Assembly (NCBI GenBank): GCA_951406725.2 | Contig: OX597842.1 | Location: forward strand, 806,001 to 870,000 | From: Octopus vulgaris | Taxonomy: Eukaryota | DNA length: 64,000 bases | Direction: 5' to 3' | Part shown: piece by piece, positions 1-64,000 of the stretch | Layout of the letters: each line of letters begins with the position of its first letter | Numbering within the stretch: the first letter of the stretch is position 1 | Notes under the pieces: model-generated | What the model saw: the letters and a program-made list of their open reading frames with translations, nothing else | Databases searched by the model: none | What the model was told of the DNA's origin: nothing | Position numbers and translations under genes: made by a program

Positions 1-229
1 ATAAGTCCCTGACCCCATATGTCCCATGTATTGTCCCCTCTTAGTTTAACCCCTGTGGTTTGAATAAAATCATCGAGCTAGTTCAACAGTTCATGTGTTG
101 ATTGTTCAAAGTAGGAGTTCAGAATTTTCAGTCGGAGTTAGCATGGTGGGTTGTTGTTATGTTCCATGTGGTTACTATTGTTTCTTTCGATTAAATAGTT
201 ATTACACTGTTGCAGTGTATTCGTTTATC

Positions 230-583
230 CACAAGGATATAACACTAGATATGCAACTATATGCATGAGAATACATACACATACACTGACTCCCAAAACT
301 GCACATATACACACACACATGCAAAAATATCCCGTTGTTGTTAAAATTCCAATAAAGGAGCCTTGGATCTAGGTTAGAAACCGGCTCTTTCTCTATTGGC
401 AAAAAAAAACTTGAAATAAAACTGAATAATGACAGAGATCCAATCCATCACTGGAACTGTAAAAATCTGTGAAACTTACCAGAAGTTTATCATTTAAGAA
501 TATATAAGCATGTCTAGATATGTAACTATATACATGGGAATACATACATAAAGCAAAACATACAAATCTGCACATATGCATAT
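230..583 (+). mobile_element. Tandem 3'-end fragments of an RLE-type (R4/Dong-like) LINE
   Basis: Shares 'atccatcactggaactgtaaaaatctgt' and 'ctagatatgcaactatatgcatgagaatacatac' with the ORF end and 3' UTR at 45920-47060. The remainder continues at about 1270-1385 after two SINE insertions. Confidence 0.65.
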
Positions 584-865
584 TGTTGTTTGTTCCTTCT
601 CGAGCCACGCCTGGCTCATAGGGCCAGTTTCCCGGTTTCCTTGGCGTATAGGTTCCCCATCTGGATAGGACGCCGGTCCATCGCAGGTGAGCTCCAAGAT
701 GCAGGAAGAAAGAGTGAGCAGAAGTTTTCCTTTACCTTCTGCCAGAGCTGCGTGGAGCTTAGGTGTTTCGTTCATAAACACACACATCGCCCAGTCTGAG
801 ATTCGAACCAGCAATCCCTCAACCACAAGTCTGCTGCTCTAACCACTAGGCCATGTGACTCCACA
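584..865 (-). mobile_element. tRNA-headed SINE family B (V-domain-like centre)
   Basis: Reverse strand has A/B boxes (tggcctagtggttagagc...ggttcgaatc), a central 'cacctgcgatggaccggcgtcc' and a (CAA)-like tail. Homologous to 34985, 36878 and 37188. Confidence 0.8.
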
Positions 866-869
866 TATA

Positions 870-1268
870 CTCTTTACTCTTTTACTCTTTTACTTGTTTC
901 AGTCATTTGACTGCGGCCATGCTGGAGCACAGCCTTTAATCGAGCAAATCGACCCAAGGACTTATTCTTTGTAAGCCCAGTACTTATTCTATCGGTCTCT
1001 TTTGCCGAACCGCTAAGTGACGGGGAAATAAACACACCAGCATCGGTTGTCAAGCAATGCTAGGGGGACAAACACAGACACACAAACACACACACACATA
1101 TATACGACGGGCTTCTTTCAGTTTCCGTCTACCAAATCCACTCACAAGGCTCTGGTTTGCCCGAGGCTATAGTAGAAGATACTTGCCCAAGGTGCCACGT
1201 AGTGGGACTGAACCCGGAACCATGTGGTTGGTAAACAAGCTACTTACCACACAGCCACTCCTGCGCCT
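870..1268 (-). mobile_element. tRNA-headed SINE family A, full length
   Basis: Reverse strand reads ggcgcaggagtggctgtgtggtaag...ggttccgggttcagtccc head, internal (TA/TG)n and a 'cagcatggccgcagtcaaatgactgaaacaagtaaaagag' tail. About 20 copies in the window. Confidence 0.9.
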
Positions 1269-1789
1269 AAATACATATATACATACAAAAATACCCTGTT
1301 TATATTGTTGAAATTCCAAAGAAGGAACCTTGAATCTTGGTTAGAAACTGATTCTTCCTCTCTTGTCAAGAAGTCTTGAAATACATACAGAAATCACTTT
1401 GTTCAATGTATTAAATTTTTCTCTCTGATGATGGCCAGTAGCACAATCAAAACAAAATTTTCACTAAACATTCCTATTACTTTTTACTCCCAGCGTATAG
1501 TAACTATACAGAAGTGTTTATATAACTAATAAATATTTTTTTTTTCCAGAAATATTATACATTTGTCACTAAAGCAACAAAAAAGAAATCTCTCATTTTT
1601 TTTTTACTGCAAAGTGTTGCGTCTTTGCATCGACATCATTAATCTTAGCATGTGGTAGCTGAAACATAGCTTCCCTGAACACAGGGAAACTGACAAGCTG
1701 TCTTCGGCAATCTGATTGGCCGACCATCGACGACGCTGCTCAAACTGTCTCCACTTGTGTATTTAACAAACAAGATATATGTGTGCAGC

Positions 1790-2452
1790 AACACAGACAC
1801 ACACATGCACACAAACACACACATATAAACACACACATACACACAAAACACACACACATATAAACTACACACGCACACACACACACATAAACTACATACA
1901 CACACATAAACACGCACACATATAAACTACACACACACACACATATATAAACACACACACACACACACATATAAATACACGCACATATAAACTACAGCCA
2001 CACACATATAAAACACACACACACATAAATACACACACACATATATAAACACACACACACACATATAAATACACACACATATATAAACACACACACACAT
2101 AAACACACACACATATAAAACACACACACACATAAATACACACACACATATATAAACACACACACACACACACATATAAATACACACACATATAAACTAC
2201 AGCCACACACATAAACACACACACATATAAAACACACACACACATAAATACACACATATATAAACACACACACACACATAAACACACACATATAAAGACA
2301 CACATATCAACTACACACACATAAACACACACACCCACACATATATAAATACATACACATATATAAACACACACACACATAAACAAACACACCCACACAT
2401 ATATAAACACACACATAAACTACACACATATATAAACACACAAACATAAACT

Positions 2453-2487
<35 letters not shown>

Positions 2488-2490
2488 ATG
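1790..2490. repeat. Compound (CA)n/(TA)n microsatellite-minisatellite
   Basis: Repeated 'acacacacatataaa(ct)' units. Confidence 0.9.
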
Positions 2491-2549
2491 TATATAAAGA
2501 GGTACATGTATATAATTTACAAATATACATACGTACATATATAATATAT

Positions 2550-2724
2550 TCTTTTATTTTTTAATTAGTTTCAGTCATTTGACTACAGCCATGCTGGAGC
2601 ACTGCCTTTAGACAAACAAATCGACCCCAGGACTTTGTAAGCCTCATACTTATTCTGTCAGTCTCTTTTACCAAACTGCTAAGTTACGGAGATGTGAACA
2701 CACCTACATCAATTGTCAAGCGAT
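2550..2724 (-). mobile_element. SINE A 3' half
   Basis: gtttcagtcatttgact...gccatgctggagcac. Confidence 0.8.
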
Positions 2725-3035
2725 GTGGGTGTGAGGGGTGAGGGTGGAAGTGGGGTATGAGGGTGGAAGTTGGGTGTGAGGGTGCGGGTGGGGTATGTGG
2801 GAAATAAGGGTAAAAAGAAAAGAATTTTCTTTTCCAATATGCTGAAAAGTAGACGCTGAAATCGTCTAACCACATAGAAATATTTTCACTTAGATAATTA
2901 CACCACATGTTGAAACAAGGAAAGAAAGCTAACAGAAATTCATAAAGATTTTAGTTATCCCAGAATCCATTCCAATTTCTGGAGTAATCCAAAAAGGATT
3001 GTTCCTCCCTGATGAATGGAAAATCCTTGATGAAA

Positions 3036-3264
3036 GGCGCAGGAGTGGCTGTGTGGTAAGTAGCTTGTTTACCGACCATATGGTTCTGGGTTCAGTCCCA
3101 CTAGGAGTGGCTGTGTGGTTGGTAGCTTGTTTACCAACCACATGGTTCCGGGTTCAGTCCCACTGCGTGGCACATTGGGCAAGTGTCTTCTACTATAGCC
3201 TCGGGCCGACCAAAGCCTTGTTAGTGGATTTGGTAGACGGAAACTGAAAGAAGCCCATCGTATA

Positions 3265-3311
<47 letters not shown>

Positions 3312-3512
3312 GTGTGTGTATGTTTGTCCCCCTAGCATTGCTTGACAACTGATGCTGGTGTGTTTATGTCCCTGTTACTTAGCGGTTCGGCAAAAGAGAC
3401 TGATAGAATAAGTACTGCGCTGACAAAAGAATAAGTCCCGGGGTCAAGTTGCTTGATTAAAGGCGGTGCTCCAGCATGGCCACAGTCAAATGACTGAAAC
3501 AAGCAAAAGAGT
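3036..3512 (+). mobile_element. SINE A with duplicated tRNA head
   Basis: Head 'aggagtggctgtgtggt...ggttcagtcccact' occurs twice (about 3041 and 3103) before the body and tail. Confidence 0.85.
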
Positions 3513-3799
3513 AATGGAAAACACTGGGTACAGTGAGACCGAACCCAGAAAAGTGTAGTTGGAAAGCAAGTTTCTTACCACACAGCCATGCCTACACCTA
3601 GGGTATATATAAACCGGTGCAATATATTGTATATAAAACCAGAAGAGAACATAGATATGCCTTGTGCATGGCACTTACCATGCATAGAACTTTGTGGTGA
3701 TTAAAATCTAAAAGTATGGGTATATATTTTTACCTATATCCAGTACATACATATAACCACACATGTATAAAACTATATCTTTCCTGTATATTTTACTAA

Positions 3800-4630
3800 T
3801 CATATACACAAACATACAAACATATATACATACATACATACATATATATATGTGTGCACAGGTGTGTGTAGGGATATATACACAAAGACTCCTTCAAAAA
3901 TATGAATATGTCGTTTGAGGGACATTTTAAATGAAAGAAATGACATTTCACACAAGACGATCTCCTCTCCACTACAGCAATGACCACCACATCTCAAATA
4001 CACAGGTACACACAAAAAACAACAACATAGAAACACACACACAAAAGCATAGACACACACACAAAAGCATAGACACACACACACATGCTTGCGTGGTGCA
4101 TGTGTGCAGTCTCACGCATCATCACACACAGTCATACACACAGTCACGCAAACATATACATACATAGGCACAGACATACATTCTTACACACATACATTTA
4201 TACATATACACATTCATTTACATACACACATATGAACACATACATTTACACATATGCACAAATATATCCACATATATACATGCATACACACACACACATA
4301 TATGTAAGCATATATACAAGCACACCTCCATATGCATGTACATACACACATACATACATATATATACATGCATATATACACACATATGTGTACACATACA
4401 TACAAACATGCATACCTATACAGATATACATACATATATATATATACACACGTGTACACATACATACAAGTATGCATACCTATACAGACATACATGCATA
4501 TATATATATATATATATACATGTACACAGACATACACACTTACATATACGCATGCGCACTTACACACACACATGCACATAAATACACGCATACATACACA
4601 CATATACATGCATACACACACATACATAAT
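3800..4630. repeat. Degenerate (CA/TA/TACA)n low-complexity tract
   Basis: Direct inspection. Confidence 0.85.
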
Positions 4631-4899
4631 TACCTCCTTCTAACACATGAACCACACCCACCCATCCACCTCACACATGCAACCTTCTCCCCACCACCAC
4701 CACCACCACCACCACTACCACCATGATTGTCATCATCTTTGTCAATGACTAACCACTGCATGCAAAGTAAAAGAGTTTTTGTCACCGTCGTTATCACTGT
4801 GGTTGTCAACACGTTAGAAGGACAAGAGTTAAACCGTCAAAATTCCATTGACAGTTTTAGCCAAAAGCAAGACTCTCCTCTCTCTCTCTCTCTCTCTCT

Positions 4900-5285
4900 T
4901 TTTTACTCTTTTACTTGTTTCAGTCATTTGACTGTGGCCATGCTAGAGAACCGCCTTTAGTAGAGCAAATCGACCCCAGGACTTATTCTTGGTATGCCTA
5001 GTACTTATTCTATCGATCTCTTTTGCTGAACCACTAAGTTACGGAAATGTAAACACACCAACATCGGTTGTCAAGCGATGATGGGGCGACAAACACACAC
5101 ACACATACACATATACATATATACAATGGGCTTCTTTCAGATTCCGTCTACCAAATTCACTCACTAGGCTTTGGTCGGCCCGTGGCTAGAGTAGAAGACA
5201 CTTGCCCAAGATGTCACACAGTGGAACTGAACCTGGAACGGTGTGGTTCATAAGTAAGCCACTTACCACACAACCACTCCTACTC
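4900..5285 (-). mobile_element. SINE A
   Basis: Colinear with 870-1268. Confidence 0.85.
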
Positions 5286-5703
5286 TGTCAAGAAATAGGA
5301 AATCATAAATGTGAATAGTGACTGGGGAAAGCTTGGTCTGCAATGTTTGCAGTCGTGTATGCTTGTCAAGAGCCGGGCTCATTAGCCACCAATGGAGCTG
5401 CAAATGCAAAATATAAGTTAGTCCTAGAGCGCACAATGTTCCTGAAGGTCGGCAATGGTCTTCCTCGGTCATGAGTGGACGGCCATCATCATATATGCAT
5501 GTATATATATGTAGGCATGTGTATACATATACACACACACACATATATATATATAGTGTGTAGATGGGGTGAAAATCCAAGCTGTGCTGTCTTAAAGCAC
5601 ATCGGCATATTCCAGTATTCCTAAGTTATATTTAGACCTTATAATTGCGTGAGGTATACATAAGCACTGAAAAATACTGGAAAATAGGTTTTGCAGAGTA
5701 ATT

Positions 5704-6110
5704 AGGCATAGGAGTGGTTATGTGGTAAGTAGCCTGTTTATGAGCCACATGGTTCTGGGTTCAGTCCCACTGCATGGCACCTTGGGCAAGCGTCTTCTAC
5801 TATAGCCTCGGGCCAACCAAAGCCTTGTGAGTGGATTTGGTAGATGGAAACTGAAAGAAGCCTGTTGTATATATGCATATATATATATATCTGTGTATGT
5901 TTGTGTGTCTGTGTTTGTCCCCCTAGCATTGCTTGACAACCAATGCTGGTGTGTTTATGTCTCCATCACATAGCAGTTCGGCAAAAGAGACTGATAGAAT
6001 AAGTACTAGGCTTACAAAATAATAAGTCCCGGGGTCGAGTTGCTCGACTAAAGGTGGTGCTCCAGCATGGCCACAGTCAAATGACTGAAACAAGTAAAAG
6101 AGTAAAGAGT
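5704..6110 (+). mobile_element. SINE A
   Basis: Head, (TA)n and tail motifs present. Confidence 0.88.
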
Positions 6111-6640
6111 ATGTATATACACATTCTCCAAAGGAAGAGAAAGCGACAGAAAAACAGTAAGGGATTGAGAAAGAAAGATAAACTACACAAAAAAAAAAAC
6201 ATCCAAAAAGAAAAATAACAAAATAATAAAAAAATCCTGAAAATAACACCACCACCACCACCACCACTACACTAGCCACGCCATCACCACCACCACCAGT
6301 AAACTAACAGCCATCACCATGTAACATTTATATTGACAAAGATTTGACAGTCTATATAAAGATGTTTGTATAGAGAAAGTGATAAAACATATATTTGATG
6401 TATAGGTGGATGACAGATGTGAGACATGGTGGTCGAATCTGGAGGTCTCGACCCCAGCTTTTGAATAACTGTTTGGAATACCATGAGAAATACCCCAACA
6501 GATGAGACATAAATACGTGTATGTGTGTGGTGCAAAAGCAAATTTAGTTATCATTTTGGTGGCCATTCTGAGTCTCCCTACAACAGAAATATATATATAT
6601 ATATATATATATGCTTTATTTAAAGAAGTAGAAAATTCAA

Positions 6641-6690
6641 CAAAACCTGTAACTCTGAGTTTCACGTTGCCGTTCGTCGGAAAGTTTTTG
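6641..6690 (-). ncRNA. Type I hammerhead ribozyme motif (U4C core variant)
   Basis: Reverse strand: CCGACGA-ACG(GCAA)CGT-GAAA-CTC(A)GAG-TT-ACAGGTTTTG. Paralog of 26335-26383. Confidence 0.65.
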
Positions 6691-6770
6691 CAATAATATA
6701 TTACTCTACCCCTGGTATTTGAGTACTCTTTTTTCCACCTTGTTTCACATTTATGTGTTTACTCCGGTAT

Positions 6771-6960
6771 CATCATCATCATCATCATCGTTTAGTGTCC
6801 GTTTTCCATGCTAGCATGGGTTGGACGGTTCTACTGGGGTCTGTGAAGCCAGAAGGCTTCATCAGGCCCAGTCAAATCTGGCAGTGTTTCTACGGCTGGA
6901 TGCCCTTCCTAACGCCAACCACTCCGTGAGTGTAGTGGGTGCTTTTTACGTGCCACCCGG
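6771..6960 (-). mobile_element. 3' end of RTE-like LINE or derived SINE with (GAT)n tail
   Basis: catcatc-gtttagtgtccgttttccatgctagcatgggttggacgg...ggatgcccttcctaacgccaaccactcc. Recurs at about 12290, 22797, 25852, 26098(+), 32770, 37585(+) and 49475. Confidence 0.7.
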
Positions 6961-7039
6961 TATATATATACATATATATTTTCATATATATATATAATTA
7001 CATATATTTGTATATATTTTCATATATATATATATATAT

Positions 7040-7420
7040 TCTTTTATTCTTTTATTTGTTTCAGTCATTTGACTGTGGCCATGCTGGAGCACTGCCTTTA
7101 GTCGAGCAACTCGACCCTAGGACTTATTCTTTGTAAGCCTAGTACTTATTCTATCAGTCTCTTGCCGAAACGCTGACGGGGACGTAAACACACCAGCATC
7201 GGTTGTCAAGCAATGTTGTGGGGACGAACACAGACACACAAACATATACATACACACACACACACACACACATATATGATGTGCTTCTTTCAGTTTCTGT
7301 CTACCAAATCCACTCACAAGGCATTGGTCGGCCTGAGGCTATAGTAGAAGACACTTGCCCAATGTGCCATGCAGTGGGACTGAACCCGGAAGCTACTTAC
7401 CACACAGCCACTCCTGCACC
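7040..7420 (-). mobile_element. SINE A (internal deletion in head)
   Basis: Colinear with other copies. Confidence 0.85.
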
Positions 7421-7452
<32 letters not shown>

Positions 7453-7555
7453 TCACATTTTGCAAATATAACAAAAATATTTCTCAGTGTAAAAGCTTTA
7501 GCAAAGTGCTCAACAAAAGTAACAAAAATCTATAATATTTTAAACTTACAAGTGT

Positions 7556-8829
7556 ATCTAATGTCTGCAGTAACTATATATGTATATACATGCTTTCATT
7601 CAAAACCTGAATTGTATCTGGGGAAAAAGCTATAGAATAAATATATTTGCTTTGAATATTTATTTATTGAACTGCCCTTTTTAATGCCAACCACTCCAAG
7701 AGTGTAGTGGGCGCTTTTTACATGCCACCGTCATGGAAGCCAGTCAGAGAACACTGGCATGTCCGCTGATGAAAGGATCACATTTTTACATATGTATAAA
7801 TTTGCTTTTACTTGAAGCCTGCATTGTATCCAGGGAAAAATAAACCAAATATATATATAATTGCTCCAAACTTCAGTATATTTATTTTTACTCAGCTTAC
7901 TAGTTAGTTAGTCAGTTTTCTCCATGCCAAACATATACACACATACCCACATACAGATCCACTTACACGCACACTTATAGAATGCATTTAAATCTAATGT
8001 CTACTGATGAGGGGACCACATATTTACAAATGTATAAATTTGCTTTTGTTTGAAACTAGCATCATATCCATGGAAAAAATAAACTGGATATATAATTTCT
8101 ATAGACTTCAATATATTCACTTTAGTTCTCTCTTTGCCATACATATACACACATACAGATCCCCTTACACACATATATGTATACAGAATGCACACAAATC
8201 TGATGTCCGCTGATGATGGAACCACATGGCTATATATCTATAAATGTATATCAACTCAAAACCAGAATTCTATCCAGAAAGAAATATACACCATATATGT
8301 ATTTATTTAAATATATATTAAACATGTCTCCAATTTCAAGGGTCTTTTCACTTAAGCCATCCTTGTGTAATATATAATTGTTATAAACTTGAATATATTC
8401 ACCCTTGCATATGAATCTAATGTCCGCTGATGATGGGACAATGTGGTCATATATGTATAAATGTATATCACCTTAAAACAAAAATTGTATCCAGAAAAAA
8501 TGAATAGCGTATATGTATTTATTTGAATACATATTAAACATCCTTGTAAAATATATAATTGTTACAAACTTGAATATATTCACCTTTGTGCATGCATATA
8601 TAATGCATATGAATCTAACGTCCGCTGATGAGGGGACCACATAGCTTTATGTCTGAAAGTGTATATCAACTTGAAACTGGAATTGTATCCAGGAAAAAAG
8701 AACAGAATATATGTATTTATTTGAATATATATTGAACTTTTCTCCATCTTTAAGTGTCTCTTCACTTAAGCCATACTTGTGTTATATAACATAATTGCTA
8801 TAAACTTGGAATATATTCACCTTTACAGA

Positions 8830-8830
<1 letters not shown>
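7556..8830 (+). repeat. Degenerate ~200-240 bp tandem repeat
   Basis: 'gtccgctgatga..ggaccacat' recurs at about 7761, 7999, 8205, 8421 and 8620, each followed by variants of 'gaaactggaattgtatccaggaaaaa'. Confidence 0.75.
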
Positions 8831-8874
<44 letters not shown>

Positions 8875-8875
8875 A

Positions 8876-8929
<54 letters not shown>

Positions 8930-9129
8930 CACACACTTATACATACTCATGTATGCAAATCAAATTGTACCAATTTTGTATATGTTAATACGATGTTGAC
9001 ATTTAGGTCTCAATAATGTGTGTGTATGTATATGTGTATATATGAATATATGTATGTATTTCTGCATGTGTGCATGCACATGTACGTATATGTGTATATT
9101 CATAATTGTACATGTATGTATGTGTGTGC

Positions 9130-9176
<47 letters not shown>

Positions 9177-9361
9177 TGTATATATAGATATACACACATA
9201 TATAAATATATACATGCATGTATAAAAATGTATACACACACACACACCACACACGTGTGCATATATTGTATATATGATAATTCTATGTGCTTGTGTGTGC
9301 ACATGTTTGTCCTTTACACAAACACACTTACATATAGGTATATATATACACTAATACATAC

Positions 9362-9392
<31 letters not shown>

Positions 9393-9496
9393 CTCCTACC
9401 TACACATGTAGATATATATATATACACTCATACATAGTGGCTGATATACACACACACACTTAAATATAGGTATATACATACACTAATACATACATA

Positions 9497-9543
<47 letters not shown>

Positions 9544-9558
9544 TCATACCTACACCTG

Positions 9559-9589
<31 letters not shown>

Positions 9590-9751
9590 TCATACATAGT
9601 GGCTGATATGCACACACACTTACATATAGGTATATACATACACTAATACATACATATATGCATATATATATATATATATATGCATATATATATATATATA
9701 TATACCTACACGTATATATATATATATATATATATACTCATACCTACACGT

Positions 9752-9782
<31 letters not shown>

Positions 9783-9797
9783 CTCATACCTACACGT

Positions 9798-9833
<36 letters not shown>

Positions 9834-9930
9834 TCATACATAGTGGCTGCTATGCACACAGACACACACACACAGCTACTGACACACATACACACACATA
9901 CACACACACACATACACACACAGACACACG
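8830..9930. repeat. (TA)n/(CA)n microsatellites with repeated 'tactcatacctacacgtagat' spacers
   Basis: Direct inspection. Confidence 0.85.
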
Positions 9931-10159
9931 GAATCAATTGAATGAAGCCACACCAAATTTAATATAAAAGAGGAAAAACCAGCAGAAACGGAGACAAACA
10001 GAAAAATTTCCAGAACAGTTCCACCAAAATGGTATAAAAGAGATTAAACAGAAATTCCAAAGCCACTATCACCATTGGCGCTGTTTTCATTGCTGCTGCT
10101 TCTGGGCCTGCTCAGACTTTTTTCCGCACACTTCCAAACCCCTCCAGCCAGTTTCCAGA

Positions 10160-10825
10160 ACTAATACCACCACCACTACTAACACTAATACTACCATCTC
10201 AACTGCCACCACAACTATGACCATCACCACTACCACCGCCACCACAACTATCACACTGACCACCACCACCACTACAACTACCACTAGCAGCATCACTATC
10301 ATAACCACCACCACAACCAGAGCCACCACTACAACTACAACCATTACCACCACCACCACCACTACCACAACCATCACACTGACCACCACCCCTGCCATCA
10401 ACACAACTACCACCACCACCACCACTACAACTACCACTAGCTGCACCACTATCATAACCACCACCGCAACCACCACCACCACTACCACAACCATCACACT
10501 GACCACCACCCTTGCCATCACCACAACTACCAACTACCACCATCACAATCCCCACTACAACCACCACAACAACTACAACCAACAGCACAAATACCATAAC
10601 TACCACTATCACCACAACTACCACCACCACCACCACTACGACTATCACTGCCATCACTACAACTACCACCATCACAACCACCACTACCACCACCACAACA
10701 ACAACTACCACCAACAGCACCACTTCCATAACCACCACTACAACCATCACTGCCATCACCACAACTACTACCATCACAACAACACCATCACAACAACAGC
10801 TACCATAACCGCCACCACCACCACC
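10160..10825. repeat. (ACC/ACT/ACA)n trinucleotide low-complexity tract
   Basis: Poly-T/V/H ORFs are artefacts of the triplet repeat. Confidence 0.9.
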
Positions 10826-11099
10826 CTTACCCTCTCCCAGTTAATTTCATAACCAAACTGTTTCTAGCTTGGTCCAAAGTTCAGCATATTTAATTTCATG
10901 TAAATAGGAAATCACGCCATCCCCACCTCTCCCCGTTTCTACCCCCCCCCCTGCCCCTTAACCAAATTCGCCGCCAAATCTTTACAGTTACTTTTTCTTC
11001 ATATTCTTGCAAATTTCCTTTTCTTTCCATTTCCCATTTTACTTTTTCTGTTTCTTCATCATCTTCCTACCTTGCAACATCTTCCATTTATCGTTAGCC

Positions 11100-11500
11100 G
11101 TCAAGGATAATGATGTGGTTTTAATGGTTTGGAGCTACTGGTAACATGTAACCCAGTACAACCTGTTACATGGTCGGGTCGTTGGCGACTAAACTGGCAA
11201 CCCCACCAAGATTTCTTGGTGAGGAGGGTGATTTGGACACCCAGCAGGACTAAAAACAAAACCTGTCAAAGGGCAGAGGAACTCTCTCATGAGTCAATGG
11301 CCATCCAAAATCTGGAGTGGAGCCCCTAAGGCGGTTGGATTGCGCCATGCGTGCCACCTTCCGGCAGCTCCTGCATCCTGGTCTACCCCCAGTCGTCTTG
11401 ACTTTGTCTTGCCACTGGATCCGGCGCACCAGGACGAGAGAGTGAGGCTGATCCTGCACAAGTCACCCTCACTATAATCCAAGTCACGCGCATGTCACGA
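11100..11500 (+). mobile_element. Unclassified dispersed repeat, possibly a retroelement 5' region
   Basis: 'aatctggagtggagc..taggcggtt...ttccggcagctcctgca' is shared with 50584-50650. Confidence 0.45.
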
Positions 11501-11689
11501 CATCATGACGTCATAAAAATGAAACTAGTCATCTTCGAACCCGAAGGACGAACATTTTAAGCTGCTCAGACTATTTCGGTAAGCTCTTACCATTTGACCA
11601 CTTGGCATTTTTATTTGTCTTGTAGGTTTGTCTCTCGTAAGCTTCTTCCCACATTGTCATGTTGTCGCTCTGCCGCTTCCTACAGGTAT

Positions 11690-12272
11690 TTTATTTATTT
11701 ATTTTATTTTATTTTTATTTTATCTGTGGCCATGCTGGGGCACTGCCATTTGGTGTTGCTACATGATTTTACTTCACGAATGCTTTTTAGCAATTGCCAT
11801 TTGGTGCATGAGAGAGTTCAATGCAGCTGCCCTCATCTGCACCTCCTGCCGTGAAGTTGGTTCATCTGGGACACCTGACAGGAAGAGATCCAGTTTTATT
11901 TTAAAGACATCTGCATCCACCCCATGCAGGTCTATTAGGTTCTTGGGGAGGATATTGAAGAGCTGTGGGCCTCGGAAGCCCAGGCTATCACAGTATCTTG
12001 TCCTACATCTTGATGGCAAATTTGGAGTCCTTGGCACCATGCAGTGGCGCCCAGTTCTAGCATTTGTGTAACTCTCGATGCCAAAGTTTGGGACAAGTCC
12101 TTCCAGGATCTTCCAGATGTATATTATGGCATATCTTTCTCGCCTATGCTCTAAGGAATAGAGTCTCAATCTCTTGAGTCTTTCCCAATTGCTTATATGC
12201 TGCACAGAGGCTATCTTCTTCATGTAGCTTCGTTGGATCGCCTCAAGTTCTGTGATTAACTTGACACTGGAT
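11690..12272 (-). mobile_element. CR1/L2-group LINE 3' fragment (ORF2 C-terminus plus 3' UTR)
   Basis: ORF 11774-12301 encodes ELEAIQRSYMKKI..WERLKRLRLYSLEHRRERYAIIYIWKIL..FKIKLDLFL, the typical post-RT region of CR1-group ORF2. It has an (AAAAT)n tail. Confidence 0.85.
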
Positions 12273-12389
12273 GGTGACCCCCACTCCATCATCATCATCA
12301 TTGTCTAACGCCTGTTTTTCATGCTGGCATGGGTTGGATGGTTTGACATGGAGCTGGCCAGCTGGGAGCTGTCCAGATTCCAGTTGTCT

Positions 12390-13100
12390 GGCAGAAGTTG
12401 TTCTCTGCGCATTTTCAGTGTTATTTATAGCTCCTGAACATTTGCCACATACAAAAACTATCTTCCCAGTTAGCCTTCCTTTGATATTGCTGCACCTCTT
12501 ATGTGTCCATAGCTTACACTAGGTACATCTTATAGTAGTGCTTTTCAACCATTTTGCTGGAGCGGAACCCCAAGGAAACATTCCACTGGCTCGAGGAAAC
12601 CCTGTGCAATAATTTGTCTTATGCACACATATCTGCACAGGAGAATTAAAAATTACTGTCGATTTTAGCATTTTTGTAACTTCTTGCGGAACCCCTGGAC
12701 TGTACTGGTGGAACACTAAGATTCCACGGAACTCTGGTTGAAAACCCCTGTCTTATAGAGTTTCTACCTATGCCTTTTCTACAGATCGAGCAGGACCATC
12801 TACCTGAAGGGATTTATGGTTTGCCTGCCTTCCTACTTATTAGGACTTTGGTTTTAGCTAGGTTTACTCTAAGGCCTTTCGATTCTAATCCTTGTTTCCA
12901 CACTTGTAACTTCTCTAGTTCTGATAGTGACTCAGCAATTAGAGCAAGGTCATCAGCATAGAGGAGCTCCCAGGGACATCCCGTCTTGAATTCCTCTATT
13001 ATCGCCTGGAGGACTATGATAAATACCAGGGGCTGAGGACTGAACCTTGGTGGACCCCTACCTCTACCTGGAATTCTTCACTGTACTCGTTGCCAACCCT
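12390..13100 (-). pseudogene. RTE-like LINE reverse-transcriptase fragment with PHD-like Cys/His finger, interrupted by a MITE
   Basis: Reverse translation gives GVHQGSVLSP...ELLYADDLALI...GLRVNLAKTKVL...WSCSICRKGIGRNSI|RCT*CKLWTHKRCS...FVCGKC. Confidence 0.8.
12536..12750. mobile_element. hAT-type MITE with 8-bp TSD
   Basis: TIRs tagtgcttttcaacca / tggttgaaaacccctg. TCTTATAG flanks both ends (12528-12535, 12751-12758). Confidence 0.85.
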
Positions 13101-13285
13101 TCTGTGAACAACTTTACCTGAACTTTTGGCCTGGAGAGTAACTTTCTAGGTGCAATCCCATGGTCATTCATAACTGAAGAGGGTCTCTACTATATATATA
13201 CATATATATATTGAAAAGATATAGAAAAAATATATTCCAAACAGAGCAAAGATAATATTAAAGATTTATATAACAAATGAGAACA

Positions 13286-13688
13286 GCGCAGGAGTGGCTG
13301 TGTGGTAAGTAGCTTGCTTACCAGCCACATGGTTCCGGGTTCAGTCCCACTGCGTGGCATCTTGGGCAAGTGTCTTCTGCTATAGCCCCGGGCCAACCAA
13401 TGCCTTGTGAGTGGATTTGGTAGACGGAAACTGAAAGAAGCCTGTCGTATATATGTATATATATATGTGTGTGTGTCTGTGTTTGTCCCCCTAGCATTGC
13501 TTGACAACCGATGCTGGTGTGTTTACGTCCCCGTCACTTAGCGGTTCGGCAAAAGAGACCGATAGAATAAGTACTGGGCTTACAAAGAATAAGTCCTGGG
13601 GTCGAGTTGCTCGACTAAAGGCGGTGCTCCAGCATGGCTGCAGTCAGATGACTGAAACAAGTAAAAGAGTAAAAGAGAGTAAAAGAGT
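13286..13688 (+). mobile_element. SINE A, near-consensus
   Basis: Complete head-body-tail. Confidence 0.92.
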
Positions 13689-14403
13689 ATAAAGATTTCA
13701 CGAATGAAAAGCTAAAAGAACTTTCAAATCATTCTACATAACATTACAGTGAAAAACCCCCAAAAGTATTTTCTTACTAAATTCTATTAAAAAGCACCCC
13801 TGCCCCTATTCCCACCTTGGCCTTATCTTTTCTTGTAGAATCCTAAAATTTTTTTTCAAGGACCCTGAAGTGGCTGAAAAACCAATTTTCGAAAAGCATT
13901 CATGTAGATGTTTCCTCGTCAGCCTTGGAAAAATTACTGAATTGTTTGTTAACGAGTTAGTTAGAGGAAGACTGCTGTAGCTAAAAGGCTGTTCTTAGTG
14001 AAACGAGAGTCAAACAGTTCAGGAAGGTCAACAATAATGAGAACAGAACATGTGTTTGTGAGTGTGCGTTTGTATTGTAGTGGGGGTGTTCATAAAACGG
14101 AAAATGTTTACCATTTTATGTAAAGATCTGCAAGTTACATGACTCAGAGAGTATGGCTAATTTTGTTAACGAGATTATTGCAATCACTTTAGAGGATTAC
14201 TGGAACCATCATCATTACCATAATTTTTTAATTTTTTTATTTTATCTAGTTTCAGCTCACAAGCTGTGGCCATACTGGGGCACCGCCATATTAAACATTA
14301 TTATTATTATAACTAACGTTATTATTATCATTATTATTATCATCAATGTTATTATCATTATTATTATCATCAATGTTATTATCATTATTATTAGTGGTAG
14401 TCT

Positions 14404-15210
14404 TTATTCTTTTATTCTTTTACTTGTTTCGGTCATTTGACTGTGGCCATGCTGGAGCACCACCTTTAGTCGAGCAAATCGACCCCAGGACTTATTCTTT
14501 GTAAGTCTAGTATTTATTCTATCGGTCTCTTTTGCCGAACTGCTAAGTTACGGGGACTTAAACACACCAGCATCAGTTGTCAAGTGATGTTGGGATGATA
14601 ACTACAGACACACAAACATACACATACACACACATATATATATACTAGCAGTATCGCCCGGCGTTGCTCGGGTTTGTTAGAGAAATAACTATATAAGCAT
14701 TTTTAGAGAGTTATAGCCAAAAATAGCAAAAAAATGCATTAAAAATGGAAAACAAATGATGGTAAATTTTTTTTTTTAATCGTTGACTCATCGTAGACAT
14801 TTTTAGAGAGTTACTTCCCTTATATAATAGCGGAAAAAATGCATTAAAATGGAAAAAAATAATGGTAAATTTTTTTTTAAATCGTAGACTCATTGTAGAC
14901 GCGCACTAATACCCAGAAGGGCTCGATATGAATCCCGACTATAAGATACACTGCACCGAAAAATGTGGGAGTAGTTAGGAATCTAAATCGTAGGAGACAG
15001 ACACTCACACAACTTCACTTTTATATATAAAGATAAACACATATATACGATGGTCTTCTTTCGGTTTCTGCCTACCAAATCCACTCACAAGGATTTGGTC
15101 GGCCTGAGGCTATAGTAGAAGACACTTGCCCAAAGTGCCACGCAGTGGGACTGAACCTTGAACCATGTGGCTGGTAAGCAAGCTACTTACCACACAGCCA
15201 CTCTTATGCC
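14404..15210 (-). mobile_element. SINE A split by Helitron insertion in its internal (TA)n
   Basis: Tail half at 14404-14644, head half at 15034-15210. Confidence 0.85.
14645..15033 (-). mobile_element. Non-autonomous Helitron
   Basis: Reverse strand starts TC(tttatatata), ends with GC-rich hairpin cccgagcaacgccggg and CTAG, and is inserted between A and T with no TSD. Second copy at 25365. Confidence 0.85.
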
Positions 15211-15223
15211 TATAGTATCAACA

Positions 15224-15254
<31 letters not shown>

Positions 15255-15261
15255 CATTATT

Positions 15262-15480
15262 AAGGTGGTGAGCTGGCAGAATCGTTAGCATGGCTGAAAT
15301 GCTAGGTGGTATGTCGCCTGTCGTTACATTCTGAGTTCAAATTCCGCTGAGGCCGACTTTGCCTTTCATCCTTTTGGGGTCGATAAATTGAGTACCAGTG
15401 AGACACTGGAGTCGATGTAATTGACTAGTCCCCTCCCCTCAAAATTTCAAGGCGTATTGCCTTCAGTAGAAAGGATTATG
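15262..15480 (+). mobile_element. tRNA-headed SINE family C monomer (diverged tail)
   Basis: ggtgagctggcagaatcgttagca...gagttcaaattccg...gactttgcctttcatccttttggggtcgataaattgagtaccag, the same head and core as the 58.2-60.8 kb array. Confidence 0.8.
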
Positions 15481-15537
15481 ATGATAATAATAATCATAAT
15501 AATAATAATAATAATGATAATAATAATAATAATATAT

Positions 15538-15903
15538 AACAAGAGCACTCAGAGGGCACAAACCTCCACCAAGACAACACTAATGTCCTCTTAACGATTA
15601 ACCAGAGATGATTTTTAAAATGAGAATATCTGAAATAAACTCGACTGCTCTCACAAATGAGAATAATAAAAATGAACCTGACTGCTCTCAAAAATTAAGT
15701 AGAAGAACAGGAAAAATAATCCAGAATCCTTATCCGTTACCAGATTGATCCCAAAATCTAATCAGTTTGTGCCAGTCACAAGGCCAAACATCCCTGAAAG
15801 TTCCATGCAAATCCATCCAGCAGTTCTTGAGATATCTTGTCCATGGACAAAGAAAGAAACATGACTGAAAACAATACCTCTGCCTTCACTAAGGCGGAGG
15901 TAA
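15538..15903 (-). mobile_element. Helentron/HINE-like non-autonomous element
   Basis: Reverse strand: 5' ttacctccgcc...ggcagaggt subterminal IR, 3' ggtggaggt plus hairpin gccctctgagtgc, ending in TT. Confidence 0.6.
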
Positions 15904-15994
15904 TGATGATGATGATAATGAATGTGTTGACTCCATTAATCCTCTACAATAATTGCAATAATGAAATTGACAAAATTAGCAACACACACTGAGT

Positions 15995-16660
15995 CATGTT
16001 GCTGTTGCTCGCTAATGTTGCTGCTGATGCTGAAGCTGTTGCTCGCTAATGTTGCTGCTGATGCTGAAGCTGTTGCTAATGATGATGTGACTTGCTAATG
16101 CCGAAGACATCACTGCTGTTGAAGACGTTGCTAATACTGAGGTTGTTGCTATTGCAGTTGTTGTTTGCTAATGTTGAGATTATTGCTATTGCAGCCGAGG
16201 TTAGCTAATGCTAAAGATGTTGCTGAAGTTGAGGTTGTTGCTATTGCTGCTGCTGAGATTGCTGCTAATGCTGAAGATGTTGCTAATGCCAAGGTCATTG
16301 CTATTACTCCTGTTGCTGTTTGTTAATGCTGAGGATGTTGCTATTGCCATAAACTGATAATACTGAGGTTGTTGCTATTGCAGCTGAGGTTAGCTAATGC
16401 TGAAGACGTTGCTAAAGCTGAGGTCATTGCTATTGCTGCTGTTGTGTGCTAGTGCCGAGGTTGTTGCTATTGCTGTTGTTATATGCTAATGTTGAGATTG
16501 CTGCTATTGCTGCTAATGGTAAAGACGTTGCTAATGCCAAGATCATCGCTATTACTCCTGTTGCTGTTTGTTAATGCTGAGGTTGTTGCTAATGCTGAAG
16601 ATGTCGCTAATACTGAGGCTATTGCTGCTGTGGTTAGCTAATGCTGAAGGTGTTGCTATT
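15995..16660. repeat. Imperfect GCT-rich minisatellite (gctaatgctgaagatgttgct)
   Basis: Direct inspection. Stops and frameshifts prevent a long ORF. Confidence 0.8.
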
Positions 16661-16879
16661 GCACACCCTTAGTTTCAATATCTCTTTTCTTCTACCTCCT
16701 CCTACCCCTCCAAACTGGCACACACACACAAGTGGCTAGCTAGTGCTACAGTTGTTGCTAACACTGTTGTTCATAATAATAGTTATTGTTGATGTTGTTG
16801 GTCCTATTGTTGCTAACTATTAATGGTTGTTGTCATTGTCAGTGTTGCTACAACTTTTATTACTCGTTATTTATCTTCT

Positions 16880-17295
16880 ATGTTTTGATTATTTCAATTA
16901 GCAGGCTGGGGTCATGCTGGAGCATCACCTTGAAGGGTTTCCTAATTAAATTAGTGGTGCTAATTCCATCATTCTCTTTTGCTGAACTGCTAAGTTACAG
17001 GGATGTAAACAAACCAAAACTAGTTGTCAATCAGGGATGGAGGACAAACAGACACAAACCATATACAAACACACAAAAATGTGTGTGCATGTGTGTGTAT
17101 AAATATATATGTACACACATGCACACACACACAAATGGGCTTCTTTCAGTTTCCGTCTACCAAATCCACTCACAAGGCTTTGGTCAGCCCAAGGCTATAA
17201 TAGAACATGCTTACCCTAAGTGTCGCACAGTGGGACTGAACCTAGAACCACGCGTTTGGAAAGCAAGCATCTTACTACACACCCAGGCCTGCACC
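16880..17295 (-). mobile_element. Old diverged SINE A-related copy
   Basis: gggcttctttcagtttccgtctaccaaatccactcacaaggc motif. Confidence 0.7.
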
Positions 17296-17329
17296 TGTTA
17301 CCGGTGTTGTTGTTACAATTGTCATTACT

Positions 17330-17407
17330 ATCATTATTGATTTTGTTGCTGTTATTATTATTATTTTTATTATTATTATTATTATATTATTACTATTATT
17401 ATTATCA

Positions 17408-17438
<31 letters not shown>

Positions 17439-17707
17439 TATTATTATTATTGTTGTTATTGTTGTTGTTGTTGTTGTTGGTACTCTCACTAATATTAGTC
17501 ATACAATTATCATTATTATTATTATTATTATTATTATTGTTGTTGATGTTGTTGTTGGTGCTGACATAACTGTTCCTTTTCTTTAATTCTGCTGCTGCTG
17601 TTGCCGCCACTATTGCTGCTATGGTCTTTGTTACTGATGTTGTTGTTGTTGTTACACTTGTTACTGCAACTGCTGTTGTTGTTATAACCATTGTTTCAAC
17701 TGTAATT

Positions 17708-17739
<32 letters not shown>

Positions 17740-18130
17740 CATTATTATTATTATTATTATTATTATTGTTGTTCTTGTTGTTATTATTATTATTATTATT
17801 ATTACTATTATTATTATCGTTATTATTATTATTATTATTATATCATTATTATTATTAATATCATTATTATTATTGTTACTATTATTAATATTATCAGTTT
17901 TTTATTATTATTATTATTATTATCATTATTATTAATATCATTATTATTAATATCATTATTATTATTAATATTATTATTATTATTATCACTATTATCATTA
18001 TCATTATTATCATTATTATTATTATCATTACTATTCTCAATAATTATTTTTATTAATATTTTCATCATTATTTTTACTATTATCATTATTATTATTATTA
18101 TTGTTGTTGTCGTTGTTGTTATTGTTATTC
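17330..18130. repeat. (ATT)n/(GTT)n microsatellite
   Basis: Direct inspection. Confidence 0.92.
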
Positions 18131-18479
18131 TATTTTAATTCTCATACATTAACTGCCAGCCCTTCCAACCCTCTTCTCCATTCTCTGGCTTTCCCCACCT
18201 CTCTCTCTTTCTCTCTCTCTTGCTCTCTAGCAAATCCTTTCTCCCACCAACTCACCCTCGCCCCACCAGCGGCAATTTCGCGAGTGTTTGTTGTCATATA
18301 AAACCTTATGAATTCCTTTTAATTAGGGCTATTAAAGCCTACTTTTTGCGTTCTGGCGCATTCAACCATCGGCGGTGGAAGGGGTGGGTTGGGAGGGCGA
18401 AGAGGAGAATGGGGGAGGTGTTCCGACTGTGATGGGGGTGGGGAGATGTGATTTAAAGGAATTGATGCAGGTGTGTATG

Positions 18480-19094
18480 TACACCTGTGTGTGTGTGTGT
18501 GTATGAGTTTAGGAATATGTGCGTGTGTGCGTGTGTGTGTAAAAGTTGGAAGGAAGTATGTGTTGAAAGAGTGGAGAATGTTATCGCTGTGTGTGTGTGT
18601 GTGTGTGTTTATCTGTATGTGTGAATTAAGGATGTAATGTGTGTGTGTGTGTGTGTTTGTGTGTATGTGTGTGTGAATTTAGGATTTAATGTGTGTATAT
18701 GGCTGTGTGTGTGTGTGTGTATGTGTGTGTGAATTTAGGATTTAATGTGTGTGTGTGAATTGAAGGATTAATGTGTGTGAGTGTGTGTGTGTATGAATTA
18801 AAATATCATTACGCGTGTATTTTGGTGTGAATTAAGAATTTCGTGTGTGTGTGTGTGTGTGAATTTAGGATTTAATGTGTGTGTGAATCGAAGGATTAAT
18901 GTGTGTGAGTGTGTGTGAATTAAAGATTTCATGTGTGTATCTGTGTGTGTAAACTAAGGAATTAATATGAGTGTGTGTGAGTGTGTGTGTGTGTGTAGAC
19001 TAAGGAATTATTGTGTGTGAGTGTGTGTGTGTGTGTGTGTATGAATTAAAAAATCATTACGTGTGTATTTTGGTGTGAATTAAGGATTTCATGT

Positions 19095-19131
<37 letters not shown>

Positions 19132-19810
19132 CTAAGGAATTAATGTGTGTGAGTGTGTGTGTGTGTGTATGAATTAAAAAATCATTATGTGTGTATTTTG
19201 GTGTGAATTACGGATTTCATGTGTGTGTGTTTGTGTGTGTCATTTTAGTAACAAGTGAGAGAGTCTGTGTCTGAGTGTGTGTATGCATGCATGCGTGTGT
19301 GTGTGTATGTGTGTGTGTGTATGTGTAAGTTTGATGAGAGTGTGTAGAGAAAGAGTTGAAGATGTTCACACTAACTGTGTGTTTGTGTATGTGTGAATTA
19401 AAAATTTAATGTGTGTGTGTGTGAATTAACAAATTAATATGTGCGTGTGTGTGTGTGTGTGTGTGTGTGAATTAAAGAATTAATGAGTGTGTCTGTGCAT
19501 GGATTAAGAAAATAATGTGTGTATGTTTGTGTGTGTGTGTATGTGTGTGTGTATATGAATTAAGGAAATATTTGCATGTGTATGTGAATTTAGGAATTAA
19601 TGAGCGCATATATATAAGTGTATGTGTATGAGAGTGCATTTGTGTGTATGAGTGTGTGTGTGTGTGCCAGTTTGGAGGGGTAGGAGGAGGTAGAAAGAAA
19701 GAGAGATATTGAAACTAAGGGTGTGTATGTGGGTGTTAGAATGTTGATATGTGTGTGTGTGTGTGAATTAAGCAATTAATGTATGTGCATGCATATGTGT
19801 GTGTGTGTGC
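18480..19810. repeat. (TG)n array punctuated by 'gaattaaggattt/aat' spacers
   Basis: Spacer recurs more than 15 times. Confidence 0.85.
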
Positions 19811-19970
19811 ATAAGTTTGGAGGGGTTAAAAAGTAGAAGGAGAACAGGGGTTGTTGAAACAACTGGTGTGTATATATTAGGGTATTTATGTGTGTGTGTT
19901 TAGGGGTCTGGAAATTTGGAAGGAGTCCCTGGGAGAAGGATAGAAAATGATGTACCGGTGTGTGAGAAAG

Positions 19971-20025
<55 letters not shown>

Positions 20026-20574
20026 GCGTGCATGCGAGAGAAAGAGAGAGTGCGTGTGTCTGAGTGTATTAAGGTAATATTTTGTATACGTGTATATATG
20101 TATGTGTAAGAAAGAGAGAGAAGGAGAGAAAAAGAGAGAGAGTTGAAGTATTGTTGCGTGTGTGTGTGTGTGTATATATATATGTATGTATGTATATATA
20201 TATGTATATGCGTGTGTATATATGTGTATAAGAGACATAGTTAAGAGAGAAGCAGAATGAGACAGAGAGAATATTTATAGAGAGAGAGAGAGAGAGATAG
20301 AAAGAGAGAGTCAGCTTTAAAAGAGAATGAGAGAGTGGGAGTGTGTGTGTGTGTGTGTGTGTGTGTGAGACAGTGGGAGAAAAATGTGTATGCGTGAGTG
20401 TAAGAAAGTACATGTGTATGTATGTAAGATTGTATGTGAGAGAGAGAGAGATTAAAAAGTGACAGACAGATAGCTTTGAGAGAGAGGGAGGAGAGGGGGA
20501 GAGAGACAGACAGCTTCCAAAAACAGATAGAGAGAAGGCTTGTTAATTCAAAGAGAGAAGGGAATGGTAGTCAC

Positions 20575-21480
20575 TGATGGTGGTGGTGGTGGTAGTGTTG
20601 GTGATGATGGTGGTCACTAACGGTGATGTTGATGGTGGTGATGGTGGTGGTAGTGATGTTGATGGTGGTGGTGGTGGTAATGGTGGTGATGATGGTGGTG
20701 GTGGTGGTAATGGTGATGGTGGTGGTGATGGTAGTGATGATAATGGTGGTGATGTTGCTGATGATAATGATACTGATGGTGGTGGGGATGTGTTGGTGGT
20801 GGTGGTCATCATCCTGATGGTGCTGCTGCTGATGGTGATGATGGTTAGAGTTTCTGGAAGGGGGGAATAAGGGTTCATCTCCACCAACATCCTTCCCACC
20901 CACACACATACCAGTTGCTACCACTCCTGCTGCATCTTTCTCCCCATGACCACCCCTCCACTGTTTGGTACCCTTCCTAAATGTAATAACACTTGATCCC
21001 ATTAAAAGGTTGTTTTAAATATTCTGGTGACGGCCATGGTGGTGGTGATGGTGGAGATGTTGGTGGTGGTGGTGGTGATGGTGAGTGGCAATTGTGGCAG
21101 TGGTGGTGGTGGTGGCAGTGGTGGTGACGATGAGTGGCAATCGTGGCCGTGATGGTGGGCATGATGTTTTTTGGTGATTTGGTGATGGTGGTGGAGGTGG
21201 TGGTTGTGTTGGTAGTGTCGCTAGTGATAGTAGTGATGATCATGTTGGTAGTGGTGATGGTGATGGCAGTGGTGGTGATGGTGGTGGCAGTAGTAGTGGT
21301 AACGAGGGTAGTGGTGATGGTGTTGTAGGTGTGTTATCAGTGGAAGTGGTGTAGTGGTGTTATCAGTAGTGATATTGGTGGTGGTGTCGGTGGCAGTGAT
21401 GGTATTGGTGGTGCTGTCAGGCTGGTGGTGGTGGTTGTGATGGTTTTGCTGAGTGGTGTTGGAAGTAGTGGTGGTGGTGG
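20575..21480. repeat. (GGT/GAT)n low-complexity tracts
   Basis: Direct inspection. Confidence 0.88.
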
Positions 21481-21489
21481 TATTGATGT

Positions 21490-22350
21490 TGTTGCTCTTG
21501 CTTAACCCCAGGTCAGTCCTGATCCAGTAGACCTATGATCAAAGAAGACCCAGCTGTGACCATCCCATCTTTTATTCAGCCATAGTGTACCTAGGATTAA
21601 ATTATCTAATGTATAGTATAGTAATTAGTATTAGTGGCAATAGTTGTTGTTGGTTAACCCCAGGTCAGTCCTGACTGCACAAGCCTATGATCAAAGGCTT
21701 TCCAGCTGTGGCCATCCCATCATTTATTCAGCCATAGTGTATCTAGGACTACATCATCTAATGTGCAGTATAGTAGTTAGTATCAGTGGTGTGTCTAGAT
21801 CCAGATAGGCTTATGATCAAAGACGTTCCATTTGTGACAATCCCATCTATTATTCAGACATAGTGTATCTAGGACTCCATTATCTAATGTTCAGTATAGT
21901 AGTTAGTATTAGTGGTGTGTCTAGATCCAGATAGGCTTATGATCAAAGACGTTCCAGCTGTGACCATCCCATCTATTATTCAGACATAGTGTATCTAGGA
22001 CTACATTATCTAATGTTCAGTATAGTAGTTAGTATTAGTGGTGTGTCTAGATCCAGATAGGCTTATGATCAAAGAGCCGTGACTATCCCATCTTTTATTC
22101 AGGCATAGTGTATCTAGGACTACATCATCTAATGTGCAGTATAGCAGTTAGTGGCTGTGGTTGTTTAACCCCCGGTTAGTCCTGACTGAACAAGCCTATG
22201 ATCAAAGGCTTTCCAGCTGTGATCACCCCATCTATTATTCAGACATAGTGTATCTAGGACTACATCATCAAATGTGCAGAATAGTAGTTAGTGGCTGTAG
22301 TTGATGTTTAATCTCAAGGTCAGTCATAATGGAACAGATTTGTGATCAAA
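21490..22350. repeat. ~126-150 bp tandem repeat, about 7 units
   Basis: 'tatgatcaaag...gtgaccatcccatct..attcag.catagtgtatctaggactaca' anchors at 21534, 21686, 21812, 21938, 22064, 22197 and 22341. Confidence 0.9.
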
Positions 22351-22551
22351 GATGTTTATAGTTTAACGAATTTGATGACTAAAGGGATAAAAAAAAAAAC
22401 AAACACATTTCTTAAAAACACATTGGTTGGTGACAGGAAGAGCACCGAACCATGGAGAATCTGCCTAAGTGAATTATATCCGAGTGAGCCTGGAAAAACA
22501 AACGTAAAACAAGCTTGGAAAAAAAAAAATCATGAAATTAGTTATGCATGA

Positions 22552-22592
<41 letters not shown>

Positions 22593-22796
22593 TGTGTGTG
22601 TGTGCTTTCTATTTCCAGTCACTTCAGCGATGTAGCTACATTGGTGGCGTTGGTGATTTCTTCTCCATCTTTGGAGTGTTCCCTTCCTCATTCCTGATGA
22701 AGAGCTATGCCCAAAACATCAAGCGTTCACCTTTCAAGCTTATACGTTTCTTGTGCATGTCCTCACATTTGTTTTTTTTTTTATGTTTGAGTGCTT

Positions 22797-23068
22797 TGTT
22801 TAACGTCCGTTCTCCATACTAGCATGGGTTGGACGGTTTGACCGGGGTCTGGGAAGCCGAGAGGCTGCACCAGGCTCCAGTCTAATCTGGCAATGTTTCT
22901 ACAGCTGGATGCCCTTCCTAACGCCAACCACTCCGAGAGTGTAGTGGGTGCTTTTTTATGTGCCACCGACACAGGTGCCAGGCGAGGCTGGCAACGACCA
23001 CGGTCAGATTAGTGTATTTTACGTGCCACCAGCACGGAAGCCAGTCGAGGCGGCGCTGGCATCGGCCA
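22797..23068 (-). mobile_element. RTE-like 3' end
   Basis: Same family as 6771-6960. Confidence 0.7.
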
Positions 23069-23101
23069 TATATATATTTAAGTAGGTGAATGAATTATCC
23101 T

Positions 23102-24205
23102 ATGTTTATCGTCAGCATGGAAAATTCGTTTAACCGAAACCTGGGTAGCAAATCCACGTCAGAAACACGGACTAGCTGAGGCAAGCGCCATGCAACCCCA
23201 AATTTCCAACCCAGAAATTTTCCCCTTACTATCACAAATAACACTAAGAACAATTCAAAGGCCACAAAAAACTGTATCTGGTTCGTAATACCTTTTGGAA
23301 AACAAATTAAATCGAACCTTCCCTTACAGTTCCGTGAAGCCGTTGCTAGGAACTTTCCCAGAAATTCTAGATATCATTCTATTATCAATTCCCACAAGGT
23401 CAGAATAGCTTTCTCTAACACTAGGAATCTTTCACAAATTATATCTTCCCACAATACCAAGCTGCTAAACAAAGATTCTTCACCCGGGAGTTCCAACACT
23501 AATCTTGCTAATTCCAACCCATCATACAATCATAATAATAGGAATAGTATTAATAGTAACAGCATTGGTAGCAGCGAAAGTGTTAACAATGATAATATTA
23601 ATAATAGTATTAGTCGTGTTAATAACAATGGTAGTGTTGATGGTAACAACAATAACGGTATTATTGTCGGTGGTATTACTGGTTGTAATACCATTAATAA
23701 TACTAATAATAATAGAAATAGTGTAGTTGTTAGCGCTAATAATAATAGTAACAACAATCATAACAATAAAAACTTTGTTTCGATCTCGGAGGACAACCCT
23801 AACAGAATTAAATTTTTGTCTAGTAATTCTAAGATTAAGAATTCTATTTACCAGTGTAGAATTTCTTCCGGTACCGATGTCTTCTTCTATATAGGAGCGT
23901 CCACTTCCCAGTTATCCAAGAGAATTTCAAACCACTATTCAACATTCAGGGATAGTAAAAAATGGCATAGTACAGGGCTAAGTAAATTAGTTTGGCGTCT
24001 TAAAGACAACAATATAATTTTCAAGTTAAATTGGTTCATACAGTCTGTATCCTTTCCTTTTGATAAGGGCAGGAGATTTTGTAACATTTGTAACTCTGAA
24101 CTCTTCCATATTCTTCTCTCTAAGGTTCCCCTAGTAAACACACTCATAGAAAAATCGTACAAATGTAAACACTGGCAGAAACACACTTTCTACTCATATA
24201 AATGA
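23102..24205 (+). pseudogene. PLE protein: post-RT/thumb-like segment + Asn-rich linker + GIY-YIG endonuclease, one in-frame TGA
   Basis: Frame is open from 23180 to 24205: CIWFVIPFGKQIKSNL..NFPRNSRYHSIINSHKVRIAFSNTRNLSQIISSHNTKLLN..SIYQCRI..FYIGASTSQLSKRISNHYSTFR..STGLSKLVWRLK..CNICNSE..KCKH. In-frame ATG at 23102, TGA at 23177-23179. Confidence 0.8.
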
Positions 24206-24663
24206 TAACGATAGTCACTGTGGTTTGAACAATTAGCTTTATGTCGACCCCACTGCTATAGAGAAATTCTTTCCTAAGCCTTCGAACATTCTTTCAATCA
24301 ACGTACCCTTCCCTCTCCACTTGTTCCCTACATATTATTCCTTTATCCCTTCTCTTCCTACTATCTATTTTTGACGTCTGTCTCTCTCTCACACACACAG
24401 ACACAAATGCAGTTATACACACACACATACATACACACACACAAACACACGCACTCATTAACACAAGCACACACCCACACATTTCCATGCATACAGCAAA
24501 CATACTGTTCCCTACCTATTATTACTTTATCCCTTCTCTTCCTACTATCTAACTTTGACGTCAATTCTTCTAACGGTTTTTTTAAAAAAACACTCATTAT
24601 CGCTTTGTTTACCATGTAGGCAATCATCAAAATTTTTGTTTGTCTTGTCGTTGAGAGAGGCTC

Positions 24664-24756
24664 CCTTTCTTTCCTGATGAGAAGATTGCATAATGCACCC
24701 TTTATTCCTTTGGAATGAAAACATGCTGTCTTCGAAACATATGTTGAGAGTAAAGG
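24664..24756 (+). ncRNA. Type I hammerhead ribozyme
   Basis: Stem I cctttctttc / gagag(t)aaagg. CTGATGA at 24674. Stem II gaaga..gcat / atgc..tcttc. GAAA at 24734. Palindromic stem III ACATATGT. Predicted GUU site at 24745. Confidence 0.8.
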
Positions 24757-24787
24757 AATTTTGTTAACATCGTCATTCTTTCATTTA

Positions 24788-24834
<47 letters not shown>

Positions 24835-24847
24835 ATATCCAAGGTAG

Positions 24848-24931
24848 TGTAGTACAATCGTTTCATGCTACTTCATTTAATTAAACAAAGTATTACATTA
24901 GTTTTAAAATGTAGAGCACTCTTCAGCCACA
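24848..24931 (-). ncRNA. Type I hammerhead ribozyme
   Basis: Reverse strand: tgtgg-CTGAAGA-gtgct...agcat-GAAA-cgattg-TA-ctaca. All three stems pair, and the site is GUA. Confidence 0.8.
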
Positions 24932-25236
24932 TATAGAAGTTTTTAATTAAATAGACAATGTTCATTTTTATACTTATTCCATTTGCCAACATTACAAAGA
25001 GAGTCTTGTTGCTTAATCGCCCCATTTGATTTATATGGATAATACCATACCAAATTCTGATGCCTTTAACTTAAGTATCATATTCATCTGAATCTAAATT
25101 TTGCTGAACTTATATATATATATATATATATATAAATAAGGTTAAGATCGTTAATTTAAAATAAAACAACGATCTTATCAAGTGGCCAGCATGGAAAAAC
25201 ATTTTAGAATAATAGAATAAGTAACATTTTTTTTAT

Positions 25237-25308
25237 GGCTTGATAACTGAAGAGATGGCGGCGTGGGTTTCTGCCCCGACATCTGAAACGCGGAGTTTTA
25301 TTATGGCT
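25237..25308 (+). ncRNA. Hammerhead-like motif, slightly degenerate
   Basis: ggcttgataa-CTGAAGA-gatg...catc-t-GAAA-cgcggag-TT-ttatta(t)ggct. Extra U before GAAA and a weak stem III. Confidence 0.55.
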
Positions 25309-25329
25309 ACCGAATAAGTGTCACATATA

Positions 25330-25364
<35 letters not shown>

Positions 25365-25365
<1 letters not shown>

Positions 25366-25653
25366 TAGCTAGCGCGTTGCTCGGGTTTGCATAAGGGAAA
25401 TAACTATAAAAGCATTTTTAGAGAGTTACTTCCCTTATATAAACCGAGCAAAAAATGCATTAAAAAAGCGAAAAAATGATGATAAATTTTTTTTTAAATC
25501 GTAGATGCGCGCTAATACCCAGAAGGGCTCAATATAAATCACGACTATAAGATACCTGCTTTTGGTTAAACTGCACCACAATATGTGGGAGTAGTTAGGA
25601 ATCTAAATCAGAGGAGACAGACTCTCACACAACTTCAGTTTTATATATAAAGA
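25365..25653 (-). mobile_element. Non-autonomous Helitron, second copy
   Basis: Homologous to 14645-15033 with TC/CTAG termini, inserted in (TA)n. Confidence 0.8.
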
Positions 25654-25918
25654 TATATATATTTCTGTGTGAGTCAGAGGTTTGGAAACCAACCTACAAA
25701 CAGATAGTACCTGTCCAATATACTGCTGGTAGTGTGCCCAATTATTCGTACCCAAGTGCTGGTTATTGCATGCCAATCTCGCAACTGAGTGTCATATACG
25801 GGTGGGGGTAAAAAGTGGTTTACCCTTAATTTATTTACCTTATTTGCTATCATCATCATCATCATCATCATCATCATCGTTTAACATCTGCTTTCCATGC
25901 TAGCATACGTTGGACAAG

Positions 25919-25964
<46 letters not shown>

Positions 25965-26190
25965 GTAAATGTAATGCATGACAATTATTCGGTAGCCATG
26001 TTAAAACCTCCTCAATTTACATAATATCGAGGTCTCTTTCATTCTTTTGTTGTCTTACCATTTTTATCAATATATATATATATATATATATATATATCTG
26101 ACTGGCCTGGTGCAGCCCGGCTTGCCAGACCCAGTTGAACCGTCCAACCCATGCTAGCATGGAAAGCGGACGTTACGATGATGATGATGA

Positions 26191-26235
<45 letters not shown>

Positions 26236-26334
26236 CTGGAGTAAACACATAAATGTGAAACAAGGTGGAAAAAAGAGTACTCAAATACCAGGGGTAGAGT
26301 AATATGCTTTATTTAAAAGCAGCAAGAAATTCAA

Positions 26335-26383
26335 CAAAACCTGTTACTCGGAGTTTCACGTTCCCGTTCGTCAGACAGTTTTG
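26335..26383 (-). ncRNA. Minimal type I hammerhead ribozyme, canonical core
   Basis: Reverse strand: CAAAACTGT-CTGACGA-ACG(GGAA)CGT-GAAA-CTC(C)GAG-TA-ACAG(G)TTTTG. Confidence 0.88.
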
Positions 26384-26510
26384 TTAAAAATTGAACCGAT
26401 ATAACAACTCTATCAAGAATAGTATAAACGTTACACCTTTAAAAATGGACTTTTAAAGGTGTAATGTTTATACTATTCTTGATAGAATTGTTATATCGGT
26501 TCAATTTTAA

Positions 26511-26559
26511 TAAAACTGTCCGACGAACGGGAACATGAAACTCCGAGTAACAGGTTTTG
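26511..26559 (+). ncRNA. Hammerhead motif, inverted copy (U4C, stem II mismatch)
   Basis: aaaactgt-CCGACGA-acg(ggaa)cat-GAAA-ctc(c)gag-TA-acaggtttt. Confidence 0.65.
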
Positions 26560-26584
26560 TTGAATTTCTGCTGCTTTTAAATAA

Positions 26585-26633
<49 letters not shown>

Positions 26634-26959
26634 AATAACCTCTATTAAGTAATTCAATTGATAGTAAAAGATATTATCTATATAATATCATATAGAAAGA
26701 ATTTAAATATATTATAATAAATATTATTCTAAAAATCACTAAATTAAATAAACATATGTATGTATTTAGAAATTAAGAAAATCGTGAATAGAGGGGAATA
26801 GCTGTGAAAGCAGCTTAAGAAATGCAGGTAAAAATACTGCTATAAATGGAAAAAGTGGCCAACTAACAGAGTTTTCTGTGTAAGGAGATATTTTAATTTC
26901 TAAAAAATTATATATGACTCACTCAGCGCTTCAATGCTTCTTCATAAAATTGTTTTATT

Positions 26960-26970
26960 ATGTATGCGTA

Positions 26971-27038
<68 letters not shown>

Positions 27039-27095
27039 CATATATATATACATACATATATATATACATACATATATATATACATACATATATAT

Positions 27096-27138
<43 letters not shown>

Positions 27139-27263
27139 CATATATATATATATACATATATATATATACATACATATATATATATACATACATATATATA
27201 TATATATACATATATATATACATACATATATATATATATACATACATATATATATATACATAC

Positions 27264-27296
<33 letters not shown>

Positions 27297-27301
27297 CATA
27301 C

Positions 27302-27368
<67 letters not shown>

Positions 27369-27390
27369 CATACATATACACACACATATA
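26960..27390. repeat. (TG)n + long (TA/TACA)n microsatellite
   Basis: Direct inspection. Confidence 0.95.
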
Positions 27391-28338
27391 TTTTCATATT
27401 TATATGTCTATAGAGAGAGGAGACAGAGAAGCATATGAGAAATATTGATCTGCCTCGACAAATTTCACCTGAGCCATGAAAAAATAGAAAAGTGGACGAT
27501 AAAACAATAATGATGATGATGATGATGCTGACAATGATGATAATGATGATATTCTAGGATCATGGGTGATGTCCTTCCCCCTCAGACAAATCAATAAAAA
27601 AAACCCAAACAAAACAAAAAGAACCAGAAAGGAAAACAAACCCAATCTTTGTTAATAGTGGAGAAACTACAAGAGTATTTTATCTGAGCAGCTGTAACTA
27701 AACTTTATGTTGTTTTCGTTGAATATTTCATTGTAGTTGTGCGTTATGTGGAATTGATTGCTTATCTGGTACAGGAAGTTGCTAGCGATATCAGAAAGTC
27801 ATATTCGTATGGTATGGAGAAGAATCATACCAGATGTATATAAAAATATTGAAACCTTAATATATATTATTGAACACATTAATTCTGTCTTCTCTCTCTC
27901 TCACCTCTTGCCAATGTCTTATCAAAAACATTCAGTTTTGTAGTTCCACTCTCCAAACACAGCCCTATACAATATTCTTGTTCCTTTCAGATTTGTCTTG
28001 GAGGAATATCTGACTTTCACTATACAGTAGGATGTGTGTGTGTGCAAGTACGTGTTAGGTGTGTTAGAGTTGTGTGTGTGTTTATTAGTTTGTTGGTGTG
28101 TGTAGTTAGGTGCGAACACATAAAGACAAAGATACGTATGACAAGTGTATACATGCGTTTATGTACATCAGCATCATCAATAACAACAACAACAAGAATA
28201 GTAGCGGTTATGTAAGTAACAAAAAATAATACTAAGGAAGGAGAATATATATATACATACATATATAAACAAGGGTACAAAGTAGTACCAGGTTTTAATT
28301 GCAAATGGGCTGCTTATATTATGATATATTTAATATAT

Positions 28339-28373
<35 letters not shown>

Positions 28374-28895
28374 GATGGATAGATGGATAGATAGATATAG
28401 ATCGATAGGTATAGATAAATAGGTATAGATAGATAGATTGTTAGACAGACAGACTGATAGATAGATAGAGTGAGAGAGAGAAAGAGAGAGAGATAGACAG
28501 ACATATAGATAGATATCTATAAATTTAGAAACACATATACGCACATGAATATTGCTATACAAATACAAGTGTCTATAGCAACATATATCCTGTTATAGAT
28601 ACGTACATGTATGTATGTATGCAAGTGTGTGTATGTATGTATGTATGAATGTATGTGTGTGTGTGTATGTATTTATGTATGTATGTATGTATGCATGTGT
28701 GTATATATGTATGTGTGTATGTATGTATGTATGCATGTATGTGTGTGTGTGTATGTGTGTGTGTATGTATGTATGTATGTATATATGTAGGTATGTATGT
28801 ATGTATGTGTGTATATATGTATGTATGTATGCAACTCACATATAATTTTTATGATGCTGTACATACACTGCTGACTTGTACATATACATATCTAT

Positions 28896-28927
<32 letters not shown>

Positions 28928-29287
28928 ACATACACGTGTGCACACATAAGACTGCAACAAGTATACATGTTTCACAAAGTCAGAGCTAGCTTATTAGCCG
29001 TATCACAAAACACGACATACACATATACACACACATATGACAACATGTTGCATATAAATTCTCACACACACACATACACACACACACACACATACATACA
29101 TACACACACACACACATACATACATACATGCATAAATACATACATACATAAATACATACATAAATAAATACATACATACATACATATATCAATGAATGTA
29201 TTTATACAAGTGTATGTATATATATATATATGTATATATATGTATGTATGTATGTGTATGCGTGTGTGTGTGTTTCTGATTTCACAG

Positions 29288-29387
29288 TAGTCTTGAAGAG
29301 GCCCCAAAGGCATATTTTTGTCCAAGAATCAGAACTGCTGATGGTGAACGCTTTTATGGAAAAGGTCGCTCAGTGTTAGTGTATAAT
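29288..29387 (+). CDS. Candidate internal exon of an unidentified gene
   Basis: Acceptor tttctgatttcacAG and donor aat|GTAAGA, with open frame SLEEAPKAYFCPRIRTADGERFYGKGRSVLVYN in a unique-sequence island. No homology recognised. Confidence 0.3.
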
Positions 29388-29840
29388 GTAAGATTGTAGT
29401 TTTGTATAGGAGGACAGATGTAGCGGGGTGGGGTGGGGTGGGGTGGTGGGGAGGGGTGGAGGTGAGAGGAAGGGGGAAGTGGGGGGAAACGGTGGTGACG
29501 CCGATGGTTGTGATTGTGGTGTTGGTGGCGGCGTTGGTTGTGGTGTTGGCTGAAGTGGAGTGGTAGGGAGAGGGGGAGAATGTGGAAGGAAGGAAGAGCA
29601 AGACAAGAGGGGCAGGGGCGGGTCCTGGGGAGGGGGAGGAGGGAAGCGTGTAAGAGTATGAAAGGAATGAAAAGCGAGTGAGAGAAAGAAAGAAGGAAAG
29701 AAAGAAAGAAGGTAAGGATGGAAGGAAGAAGGTAAGGAAGGAAGGAAGGTAAGGAAGGAGAGAAAGAAGAGAAAGGTGTAAGGAATAAATGAGCAAGGAA
29801 GACTTAAGGAATGGAAATTCATTCATTCACATATATAGAT

Positions 29841-29883
<43 letters not shown>

Positions 29884-30134
29884 CATAACATACACACACA
29901 TGCATATATATATATACACACACACATATGTACATATATATATATATATACACAGGTACACACATATATATATATATATACATTTATATATATACACACA
30001 GGTACACACATACATATATATATATACACACACACATACATACACACACATACATACATACATACATATACACATACACGAATACATACATACACACATA
30101 CATATATATACATACACACAGAGATATGTGTGTG

Positions 30135-30170
<36 letters not shown>

Positions 30171-30332
30171 TATATATAGATGCACATACAGACATACATA
30201 TATGCACGTAGATGCATACAAAGAGACGGACAGACAGACAGACAGACGAACAGAATCAGTGAGAATGTGAGAAGCAGAAAAGTGAAATAGAGAGGAAGAA
30301 GGAGAGAGTGTTGGAGAAACAGTGTGTGTGTG

Positions 30333-30373
<41 letters not shown>

Positions 30374-30599
30374 AGAGGGGTTGGTTTGGCAAAGTGCTTG
30401 TGTATTATATGTTCGGTGTTAAGTAATGCAGTGAGATCTTTGAGTTAAAGGAAAATTGGTAAAGGAACCGGTGGGGTGGGGCAGGGGTGGACTGTCTGTT
30501 ACCATATTGCCTGGAGAAGAATTTGCGAAGAGAGAAGGGGAGATTGAGAAAGAGAGAGAGAGGGGGAGAGGGAGAGAGAAAGAGAGAGAAAAAGAGAGA

Positions 30600-30718
30600 G
30601 ATGTAGATAAACAGACAGGCAGAGAGATAGACTGACAGACAGGTAGACAAGTAGATAAATAGACAGGTAGATAGGTAGGTAAACAGACAGGTATGTATGC
30701 AGATAGGTAGGTAGATAT

Positions 30719-30798
<80 letters not shown>

Positions 30799-30961
30799 GT
30801 AGATAGATAGGTAGATAGATAGGTAGATAGATAGATAGATCGATAGGTAGATAAGTAGGTAGGTAGGTAGGTAGGTAGGTAGGTAGATAGATAGATAAGT
30901 AGAATAGATAGATAGATAAATAGATAGAGATAGATAGATATAGATAGATAGATAGTGAGAG

Positions 30962-31035
<74 letters not shown>

Positions 31036-31075
31036 GTGTATAAATAGACTGCTAGCTATCTAGATAGATTGATAG
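30600..31075. repeat. (GATA)n/(GGTA)n tetranucleotide microsatellite
   Basis: Direct inspection. Confidence 0.95.
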
Positions 31076-31739
31076 ACTAAAGGAGAAAGAAGTGGGGGAT
31101 GGAATGAAAACAGTGATGGGATGATGGAGAGAGAAAGAGAGTGGGTAGCTAAGAGAGGAAGAAAGAGACAAATAGATAGAGAGGGTGGAAGATATAAAGA
31201 AAGACTGAGGTAGAAAGAGGAAAAGATAGAGTGGGCAGCTCTATATAATACATACATACATATACACACATATATATATATGCACAGAGAGAAGGAGAGA
31301 GAGAGAGTGTGTGTGTGTTTGATAGAGAGAGAGAATGGGTGATGTCCTTGACATCAATGAATGTCATGACATCTTAGAGAATGGGGAAGGGAATGGTGGA
31401 ATGAAAATAAATGACCGCAGCAGCAGTGGTAGTAGTAGTAGTAGTAGTAGTAAATGCAGAAGACATTGTTAATAATGGGTGTGAAAAGTTTATGTTGTGT
31501 AGTATAAAGAAAGAATAGTATCGACAGCCAAAGATACCCAAAAAGTGACTGAAACAGTGGAAGAATTCAAAGAGAAAAGGAAGAACAACAGAATAAACAA
31601 ATGGAAAGAAATGGAACTGCATGGCCAAAACTTGCAAGAAACCGAGAATGTAGGAAGTGAAGATTGCTGGCTGTGGTCGAGGGGTTGGAACTTGAAATGA
31701 GAAACAGAAACACTAATTATAATTACATAGGTGGAAGCC

Positions 31740-32345
31740 TTAAGAACAAATCTGAGAAAGGCAAAGATGAACAAAACTCATCAGTGAGTGCAGTGTGCTA
31801 GCATAAAAGGAGTATAAATGCAGATATGACTGTGCAGGCAAAAGGCTGGGGTGTTAACTGAGTGTGTGGTTTCAAAAGAACAGAAAAATGGCAGGGACAT
31901 GAACAAGAGGCTGTGATAGAACATGGGATTTAGAAGAACTTGTGTGACTTCACCATAAACCTGAACATACTACTGAAGCAACAAGAGCAGATATAATTGC
32001 AAAGGAGAAAGTTGGCAAACTCTGAGAACATAGGTTTTATAATTTCTTATGATAGCAGAGTCAACACCAAAGAAATTGAAAAAAAACCCAGAGAGCTGGA
32101 GAGACTCTGGAAGACTAAATCAACAATTATTCAGGTAGTAATTGGTGTTCTTGGCACAACACGCAAAATGCTACCTAAAAGAGTGAAAAAGGTTGGAATT
32201 GAAACTTGCATTGTTGACTCACAGAAAAGTACCATCCTACATTCTGCAACAATCTTCAGGAAGACCCTTGAGATTTGAGAAGTTGCTGTCACCAAACAAT
32301 CAAGAAAAAATACATGTTAACTAAATTAGTATGCACTGGCAGAGC
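31740..32345 (+). pseudogene. R4/Dong-like LINE 3' fragment (zinc knuckle remnant + RLE C-terminus) abutting (TAA)n
   Basis: Degenerate LISECSVLA..EYKCRYD, then DSRVNTKEIEK..ELERLWKTKSTIIQVVIGVLGT..QKSTILHSATIFRKTLEI*, followed by (TAA)n. Confidence 0.7.
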
Positions 32346-32397
<52 letters not shown>

Positions 32398-33479
32398 GCC
32401 CTTATGATGCAGTACCAGGCAGTGGCTCTCATGGCTTCTGATCTTAACTGATTGGAAGTGTTATCATGTACATTGTTTTGTCTTGGTATAAAAGATGGGC
32501 TACAGTAAATATTCTGCTCAATACCACAGATTTGATTGTCAGTTGTTTGACCTTAACCAGTTGAGCCTGTCCCTTATTGGCTGACGATATGTGCATCTTT
32601 GATCACGAGCAGAAATAGTGGGGGAGCATCATGGCCATGTGCTGAGATGAATTTCATTGTGTCTGAAAACATGGGTGTTTCTTTCGTCATCCTTAAACAA
32701 ACCCTATTCAAGGACCTTTTGAACAAAATTCTTACTAGGCCCTATCTGCAACATCATGCATTTTTTACATGGCACAAACACCAGTGAGGTTTGCTTTGGC
32801 ATGGTTTTACCACTGAATGCCCTTCCTAATGCCAACCACTTAACAGAGTGGATTGGTGATTTTTACATGGCATACTGGGTACTTTTTACGTGGCACAAGC
32901 ACCAGCAAGGTCTGCATTGGTATGGTTTCTTTGGCTGGATGCCTTTCCAAATGCCAACCATTTAACAGAACATACTGGGTACTTCTTGCATGGCACCAAC
33001 ACCAGTGAGGTTTGCTTTGGCATGGTTTTTACAGCTGGATGCCCTTCCTGATGCCAACCACTTTACAGAAGTAGACTGGTGCATTTTACATGGCACTAGC
33101 ACCAGCAAGGTCACCAAGGAACTTGCAAGACAAGGTCCTTTGAAGGATTGCAGAGTAGTATTTAGGGACAGGAAAAGGTATTGAGGGCCAATTAAAAATA
33201 TGGCCCTCTCATCATAACTCAGAACCAAAGTAAGAATAACACACACACCCCAAAAAAAAAAAAAAGAATAGAATTCAAGAAAAAGAAAAAAAAAAAACAA
33301 GAATAGCTAAATGACAAACAACAAACTTCTTCCAAATTGTCAGGGAATGAAAGTTAAAGAATGAAAAACAAGAATTAAGAGGACAAGCGAAGAAGCGAGA
33401 ACACAACATTGAATGCAAAATCATAAATTGAATTCTGAAAAAAAAACCAAATATATAACAAAAAGATAGAATAGAAAAT

Positions 33480-33481
33480 AA

Positions 33482-33545
<64 letters not shown>

Positions 33546-33700
33546 TTGTTAATGATGATAGATTGAAAATGGAATGAACAAAATTTATGAATAATACAAA
33601 AAAAGCATTTTGGTGTCTTTTTCTTTCACCTCCCACTACTTCTCTTATCACACCTCTTAAATTCAATGCCTTCATTTCCTTACAATGTATGGGGGTGACA

Positions 33701-33738
<38 letters not shown>

Positions 33739-33863
33739 TAATAATGATAATAACAATAATAATAATAATGATAATAATAATGATAATGATAATAATAATA
33801 ATGATAATAATAATGATAATAATAATAATAATGATAATAATAATAATAATAATAATAATGATA

Positions 33864-33898
<35 letters not shown>

Positions 33899-34613
33899 AA
33901 TAATAATGATAATAATAATGATAATGATAATAATAATAATGATAATAATAATGATAATAATAATAATAATGATAATAATGATAATAACAATAATAATAAT
34001 AATAATAATAATAATGCTAATAATAATGATAATGATAATAATAATAATGATAATAATGATAATAACAATAATAATAATGATAATAATGATAATAATGATA
34101 ATAACAATAATAATAATGATAATAATAATGATAATAATAATAATAATGATAATAATAATAATAATAATGATAATAATAATAATAATAATAATAATAATAG
34201 TAATAATAATAATAATAATAATAATGATAATAATAATAATGATAATAACAATAATAATAATAACAATAATGATAATAGTTTATGACACCAATGTTATGGT
34301 ACTAAGAATGGTAATATGATACAATAATAATAATAATAGTAAAAAGAAGAAGAATAGGAAAAAGAAGAAGAAAAGGAAGAAGAAAAAGTATAAGTAGAAG
34401 AAGAGGAAGTGGAAGAAGAAGAAGAAAAAGAAGAAGAAGTGGAAGAAGAAGAAGAAGGAGGAGAAGAAGAAGAAGAAGAAGAAGAAGAAGAAGAAGAAGA
34501 AGAAGAAGAAGAAGAAGAAGAACTGGAAGAAGAACTGGAAGAAGAAGAAGAAGAAATAAAAAAGTAAAGATTTGAATTTGTGATGAATATGTATGAAATA
34601 AAATTTCAAAAAA

Positions 34614-34652
<39 letters not shown>

Positions 34653-34690
34653 AATAATGATTATAATGATGATGATTGTGATGATGGTCA
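33480..34690. repeat. (AAT/GAT)n, (GAA)n and (ACT)n microsatellites
   Basis: Direct inspection. Confidence 0.93.
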
Positions 34691-34855
34691 TAAGTAAACA
34701 AATAAAAAAAAATCAAGGCTTTGAATTTGTGGTGAATATGTATGAAATGATATTATAATTGACTCGCTCAACTTCCTTCAACAGATTGGAGTAAAACAGT
34801 GTGTATATATATGCGTATATATATATGCGTGTGTGTGTTAATATATATATAGTAG

Positions 34856-35281
34856 TAGGAGTGGCTGTGTGGTAAGTAGCTTGCTTACGAACCACATGGT
34901 TCCTGGTTCAGTCCCACTGTGTGGCACCTTGGACAAGTGTCTTCTACTATAGCCTGGGGTTGACCAAAGCTTTTGTGTGTGGATTGTTTGTTCCTTTTCA
35001 AGCCATGCCTGGCTCATAAGGGCCGGTTTCCCAGTTTCCTTGGCATATAGGTTCCCCCCCTGGATGGGACACTGGTCAATTGCAGGTGAGCTACAAGGAG
35101 AAAAGAGTGAGAGAAAGTTGTGGCGAAAGAGTCAGCAGAAGTTCGCCATTACCTTCTGCTGGAGCTGTGTGGAGCTTAGGTGTTTCGCTCATAAACACAC
35201 ACATTGCCCAGTCTGAGATTCGAACCCATGATCCCTCGACCGCGAGTCCACTGCTCTAACCACTAGGCCATATGCCTCCTC

Positions 35282-35323
<42 letters not shown>

Positions 35324-35483
35324 CGACAGGCTTCTTTCAGTTTCTGTCTACCAAATCCACTCAGAAGGCTTTTGTTGGCCCGAGGTTATAGTAGAGCACA
35401 TTTGCCCAAGGTACCATGCAGTGGGACTGAACTTGGAACCATGTGTTTGGTAAGCAAGCTACTTACCACACAGCCACACCTGT
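34856..35483. mobile_element. Nested SINE cluster: SINE A head (+), SINE B (-, 34985-35283), SINE A head (-)
   Basis: Family-diagnostic motifs as above. Confidence 0.75.
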
Positions 35484-36309
35484 GCCATCTTAACATTCTG
35501 AGTTCAAATTCTGCCAAAGTTGACTTTGCCCGTCATCCTATTGCAGTCAATAAAATAAGCACCAGTTGAGCCCTAGGGGTCGATGTGATTGACTTACCCC
35601 CTCCCTTGAACTTGTTGGTCATGTGCCAACATTTGAAACCCACCTTACACTGGCCTGGAACAGTTAGGTGCCAGGAAGTACTCAATATTTGTACACAGAG
35701 TGGAATATTATTTACCCACTCAAGCTCATATCTGAACCCGGAACCCTGTGATTGGTAAGCAAGCTACTTACCACACAGCCACTCCTGCACCTTTATATAT
35801 GTAATACATATATAAATTATGTGGGACCCATGGAAACTCCACTGAATGAAAAAGATTAAGAGAAGCTATTTAAGAGAGAAAAGATGATATGCATTTTTAT
35901 TTTGCATACATTGTGTTTGTGGTAATGGTGGTGGTGGTATTGGCTGAGGTGGAGCGGTTGGGAGAGGGGAGAATGTGGGTGAGAAGAATGGAAGGAAGGA
36001 AGAGCAAGAAAAGTGGGGCAGGGGTGGGTGCTGGGAGGGGAGGAGGGAAGTGTATAAGAGTATGAAAGGAACGAAAAGCGAATGAGAAAAAAAGAAAGAA
36101 AGAGAGGAAGAAGGTAAGGAAGGAAGGAAGGAAAGAAGGAGAGAAAGAAGAGAAAGGTATAAGGAATGAATGAGCAAGGAAGACTTAAGGAATGGAAATT
36201 CATTCATTCAGATATATAGATACAAATATATATACATACATAACATATACACACATGCATATGAACATATATATACATGTATATATATATAGCTGCATAC
36301 ACAAATGCA

Positions 36310-36590
36310 ATTTGACCCCAAGTACTTATTCTATGGGTCTGTTTTGCCGAACCACTAAGTTACGGGGATGTAAACACACCATCATCGGTTGTGAAGCGAT
36401 GTTGGGGGGACAAACACAGACACACAAACATATACACACAATATACATATATGCGACAGGCTTTTTTCAGTTTCCATCTACCAAATCCACTTACAAGGCT
36501 TTGGTCGGCTTGAGGCTATAGTAGAAGACACTTGCCCAAGGTATCACGCAGTGGTACTGAACCTGGAATCACGCGGCCACTCCTGCGCCT
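36310..36590 (-). mobile_element. SINE A partial
   Basis: Body and deleted head. Confidence 0.75.
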
Positions 36591-36602
36591 TAATTTATAA
36601 TT

Positions 36603-36637
<35 letters not shown>

Positions 36638-36639
<2 letters not shown>

Positions 36640-36860
36640 TTAATCCAAACATGAAAGCACAAAAAAACACAACAATGCGAGGACGTGGAACAAATATAGT
36701 ATTATTGGACGCTCGTGAAAGAAGGAAGGAAGGAGGGTTTAACGTTTCTAGCGGAGCTCTTCGTCGGAAACATAGGAGAAGGAAAGATCCAGAGAAGGGA
36801 AGACAGAGGAAAAAAAAATCGCCAACGGTACACACGCGGTCACAAGCTAGAAACATGTTT
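36638..36860 (-). mobile_element. Small repeat with hammerhead-like core (PLE-LTR-like)
   Basis: Reverse strand gttt-CCGACGA-a-gagc(tcc)gcta-GAAA-cg-TT-aaac. The same family occurs at 39836-39990 and 55640-55748, with a relative at about 22680-22780(+). Confidence 0.55.
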
Positions 36861-36877
36861 CCGTCAATCTATCATGG

Positions 36878-37142
36878 GTGGAGGCAAAATCACGGGTTCG
36901 AATCTCAGACCAGGTGATGTGTGCGTTTATGAGCGAAACACCTAAGCTCCTCGCGGCTCCAGCAGAAGGTAATGGCAAACTTCTGCTGATTTTTTTGCCA
37001 CAACTTTCTCTCACACTTTCCTCCTGCATCTTGCAGCTCACCTGTGAAAGACCGGAGTCCCGTCCAGGTGGGGAACCTATAAGCCAAGGAAACCTGGAAA
37101 CCGGCCCTTATGAGCCAGGTGTGGCTCGAGAAGGAACAAACA

Positions 37143-37189
<47 letters not shown>

Positions 37190-37470
37190 GGCCTAGTGGT
37201 TAGAGCAGCGACTCGTGGTCGAGGGATCGCAGGTTCGAATCTCAGACCGAGCAAAGTGTGTGTTTATGAGCGAAACACCTAAGCTCCATGCGGCTCCGGC
37301 AGAAGGTAATGGCGAACCTCTGCTGACTCTTTCACCACAACTTTTACTCACTCTTTCCTCCTGCATCTTGCAGCTCACCTGTGACAGACTGGTATCCCGT
37401 CCAGGTGGGGAACTTATATGCCAAGGAAACTGGGGTACCGGCCCTTATGAGCCAGGTGTGAATCGAGAAG
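36878..37470 (+). mobile_element. Two tandem SINE B copies separated by (ATT)n
   Basis: 36878-37143 and 37188-37470. Confidence 0.85.
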
Positions 37471-37721
37471 GGAAAAAAAAAACCTATCATGCTTCAACAG
37501 GTACAAAGCCACCACTTCACTCAACACTGCCCCTCCCCTCATTTGAGGAGGCTTTGTTTTGCAAGTTATGTAAGAAAAAAAAGTATCTGTTGATTGATGC
37601 TAGGGAGGGCATCCAGCCATAAAAACCATGTCACAGAAGATGCTGTAGGTTGGTGCAGTCTCTAAATATCCAGATCCTGTCAAACTGTCCATCACGTTCT
37701 AACATGGAAAATGGACGTTAA

Positions 37722-38305
37722 ATGAGGATGATGATGAGGAGGAGGAGGATTACCATGACAACAACGATGAATTTGACAACACTTACAATGATGATGATGA
37801 CGATGATGATGATGACGATGATGATGATGACGATGATGATGATGACGATGATGATGATGAAAATGATGGTGATGATGATGAGGAGGAGGAGGAGAATAAG
37901 GAGGAGGTAGAAGAGGATGATGATGTTGAAGATGATGATGAAGCTGATGATGAGGAGGAGGAAGAGGGGATGATGATGCTGATGACGATGATGATGAGGA
38001 GGAGGAGGAACTAGAAGAGGATGATGATGCTGAAGATGATGAAGCTGATGATGAGGAGGAGGAAGAGGGGATGATGCTGATGATGATGAGGAGGAGGAGG
38101 AACTAGAAGAGGATGATGATGTTGAAGATGATGAAGCTGATGATGAGGAGGAGGAAGAGGGGATGAGGATGATGATGAGGAGGATGAAGATGATGAAGAT
38201 GAAGACAATGATGATGATGATGAAGATGATGGTGACGATGATGATGATGATGATGGTGATGATGACAAAGATGAAGTAAATGATTGTGATGGTGATGATG
38301 ATGGT
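37722..38305. repeat. (GAT/GAG)n low-complexity tract with internal duplication
   Basis: Direct inspection. Confidence 0.88.
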
Positions 38306-39020
38306 AAGAAAAATTAAATCCTGGATTAATTTCTTTTTACTTTTGCATATTTCTAATAACAACAACAACAACAATTATAATTATAATTATTATTATTATT
38401 ATTATTATTATATAAAAAAATAAATAATTAATAAATAATTGAATATTATTATTATTGTTGTTGTTGTTGTTGCAATTTTGAATTCCATTAAACTAAAATT
38501 TTAAAGAGAGATTCTGGCAAATTTGCATTTTTGGCATTTGAATGTTAGAAATGATGAAGAATTTAATATATTCCTGTAAGAAATGTCTTCTGGAATGTTC
38601 TGTGGATGTCTTTGAAACGAAGATGGTTTGGTTGTGGAGGGTAGGGTGACAGAGGAAATGGTGAAGATGGTTAGGATGGGGGAGGAAAGGTAGGTAGGTG
38701 GGTAGGTTGGTGGGTTTGTAGGTGGATGGATAGATAGACAGAAATAGGAGAGAGAGGGAGAAGGGGAACCAGGGAGGGAAGAAGACAGGCAGGGGATGTG
38801 GGGGTGGAGAGACAAACATAAACAAATAGAAAGATGGATGGATGGATGAAGATTATGATGATGAAGACGGTGGTGATGTTGATTATGAGGATTACAATAA
38901 CAACGATGAATTTGACAACACTTTCAATGATGATGATGATGAAGATGATAGATAGATAGGTAGATAGGTAGATGGATAGATGGATGGCTGGATGGATGGA
39001 TAGATAGATAGATGGAAGGA

Positions 39021-39147
39021 TGCTTACCAACCACATGGTTCCGGGTTCAGTTCCACTGCGGGACACCTTGAGTAAGTGTCTTCTACTAAAGCCTTGGGCC
39101 GACCAAAGTCTTGTAAGTGGATTTGGTAGATGGAAACTATGTATATG

Positions 39148-39192
<45 letters not shown>

Positions 39193-39779
39193 TTGTGTGT
39201 CTGTGTTTGCCCACCTATCCCAAACATTGCTTGACAACCGATGCTGGTGTGTTTACGTCCCCATAACTTAGTGATTCGGCAAACGAGACCGATAGAATAA
39301 GTACTAGGCTTCCAAAGAATAAGTCCCGGAGTCGATTTGCTCGACTAAAGGTGGTGCTCCAGCATGGCCACAGTCAAATGGCTGAAACAAGTAAAACATG
39401 ACTGAAACAAGTGAAAGAGTAAAGAGTAACTATACAGTTTGGCAAAAGAGACCGATAGAATAAGTACTAGGCTTACAAAGAATAAGTCCCGGGGTCAATT
39501 TGCTTGACTAAAGGCTGTGCTCCAGCATGGCCACAGTCAAATGGCTGAAACAAGTAAAACACAGACACACAAACATATACACACATATACACACACATAC
39601 ATATATACATATATACGACCGGCTTCTTTCAGTTTCCGTCTACCAAATCCACTCACAAGGCTCTGGTCGGCCCGAGGCTATAGTAGAAGACACTTGCCCA
39701 AGGTGCCATGCAGTGGGACTGAACCTGGAACCATGTGGTTGGTTAGCAAGCTACTTACTACACAGCCACTCCTGCGCCT
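39021..39779. mobile_element. SINE A cluster: + copy, duplicated tail, then inverted head half
   Basis: 39021-39430(+), 39437-39558(+ tail), 39559-39779(-). Confidence 0.8.
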
Positions 39780-39788
39780 TTATTTATA

Positions 39789-39839
<51 letters not shown>

Positions 39840-40279
39840 CTCCAAACATGTAAACACAAAAAAACACAACAACGCGAGGATGTGGAACAAATATAGTATT
39901 ATTGGACACTCAGGAAGGAAGGAAGGAAAGAAGGAGGGTTTAACGTTTCGAGCAGGGCTCTTTGTCGGAAACATAGGAGAAGGAAAAACGGAGGAAAAAA
40001 AATTGTAAAAGAGTATATTGGTAAGGAAACACAGCTTGAAATGGAGGACCCACCAAAAATAATGGAGAACGGAGATTTTTGGTGTGACAGAGTAAAAGAC
40101 ATTTTTGGATGTGATTGCTTACATGAAAAATATGGTTTCCTTTCAAAATATAGAAAATTAACTTCTAGCAGACTCCAAGGAACTGCCGATAAGGAATATA
40201 ACTGCCATTCATTGATTAAAGAATTTCTATCAAATTTAGACTATACAGATTTTCTTCCACTTTGTCCTCTTTCTCCAAA

Positions 40280-41205
40280 TCTCCTCCTCCTTCTTCTTCT
40301 TCTTTCTCCAATTCTTCCTTTTTCTCCAAATTGTCTTCTTCCAATTTTCCACTTCTTTCTCCATTTCTTCTTCTTTCCCTAGTTATTTCTTCTTCCATTT
40401 CTTCTTTCTCTAGTTCTTTCTTCTTCTTCTTCCATTTCTTCTTTTTCTTTCTCTAGTTCTTTCTTCTTCTTCTTCATCTTCTTCTTCTTCTTCCATTTCT
40501 TCTCTTTCTTTCTCTAGTTCTTCTTCTTCTTCTTCTTCTTCCATTTCTTCTCTTTCTTTCTCTAGTTCTTCTTCTTCTTCTTCTTCTTCCATTTCTTCTC
40601 TTTCTTTCTCTAGTTCTTCTTCTTCTTTTTCTTCTTCTTCCATTTCTTCTCTTTCTTTCTCTATTTCTTCTTCCTCCTCCTCCTCCATTTTTTTCTTTCT
40701 TCCTCTAGTTCGTTCTTCTTCTTTCCTTAGTTCTTTCTTCTTTTTCTTCTTCTTCCTCTTCTTTTTCTTCTCCTTCTCTCTCTAGTTCTTCTTCTTCTTC
40801 TTCCTCTTCCTCCTCTTCTTTTTCTTCTCCTTCTCTCTCTAGTTCTTCTCCTCTTCCTCCTCTTCTTTTTCTTCTCCTTCTCTCTCTAGTTCTTCTCCTC
40901 TTCCTCCTCTTCTTTTTCTTCTCCTTCTCTCTCTAGTTCTTCTCCTCATCTTCCTCTTCTTTTTCTTCTCCTTCTCTCTCTAGTTCTTCTTCTTCCTCTT
41001 CCTCCTCTTCTTTTTCTTCTCCTTCTCTCTCTAGTTCTTCTCCTCATCTTCCTCTTCTTTTTCTTCTCCTTCTCTCTCTAGTTCTTCTTCTTCCTCTTCC
41101 TCTTCCTCCTCTTCTTTTTCTTCTCCTTCTCTCTCTAGTTCTTCTCCTCATCTTCCTCTTCTTTTTCTTCTCCTTCTCTCTCTAGTTCTTTTTCTTCTTC
41201 CACTT
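40280..41205. repeat. Pyrimidine-rich (TTC/CTC) minisatellite with 'ctctagtt' anchors
   Basis: About 40-50 bp units, E/K/R-rich on the minus strand. Confidence 0.88.
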
Positions 41206-41549
41206 CATCACTGAGTGGATCGAATGCAAATTCCAAACCAAGGGCATCAGTCACCACATTCTGGAAAACCCCAACCCTTCATAAAAGAATGAAAACCACT
41301 CAACCATGGTCATGTTAGGCGCAGAAACTCCCACCAAAAAATTAAGGATCTACCAAATTTAACAGGGAACAGAGATTCCTCGCATAGCAGAGGAAAACCC
41401 ATCACAGTTACAACAACATAAAGAAAACGTAGAGTCAGAGGATTGGACAAAATGGGAAATTTCTGATTTTTCTGCCATGTTTTTCTCTTTCTCTTTGAAA
41501 TCCTTACATTATAATTATTGCATCATCGTTTGCATTGACACAATATAAT

Positions 41550-41900
41550 TAGGATGTGTGGTAGGTAGCTTGTTTACCAACCACATGGGCAAGTGTCTTC
41601 TACTATAGCCTCGGGCTGATCAAAGCCTTGTGAGTGGATTTGGTAGACGGAAACTGAAAGAAGCCCGTCGTATATATGTATATATATATATGCATGTATG
41701 TGTTTGTTCTCCTAGCATTGCTTGACAACCAATGCTGGTGTGCTTATGTCCCCGTTACTTAGCGGTTCGGCAAAAGAGACCGATAGAATAAGTACTGGGC
41801 TTACAAAAGAATAAGTCCCGGGGTCGAGTTGCTCGAATAAAGGCGGTGCTCCAGCATGGCCGCAGTCAAATGACTGAAACAAGTAAAAGAATAAAAGAAT
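41550..41900 (+). mobile_element. SINE A
   Basis: Head (partly deleted), body and tail. Confidence 0.85.
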
Positions 41901-41979
41901 AAAAAAAAAGAATAGATGTTGTTATAAAATTACTATTTTTAATTCTCACAACGTGAGATATTCAGCAACAGTACTTTGG

Positions 41980-42357
41980 AGTAAAGATTGTTTGCCAACA
42001 TAACATGGCAGTCCTGGTTTAGGATGAATGTTGCTGTAGTTTAGCCCCAGGAGACATCATCTCCAGCTGGCTATACAACACAATCTGTGTCCTTATAATT
42101 TCGAACAAAGGAATCTAGCACCCCCACTCAGCTCAAAACAATATCTGTGTGTCGTGATTTCTGAGTTATTTCTCTATTGCGATACACAGATATTGTTTTG
42201 AGCAAGAGTGGAGGGGTTCTAGATTCCCTTGTTCGAAATTATAATGACACAGATCGTGTTGTATAGCCAGCTGGAGATGATGTCTCCTGGGGCTAAACTA
42301 CAGCAACATTCATCCTAACCCAGGACTGCCATGTTATGTTGGCAAACAATATTTACT
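41980..42357. repeat. Long foldback inverted repeat (~175-bp arms, ~25-bp spacer)
   Basis: agtaaagattgtttgccaacataacatggcagtcc... is mirrored by ...ggactgccatgttatgttggcaaacaatatttact. Confidence 0.92.
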
Positions 42358-42675
42358 ATATAGTTGTTGTTCTTGTTGATGTTGAAGCTGAGAGAGTCCG
42401 AAACATAGTCAAGTGGCAGGTCCTCTTTTCTCAAGAAATATTTCCTGAACATTGATCCAATTGTAATTGAGACTATTAATAAAATATCTGAATAATTTTC
42501 AGTGTTTAACAATCAATATTCTTTTCTCTGTTGGTTTCCAAATCAATTTTTTTCCCACGTTAATGTCTAATTTGATAATTTTCAATTTTCAAAAAACTGC
42601 CAAAAATGGGGTAAAACGAGCCATGACTAATTTCAATAATTTCTTCTCTTTAACTGCATGGTGCATAAATATATT

Positions 42676-43166
42676 CTTTTATTCTTTTACTTGTTTCAGT
42701 CATTTAACTGCGGCCATGCTGGAGCACCGCCTTGACCCCAGGACATATTTTGCCCTACCCCATATATATACTCTTTACTCTTTTACTTGTTTCAGTCATA
42801 CGACTGTGACCATGCTGGAGCACCGCCTTTAGTCAAAGAAATCGACCCCCAGGACTTATTCTTTGTAAGCCAAGTACTTATTCTATCGGCCCCTTTTGCC
42901 AAACCGCTAAGTTACAGGGACGTAAACATACCAGCATCAGTTGTCAAGCGATGTTGGGAGGACAAACACAGACACACAAACATATATACACATATATACA
43001 TATATACGACGAGCTTCTTTCAGCTTCCGTCTACCAAATCCACTCACAAGGCTTTGGTCGGCCCAAGGCTATAGTAGAAGACACTTGCCCAAGGTGACAC
43101 ACAGCGGGACTGAACCCGGAACCATGTGGTTGGTAAGCAAGCTACTTACCACACAGCCACTCCTGC

Positions 43167-43170
<4 letters not shown>
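42676..43170 (-). mobile_element. SINE A plus extra tail fragment
   Basis: Full copy at about 42770-43170, tail at 42676-42745. Confidence 0.85.
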
Positions 43171-43213
<43 letters not shown>

Positions 43214-43221
<8 letters not shown>

Positions 43222-43730
43222 ATGAATTATATGGTTATTGACGATGTCTGTTTTCGGCATATATGGCATTAGAAATTTTTTTATTTTGCCCTTGTTTATA
43301 AGTTGTTTATAAATTTAACATTTAAAGGTATTTTTTAATATGCTGGCCATTGATAGAATTTTTTTTGTTCACTTCCGGACTCTCTCACTTTACGAGAGCT
43401 TTCCGGTTCGAATCGCACGCGTCTCGAGGTGTGCTGGAGAATTTCTATTTTGGATATATTTGGGGTACTTAGTTGTGCTCATGACTTACTGTTTGCTTCT
43501 TCCATGGGTATAAGTAAGTATTTCATTTATCACTAACGAAGAGAAGGTTCTTATGAATTAACTCTGAAATCGGGACCGATGCGATAATAACGAAATTTTT
43601 TAGTAATTTCTGTCAGCTTTCTTCGAGATGCGTGCTTATAGTGATGACTTATATGGTTATGGACGATGTGTCTATTTTCGGCATATTTGGCATTAGAAAT
43701 GTTTTTCTTTTGCCCTTGTTTATAAGTTGT
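43214..43730 (+). mobile_element. ~520-bp element with ~92-bp terminal direct repeats and degenerate hammerhead
   Basis: 43214-43305 repeats at 43636-43730. Motif tcacta-acGAAGA-gaag...cttc-GAgA-tgcgtgct-TA-tagtga. (TA)n on both sides. Confidence 0.6.
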
Positions 43731-43961
43731 GTGTATATATATATATATATATATATACACAAAATAAGGAAATGGAGAAATACATCTTAATCAATAATCA
43801 ACTACCAGATAATACCCAATCACATAATTTATTAAACCACTACATATGAACATTAAGGTCAAACATAATAATATAGAACAAAACAATGTACATGAAAGAG
43901 TAATATGATACAATAAGTACAGTATGTATAAGTGAATATAAATAAATACAAATATAAACTA

Positions 43962-44088
43962 CATCTTACAGCTGTTTCAGCCATGCAGATATGGGTGCCT
44001 CATTATGCTCATATTAGCCATGTGTGATAGGTCAATATTATAAATGAGACACTTACAAAAATATCCCAAGGCCTCTTCAGAGATTATG
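43962..44088 (-). ncRNA. Type I hammerhead ribozyme with long loop II
   Basis: Reverse strand: atct-CTGAAGA-ggcc...ggct-GAAA-cagctg-TA-agat, with palindromic stem III ACAGCTGT. Confidence 0.78.
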
Positions 44089-44757
44089 AAGAACAAACTA
44101 AATTAAACATGAAAATCAGAGGAGGTACAACCATATAAAGGTGGGTACATACCCATAATATATAATATACACATACATATGAGTGCATATACCCATACTC
44201 CTATACATATATATATACATATACATAATAATAATATACAGCAATATACATACATATGTTCTATAATCAAGGTTACAGTTGGTCAAAACAATATATTAGA
44301 ATATTACAATATAGAAACATACACATATCTATATTCAAATGCAGATATACAAAGTCAAGAGTTCATTATATTAAGTTACAAAATGCCATTAATATTACCA
44401 TCATTACTATTACCAATGCCACTATTGCTAATAATATCATTATTATTATTATTATTATTAATAGCATTAATACCAGCAAAACAATATATGCATCACGCGG
44501 TTAGCAACATAGTAGCAAAAACAACAACCACAACAACAATAATATAGTACCATGCAAAGCATTATAGATCGGCTTCCTTATTTTGTATTATTAATTTGTG
44601 GTAAAACATTTTACCTTTCCCCACCTAATACAGTAAATGAATTAATTGCATCGCAATTCTTAACATTTATGTATTAACTTTGTTGGGTACTTCACTAGCA
44701 GTATATTGGATATTTGTTATCCCATGGAGGGTTGCACTCACAACCCCTATCTCAATT

Positions 44758-44799
<42 letters not shown>

Positions 44800-44800
<1 letters not shown>

Positions 44801-45062
44801 TTATATTCTTTTATTTGTTTCAGTCATTTGACTGCAACCATGCTGGAGCACTGCATTTAGTTGAACAAATCGGTCCTAGGATTTATTCTTTGTAAGCCTA
44901 GTACTTATTCTATCAATCCCTTACTGAACTTCTAAGTTATGGGGACGTGAACACACCAACATCGGTTGTCAAGCGATGGTGGTGGTGGGGGACAAACACA
45001 GACACACAAACATACAACACACACACACACATATATCATATATGATGGGCTTCTTTCAGTTC
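44800..45062 (-). mobile_element. SINE A 3' part
   Basis: Tail and body. Confidence 0.8.
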
Positions 45063-45599
45063 CTTGAATTAGGTTTCTTCTCAAAGAAAAAAAGAACATA
45101 AATAAATAAATAAATAAATAAAAACGAATTACCTTATTTGTAAAAGTTCTTGGGTGTGGGTTTGAACCCGCTAAGCAAATTTTGTTCCTGAACCAGTGCA
45201 TGAGAGGGAGAGAGATAGAAGTGGGGAAGGTCTGTTATTCAGCATTTGTGTGTTCAAATCCCAGGTACAATTAAAATATTTGGCATAATGAAACAATATC
45301 CTGAAGATTTATAAATTCATATATAGGTTCAGGTGTGGCTGTGCAGTAAGAAGTTTACTTCCCAATCATATGTTTCCAAGTTCATTTCCACTGTATGGCA
45401 CCTTGGGTGGGTGTCTGCTATTATAGCTCTGGGCTAACTAAAACCATGTGAGTGGATTTAACGGACAGAAACTGAAAGGAACCTCAGTTTTGATTCGTTC
45501 TCAGTCGAAAGACACCTGTTGTTATTTTCTTGTAATTTGTAATTTATTTGTAATTTTGTACCATGTTCTCCATGTTTTGTCTTTGATGCTGTACATATA

Positions 45600-45976
45600 T
45601 GCTAGCTGTTGGAATGTCCCAGCGAAAACTTCAATAAGCTGTAAGCATAACAGACCTGATGAAATGATTTGGGACAGAGAAGAGAAACTGTGTACAGTCA
45701 CGGAAATTAATTGCTCAGCAGATGTTAGCATAAGGCTTAAAGATCAGCAAAAAGGAAAATACGTATGTTGAACAATTGAGAAATCTGCAGTTACTCTGTC
45801 CAGATTACAAGTTCAGCTTTATACATGTGATTATTAGGGCTCTGGGATATGTAACACACTGCCTAAATACCAATCTTGAGAAATTAGGTTTCTCAAAACC
45901 AGAAAGGAGAAAGCTGATTCAAAGACTACAGATCCAAGCCATCAGTGGAACTGTAAAAATCTGTAAAACTTTCTAG
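45600..45976 (+). pseudogene. Restriction-like endonuclease C-terminus of an R4/Dong-like LINE
   Basis: WNVPAKTSISCKHNRPDEMIWDREEKLCTVTEINCSAD (RPD..E motif), a frameshift, then LRNLQLLCPDYKFSFIHVIIRALG..QAISGTVKICKTF*. Confidence 0.75.
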
Positions 45977-46317
45977 AAATTTATCATTTAAATATATATG
46001 AGCATGTCTAGATATGCAACTATATGCATGAGAAGACATACATAAAACATACATACAAATCTGCACATATACATACATACAAAAATACCCAGTTGTTGAT
46101 ATTGAAATTCCAATGAAGGAATCTTGGATCAATAGGAAAAAAAATCTTGAAATAAAACTGGATAATGACATACAGAGATTCAAGAGATCACTGGAACTGT
46201 GAAAATCTGTAAAACTTTCCAGGAGTTTATCATTTAAATACATATGAGCATGTCTAGATATGCAACTATATGCACGAGAATACATACATAAAACATACAT
46301 ACAAATCTGCACACACA

Positions 46318-46363
<46 letters not shown>

Positions 46364-47060
46364 TACATACATACATACATACATACATACGTACGTAACA
46401 TGCTACCTAAATACCAATCTTGAGAAATTAGGCTTCTCAAAACCAGAAAGGAGAAAGCTAATTTGATGACTACAGATCCAGTCGATCACTGGAACTGTAA
46501 AAATCTGTAAAACTTTTCAGACGTTTATCATTTAAGTATATATGAGCATGTCTAGATATGCAACTATATGCATGAGAATACATGCATAAAGCAAAATATA
46601 CAAATCTGCACATGGACTAACTCTAAATACTGCACATATATACACACATAAATGTAAAAATACCCCATTGGTGTTGTTGAAATTCCAATGAAGGAGCCTT
46701 GGATCTAGGTTAGAAACCAGCTCTTTCTCTAATGTCAAAAAACCTTGAAATAAAACTGAATGATGACAGAGATTCAAGCCATCACTGGAACTGTAAAAAT
46801 CTGTAAAACTTTTTATTTGTAAAATTTGTAAAATTTGTAAAATCATTTATGTATATATATATGCACATGTCTAGATATGCAACTATATGCATGAGAATAC
46901 ATACAAATCTGCATATGCATATATACATACATACATGCAAAACTACCCCGTTGGTGTCATTGAAATTTCCAATGAAGGAGCCTTAGATATAGGTTAGAAA
47001 CCGGGTCTTTCTCTATTTGAAAGAAACGTTGAAATAAAACTGAATAATGACATACATATA
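45920..47060 (+). repeat. Tandem reiteration (about 4 units) of the RLE-LINE ORF end and 3' UTR
   Basis: 'atcactggaactgtaaaaatctgtaaaact' at about 45940, 46187, 46486 and 46781. Confidence 0.8.
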
Positions 47061-47248
47061 CACATATATATTTTTTATTGTGATTGACTGAGAAGTTACA
47101 AAAATGACCCAAGTGAGACAACTGTCATTCACGAAACTCTTGAGCTTTGAGTCACTCTGTACAGTCCGATGATTAATAAAGATTATTCTAATGCTTCGAA
47201 TCCTGTTTTTCTGTTTGCATCACTACATATATATATATACATACATAC

Positions 47249-47316
<68 letters not shown>

Positions 47317-47317
47317 G

Positions 47318-47378
<61 letters not shown>

Positions 47379-47449
47379 CTGCGTGTGTGTATGTATGTTT
47401 GTATGTGCATGTATGTGTATGTATTAATATAGATAGTAAATTATATATG

Positions 47450-47487
<38 letters not shown>

Positions 47488-47771
47488 CATACATATATAT
47501 ATATATATATGATATAGTCCAACCCATCCCAGTATGGAAAATAGATGTTAAATAATGACGACGATGATATATGTAAACACACACACACACACATATATAC
47601 ATATATATACACACACACACACACACACATATATACATATATATACACACACACACACACAAATATATACATAAATATGTATACACACACACATACATAT
47701 ATATAAAACAATCAATGTTTATGTTTACAAGTTATCCATATTAGGGTTATATTTGTTCCACTTGAGGCAAG

Positions 47772-47822
<51 letters not shown>

Positions 47823-47989
47823 GTTGATGTTGTTGTTGCTGTTGTTGTCATCTCTGAATATGAATAAATAAGGTCCATAAAAGTTATTTTTATGTTCCGC
47901 AGCAGGTGGGGGGTTCTTAGCCCTAAGATGTCGGAATTGAATCACACAGTCAAGGGGGTATGAGATTCTGTAACTATAGCAACGGAGAA

Positions 47990-48690
47990 AGTGAATAGGA
48001 AGTGTGAGAAGGGAGGAGGATGTGAGTGAGGAAGGGGAGGAACGGAGAGTAAGAAGCAGAGAGGTTTAGATGGAGGTAGAGAGAGAGAGAGAGGGGGTAG
48101 TCAAAGAAAGAAGAGGTGGCAGTTGGAAAGGTGAGGCAGATGGTGATGGTCATGGGTTTGGAGTGGGAGAGAGAAAGTGTAAAAGAGTGAGGAAGAGAGA
48201 GAGAGAGGAGTTGGAGAATGAGAGAGAAGGAGAGTGAGTGAGGGAGAGGAGGAGAGAGGAGAGTAGTGAGAGAGAAATAAGTGGGTGAGAGAAGGGAGAA
48301 GAAAGAGAGAGAAAGAGAGAGAGGGAGGAGACTGAGGGAGGGAAGAGGAGAGGATAGAGAGATGGAAAGTAAGAAAGAGAGAGGGAGAGAAGAAGAGTGA
48401 GTGAGGGATGGGAAGAGAGTGGAGAAGAGTGAGAGAAATAAATGGGTGAGAGAAGGAAGAAGAAAGAGAAAGAAAGAGAGAGAGGGGGAGAATGAGACAG
48501 GGTGGAAGAAGAGGAAAGAGGAGGGGATAGGGAGATAGAAAGTAAGAGAGAGAGAGGAAAGAGAGCAGAGAGAGAGATGATTAGTGAGTGAGAGAGGAAG
48601 AGAGAAAAGACGAGGGAGAGTGAGAAGAAGAATGAGAGAAGAAGGGGATATTGAGAGAAATAGAGAGGTAAAAGAGAGAGAAAACTTATA
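47990..48690. repeat. Purine-rich (GA)n low-complexity tract
   Basis: Direct inspection. Confidence 0.85.
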
Positions 48691-48697
48691 GATATTA

Positions 48698-49113
48698 GGC
48701 ACAGGAGTGGCTGTGTGGTAAGTAGCTTCTTTACCAACCACATGGTTCCGGGTTCAGTCCCACTGCGTGGCATCTTGGGCAAGTGTCTTCTGCTATAGCC
48801 CTGGGCCAACCAATGCCTTGTGAGTGGATTTGGTAGACGGAAACTGAAAGAAGCCTGTCGTATATATGTATATATATATATGTATGCGTGTGTGTTTGTG
48901 TGTCTGTGTTTGTCCCCCTAACATTGCTTGACAACCGATGCTGGTGTGTTTATGTCCCCGTAATTTAGCGGTTCGGCAAAAAGAGACCTATAGAATAAGT
49001 ACTGGGCTTACAAAGAATAAGTCCCGGGGTCGATTTGCTCGACTAAAGGCGGTGCTCCAGCATGGCTGCAGTCAAATGACTGAAACAAGTAAAAGAGTAA
49101 AAGAGTAAAGAGT
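48698..49113 (+). mobile_element. SINE A
   Basis: Complete copy. Confidence 0.92.
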
Positions 49114-49474
49114 AAATTTGATGCATTTTTATAGGTTACATGGTTAAGAAATTTGCTTCTTAACCTCATGGTACCCAGTTCAGTCCCACTGCATGGTACC
49201 GAAATGGTTCAGGAACTTAAATCTGAAGAGTTAGTTTCTAATGAAACCCTTCTCACAGCTTTTTACTTTGCTTGTTTTTACAGTTTTTTAGAGTTTTTTT
49301 CTCACAATCAGTGTTTCTATAATTCTTTTCAACCTTTTAGCATTTAAACTGACCAGATCTGGTCTAAACATTCTACCTGTTTTAGGTTCAAACTGGACAG
49401 ATCTGGTCCCTCTCATCTACCCTAAAAATAAAAAGACACATCACTGAAATCACAAAGTTATGAGATTGATTCAA

Positions 49475-50097
49475 AATCATCATCATCATCATCATCAACA
49501 TCATTTAATGTTCGCTTTCCATGCTGGCATGGGTTGGATGATTTGACTGAGGTATGGCGAACCAGATGGCTCACCCAGGCTCCAATCTTGATCTGGCAGA
49601 GTTTCTACAGCTGGATGCCCTTCCTAACGCCAACCATTCCAAGAGTGTAGTGGGTGCTTTTATGACACCAGCACGAGGGCCAGTCAGGCAGTACTGGCAA
49701 CAGCCACACTCAAATGGTGCTTATAATGTGCCACCTGCACAGGAGCCAGTCCAGCAGCACTGGCAACGACCTCGCTCGAATGTTTTTTCACATGCCACCA
49801 GCACAAGTGCCAGTAAGGCAATGCAGGTAACAATCATGCTCAAATGGTGCTTTTTACATGCCACTGGCACAGAAGGCGCAAACAGCTGCTTTGGCAATGA
49901 TCACGCTCAGATGGTGCTCTTAGTGCTCTACTAGCACAGACACCAGTTATCGAATTTTGATTTTGATTTCACTTGCCTCAACAGATCTTCGCAAGCAGAG
50001 TTCAGCGACCAATGAAGGAAAGGTACGCATAAGTGGGCTGGTTACACCCCTGGCATAGGCCACGAGGTTATGGTCTCACTTGGATTGCTGGGTCTTA
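49475..50097 (-). mobile_element. RTE-like LINE 3' end with repeated 3' UTR units
   Basis: (CAT)n tail and 'ggtgcttttta.atgccacc' reiterations. The distal part matches 60850-61010. Confidence 0.7.
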
Positions 50098-51029
50098 ATG
50101 TGAATAAATAAGCATTGCATTTGATGGAACAATTTGAAAGCTAAAGGGTTACAGGACACCTTGTTGTGTGTTGTGTTCTTGAGCAAGACACTTTATTTCA
50201 CATTGCTCCCATTCATTCAGCTGTAGAAATGGATTGCGACACAATGGTGCCAAGCTGTATCGGCCCCTTTGCCTTTCCCTTGGATAACATCGGTGAAGTG
50301 GAGAGGGGAAGCTGGTATGCATGGGCGACTGCTGGTCTTCCATAAACAACCTTGCTCGGACTTGTGCCTGGGAGGGTAACTTTCTAGGTGCAATCCCATT
50401 GTCAATCATGACCAAAGGGGGTCTCAGCAACTAACAACTTAAAGGAGTGAGTATCGATTTTCTTCACTACTTCAGGGAGTGACGACCCTGCCTGACATGA
50501 ATCTCAGGCTCAGCTGGCTCCAGCTGACAGTACTTGGTATGGGCCCCTATCCAGGGTTACAGAAAGGAGACAACCTTCAAAGAAATCTGGAGTGGAGCTC
50601 CGTAGGTGGTTTAGTGTTCGACTCGACACTCTTCCGGCAGCTCCTGCAACCAAACTGGTGCCAAACCTATTGCTCTGCTCTCCTTTGGACTACATCAGCA
50701 AGGTCAAGAGAGGAATCCTGATGATTGGGCTACCCAGGATTTTCTTACATCTAGTGCAGGCCTGTGCAAATCTGCAGAGGAAATTGGAGAGAACACTTCT
50801 GTAAAACCAGCCAGGCAAAGTCTTCACTACATCAGCATCACCTGCCAGAGGGAGTGTTTGTCCAGGATAGGACTACACAGCCATAGCAAGAGATGTATTC
50901 GGACATGAAATGTAAAAACCAGACTGGATTAGTTTATGCACAACTCCATTGTCTCCCGAGAAAAAAGGATGCCTACAACAACATGTTTATTTGCAAAAAA
51001 AAATGACCATCCCGAAATAAAACAATATA

Positions 51030-51335
51030 TAGGCTAAGTGGTTAGGGTATTTGGTTCCCAACTGTAAGGTCATGAGTTCAATTCATGGCAGTGCATTGTG
51101 TCCTTGAGCAAGATACTCTTTTATATGTTGCTCCAGTTCACTCAGCTGGCAAAAATGAGTAGTACCTGTATTTCAAAGGGCCAGAGGGAGTGTTTGTCCA
51201 GGATGGGACCACACAGCCACAGCAGGAAATGTATTAGGACATGAAATGTAAAAACCGGACTGGATTATTTTATGCGAAACTCCATTGTCTCCCAAGACAA
51301 AAGGATGCCAACAACAACAACAACAACAACTAACA
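51030..51335 (+). mobile_element. tRNA-headed SINE (further family). Its 3' half is also at 50843-50985.
   Basis: ggctaagtggttagg...gagttcaattc...gtgtccttgagcaagatact...(CAA)n tail. Confidence 0.65.
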
Positions 51336-51632
51336 ACTTGTGCCATTTTCTGAAATGTCTTTTCATATTCCATTTTTGTTTACCATTTTGTTTATCATCT
51401 CCATCCTCTATATTTCTCTCATTTATTCCCAGCAGCATTTTGCTGTTGGCACCATCAAAATGAACAATCTTATCATTAGAGGTATGAAATTGTGATGATT
51501 TCTGAACGATAATTGATGAGGGAAGGACACGTCAGATGTAGCCAATATGGACGAAGTAGAGTAATTGCTCTCTATTGTTGGAGGTGAGTAAACACATCTG
51601 GTTTGCAGTTGGTGTGAAAAAGATGATGATAT

Positions 51633-52062
51633 AGGCGCAGGAGTGGCTGTGTGGTAAGTAGCTTGCTAACCAACCACATGGTTCCGGGTTCAGTCCCACT
51701 GCGTGGCATCTTGGGCAAGTGTCTTCTGCTATAGCCCCGGGCCGACCAATGCCTTGTGAGTGGATTTGGTAGATGGAAACTGAAAGAAGCCTGTCGTATA
51801 TATATATGTATATATATATATATATGTATGCGTGTGTATGTGTTTGTGTGTCTGTCTTTGTGTCCCCCACCCAACATCGCTTGACAACTGATGCTGGTGT
51901 GTTTACGTCCCCGTCACTTAGCGGTTCGGCAAAAGAGATCGATAGAAAAAGTACTGCGCTTACAAAGAATAAATCCCGGGGTCGATTTGCTCAACTAAAA
52001 GGTGGTGCTCCAGCATGGCCGCAGTCAAATGACTGAAACAAGTAAAAGAGTAAGAGTAAAGA
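51633..52062 (+). mobile_element. SINE A
   Basis: Complete copy. Confidence 0.92.
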
Positions 52063-52234
52063 GTATATGAAATGAGGAGACTGAGTTAAGAGTTATGTTC
52101 CTTAGAACTAAGATGTCGCCACTGGGGTGGTCAGGGTGCAAGTCAGTAAGAATTTTCTGGAAAAGTTTGTGGGAAATGTTTGTGTCCTTAAGATTAGTGT
52201 TCTGGTGGAAATGGAATTTGTGTAATGGTACTAT

Positions 52235-52636
52235 ACTCTCTTTTACTCTTTTACTTGTCTCAGTCATTTGACTGCGGCCATGCTGGAGCACCTCCTTTAG
52301 TCGAGCAAATCGACCCCATGGCTTATTCTTTGTAAGCCTAATACTTGTTCTATCAGTCTCTTTTGCCGAAACGCTAAGTTACAGGGACGTAAACACACCA
52401 CCATCGGTTGTCAAGCGATGTTGTGGGACAAACGTAGACACACAAACACACACACATATATATATATATACATATATACGATGGGCTTCTTTCTGTTTCC
52501 ATCTACCAAATCCACTCACAAGGCTTTGGTCGGCCCGAGGCTATAGTAGAATACACTTGTCCAAGGTACCATGCAGTGGGACTGAACCTGGAAACATGTG
52601 GTTTGTAAGCAAGCTACTTACCACACAGCCACTCCT
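52235..52636 (-). mobile_element. SINE A
   Basis: Complete copy, inverted relative to 51633. Confidence 0.9.
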
Positions 52637-53025
52637 AATTGGAGTACATGATGTAACAGGAAGCAAATTATGAAACAGCTGTAAACTCAGAGGTAAATCT
52701 TATTTGCTTCTCAATTTTCCTGGATTGCAATTGATTATATATACATGTGCATACATATATATTCACATATGTATATATATGTGTACTGGTGTCTTTTAGT
52801 TTTGAAAATAGCACAATGGATGTAAATGAGTGCCACTGTTATACAAGCATTGTTATTCATGTTCAATCTTCCATGAAAACATGCCTGGTCGTTCAGCAAT
52901 ATCAACTTCAGTATTTCTTTCTTTCTATCTACCCACCTTCCTCTCTACCCTTCACTACCTCTTTTCTTTCTCTCACCTCCCATCTCAGTACAACACAACC
53001 ATCATATTTCTCCTTTCACCCCTTC

Positions 53026-53413
53026 TTTCTTTATTTCCCACAAGGGGCTAAACGTAGAGGCGACAAACAAGGACAGACAAAGGGATTAAGTCGATTACAT
53101 TGACCCCAGTGTGTAACTGGTACTTATTTAATCGACCCTGAAAGGATGAAAGGCAAAGTTGACCTCAGCAGAATTTGAACTCAGAACATAATGTATTTCT
53201 TTACTGCCCACAAGGGGCTAAACATAGAGGGGACAAACAAGGACAGACAAAGGGATTAAGTCAATTACATTCACCCCAGTGCGTAACTGGTACTTAATTT
53301 ATCGACCCCGAAAGGATGAAAGGCAAAGTCGACCTCGGCGGAATTTGAACTCAGAACGTAATGGCAGACGAAATACCGCTAAGCATTTCGGCCAGCTTGC
53401 TAACATTTCTGCT
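53026..53413 (-). mobile_element. SINE C head + two tandem bodies
   Basis: Reverse complement of the 184-bp array unit occurs twice, with the head at 53370-53413. Confidence 0.85.
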
Positions 53414-53549
53414 AACATGCCTGGTCATTCATTATTATCAACTTGTTTGGAAACAGGTGAGAATAGGCCACCAGAACGTTATCAAGCCATAGAAAATTTG
53501 CTACAGCAAATTCCATCTCATGCAAGGAAGAACCGAAAAAAAAAATGGA

Positions 53550-53932
53550 CAGGAGTGGCTGTGTGGTAAGTAGCTTACTAACCAACCACATGGTTCCGGG
53601 TTCAGTCCCACTGCGTGGCATCTTGGGCAAGTGTCTTCTGCTATAGCCCCGGGCCGACCAATGCCTTGTGAGTGGATTTGGTAGACAGAAACTGAAAGAA
53701 GCCTGTCATATATATGTATATATATATGTATGTGTGTGTCTGTGTTTGTCCCCTAGCATTGCTTGACAACCGATGCTGGTGTGTTTACGTCCCCGTCACT
53801 TAGCGGTTCGGCAAAAGAGACCGATAGAATAAGTACTGGGCTTACAAAGAATAAGTCCTGGGGTCGATTTGCTCGACTAAAGGCGGTGCTCCAGCATGGC
53901 CGCAGTCAAATGACTGAAACAAGTAAAAGAGT
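53550..53932 (+). mobile_element. SINE A
   Basis: Complete copy. Confidence 0.9.
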
Positions 53933-54344
53933 ATTTAAACAAGAAACAGCAATGAATTTAATTTCACAACAAAGCAGTAAAAATTCCACTTTCCAGAGCA
54001 GAATTTTGGGAACAAAAATTGGTAAAGCTGTAAATAGGCTTTGTGACATTGGAATTCACAAAAATTATCTTTGATAATTCCTCAGTTAAAAGAGAAAACT
54101 CTTCCAGGATCTGCTATTATGTAATATTAAATCCAGCACAGAAGGGTTTATTTTTATCTGTTATGAAATTATTTCTAAGACAATTCGAAATAAACTGAAG
54201 AATGTGTGGATTAAACGCCATTATTATGGAAGTTTATTGTGAAAATGAGATTGTAAGAGTCTTCAAGCAGCAACCTCAGCAGATTAAGGGACATTTTGTT
54301 TCAAACAAAGCATAAAGGAAGAATAAGAAGATATGGAAAATATC

Positions 54345-54810
54345 TTCATCATTGTCATCACCATCATCATCACCATCGTCGTTGTCATCATCATCATCAT
54401 CATCATTGTTATCATCATTGTCATCATCATCATCATCATCACTATCGTCGTCATCATCATCATCATCACCATCGTCGTTGTCATCATCATCATCATTGTT
54501 GTCATCATCATCATCTTTATTATCATCATCATCATCATCACTATCGTCGTTGCCATCATCATCATCATCCTCATCATCACTATCGTCGTTGCCATCATCA
54601 TCATCACCATTGTCGTTGTCAACATCATCATCATTGTTATCACCATCATCATCATCACTATCGTCATTGTCATCATCATCACTATCGTCATTGTCATCAT
54701 CATCATCACCATCATCGTTATCATCATCATCATCATCATCATCATCATAATCGTCATTGTCATCATCGTTATCACGGCCATCATTATTGTCATCATTATC
54801 CTCATCATAA
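54345..54810. repeat. (CAT)n microsatellite
   Basis: Direct inspection. Confidence 0.93.
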
Positions 54811-55490
54811 TTAGTGAATGCTGCCATAATCCTTGCCTTCAGTTCAGCTTTGATGTTACAAGGAGTTTTGTTGGTCTCACCCTTAACTGCACCCCTCAAA
54901 TAATAATCAAGGGGGTTGCAGTCTGGGGAGTTAGGTGGCCACAGAAATTGTCTGACTGCCATGACTGGGTTCTCCTGCTTGTGTGACATGGTGCAGAGCC
55001 CTGTTGCCAAACATAGGGTCTTCCAGCAGCTACCCTCTTGACCCACGGCAGTGCTATCTGCCTGATAAGAAACTCAGAAACACCCATGTCCTTAGCGACA
55101 GACCTGATTGACTTGGAGGGATAATAGTCAACCATGGTTGGATCTCACCAACAAATTTAGGAGTTCTCTTCCTATCAGAGGGAGTTCACCGAGCTGCTCT
55201 ACCTTCGTAATCCCCATTAAACTCATCCAACTCTTTTCAAATCCATTGCATTGTCCCCAGATTGACGCTCAAACACTCTCAAATGTTCGTATTAGAGCGT
55301 CTAGTTCAAATACCAAACAGTACAGCATATCGCTTCCAAATTTCTGGTGGAGTGAATTGCTTCATGGTGCTGGTTTTCTCACAGACAGTGCCCAACTGAC
55401 CCTACTATACTGTGTAGTTGACAAAACCAAAAACAAACAATGCCATGATACAAGAACACTGTTGACAGTGACTTTGAAGTTTTGGCCACA
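54811..55490 (-). pseudogene. Tc1/mariner transposase relic (internally deleted, frameshifted)
   Basis: KSIRSVAKDMGVSEFLIRQI (HTH), PWVKRVAAGRPYVWQQGSAPCHTS (QQD.AP.H motif) and WPPNSPDCNPLDYYL. Confidence 0.85.
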
Positions 55491-55600
55491 CACACACCAG
55501 TTTATATATCCAAAGAGAGAATTGGATATGTGTGTATATCTATCTATATGTGAGTTTGTAAATGTGTATATATATATATATGTGTTTGCATGTGTGTGTG

Positions 55601-55645
<45 letters not shown>

Positions 55646-55823
55646 TCCAAACAAGAAAACACAAAAAAAACACAACGTGAGGACATGAAACAAATATAGT
55701 ATTATTGGACGCTCAGAAAGAAGGAAAGAAGGAGGGTTTAATGTTTCAGCCCTTCTGTGTTTAGCCCGTGTGGGTAGTAAAGAAATATATATATATATAT
55801 GTGTTTCCATGTGTGTATTTGTG

Positions 55824-55871
<48 letters not shown>

Positions 55872-56012
55872 TATAATTTTGGGTACCTAATAGATCCGAC
55901 CACGCTGGAAATAGCAGTCGAAACTTGACTCTAAAACCATATTAAATGTTCATACAGCACCAGGAGAGAAGACAAAGAGACAAAATAAACTAGCAAAAAA
56001 ATTACTGGATAA

Positions 56013-56069
56013 TTCCAGATCCTGGATTTCTGGCTCTGCATAAGAAATGCTCTGCCTTCGTCAGTGGAT
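56013..56069 (-). ncRNA. Type I hammerhead motif (variant stem II base)
   Basis: Reverse strand: tcca-CTGACGA-a-ggc..gcat/atgc..gcc-a-GAAA-tcc(a)gga-TC-tgga. Confidence 0.62.
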
Positions 56070-56613
56070 ATATAAATTGATATGTATATGTCCTTACCTT
56101 CAAAACGCAGAGTAGCCGAAACAGGGACAACTGAAGAAGGGCAATATTCCTTGTATTGCTTGTCTTGTACTCTGTTTTTTTGTTGTTTGAAAAAAAGTTT
56201 GTTTCCATGTTTTTGTTTTTATGTTTTCGTTTCTCATTGTGTTCAACGTTTTTTTGATGTCCTGTACCCAGATATGCACATGTATATATACATATAGATG
56301 TAGGTATGTAAATATGCATATATTTATATTATTCTATCGGTCTCTTTTGCCGATATTATATCGGTTGTATATATATATATATACATATATACGACAGGCT
56401 TCTTTCAGTTTCCGTCTACCAAATCCACTCACATATATATAGCAGAAGACACTATATGGACTGAACCCGCAACCGTGTGGTTGGTTAGAAGCTATTATCC
56501 CGCCTATGTATATATATATTTATATATTATTTATATCTTTATATATATATATATATATATATATGCATATATTTATATCATTTTATATATATATGTATAT
56601 ATATATGTGTGTG

Positions 56614-56657
<44 letters not shown>

Positions 56658-56685
56658 TGTATATATATGTGTGTGTGTGTGTGTG

Positions 56686-56716
<31 letters not shown>

Positions 56717-56994
56717 GCATATATATGTGTGTGTATGTATATATATATATATATACACACACATATACACACAGGAAAAGAAAGAGGGAATAAGGGGAGG
56801 GAAAGATGATGAATATAGATATAGTGAGAGACAGAAAAGGAGAGGGGGAGAGTGAAGGGGAGTAAGATGAATGTGCCGGAGGAAATGATGTGTAATAAGC
56901 AAGTATGGCATAAACAGTCTTTATGATGTAAACAAGTAATAAGGGGGGGAGTGAGGTAGATATCATATGGCTGTTCCAGTCATGAGCCTCCCCC

Positions 56995-57535
56995 TTATCA
57001 TCATAATCATTATCATCACCATCGTCATCGTCCCTTCACCATCATCATCATAATTATTAAGATCGTCATCATCAGCAACATCACTACCACCACAGCCGCC
57101 ACCACCACCACCATCATCATCATCACCACTCATCATCATCATCACCATCATCATCACCACCAGCACCACCACCATCATCATCATCACTACCATCATCATC
57201 ATCATCACTACCATCATCATCATCATCACTACCATCATCATCATCATCACTACCATCATCATCATCATCACTACCATCATCATCATCATCACTACCATCA
57301 TCATCATCACTACCATCATCATCATCATCACTATCACCATCATCACCATCAACACCACCAAAACCATCGTCACCAACATCATCATCATCATCATGACCAT
57401 CATCATCATCACCACTATCATCATCATCACCATCACCATCATCATCATCATCACCACCATCATCATCATCACTACCATCATCATCATATTCACTACCATC
57501 ATCATCATCACCACCATCATCATCATCATCACTAC

Positions 57536-57567
<32 letters not shown>

Positions 57568-57614
57568 CCATTATTATCACTATCACCATCACCATGAACA
57601 CCACCAGCACCACC

Positions 57615-57666
<52 letters not shown>

Positions 57667-57850
57667 CCACCACTACCATCATCATCATCATCACTACCAT
57701 CATCATCATCACTATCATCATCATCATCATCACTACCATCATCATCATCATCACTACCATCATCATCATCATCACTACCATCATCATCATCACTACCATC
57801 ATCATCATCATCACTACCATCATCATCATCATCACACCATCATCTCCATC
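56995..57850. repeat. (CAT/CAC)n microsatellite
   Basis: Direct inspection. Confidence 0.93.
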
Positions 57851-58201
57851 AAATGACATCTAAATGGTTAAATAAGGAACACATTGGATATTATAGTTCA
57901 AGATTTTTGCTAGAGATTGTTTTGGGTGCACTAGGAATCCCTGGGTAGACTGGGTAGATTAAATAATACCATTTACTATTGCATTATTTAAATTCTCTGT
58001 CAGAAGAATTTCTGATAGGAAATTCCTTCCATGTCTATCTAAAATGTGAAACTTTGTAATTCCTATTAGAAAATGAAACATGTGTAATGGTGATTATCAT
58101 AATACCAAGAAATTTCCAATTTCTTAAACTATCAGTTTAAACTATCGGATGTGCTTTTAACATTCCACTGGCAAGAGTGCCAATCAGGCGGTATTGTCAT
58201 T

Positions 58202-60828
58202 GGCGGCGAGCTGGCAGAAACGTTAGCACGCCGGGTGAAATGCTTAGCGGTATTTCGTCTGCGTTATTGTGAGTTCAAATTCCGCCGAGGTCGACTTTGC
58301 CTTTCATCCTTTCGGGGTCGATAAATTAAGTACCAGTTACGCACTGGGGTCGATGTAATCGACTTAATACCTATGTCTGTCCTTGTTTGTCCGCTCTGTG
58401 TTTAGCCCCTTGTGGGTAGTAAAGAAATACGTATTTCGTCTGCCGTTATGTTCTGAGTTCAAATTCCGCCGAGGTCGACTTTGCCTTTCATCCTTTCGGG
58501 GTCGATAAATTAAGTACCAGTTACGCACTGGGGTCGATGTAATCGACTTAATACCTATGTCTGTCCTTGTTTGTCCGCTCTGTGTTTAGCCCCTTGTGGG
58601 TAGTAAAGAAATACGTATTTCGTCTGCCGTTATGTTCTGAGTTCAAATTCCGCCGAGGTCGACTTTGCCTTTCATCCTTTCGGGGTCGATAAATTAAGTA
58701 CCAGTTACGCACTGGGGTCGATGTAATCGACTTAATACCTATGGTCTGTCCTTGTTTGTCCGCTCTGTGTTTAGCCCCTTGTGGGTAGTAAAGAAATACG
58801 TATTTCGTCTGCCGTTATGTTCTGAGTTCAAATTCCGCCGAGGTCGACTTTGCCTTTCATCCTTTCGGGGTCGATAAATTAAGTACCAGTTACGCACTGG
58901 GGTCGATGTAATCGACTTAATACCTATGTCTGTCCTTGTTTGTCCGCTCTGTGTTTAGCCCCTTGTGGGTAGTAAAGAAATACGTATTTCGTCTGCCGTT
59001 ATGTTCTGAGTTCAAATTCCGCCGAGGTCGACTTTGCCTTTCATCCTTTCGGGGTCGATAAATTAAGTACCAGTTACGCACTGGGGTCGATGTAATCGAC
59101 TTAATACCTATGTCTGTCCTTGTTTGTCCGCTCTGTGTTTAGCCCCTTGTGGGTAGTAAAGAAATACGTATTTCGTCTGCCGTTATGTTCTGAGTTCAAA
59201 TTCCGCCGAGGTCGACTTTGCCTTTCATCCTTTCGGGGTCGATAAATTAAGTACCAGTTACGCACTGGGGTCGATGTAATCGACTTAATACCTATGTCTG
59301 TCCTTGTTTGTCCGCTCTGTGTTTAGCCCCTTGTGGGTAGTAAAGAAATACGTATTTCGTCTGCCGTTATGTTCTGAGTTCAAATTCCGCCGAGGTCGAC
59401 TTTGCCTTTCATCCTTTCGGGGTCGATAAATTAAGTACCAGTTACGCACTGGGGTCGATGTAATCGACTTAATACCTATGTCTGTCCTTGTTTGTCCGCT
59501 CTGTGTTTAGCCCCTTGTGGGTAGTAAAGAAATACGTATTTCGTCTGCCGTTATGTTCTGAGTTCAAATTCCGCCGAGGTCGACTTTGCCTTTCATCCTT
59601 TCGGGGTCGATAAATTAAGTACCAGTTACGCACTGGGGTCGATGTAATCGACTTAATACCTATGTCTGTCCTTGTTTGTCCGCTCTGTGTTTAGCCCCTT
59701 GTGGGTAGTAAAGAAATACGTATTTCGTCTGCCGTTATGTTCTGAGTTCAAATTCCGCCGAGGTCGACTTTGCCTTTCATCCTTTCGGGGTCGATAAATT
59801 AAGTACCAGTTACGCACTGGGGTCGATGTAATCGACTTAATACCTATGTCTGTCCTTGTTTGTCCGCTCTGTGTTTAGCCCCTTGTGGGTAGTAAAGAAA
59901 TACGTATTTCGTCTGCCGTTATGTTCTGAGTTCAAATTCCGCCGAGGTCGACTTTGCCTTTCATCCTTTCGGGGTCGATAAATTAAGTACCAGTTACGCA
60001 CTGGGGTCGATGTAATCGACTTAATACCTATGTCTGTCCTTGTTTGTCCGCTCTGTGTTTAGCCCCTTGTGGGTAGTAAAGAAATACGTATTTCGTCTGC
60101 CGTTATGTTCTGAGTTCAAATTCCGCCGAGGTCGACTTTGCCTTTCATCCTTTCGGGGTCGATAAATTAAGTACCAGTTACGCACTGGGGTCGATGTAAT
60201 CGACTTAATACCTATGTCTGTCCTTGTTTGTCCGCTCTGTGTTTAGCCCCTTGTGGGTAGTAAAGAAATACGTATTTCGTCTGCCGTTATGTTCTGAGTT
60301 CAAATTCCGCCGAGGTCGACTTTGCCTTTCATCCTTTCGGGGTCGATAAATTAAGTACCAGTTACGCACTGGGGTCGATGTAATCGACTTAATACCTATG
60401 TCTGTCCTTGTTTGTCCGCTCTGTGTTTAGCCCCTTGTGGGTAGTAAAGAAATACGTATTTCGTCTGCCGTTATGTTCTGAGTTCAAATTCCGCCGAGGT
60501 CGACTTTGCCTTTCATCCTTTCGGGGTCGATAAATTAAGTACCAGTTACGCACTGGGGTCGATGTAATCGACTTAATACCTATGTCTGTCCTTGCTTGTC
60601 CACTCTGTGTTTAGCTCCTTGTAGGTAGTAAAGAAATAGGTATTTCATCTGTCTGTACTTTCTGAGTTCAAATTCCGCCGAGGTCGACTTTGCCTTCCAT
60701 CCTTTCGGGGTCGATAAATTAAGTACCAGTTACGCACTGGGGTCGATGTAATCGACTTAATACCTATGTCTGTCCTTGTTTGTCCCCTCTGTGTTTAGCC
60801 CCTTGTGGGTAGTAAAGAAATACGTATT
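58202..60828 (+). repeat. SINE C concatemer: one tRNA-like head + 14 tandem 184-bp units
   Basis: 'gagttcaaattccgccgagg' at 58271, 58455, 58639, 58824, 59008 ... 60480, 60664. GTATTGTCATTGGC flanks both ends (58191, 60824). Confidence 0.95.
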
Positions 60829-61024
60829 GTCATTGGCCATGTCAGTGATTTTGATTTGATTTCACTTGCCTCAAAAGGTTTTCGCAAGCAAAGTTCATTG
60901 TCCAATGAATGAGGGGTACTCATAAGTGGGCTGGTTACACCCACTGGCATAGGCCATGGGCCATGGTCTCACTTGGCTTGTCAGGTCTTCTCAAGTACAG
61001 CATATCTCCAACATCACTTGAGAA

Positions 61025-61850
61025 CTGATGCTGGTGTGTGTACGTCCCCGTAACTTAGCAGTTCAGCAAAACAGACCGATAGAATAAGTACTAGGCTTAC
61101 AAAGAATAAGTCCTGATGTCGATTTGCTCAACAAAAGGAGGTGTTCCAGCATGGCCGCAGTCAAAAATCGAAACAAGTAAAAGAGTAAAAAGAGAGAGAG
61201 TATATATATATATATATGGCATCTTGGGCAAGTGTCTTCTGCTATAGCCCCGGGCCGACCAATGCTTTGTGAGTGGATTTGGTAGACGGAAACTGAAAGA
61301 AGCCTGTCGTATATATGTATATATATGTATGCGTGTGTGTGTTTGTGTGTGTGTGTTTGTCCCCCTAGCATTGCTTGACAACTGATGCTGGTGTGTTTAC
61401 GTCCCCGTCACTTAGCGGTTCGGCAAAACAGACTGATAGAATAAATACTGGGCTTACAAAGAATAAATCCCAGGGTCGATTTGCTTGACTAAAGGCGGTG
61501 CTCCAGCATGGGCGCAGTCAAATGACTGAAACAAGTAAAAGAGTATATATATACTCGGGCCAACCAAAGCCTTGTGAGTGGATTTGGTAGACGGAAACTG
61601 AAAGAAGCCCGTCGTATATATGTATATATATATATATATATATATGCGTGTGTGTATTTGTGTGTGTCCCCCTAGCATTGCTTGACAACCGATGCTGGTG
61701 TGTTTATGTCCCCGTTACTTAGCGGTTCGGCAAAAGAGACCGATAGAATAAGTACTGGGCTTACAAAAGAATAAGTCCTGGGGCCGAGTTGCTCGATTAA
61801 AGGCGGTGCTCCAGCATGGCCGTAGTCAAATGACTGAAACAAGTAAAAGA

Positions 61851-61851
<1 letters not shown>
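61025..61851 (+). mobile_element. Three tandem 5'-truncated SINE A copies separated by (TA)n
   Basis: Tails at about 61190, 61542 and 61851. Confidence 0.85.
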
Positions 61852-61930
<79 letters not shown>

Positions 61931-62013
61931 GATATTTAGATAGATAGATGGATAGATAGATGGATGGATGGATGGATGGATGGATGGATGGATAGAGATA
62001 GATAGATTGATAG

Positions 62014-62053
<40 letters not shown>

Positions 62054-62055
62054 TG

Positions 62056-62117
<62 letters not shown>

Positions 62118-62165
62118 GTAGATAGATAGATAGGTAGATAGATAGGTAGATAGATAGATAGACAG
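61852..62165. repeat. (TA)n/(GATA)n/(GGAT)n microsatellite
   Basis: Direct inspection. Confidence 0.95.
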
Positions 62166-62382
62166 ATAATACATGTTGACAATATTTAACTGCGTCCATA
62201 AAATTCTCTGACAATATTTCCAGAATATTGCAAAATGTTCCAACCATTGTTAGGAAGATACAAGTTACAATAAAACTATATTCCACATATTTACATAAAA
62301 ATGGTTGGAAAGATGGAGAATCTTCGCCTTTTTTTCCATTCCCTTTATCCCAAGAAAACTGTCAAGTGTTCAGCAGGATTGC

Positions 62383-62427
<45 letters not shown>

Positions 62428-62675
62428 TGTGTGTATGAGTGTGTATGTATCAGTATATATATAAGGGAATACACACACACCTGCATAAAATAGATAGTGA
62501 TGCAGATAAGCTTGATTAAGTGTGACACACAGACACACACATATATACACACACACACATTATATATATATATAAATATATGTATAAATACAGATAACAA
62601 AATATATTCAGAAAACAAGCTCATCCATACAAGCAAATATATATACATACATACATACATACATACATACATACA

Positions 62676-62708
<33 letters not shown>

Positions 62709-63039
62709 GTATATATATATATATAGACAAATATATTTACAAAGAGCATAAAAAATGTATAAAATATATTTAAAATATATATACAAACACAGATATATGT
62801 GTTTGTGTGTATTCATGTTTATACACCCACCCCGTAAGCATATATCATAGAATACATTCAGGCAAAGATATCTACATCAAAACCCAGCTGTGTACATACA
62901 TGCACAGAGAAACAAATACACAAGATGTATACTGAAAACAATTCGTGTAAATACGTGTATATACTTATATGTCTTGGTATACATATACAAATATATATAT
63001 ATGTATGTGCGTATGTATGTATGTATGTATGTATGTATG

Positions 63040-63070
<31 letters not shown>

Positions 63071-63372
63071 TTGTATATGTATAATAATAATAATAATAAT
63101 AATAATGATATGAGGGAATATTATTCCAAACTTACAGGGAAAAATTCAATTTAGAAATACTAAATCAAATTTCACAAAATATAATATATATATGTATATG
63201 AATTAGAAAAAACCCACCTTTTATCAATTCAATAATGAAAAATTAAATTATACCATTTAGAAAAATTACATATTATGAAAAGATTATACATATATATATA
63301 TATGTGTGTGTGTGTGTGTATATATATATATGTGTGTGTGTATATATATATATGTGTATATGTATATATATA

Positions 63373-63413
<41 letters not shown>

Positions 63414-63824
63414 ATATGTATATATATATAATTAATTAATAAGGGTGAGAGAATTAGATACTAATTTAATAGCATATCTATTCAACACCAAGTGGCCCAG
63501 TGCCTCGAGAAACCTGGATTATTATAATATATTATAATATTTTATACAAAAATAAATATAAGAGAATGGTCACTATGTGGCTCATTCTAGCACTAGAAAA
63601 TCCAAAAGGTTTCAACCACAAAAATACATGTTTCCTATGAAAGTCAGTACGATTGTTAGCTCATACGAACAGGGCAAATAAAAAATAACAAAAATACAGA
63701 TTATTTTGGGACAATTGTTTCGCTATTAATGAATTAAATGTAATTTTACTTACAAAAAACCCACTTGTAGCTCCTCAGCCAAAACTATCTGGATGAAATC
63801 CACTCAATCACACGCCAGATTTTA

Positions 63825-63860
<36 letters not shown>

Positions 63861-63876
63861 TTGTGCAAAACACACA

Positions 63877-63924
<48 letters not shown>

Positions 63925-64000
63925 CATACATATATATATAAATATACATACATACATATATATACATACATACACATACATACATACATACATATATATA

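Follow-up and report, generated by a model that had tools for sequence, protein, structure and literature searches.

The window, by which we mean the whole 64,000-nt stretch of Octopus vulgaris DNA analysed here, contains an array formed by the 45-nt head and 14 bodies of a short interspersed element (SINE), enclosed by one perfect 14-bp target-site duplication (TSD; Table 1). An earlier note, made from the letters of the window, had described one head followed by 14 units in a single TSD, and this organization was confirmed when the array was read unit by unit. The window has exactly two copies of the TSD, GTATTGTCATTGGC, one at each end of the array, and their match cannot be extended; the final GGC of the 5' copy overlaps the usual 5' leader of the SINE family. 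All 14 units begin with GTATTTC. Units 2 and 4 to 12 are identical and 184 nt long, and unit 3 measures 185 nt through one extra G, whereas unit 13 displays four substitutions, confined to the final 45 nt, and has G as its junction base, and unit 14 displays eight substitutions. The earlier note had recognized the near-identity of the internal units, the extra G and the divergence of the last two units; it had overlooked unit 1, which is shorter and deviates at its 5' end.

Table 1. Features of the SINE array and of the repeat that it interrupts, with positions in the window.
Feature	Position	Strand	Remarks
Host LINE 3'UTR fragment, left part	58145..58190	-	joined to the right flank in other copies
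5' TSD copy, 14 bp	58191..58204	+	site reads G|GTATTG, matching the GGTA target of the family
SINE head, 45 nt	58205..58249	+	A-box-like motif at ~58212-58223
Unit 1, 181 nt	58250..58430	+	young subfamily start (14del, 23G) and 2-nt deletion; B-box-like motif 58271-58283
Units 2-12, 11 copies of one unit	58431..60455	+	no substitutions; extra G in unit 3; putative hybrid of unit 13 5' part and unit 1 3' part
Unit 13	60456..60639	+	equals units 2-12 over columns 1-139; four rare substitutions 3'; G-type junction
Unit 14	60640..60823	+	older-type start, private changes; terminal C not supplied by the target site
3' TSD copy, 14 bp	60824..60837	+	
Host LINE 3'UTR fragment, right part	60838..61011	-	90-94% identical to other copies

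The complete SINE monomer is 229 nt long. As previously proposed, a B-box-like motif is present in every body and the A-box-like motif is located in the head; neither ARAGORN nor Rfam returned a tRNA or Rfam match for the head. The terminal units carry rare sequence features: the 2-nt deletion of unit 1 occurs a single time genome-wide, and the exact 28-mer at the start of unit 14 was found once in the genome, with 24 further matches allowing one mismatch. The joining of the SINE 3' end to GTATTT, also pointed out in the earlier note, is indeed shared with multimers at other loci, but 12 of the 13 junctions in this array end in C rather than in the usual G.

The two flanks of the array are contiguous, without any gap, in 14 of the 14 other copies of the host repeat that were examined, and these copies adjoin reverse transcriptase (RT)-coding sequence upstream (RVT_1, E 4.7e-19, with a weak PHD/C1-like insert). 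The array therefore interrupts the 3'UTR fragment of a minus-strand LINE, presumably of the RTE clade, and the earlier claim that the insertion splits an older LINE fragment stands.

Further relatives of this SINE are found in the window. An older dimer, in which the second body joins without its initial ~15 bases, is located at 53026-53430 (-). Two old-type copies of the SINE superfamily, at 15262-15480 and 35496-35596, have the head and the first 118 bases in common with it, differ in their 3' part and lie in ATT-rich surroundings. A lone 34-nt SINE tail at 55754-55787, followed by (TA)n, is probably a 5'-truncated insertion. We assume that the older subfamily resembles the octopus tRNA-derived SINEs OK, OR1 and OR2 (Ohshima and Okada 1994). 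A tandem repeat of about 4.8 copies of a 126-bp unit (21491-22292) is unrelated to the SINE, and Tc1/mariner-like transposase fragments were recognized by eye at 54800-55073 (-) and at locus L219. The window also contains a 341-codon open frame (23180-24205, +) with an Asn-rich middle and a C-terminus that we take to be like that of a Penelope-type GIY-YIG endonuclease.

The array belongs to a very large class. Exact 16-mers of the SINE tail occur 143,952 times genome-wide and exact tail-to-body junctions 52,829 times in the G-type and 540 times in the C-type form (controls 0 to 25), a junction-to-tail ratio of about one third that is rough because the counted patterns differ. Multimers at other loci thus have the common junction, a check that the earlier note had proposed. 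Multimers accounted for 13 of the 38 headed elements present in an unselected 400 kb. The first 100 G-type junctions on contig C1 corresponded to 78 elements, 57 with two bodies, 14 with three, five with four, one with five and one with six, and about 40% of these junction-bearing elements end in an old-type body.

Searching the genome DNA with an eight-unit query, we found arrays of 20, at least 19, 17, 12 and 12 units; these were drawn from 40 scored out of 2,070 candidates and the number of arrays is a lower bound. In eight of 11 other long arrays, identical units are found among diverged ones with periods of 2, 3, 5 or 9 units, the nine-unit period being that of L220. Several loci display particular arrangements. 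At L224 (G000:C4:19472600-19472950), two bodies are preceded by seven copies of the 55-bp head-plus-TSD unit that a nested insertion leaves. The 7-mer at L021 (G000:C9:93334629-93338049) has a 196-bp unit with a tripled GAAATA tail at each junction, and at L183 (G000:C31:11843193-11847618) opposite-orientation copies are nested at the antisense GGTAC site, the nested structure having subsequently been repeated as a larger tandem unit. With regard to subtelomeric enrichment, a trait of SINE-derived satellites, the window lies 0.86 Mb from the start of contig C29, and long arrays are found elsewhere at many positions. The term 'rolling SINEs' has been used for tandem SINE units. All stages are observed within one genome: nested intermediates, insertions of one head and two to six bodies with their own TSD, and arrays of 7 to 20 units with block duplications. 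The locus at 58191..60837 is a young, unusually uniform member of its class and is not special in itself.

We then analyzed the target sites in a sample of 108 elements, from which 48 without a TSD of at least 10 bp and two simple-repeat ones were left out. Flush TSDs started with GGT in 21 of 38 cases. The trinucleotide NGT directly follows the element end in 30 of 33 members of the young subfamily, to which the array at 58191..60837 belongs. The remaining class, in which many targets start with AGA or TAT, has NGT in 14 of 53 cases (p 2e-9), and a third, intermediate class in 10 of 22. The target has changed from TATA/AGAA to GGTA between subfamilies. Copies end in a GAAATA tail followed by the target, and the start of the body, GGTATTT, itself matches the GGT target. 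Exact nested matches with the order head-TSD-head were found 138 times (control 0). At 29 nested loci, the TSD and the downstream body had a non-standard base in common in 18 cases, while five were uninformative, four did not share a base and two were without the junction. We conclude from these nested matches with host-specific TSDs that self-insertion into GGTATTT makes the tail-to-body junction. Another 1,174 insertions were found at the antisense GGTAC site of other copies. The spacer between two heads recurs at several loci (L042/L043, L051 and three more of the head-TSD-head matches), and at L051 a TSD-like repeat surrounds the entire head-head-body-body structure, double-headed copies seeming to be mobilized as such.

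Only three of the 78 elements keep an outer head (one detected by script, two by eye), and a TSD of at least 9 bp borders 47 of 89 all-young multimers, as compared to 32 of 55 monomers. Most multimers were therefore inserted as multimers, and the rarity of outer heads implies that, if they go back to nested copies, most of them must descend from few nested sources, a requirement that weighs against this origin. Non-flush junctions indicate where the RNA ends. Their extra bases resemble the start of the next unit in 11 of 20 cases, comprising three single bases (one of them the C of the array at 58191..60837, absent from its target), two possible TSD mutations and six junctions carrying 2-4 bases absent from the target; the other nine are mostly AG or TA tail variants. 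Since the extra bases read like the next unit, the SINE RNA likely ends within that unit and pairs with the target, in keeping with the match between the SINE 3' end and an internal GTATTT pointed out in the earlier note. TATTT is described as a Pol III terminator of the Dip and Ves SINEs (PMC8466645). In the octopus SINE it also lies before the B-box, so that such a terminator would have to be leaky.

The same observations could be accounted for if dimers and trimers arose mostly by template jumps, in which a cDNA that ends at GGTATTT anneals to the 3' terminus of a second SINE RNA; the growth of long arrays would still take place at the DNA level. RNA 3' ends that likely reach into GGTATT, the scarcity of outer heads, the dominance of a single fixed junction and the frequent old-type last body would all agree with such jumps, and a jump between two RNAs would yield the same product as read-through. 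However, the nested intermediates carry host-specific TSDs and insertion alone suffices to create the junction. Moreover, in 26 of 39 young-old hybrids the divergence of the old-type body exceeds that of the first young one (p 0.025), as expected for an aged host, a bias that differences between subfamilies could also cause. We consider template jumping as the main source of dimers and trimers rather unlikely, though worth retaining. An origin of both units of a dimer from the same template was tried separately: units shared a rare variant in 11 of 40 dimers of a similarity-biased set (null 1.2), in a tract-like rather than whole-unit manner, but this signal was not reproduced in an unselected set, with 2 of 19 (null 1.1, p 0.31), and this origin was set aside.

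The 39 hybrids ending in an old-type body were also examined for seamless insertion into resident copies, whereby the element would retain the head of the host while homology during integration would eliminate the incoming one. These hybrids lie in a TTA-rich context (3.97 triplets, against 4.64 for old and 2.25 for young monomers), few of them have TSDs (12/39) and head column 16 is intermediate (19/39), as such a process would leave them. Their head divergence is nevertheless 0.093, against 0.096 in young and 0.163 in old monomers, and the heads are young-type throughout, even in columns 1-15 (0.044, as in young monomers; 0.077 in old ones). This argues against retention of a host head and fits insertion of one transcript. 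As mobilization through the old-type tail would explain the TTA context equally well, we find seamless insertion improbable.

The sequence of the array suggests how its 11 identical units were formed. The internal repeated unit equals unit 1 over columns 24-184, the rare C junction included, and equals unit 13 over columns 1-139, including 19T, a variant found in 10 of 225 bodies. The most fitting interpretation is that it combines units 1 and 13 as a hybrid whose breakpoint falls within the unit. The simplest ancestor would be a trimer, U1-U2-U3, amplified over the segment that begins within U1 and runs to the equivalent point of U2. Were they all equally old, units 2-12 should carry ~20-30 private changes, and one was seen (P ~6e-8 or less), an expectation which assumes that changes arose at the locus and not in a source outside the assembly. 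The earlier note had offered recent expansion from a dimer as one of two explanations: the expansion is what fits best, while the precursor appears to have been a trimer. Among trimers elsewhere, the middle unit was a hybrid in the expected direction in 8 of 12 cases (two exact), and in only 2 of 5 unselected ones. Like the dimer results, this speaks against a single course of events for all multimers.

The other explanation offered in the earlier note is rolling or repeated template-jump reverse transcription. A 14-mer made in a single event, with the reverse transcriptase rolling or slipping repeatedly on one RNA or on a 184-nt circle, would agree with 11 identical units inside a perfect TSD. 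The ends of the body are moreover complementary over 7 nt and paired in the predicted fold, albeit this fold is no better than those of shuffled sequences (z -0.21), so that a special circle-forming structure of the unit finds no support and was discarded. Units 1, 13 and 14 carry private changes, while units 2-12 have none, and the break is best placed within the unit instead of at the junction, where rolling or repeated jumps would place it. No dimers with units 0-1 bases apart were found among 40, the minimum among 19 unselected ones being eight differences, and other arrays contain higher-order blocks. The block-repeat patterns of the long arrays, with their multi-unit periods or the sevenfold repeat at L224, cannot be produced by jumps at the junction. 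We regard writing in one event as very improbable for the array at 58191..60837. A retrozyme-like concatemer of equal-aged identical units joined at their RNA ends was likewise rejected given the private terminal changes, and no self-cleaving ribozyme was detected in the unit by Rfam up to E 1 (window 58100-58900).

It is to be noted that the 14-unit copy number at the locus rests on the assembly. Raw reads, sampled at ~3% of each run, gave no contigs bridging flank and array; at both array ends only short repeat-derived contigs were obtained, which neither confirm nor refute the copy number. This result and the perfect internal identity would be compatible with an assembly or polishing artefact affecting unit number or uniformity. 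On the other hand, the array measures 2.6 kb and the assembly covers 2.8 Gb with 227 contigs, other arrays retain distinct, patterned units, and the G-type tail-to-body junction is present in all five raw reads of run X24 that cross position 58430, so the junction class is real. An artefact therefore appears highly unlikely.

We also searched for the LINE that could mobilize this SINE. Over 40-51 nt, the SINE tail is only 72-79% identical to the 3' terminus of LINEs that have an upstream zf-RVT ORF. A LINE with such a C-terminus, putatively of the L1/Tx1 type, and with a tail in common with the SINE, is the likely kind of partner judging from this similarity. The four upstream LINE extensions were all 5'-truncated and yielded only the zf-RVT C-terminus. 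Loci L196-L215 belong to a zf-RVT LINE family with a SINE-like tail, often ending in (TATC)n, and the copies examined are 5'-truncated. In 1.38 Mb selected for their SINE content, the LINE tail preceded none of 512 SINE body starts. The element is short and interspersed, is present in at least 100 copies, generates TSDs and has this LINE-like 3' tail, as SINEs do; for tRNA-derived SINEs, the criterion that has been used is a head with A and B boxes that matches a tRNA at 60% identity or more over 60 nt (PMC3531059).

Each step of the process that we propose has a precedent in other elements. For squamate SINE-derived satellites (sSats), unequal recombination and insertion at the same locus have been invoked (Vassetzky et al. 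2023, PMC10702118). Like the octopus arrays, sSats have units shorter than the SINE, a longer terminal unit, few to many copies, greater uniformity in longer arrays and alternating di- or trimeric patterns. To count as an sSat, an array needs four or more middle units that fall short of the SINE length and an extended terminal unit, and the array at 58191..60837 has 12 middle 184-nt units and a head on the first one. In contrast, the squamate units come from various parts of the SINE and true dimeric SINEs were not found there, whereas in the octopus one fixed junction occurs more than 50,000 times, the multimer as a whole is often bordered by its own TSD, and nested intermediates explain the junction. 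Among B2, Dip and Ves SINEs, tandems represent 40% of B2 and 49% of Dip, with up to eight units, and the large tandem share and TATTT-type terminators recall the octopus family; these are described as whole SINEs arranged head to tail, with their origin left open, whereas the octopus units after the first are headless (PMC8466645).

McGurk and Barbash (2018, PMC5932611) described transposable element tandems by double insertion, where site preference leads to dimers and then to expansion, up to ~16 copies for hobo. Tail-to-internal junctions of non-LTR elements are common to both systems, but the internal junctions in that data vary with 5' truncation, whereas in the octopus the preferred site lies inside the element and the multimer is apparently re-mobilized as one transcript. 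The crocodilian SINEU-3, partnered with the Tx1-clade LINE Tx1-Mar, is a target-preferring SINE forming tandems by sequential insertion; its target is another transposon and its tandem copies sandwich the TSD, unlike the octopus SINE, which targets its own head-body boundary (Kojima 2015, PMC4494074). In the literature searched, we found neither a head+(body)n family nor a SINE preferring its own head-body boundary with one headless junction at such a scale, though Repbase or Dfam entries and subscription papers may describe one, and the text of the 2026 octopus repeat annotation does not contain the words 'multimer' or 'dimer' (PMC13282606).

Altogether, the 14-mer was probably generated when a three-body SINE transcript inserted and a hybrid unit was later duplicated in tandem at the DNA level. 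The first step is directly observed: young copies insert at GGT-starting sites, and one of these, GGTATTT, immediately follows the head of the SINE itself, giving head-TSD-head-body-body. In a second step, the inner head would be transcribed through its tail into the host body, with a leaky stop at the TATTT of a following unit; such RNAs, whose 3' ends would pair with GGTAT targets, would give rise to head+(body)n insertions with their own TSD. In a third step, suggested by the pattern of variants along the array, the adjacent direct repeats would undergo unequal exchange or slippage, and the stretch between a point within unit 1 and the corresponding point of the old unit 2 would have been copied 11 more times, recently. 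The insertion-type junction at the SINE's own GGTATTT, the nested intermediates, the trimer precursor and the tens of thousands of multimers were absent from the earlier note, whose picture of a SINE turning into a satellite is a fair description.

More tentatively, and with less than even confidence, we suggest that seven bases of the SINE serve both as a landing site for its own copies and as a leaky Pol III stop, so that, once one copy has nested in another, the RNA end would steer insertions or template jumps to GGTAT sites, including those of its own relatives. Headless multimers making up about one third of copies, this RNA-guided feedback would lead from retrotransposition to the birth of satellites. 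The change from TATA/AGAA to GGTA targets, together with the next-unit bases at junctions, would offer a natural way to test if site choice depends on the SINE RNA 3' end as well as on the LINE endonuclease. The passage from dispersed element to satellite is usually argued from a few snapshots. Here its stages are present in numbers within one genome, making the rates of dimer formation and of expansion measurable. If the proposed feedback is true, it would have seeded direct repeats by the tens of thousands, ready for expansion and in some cases growing into satellites, in a process that can be read stepwise in a single octopus genome.
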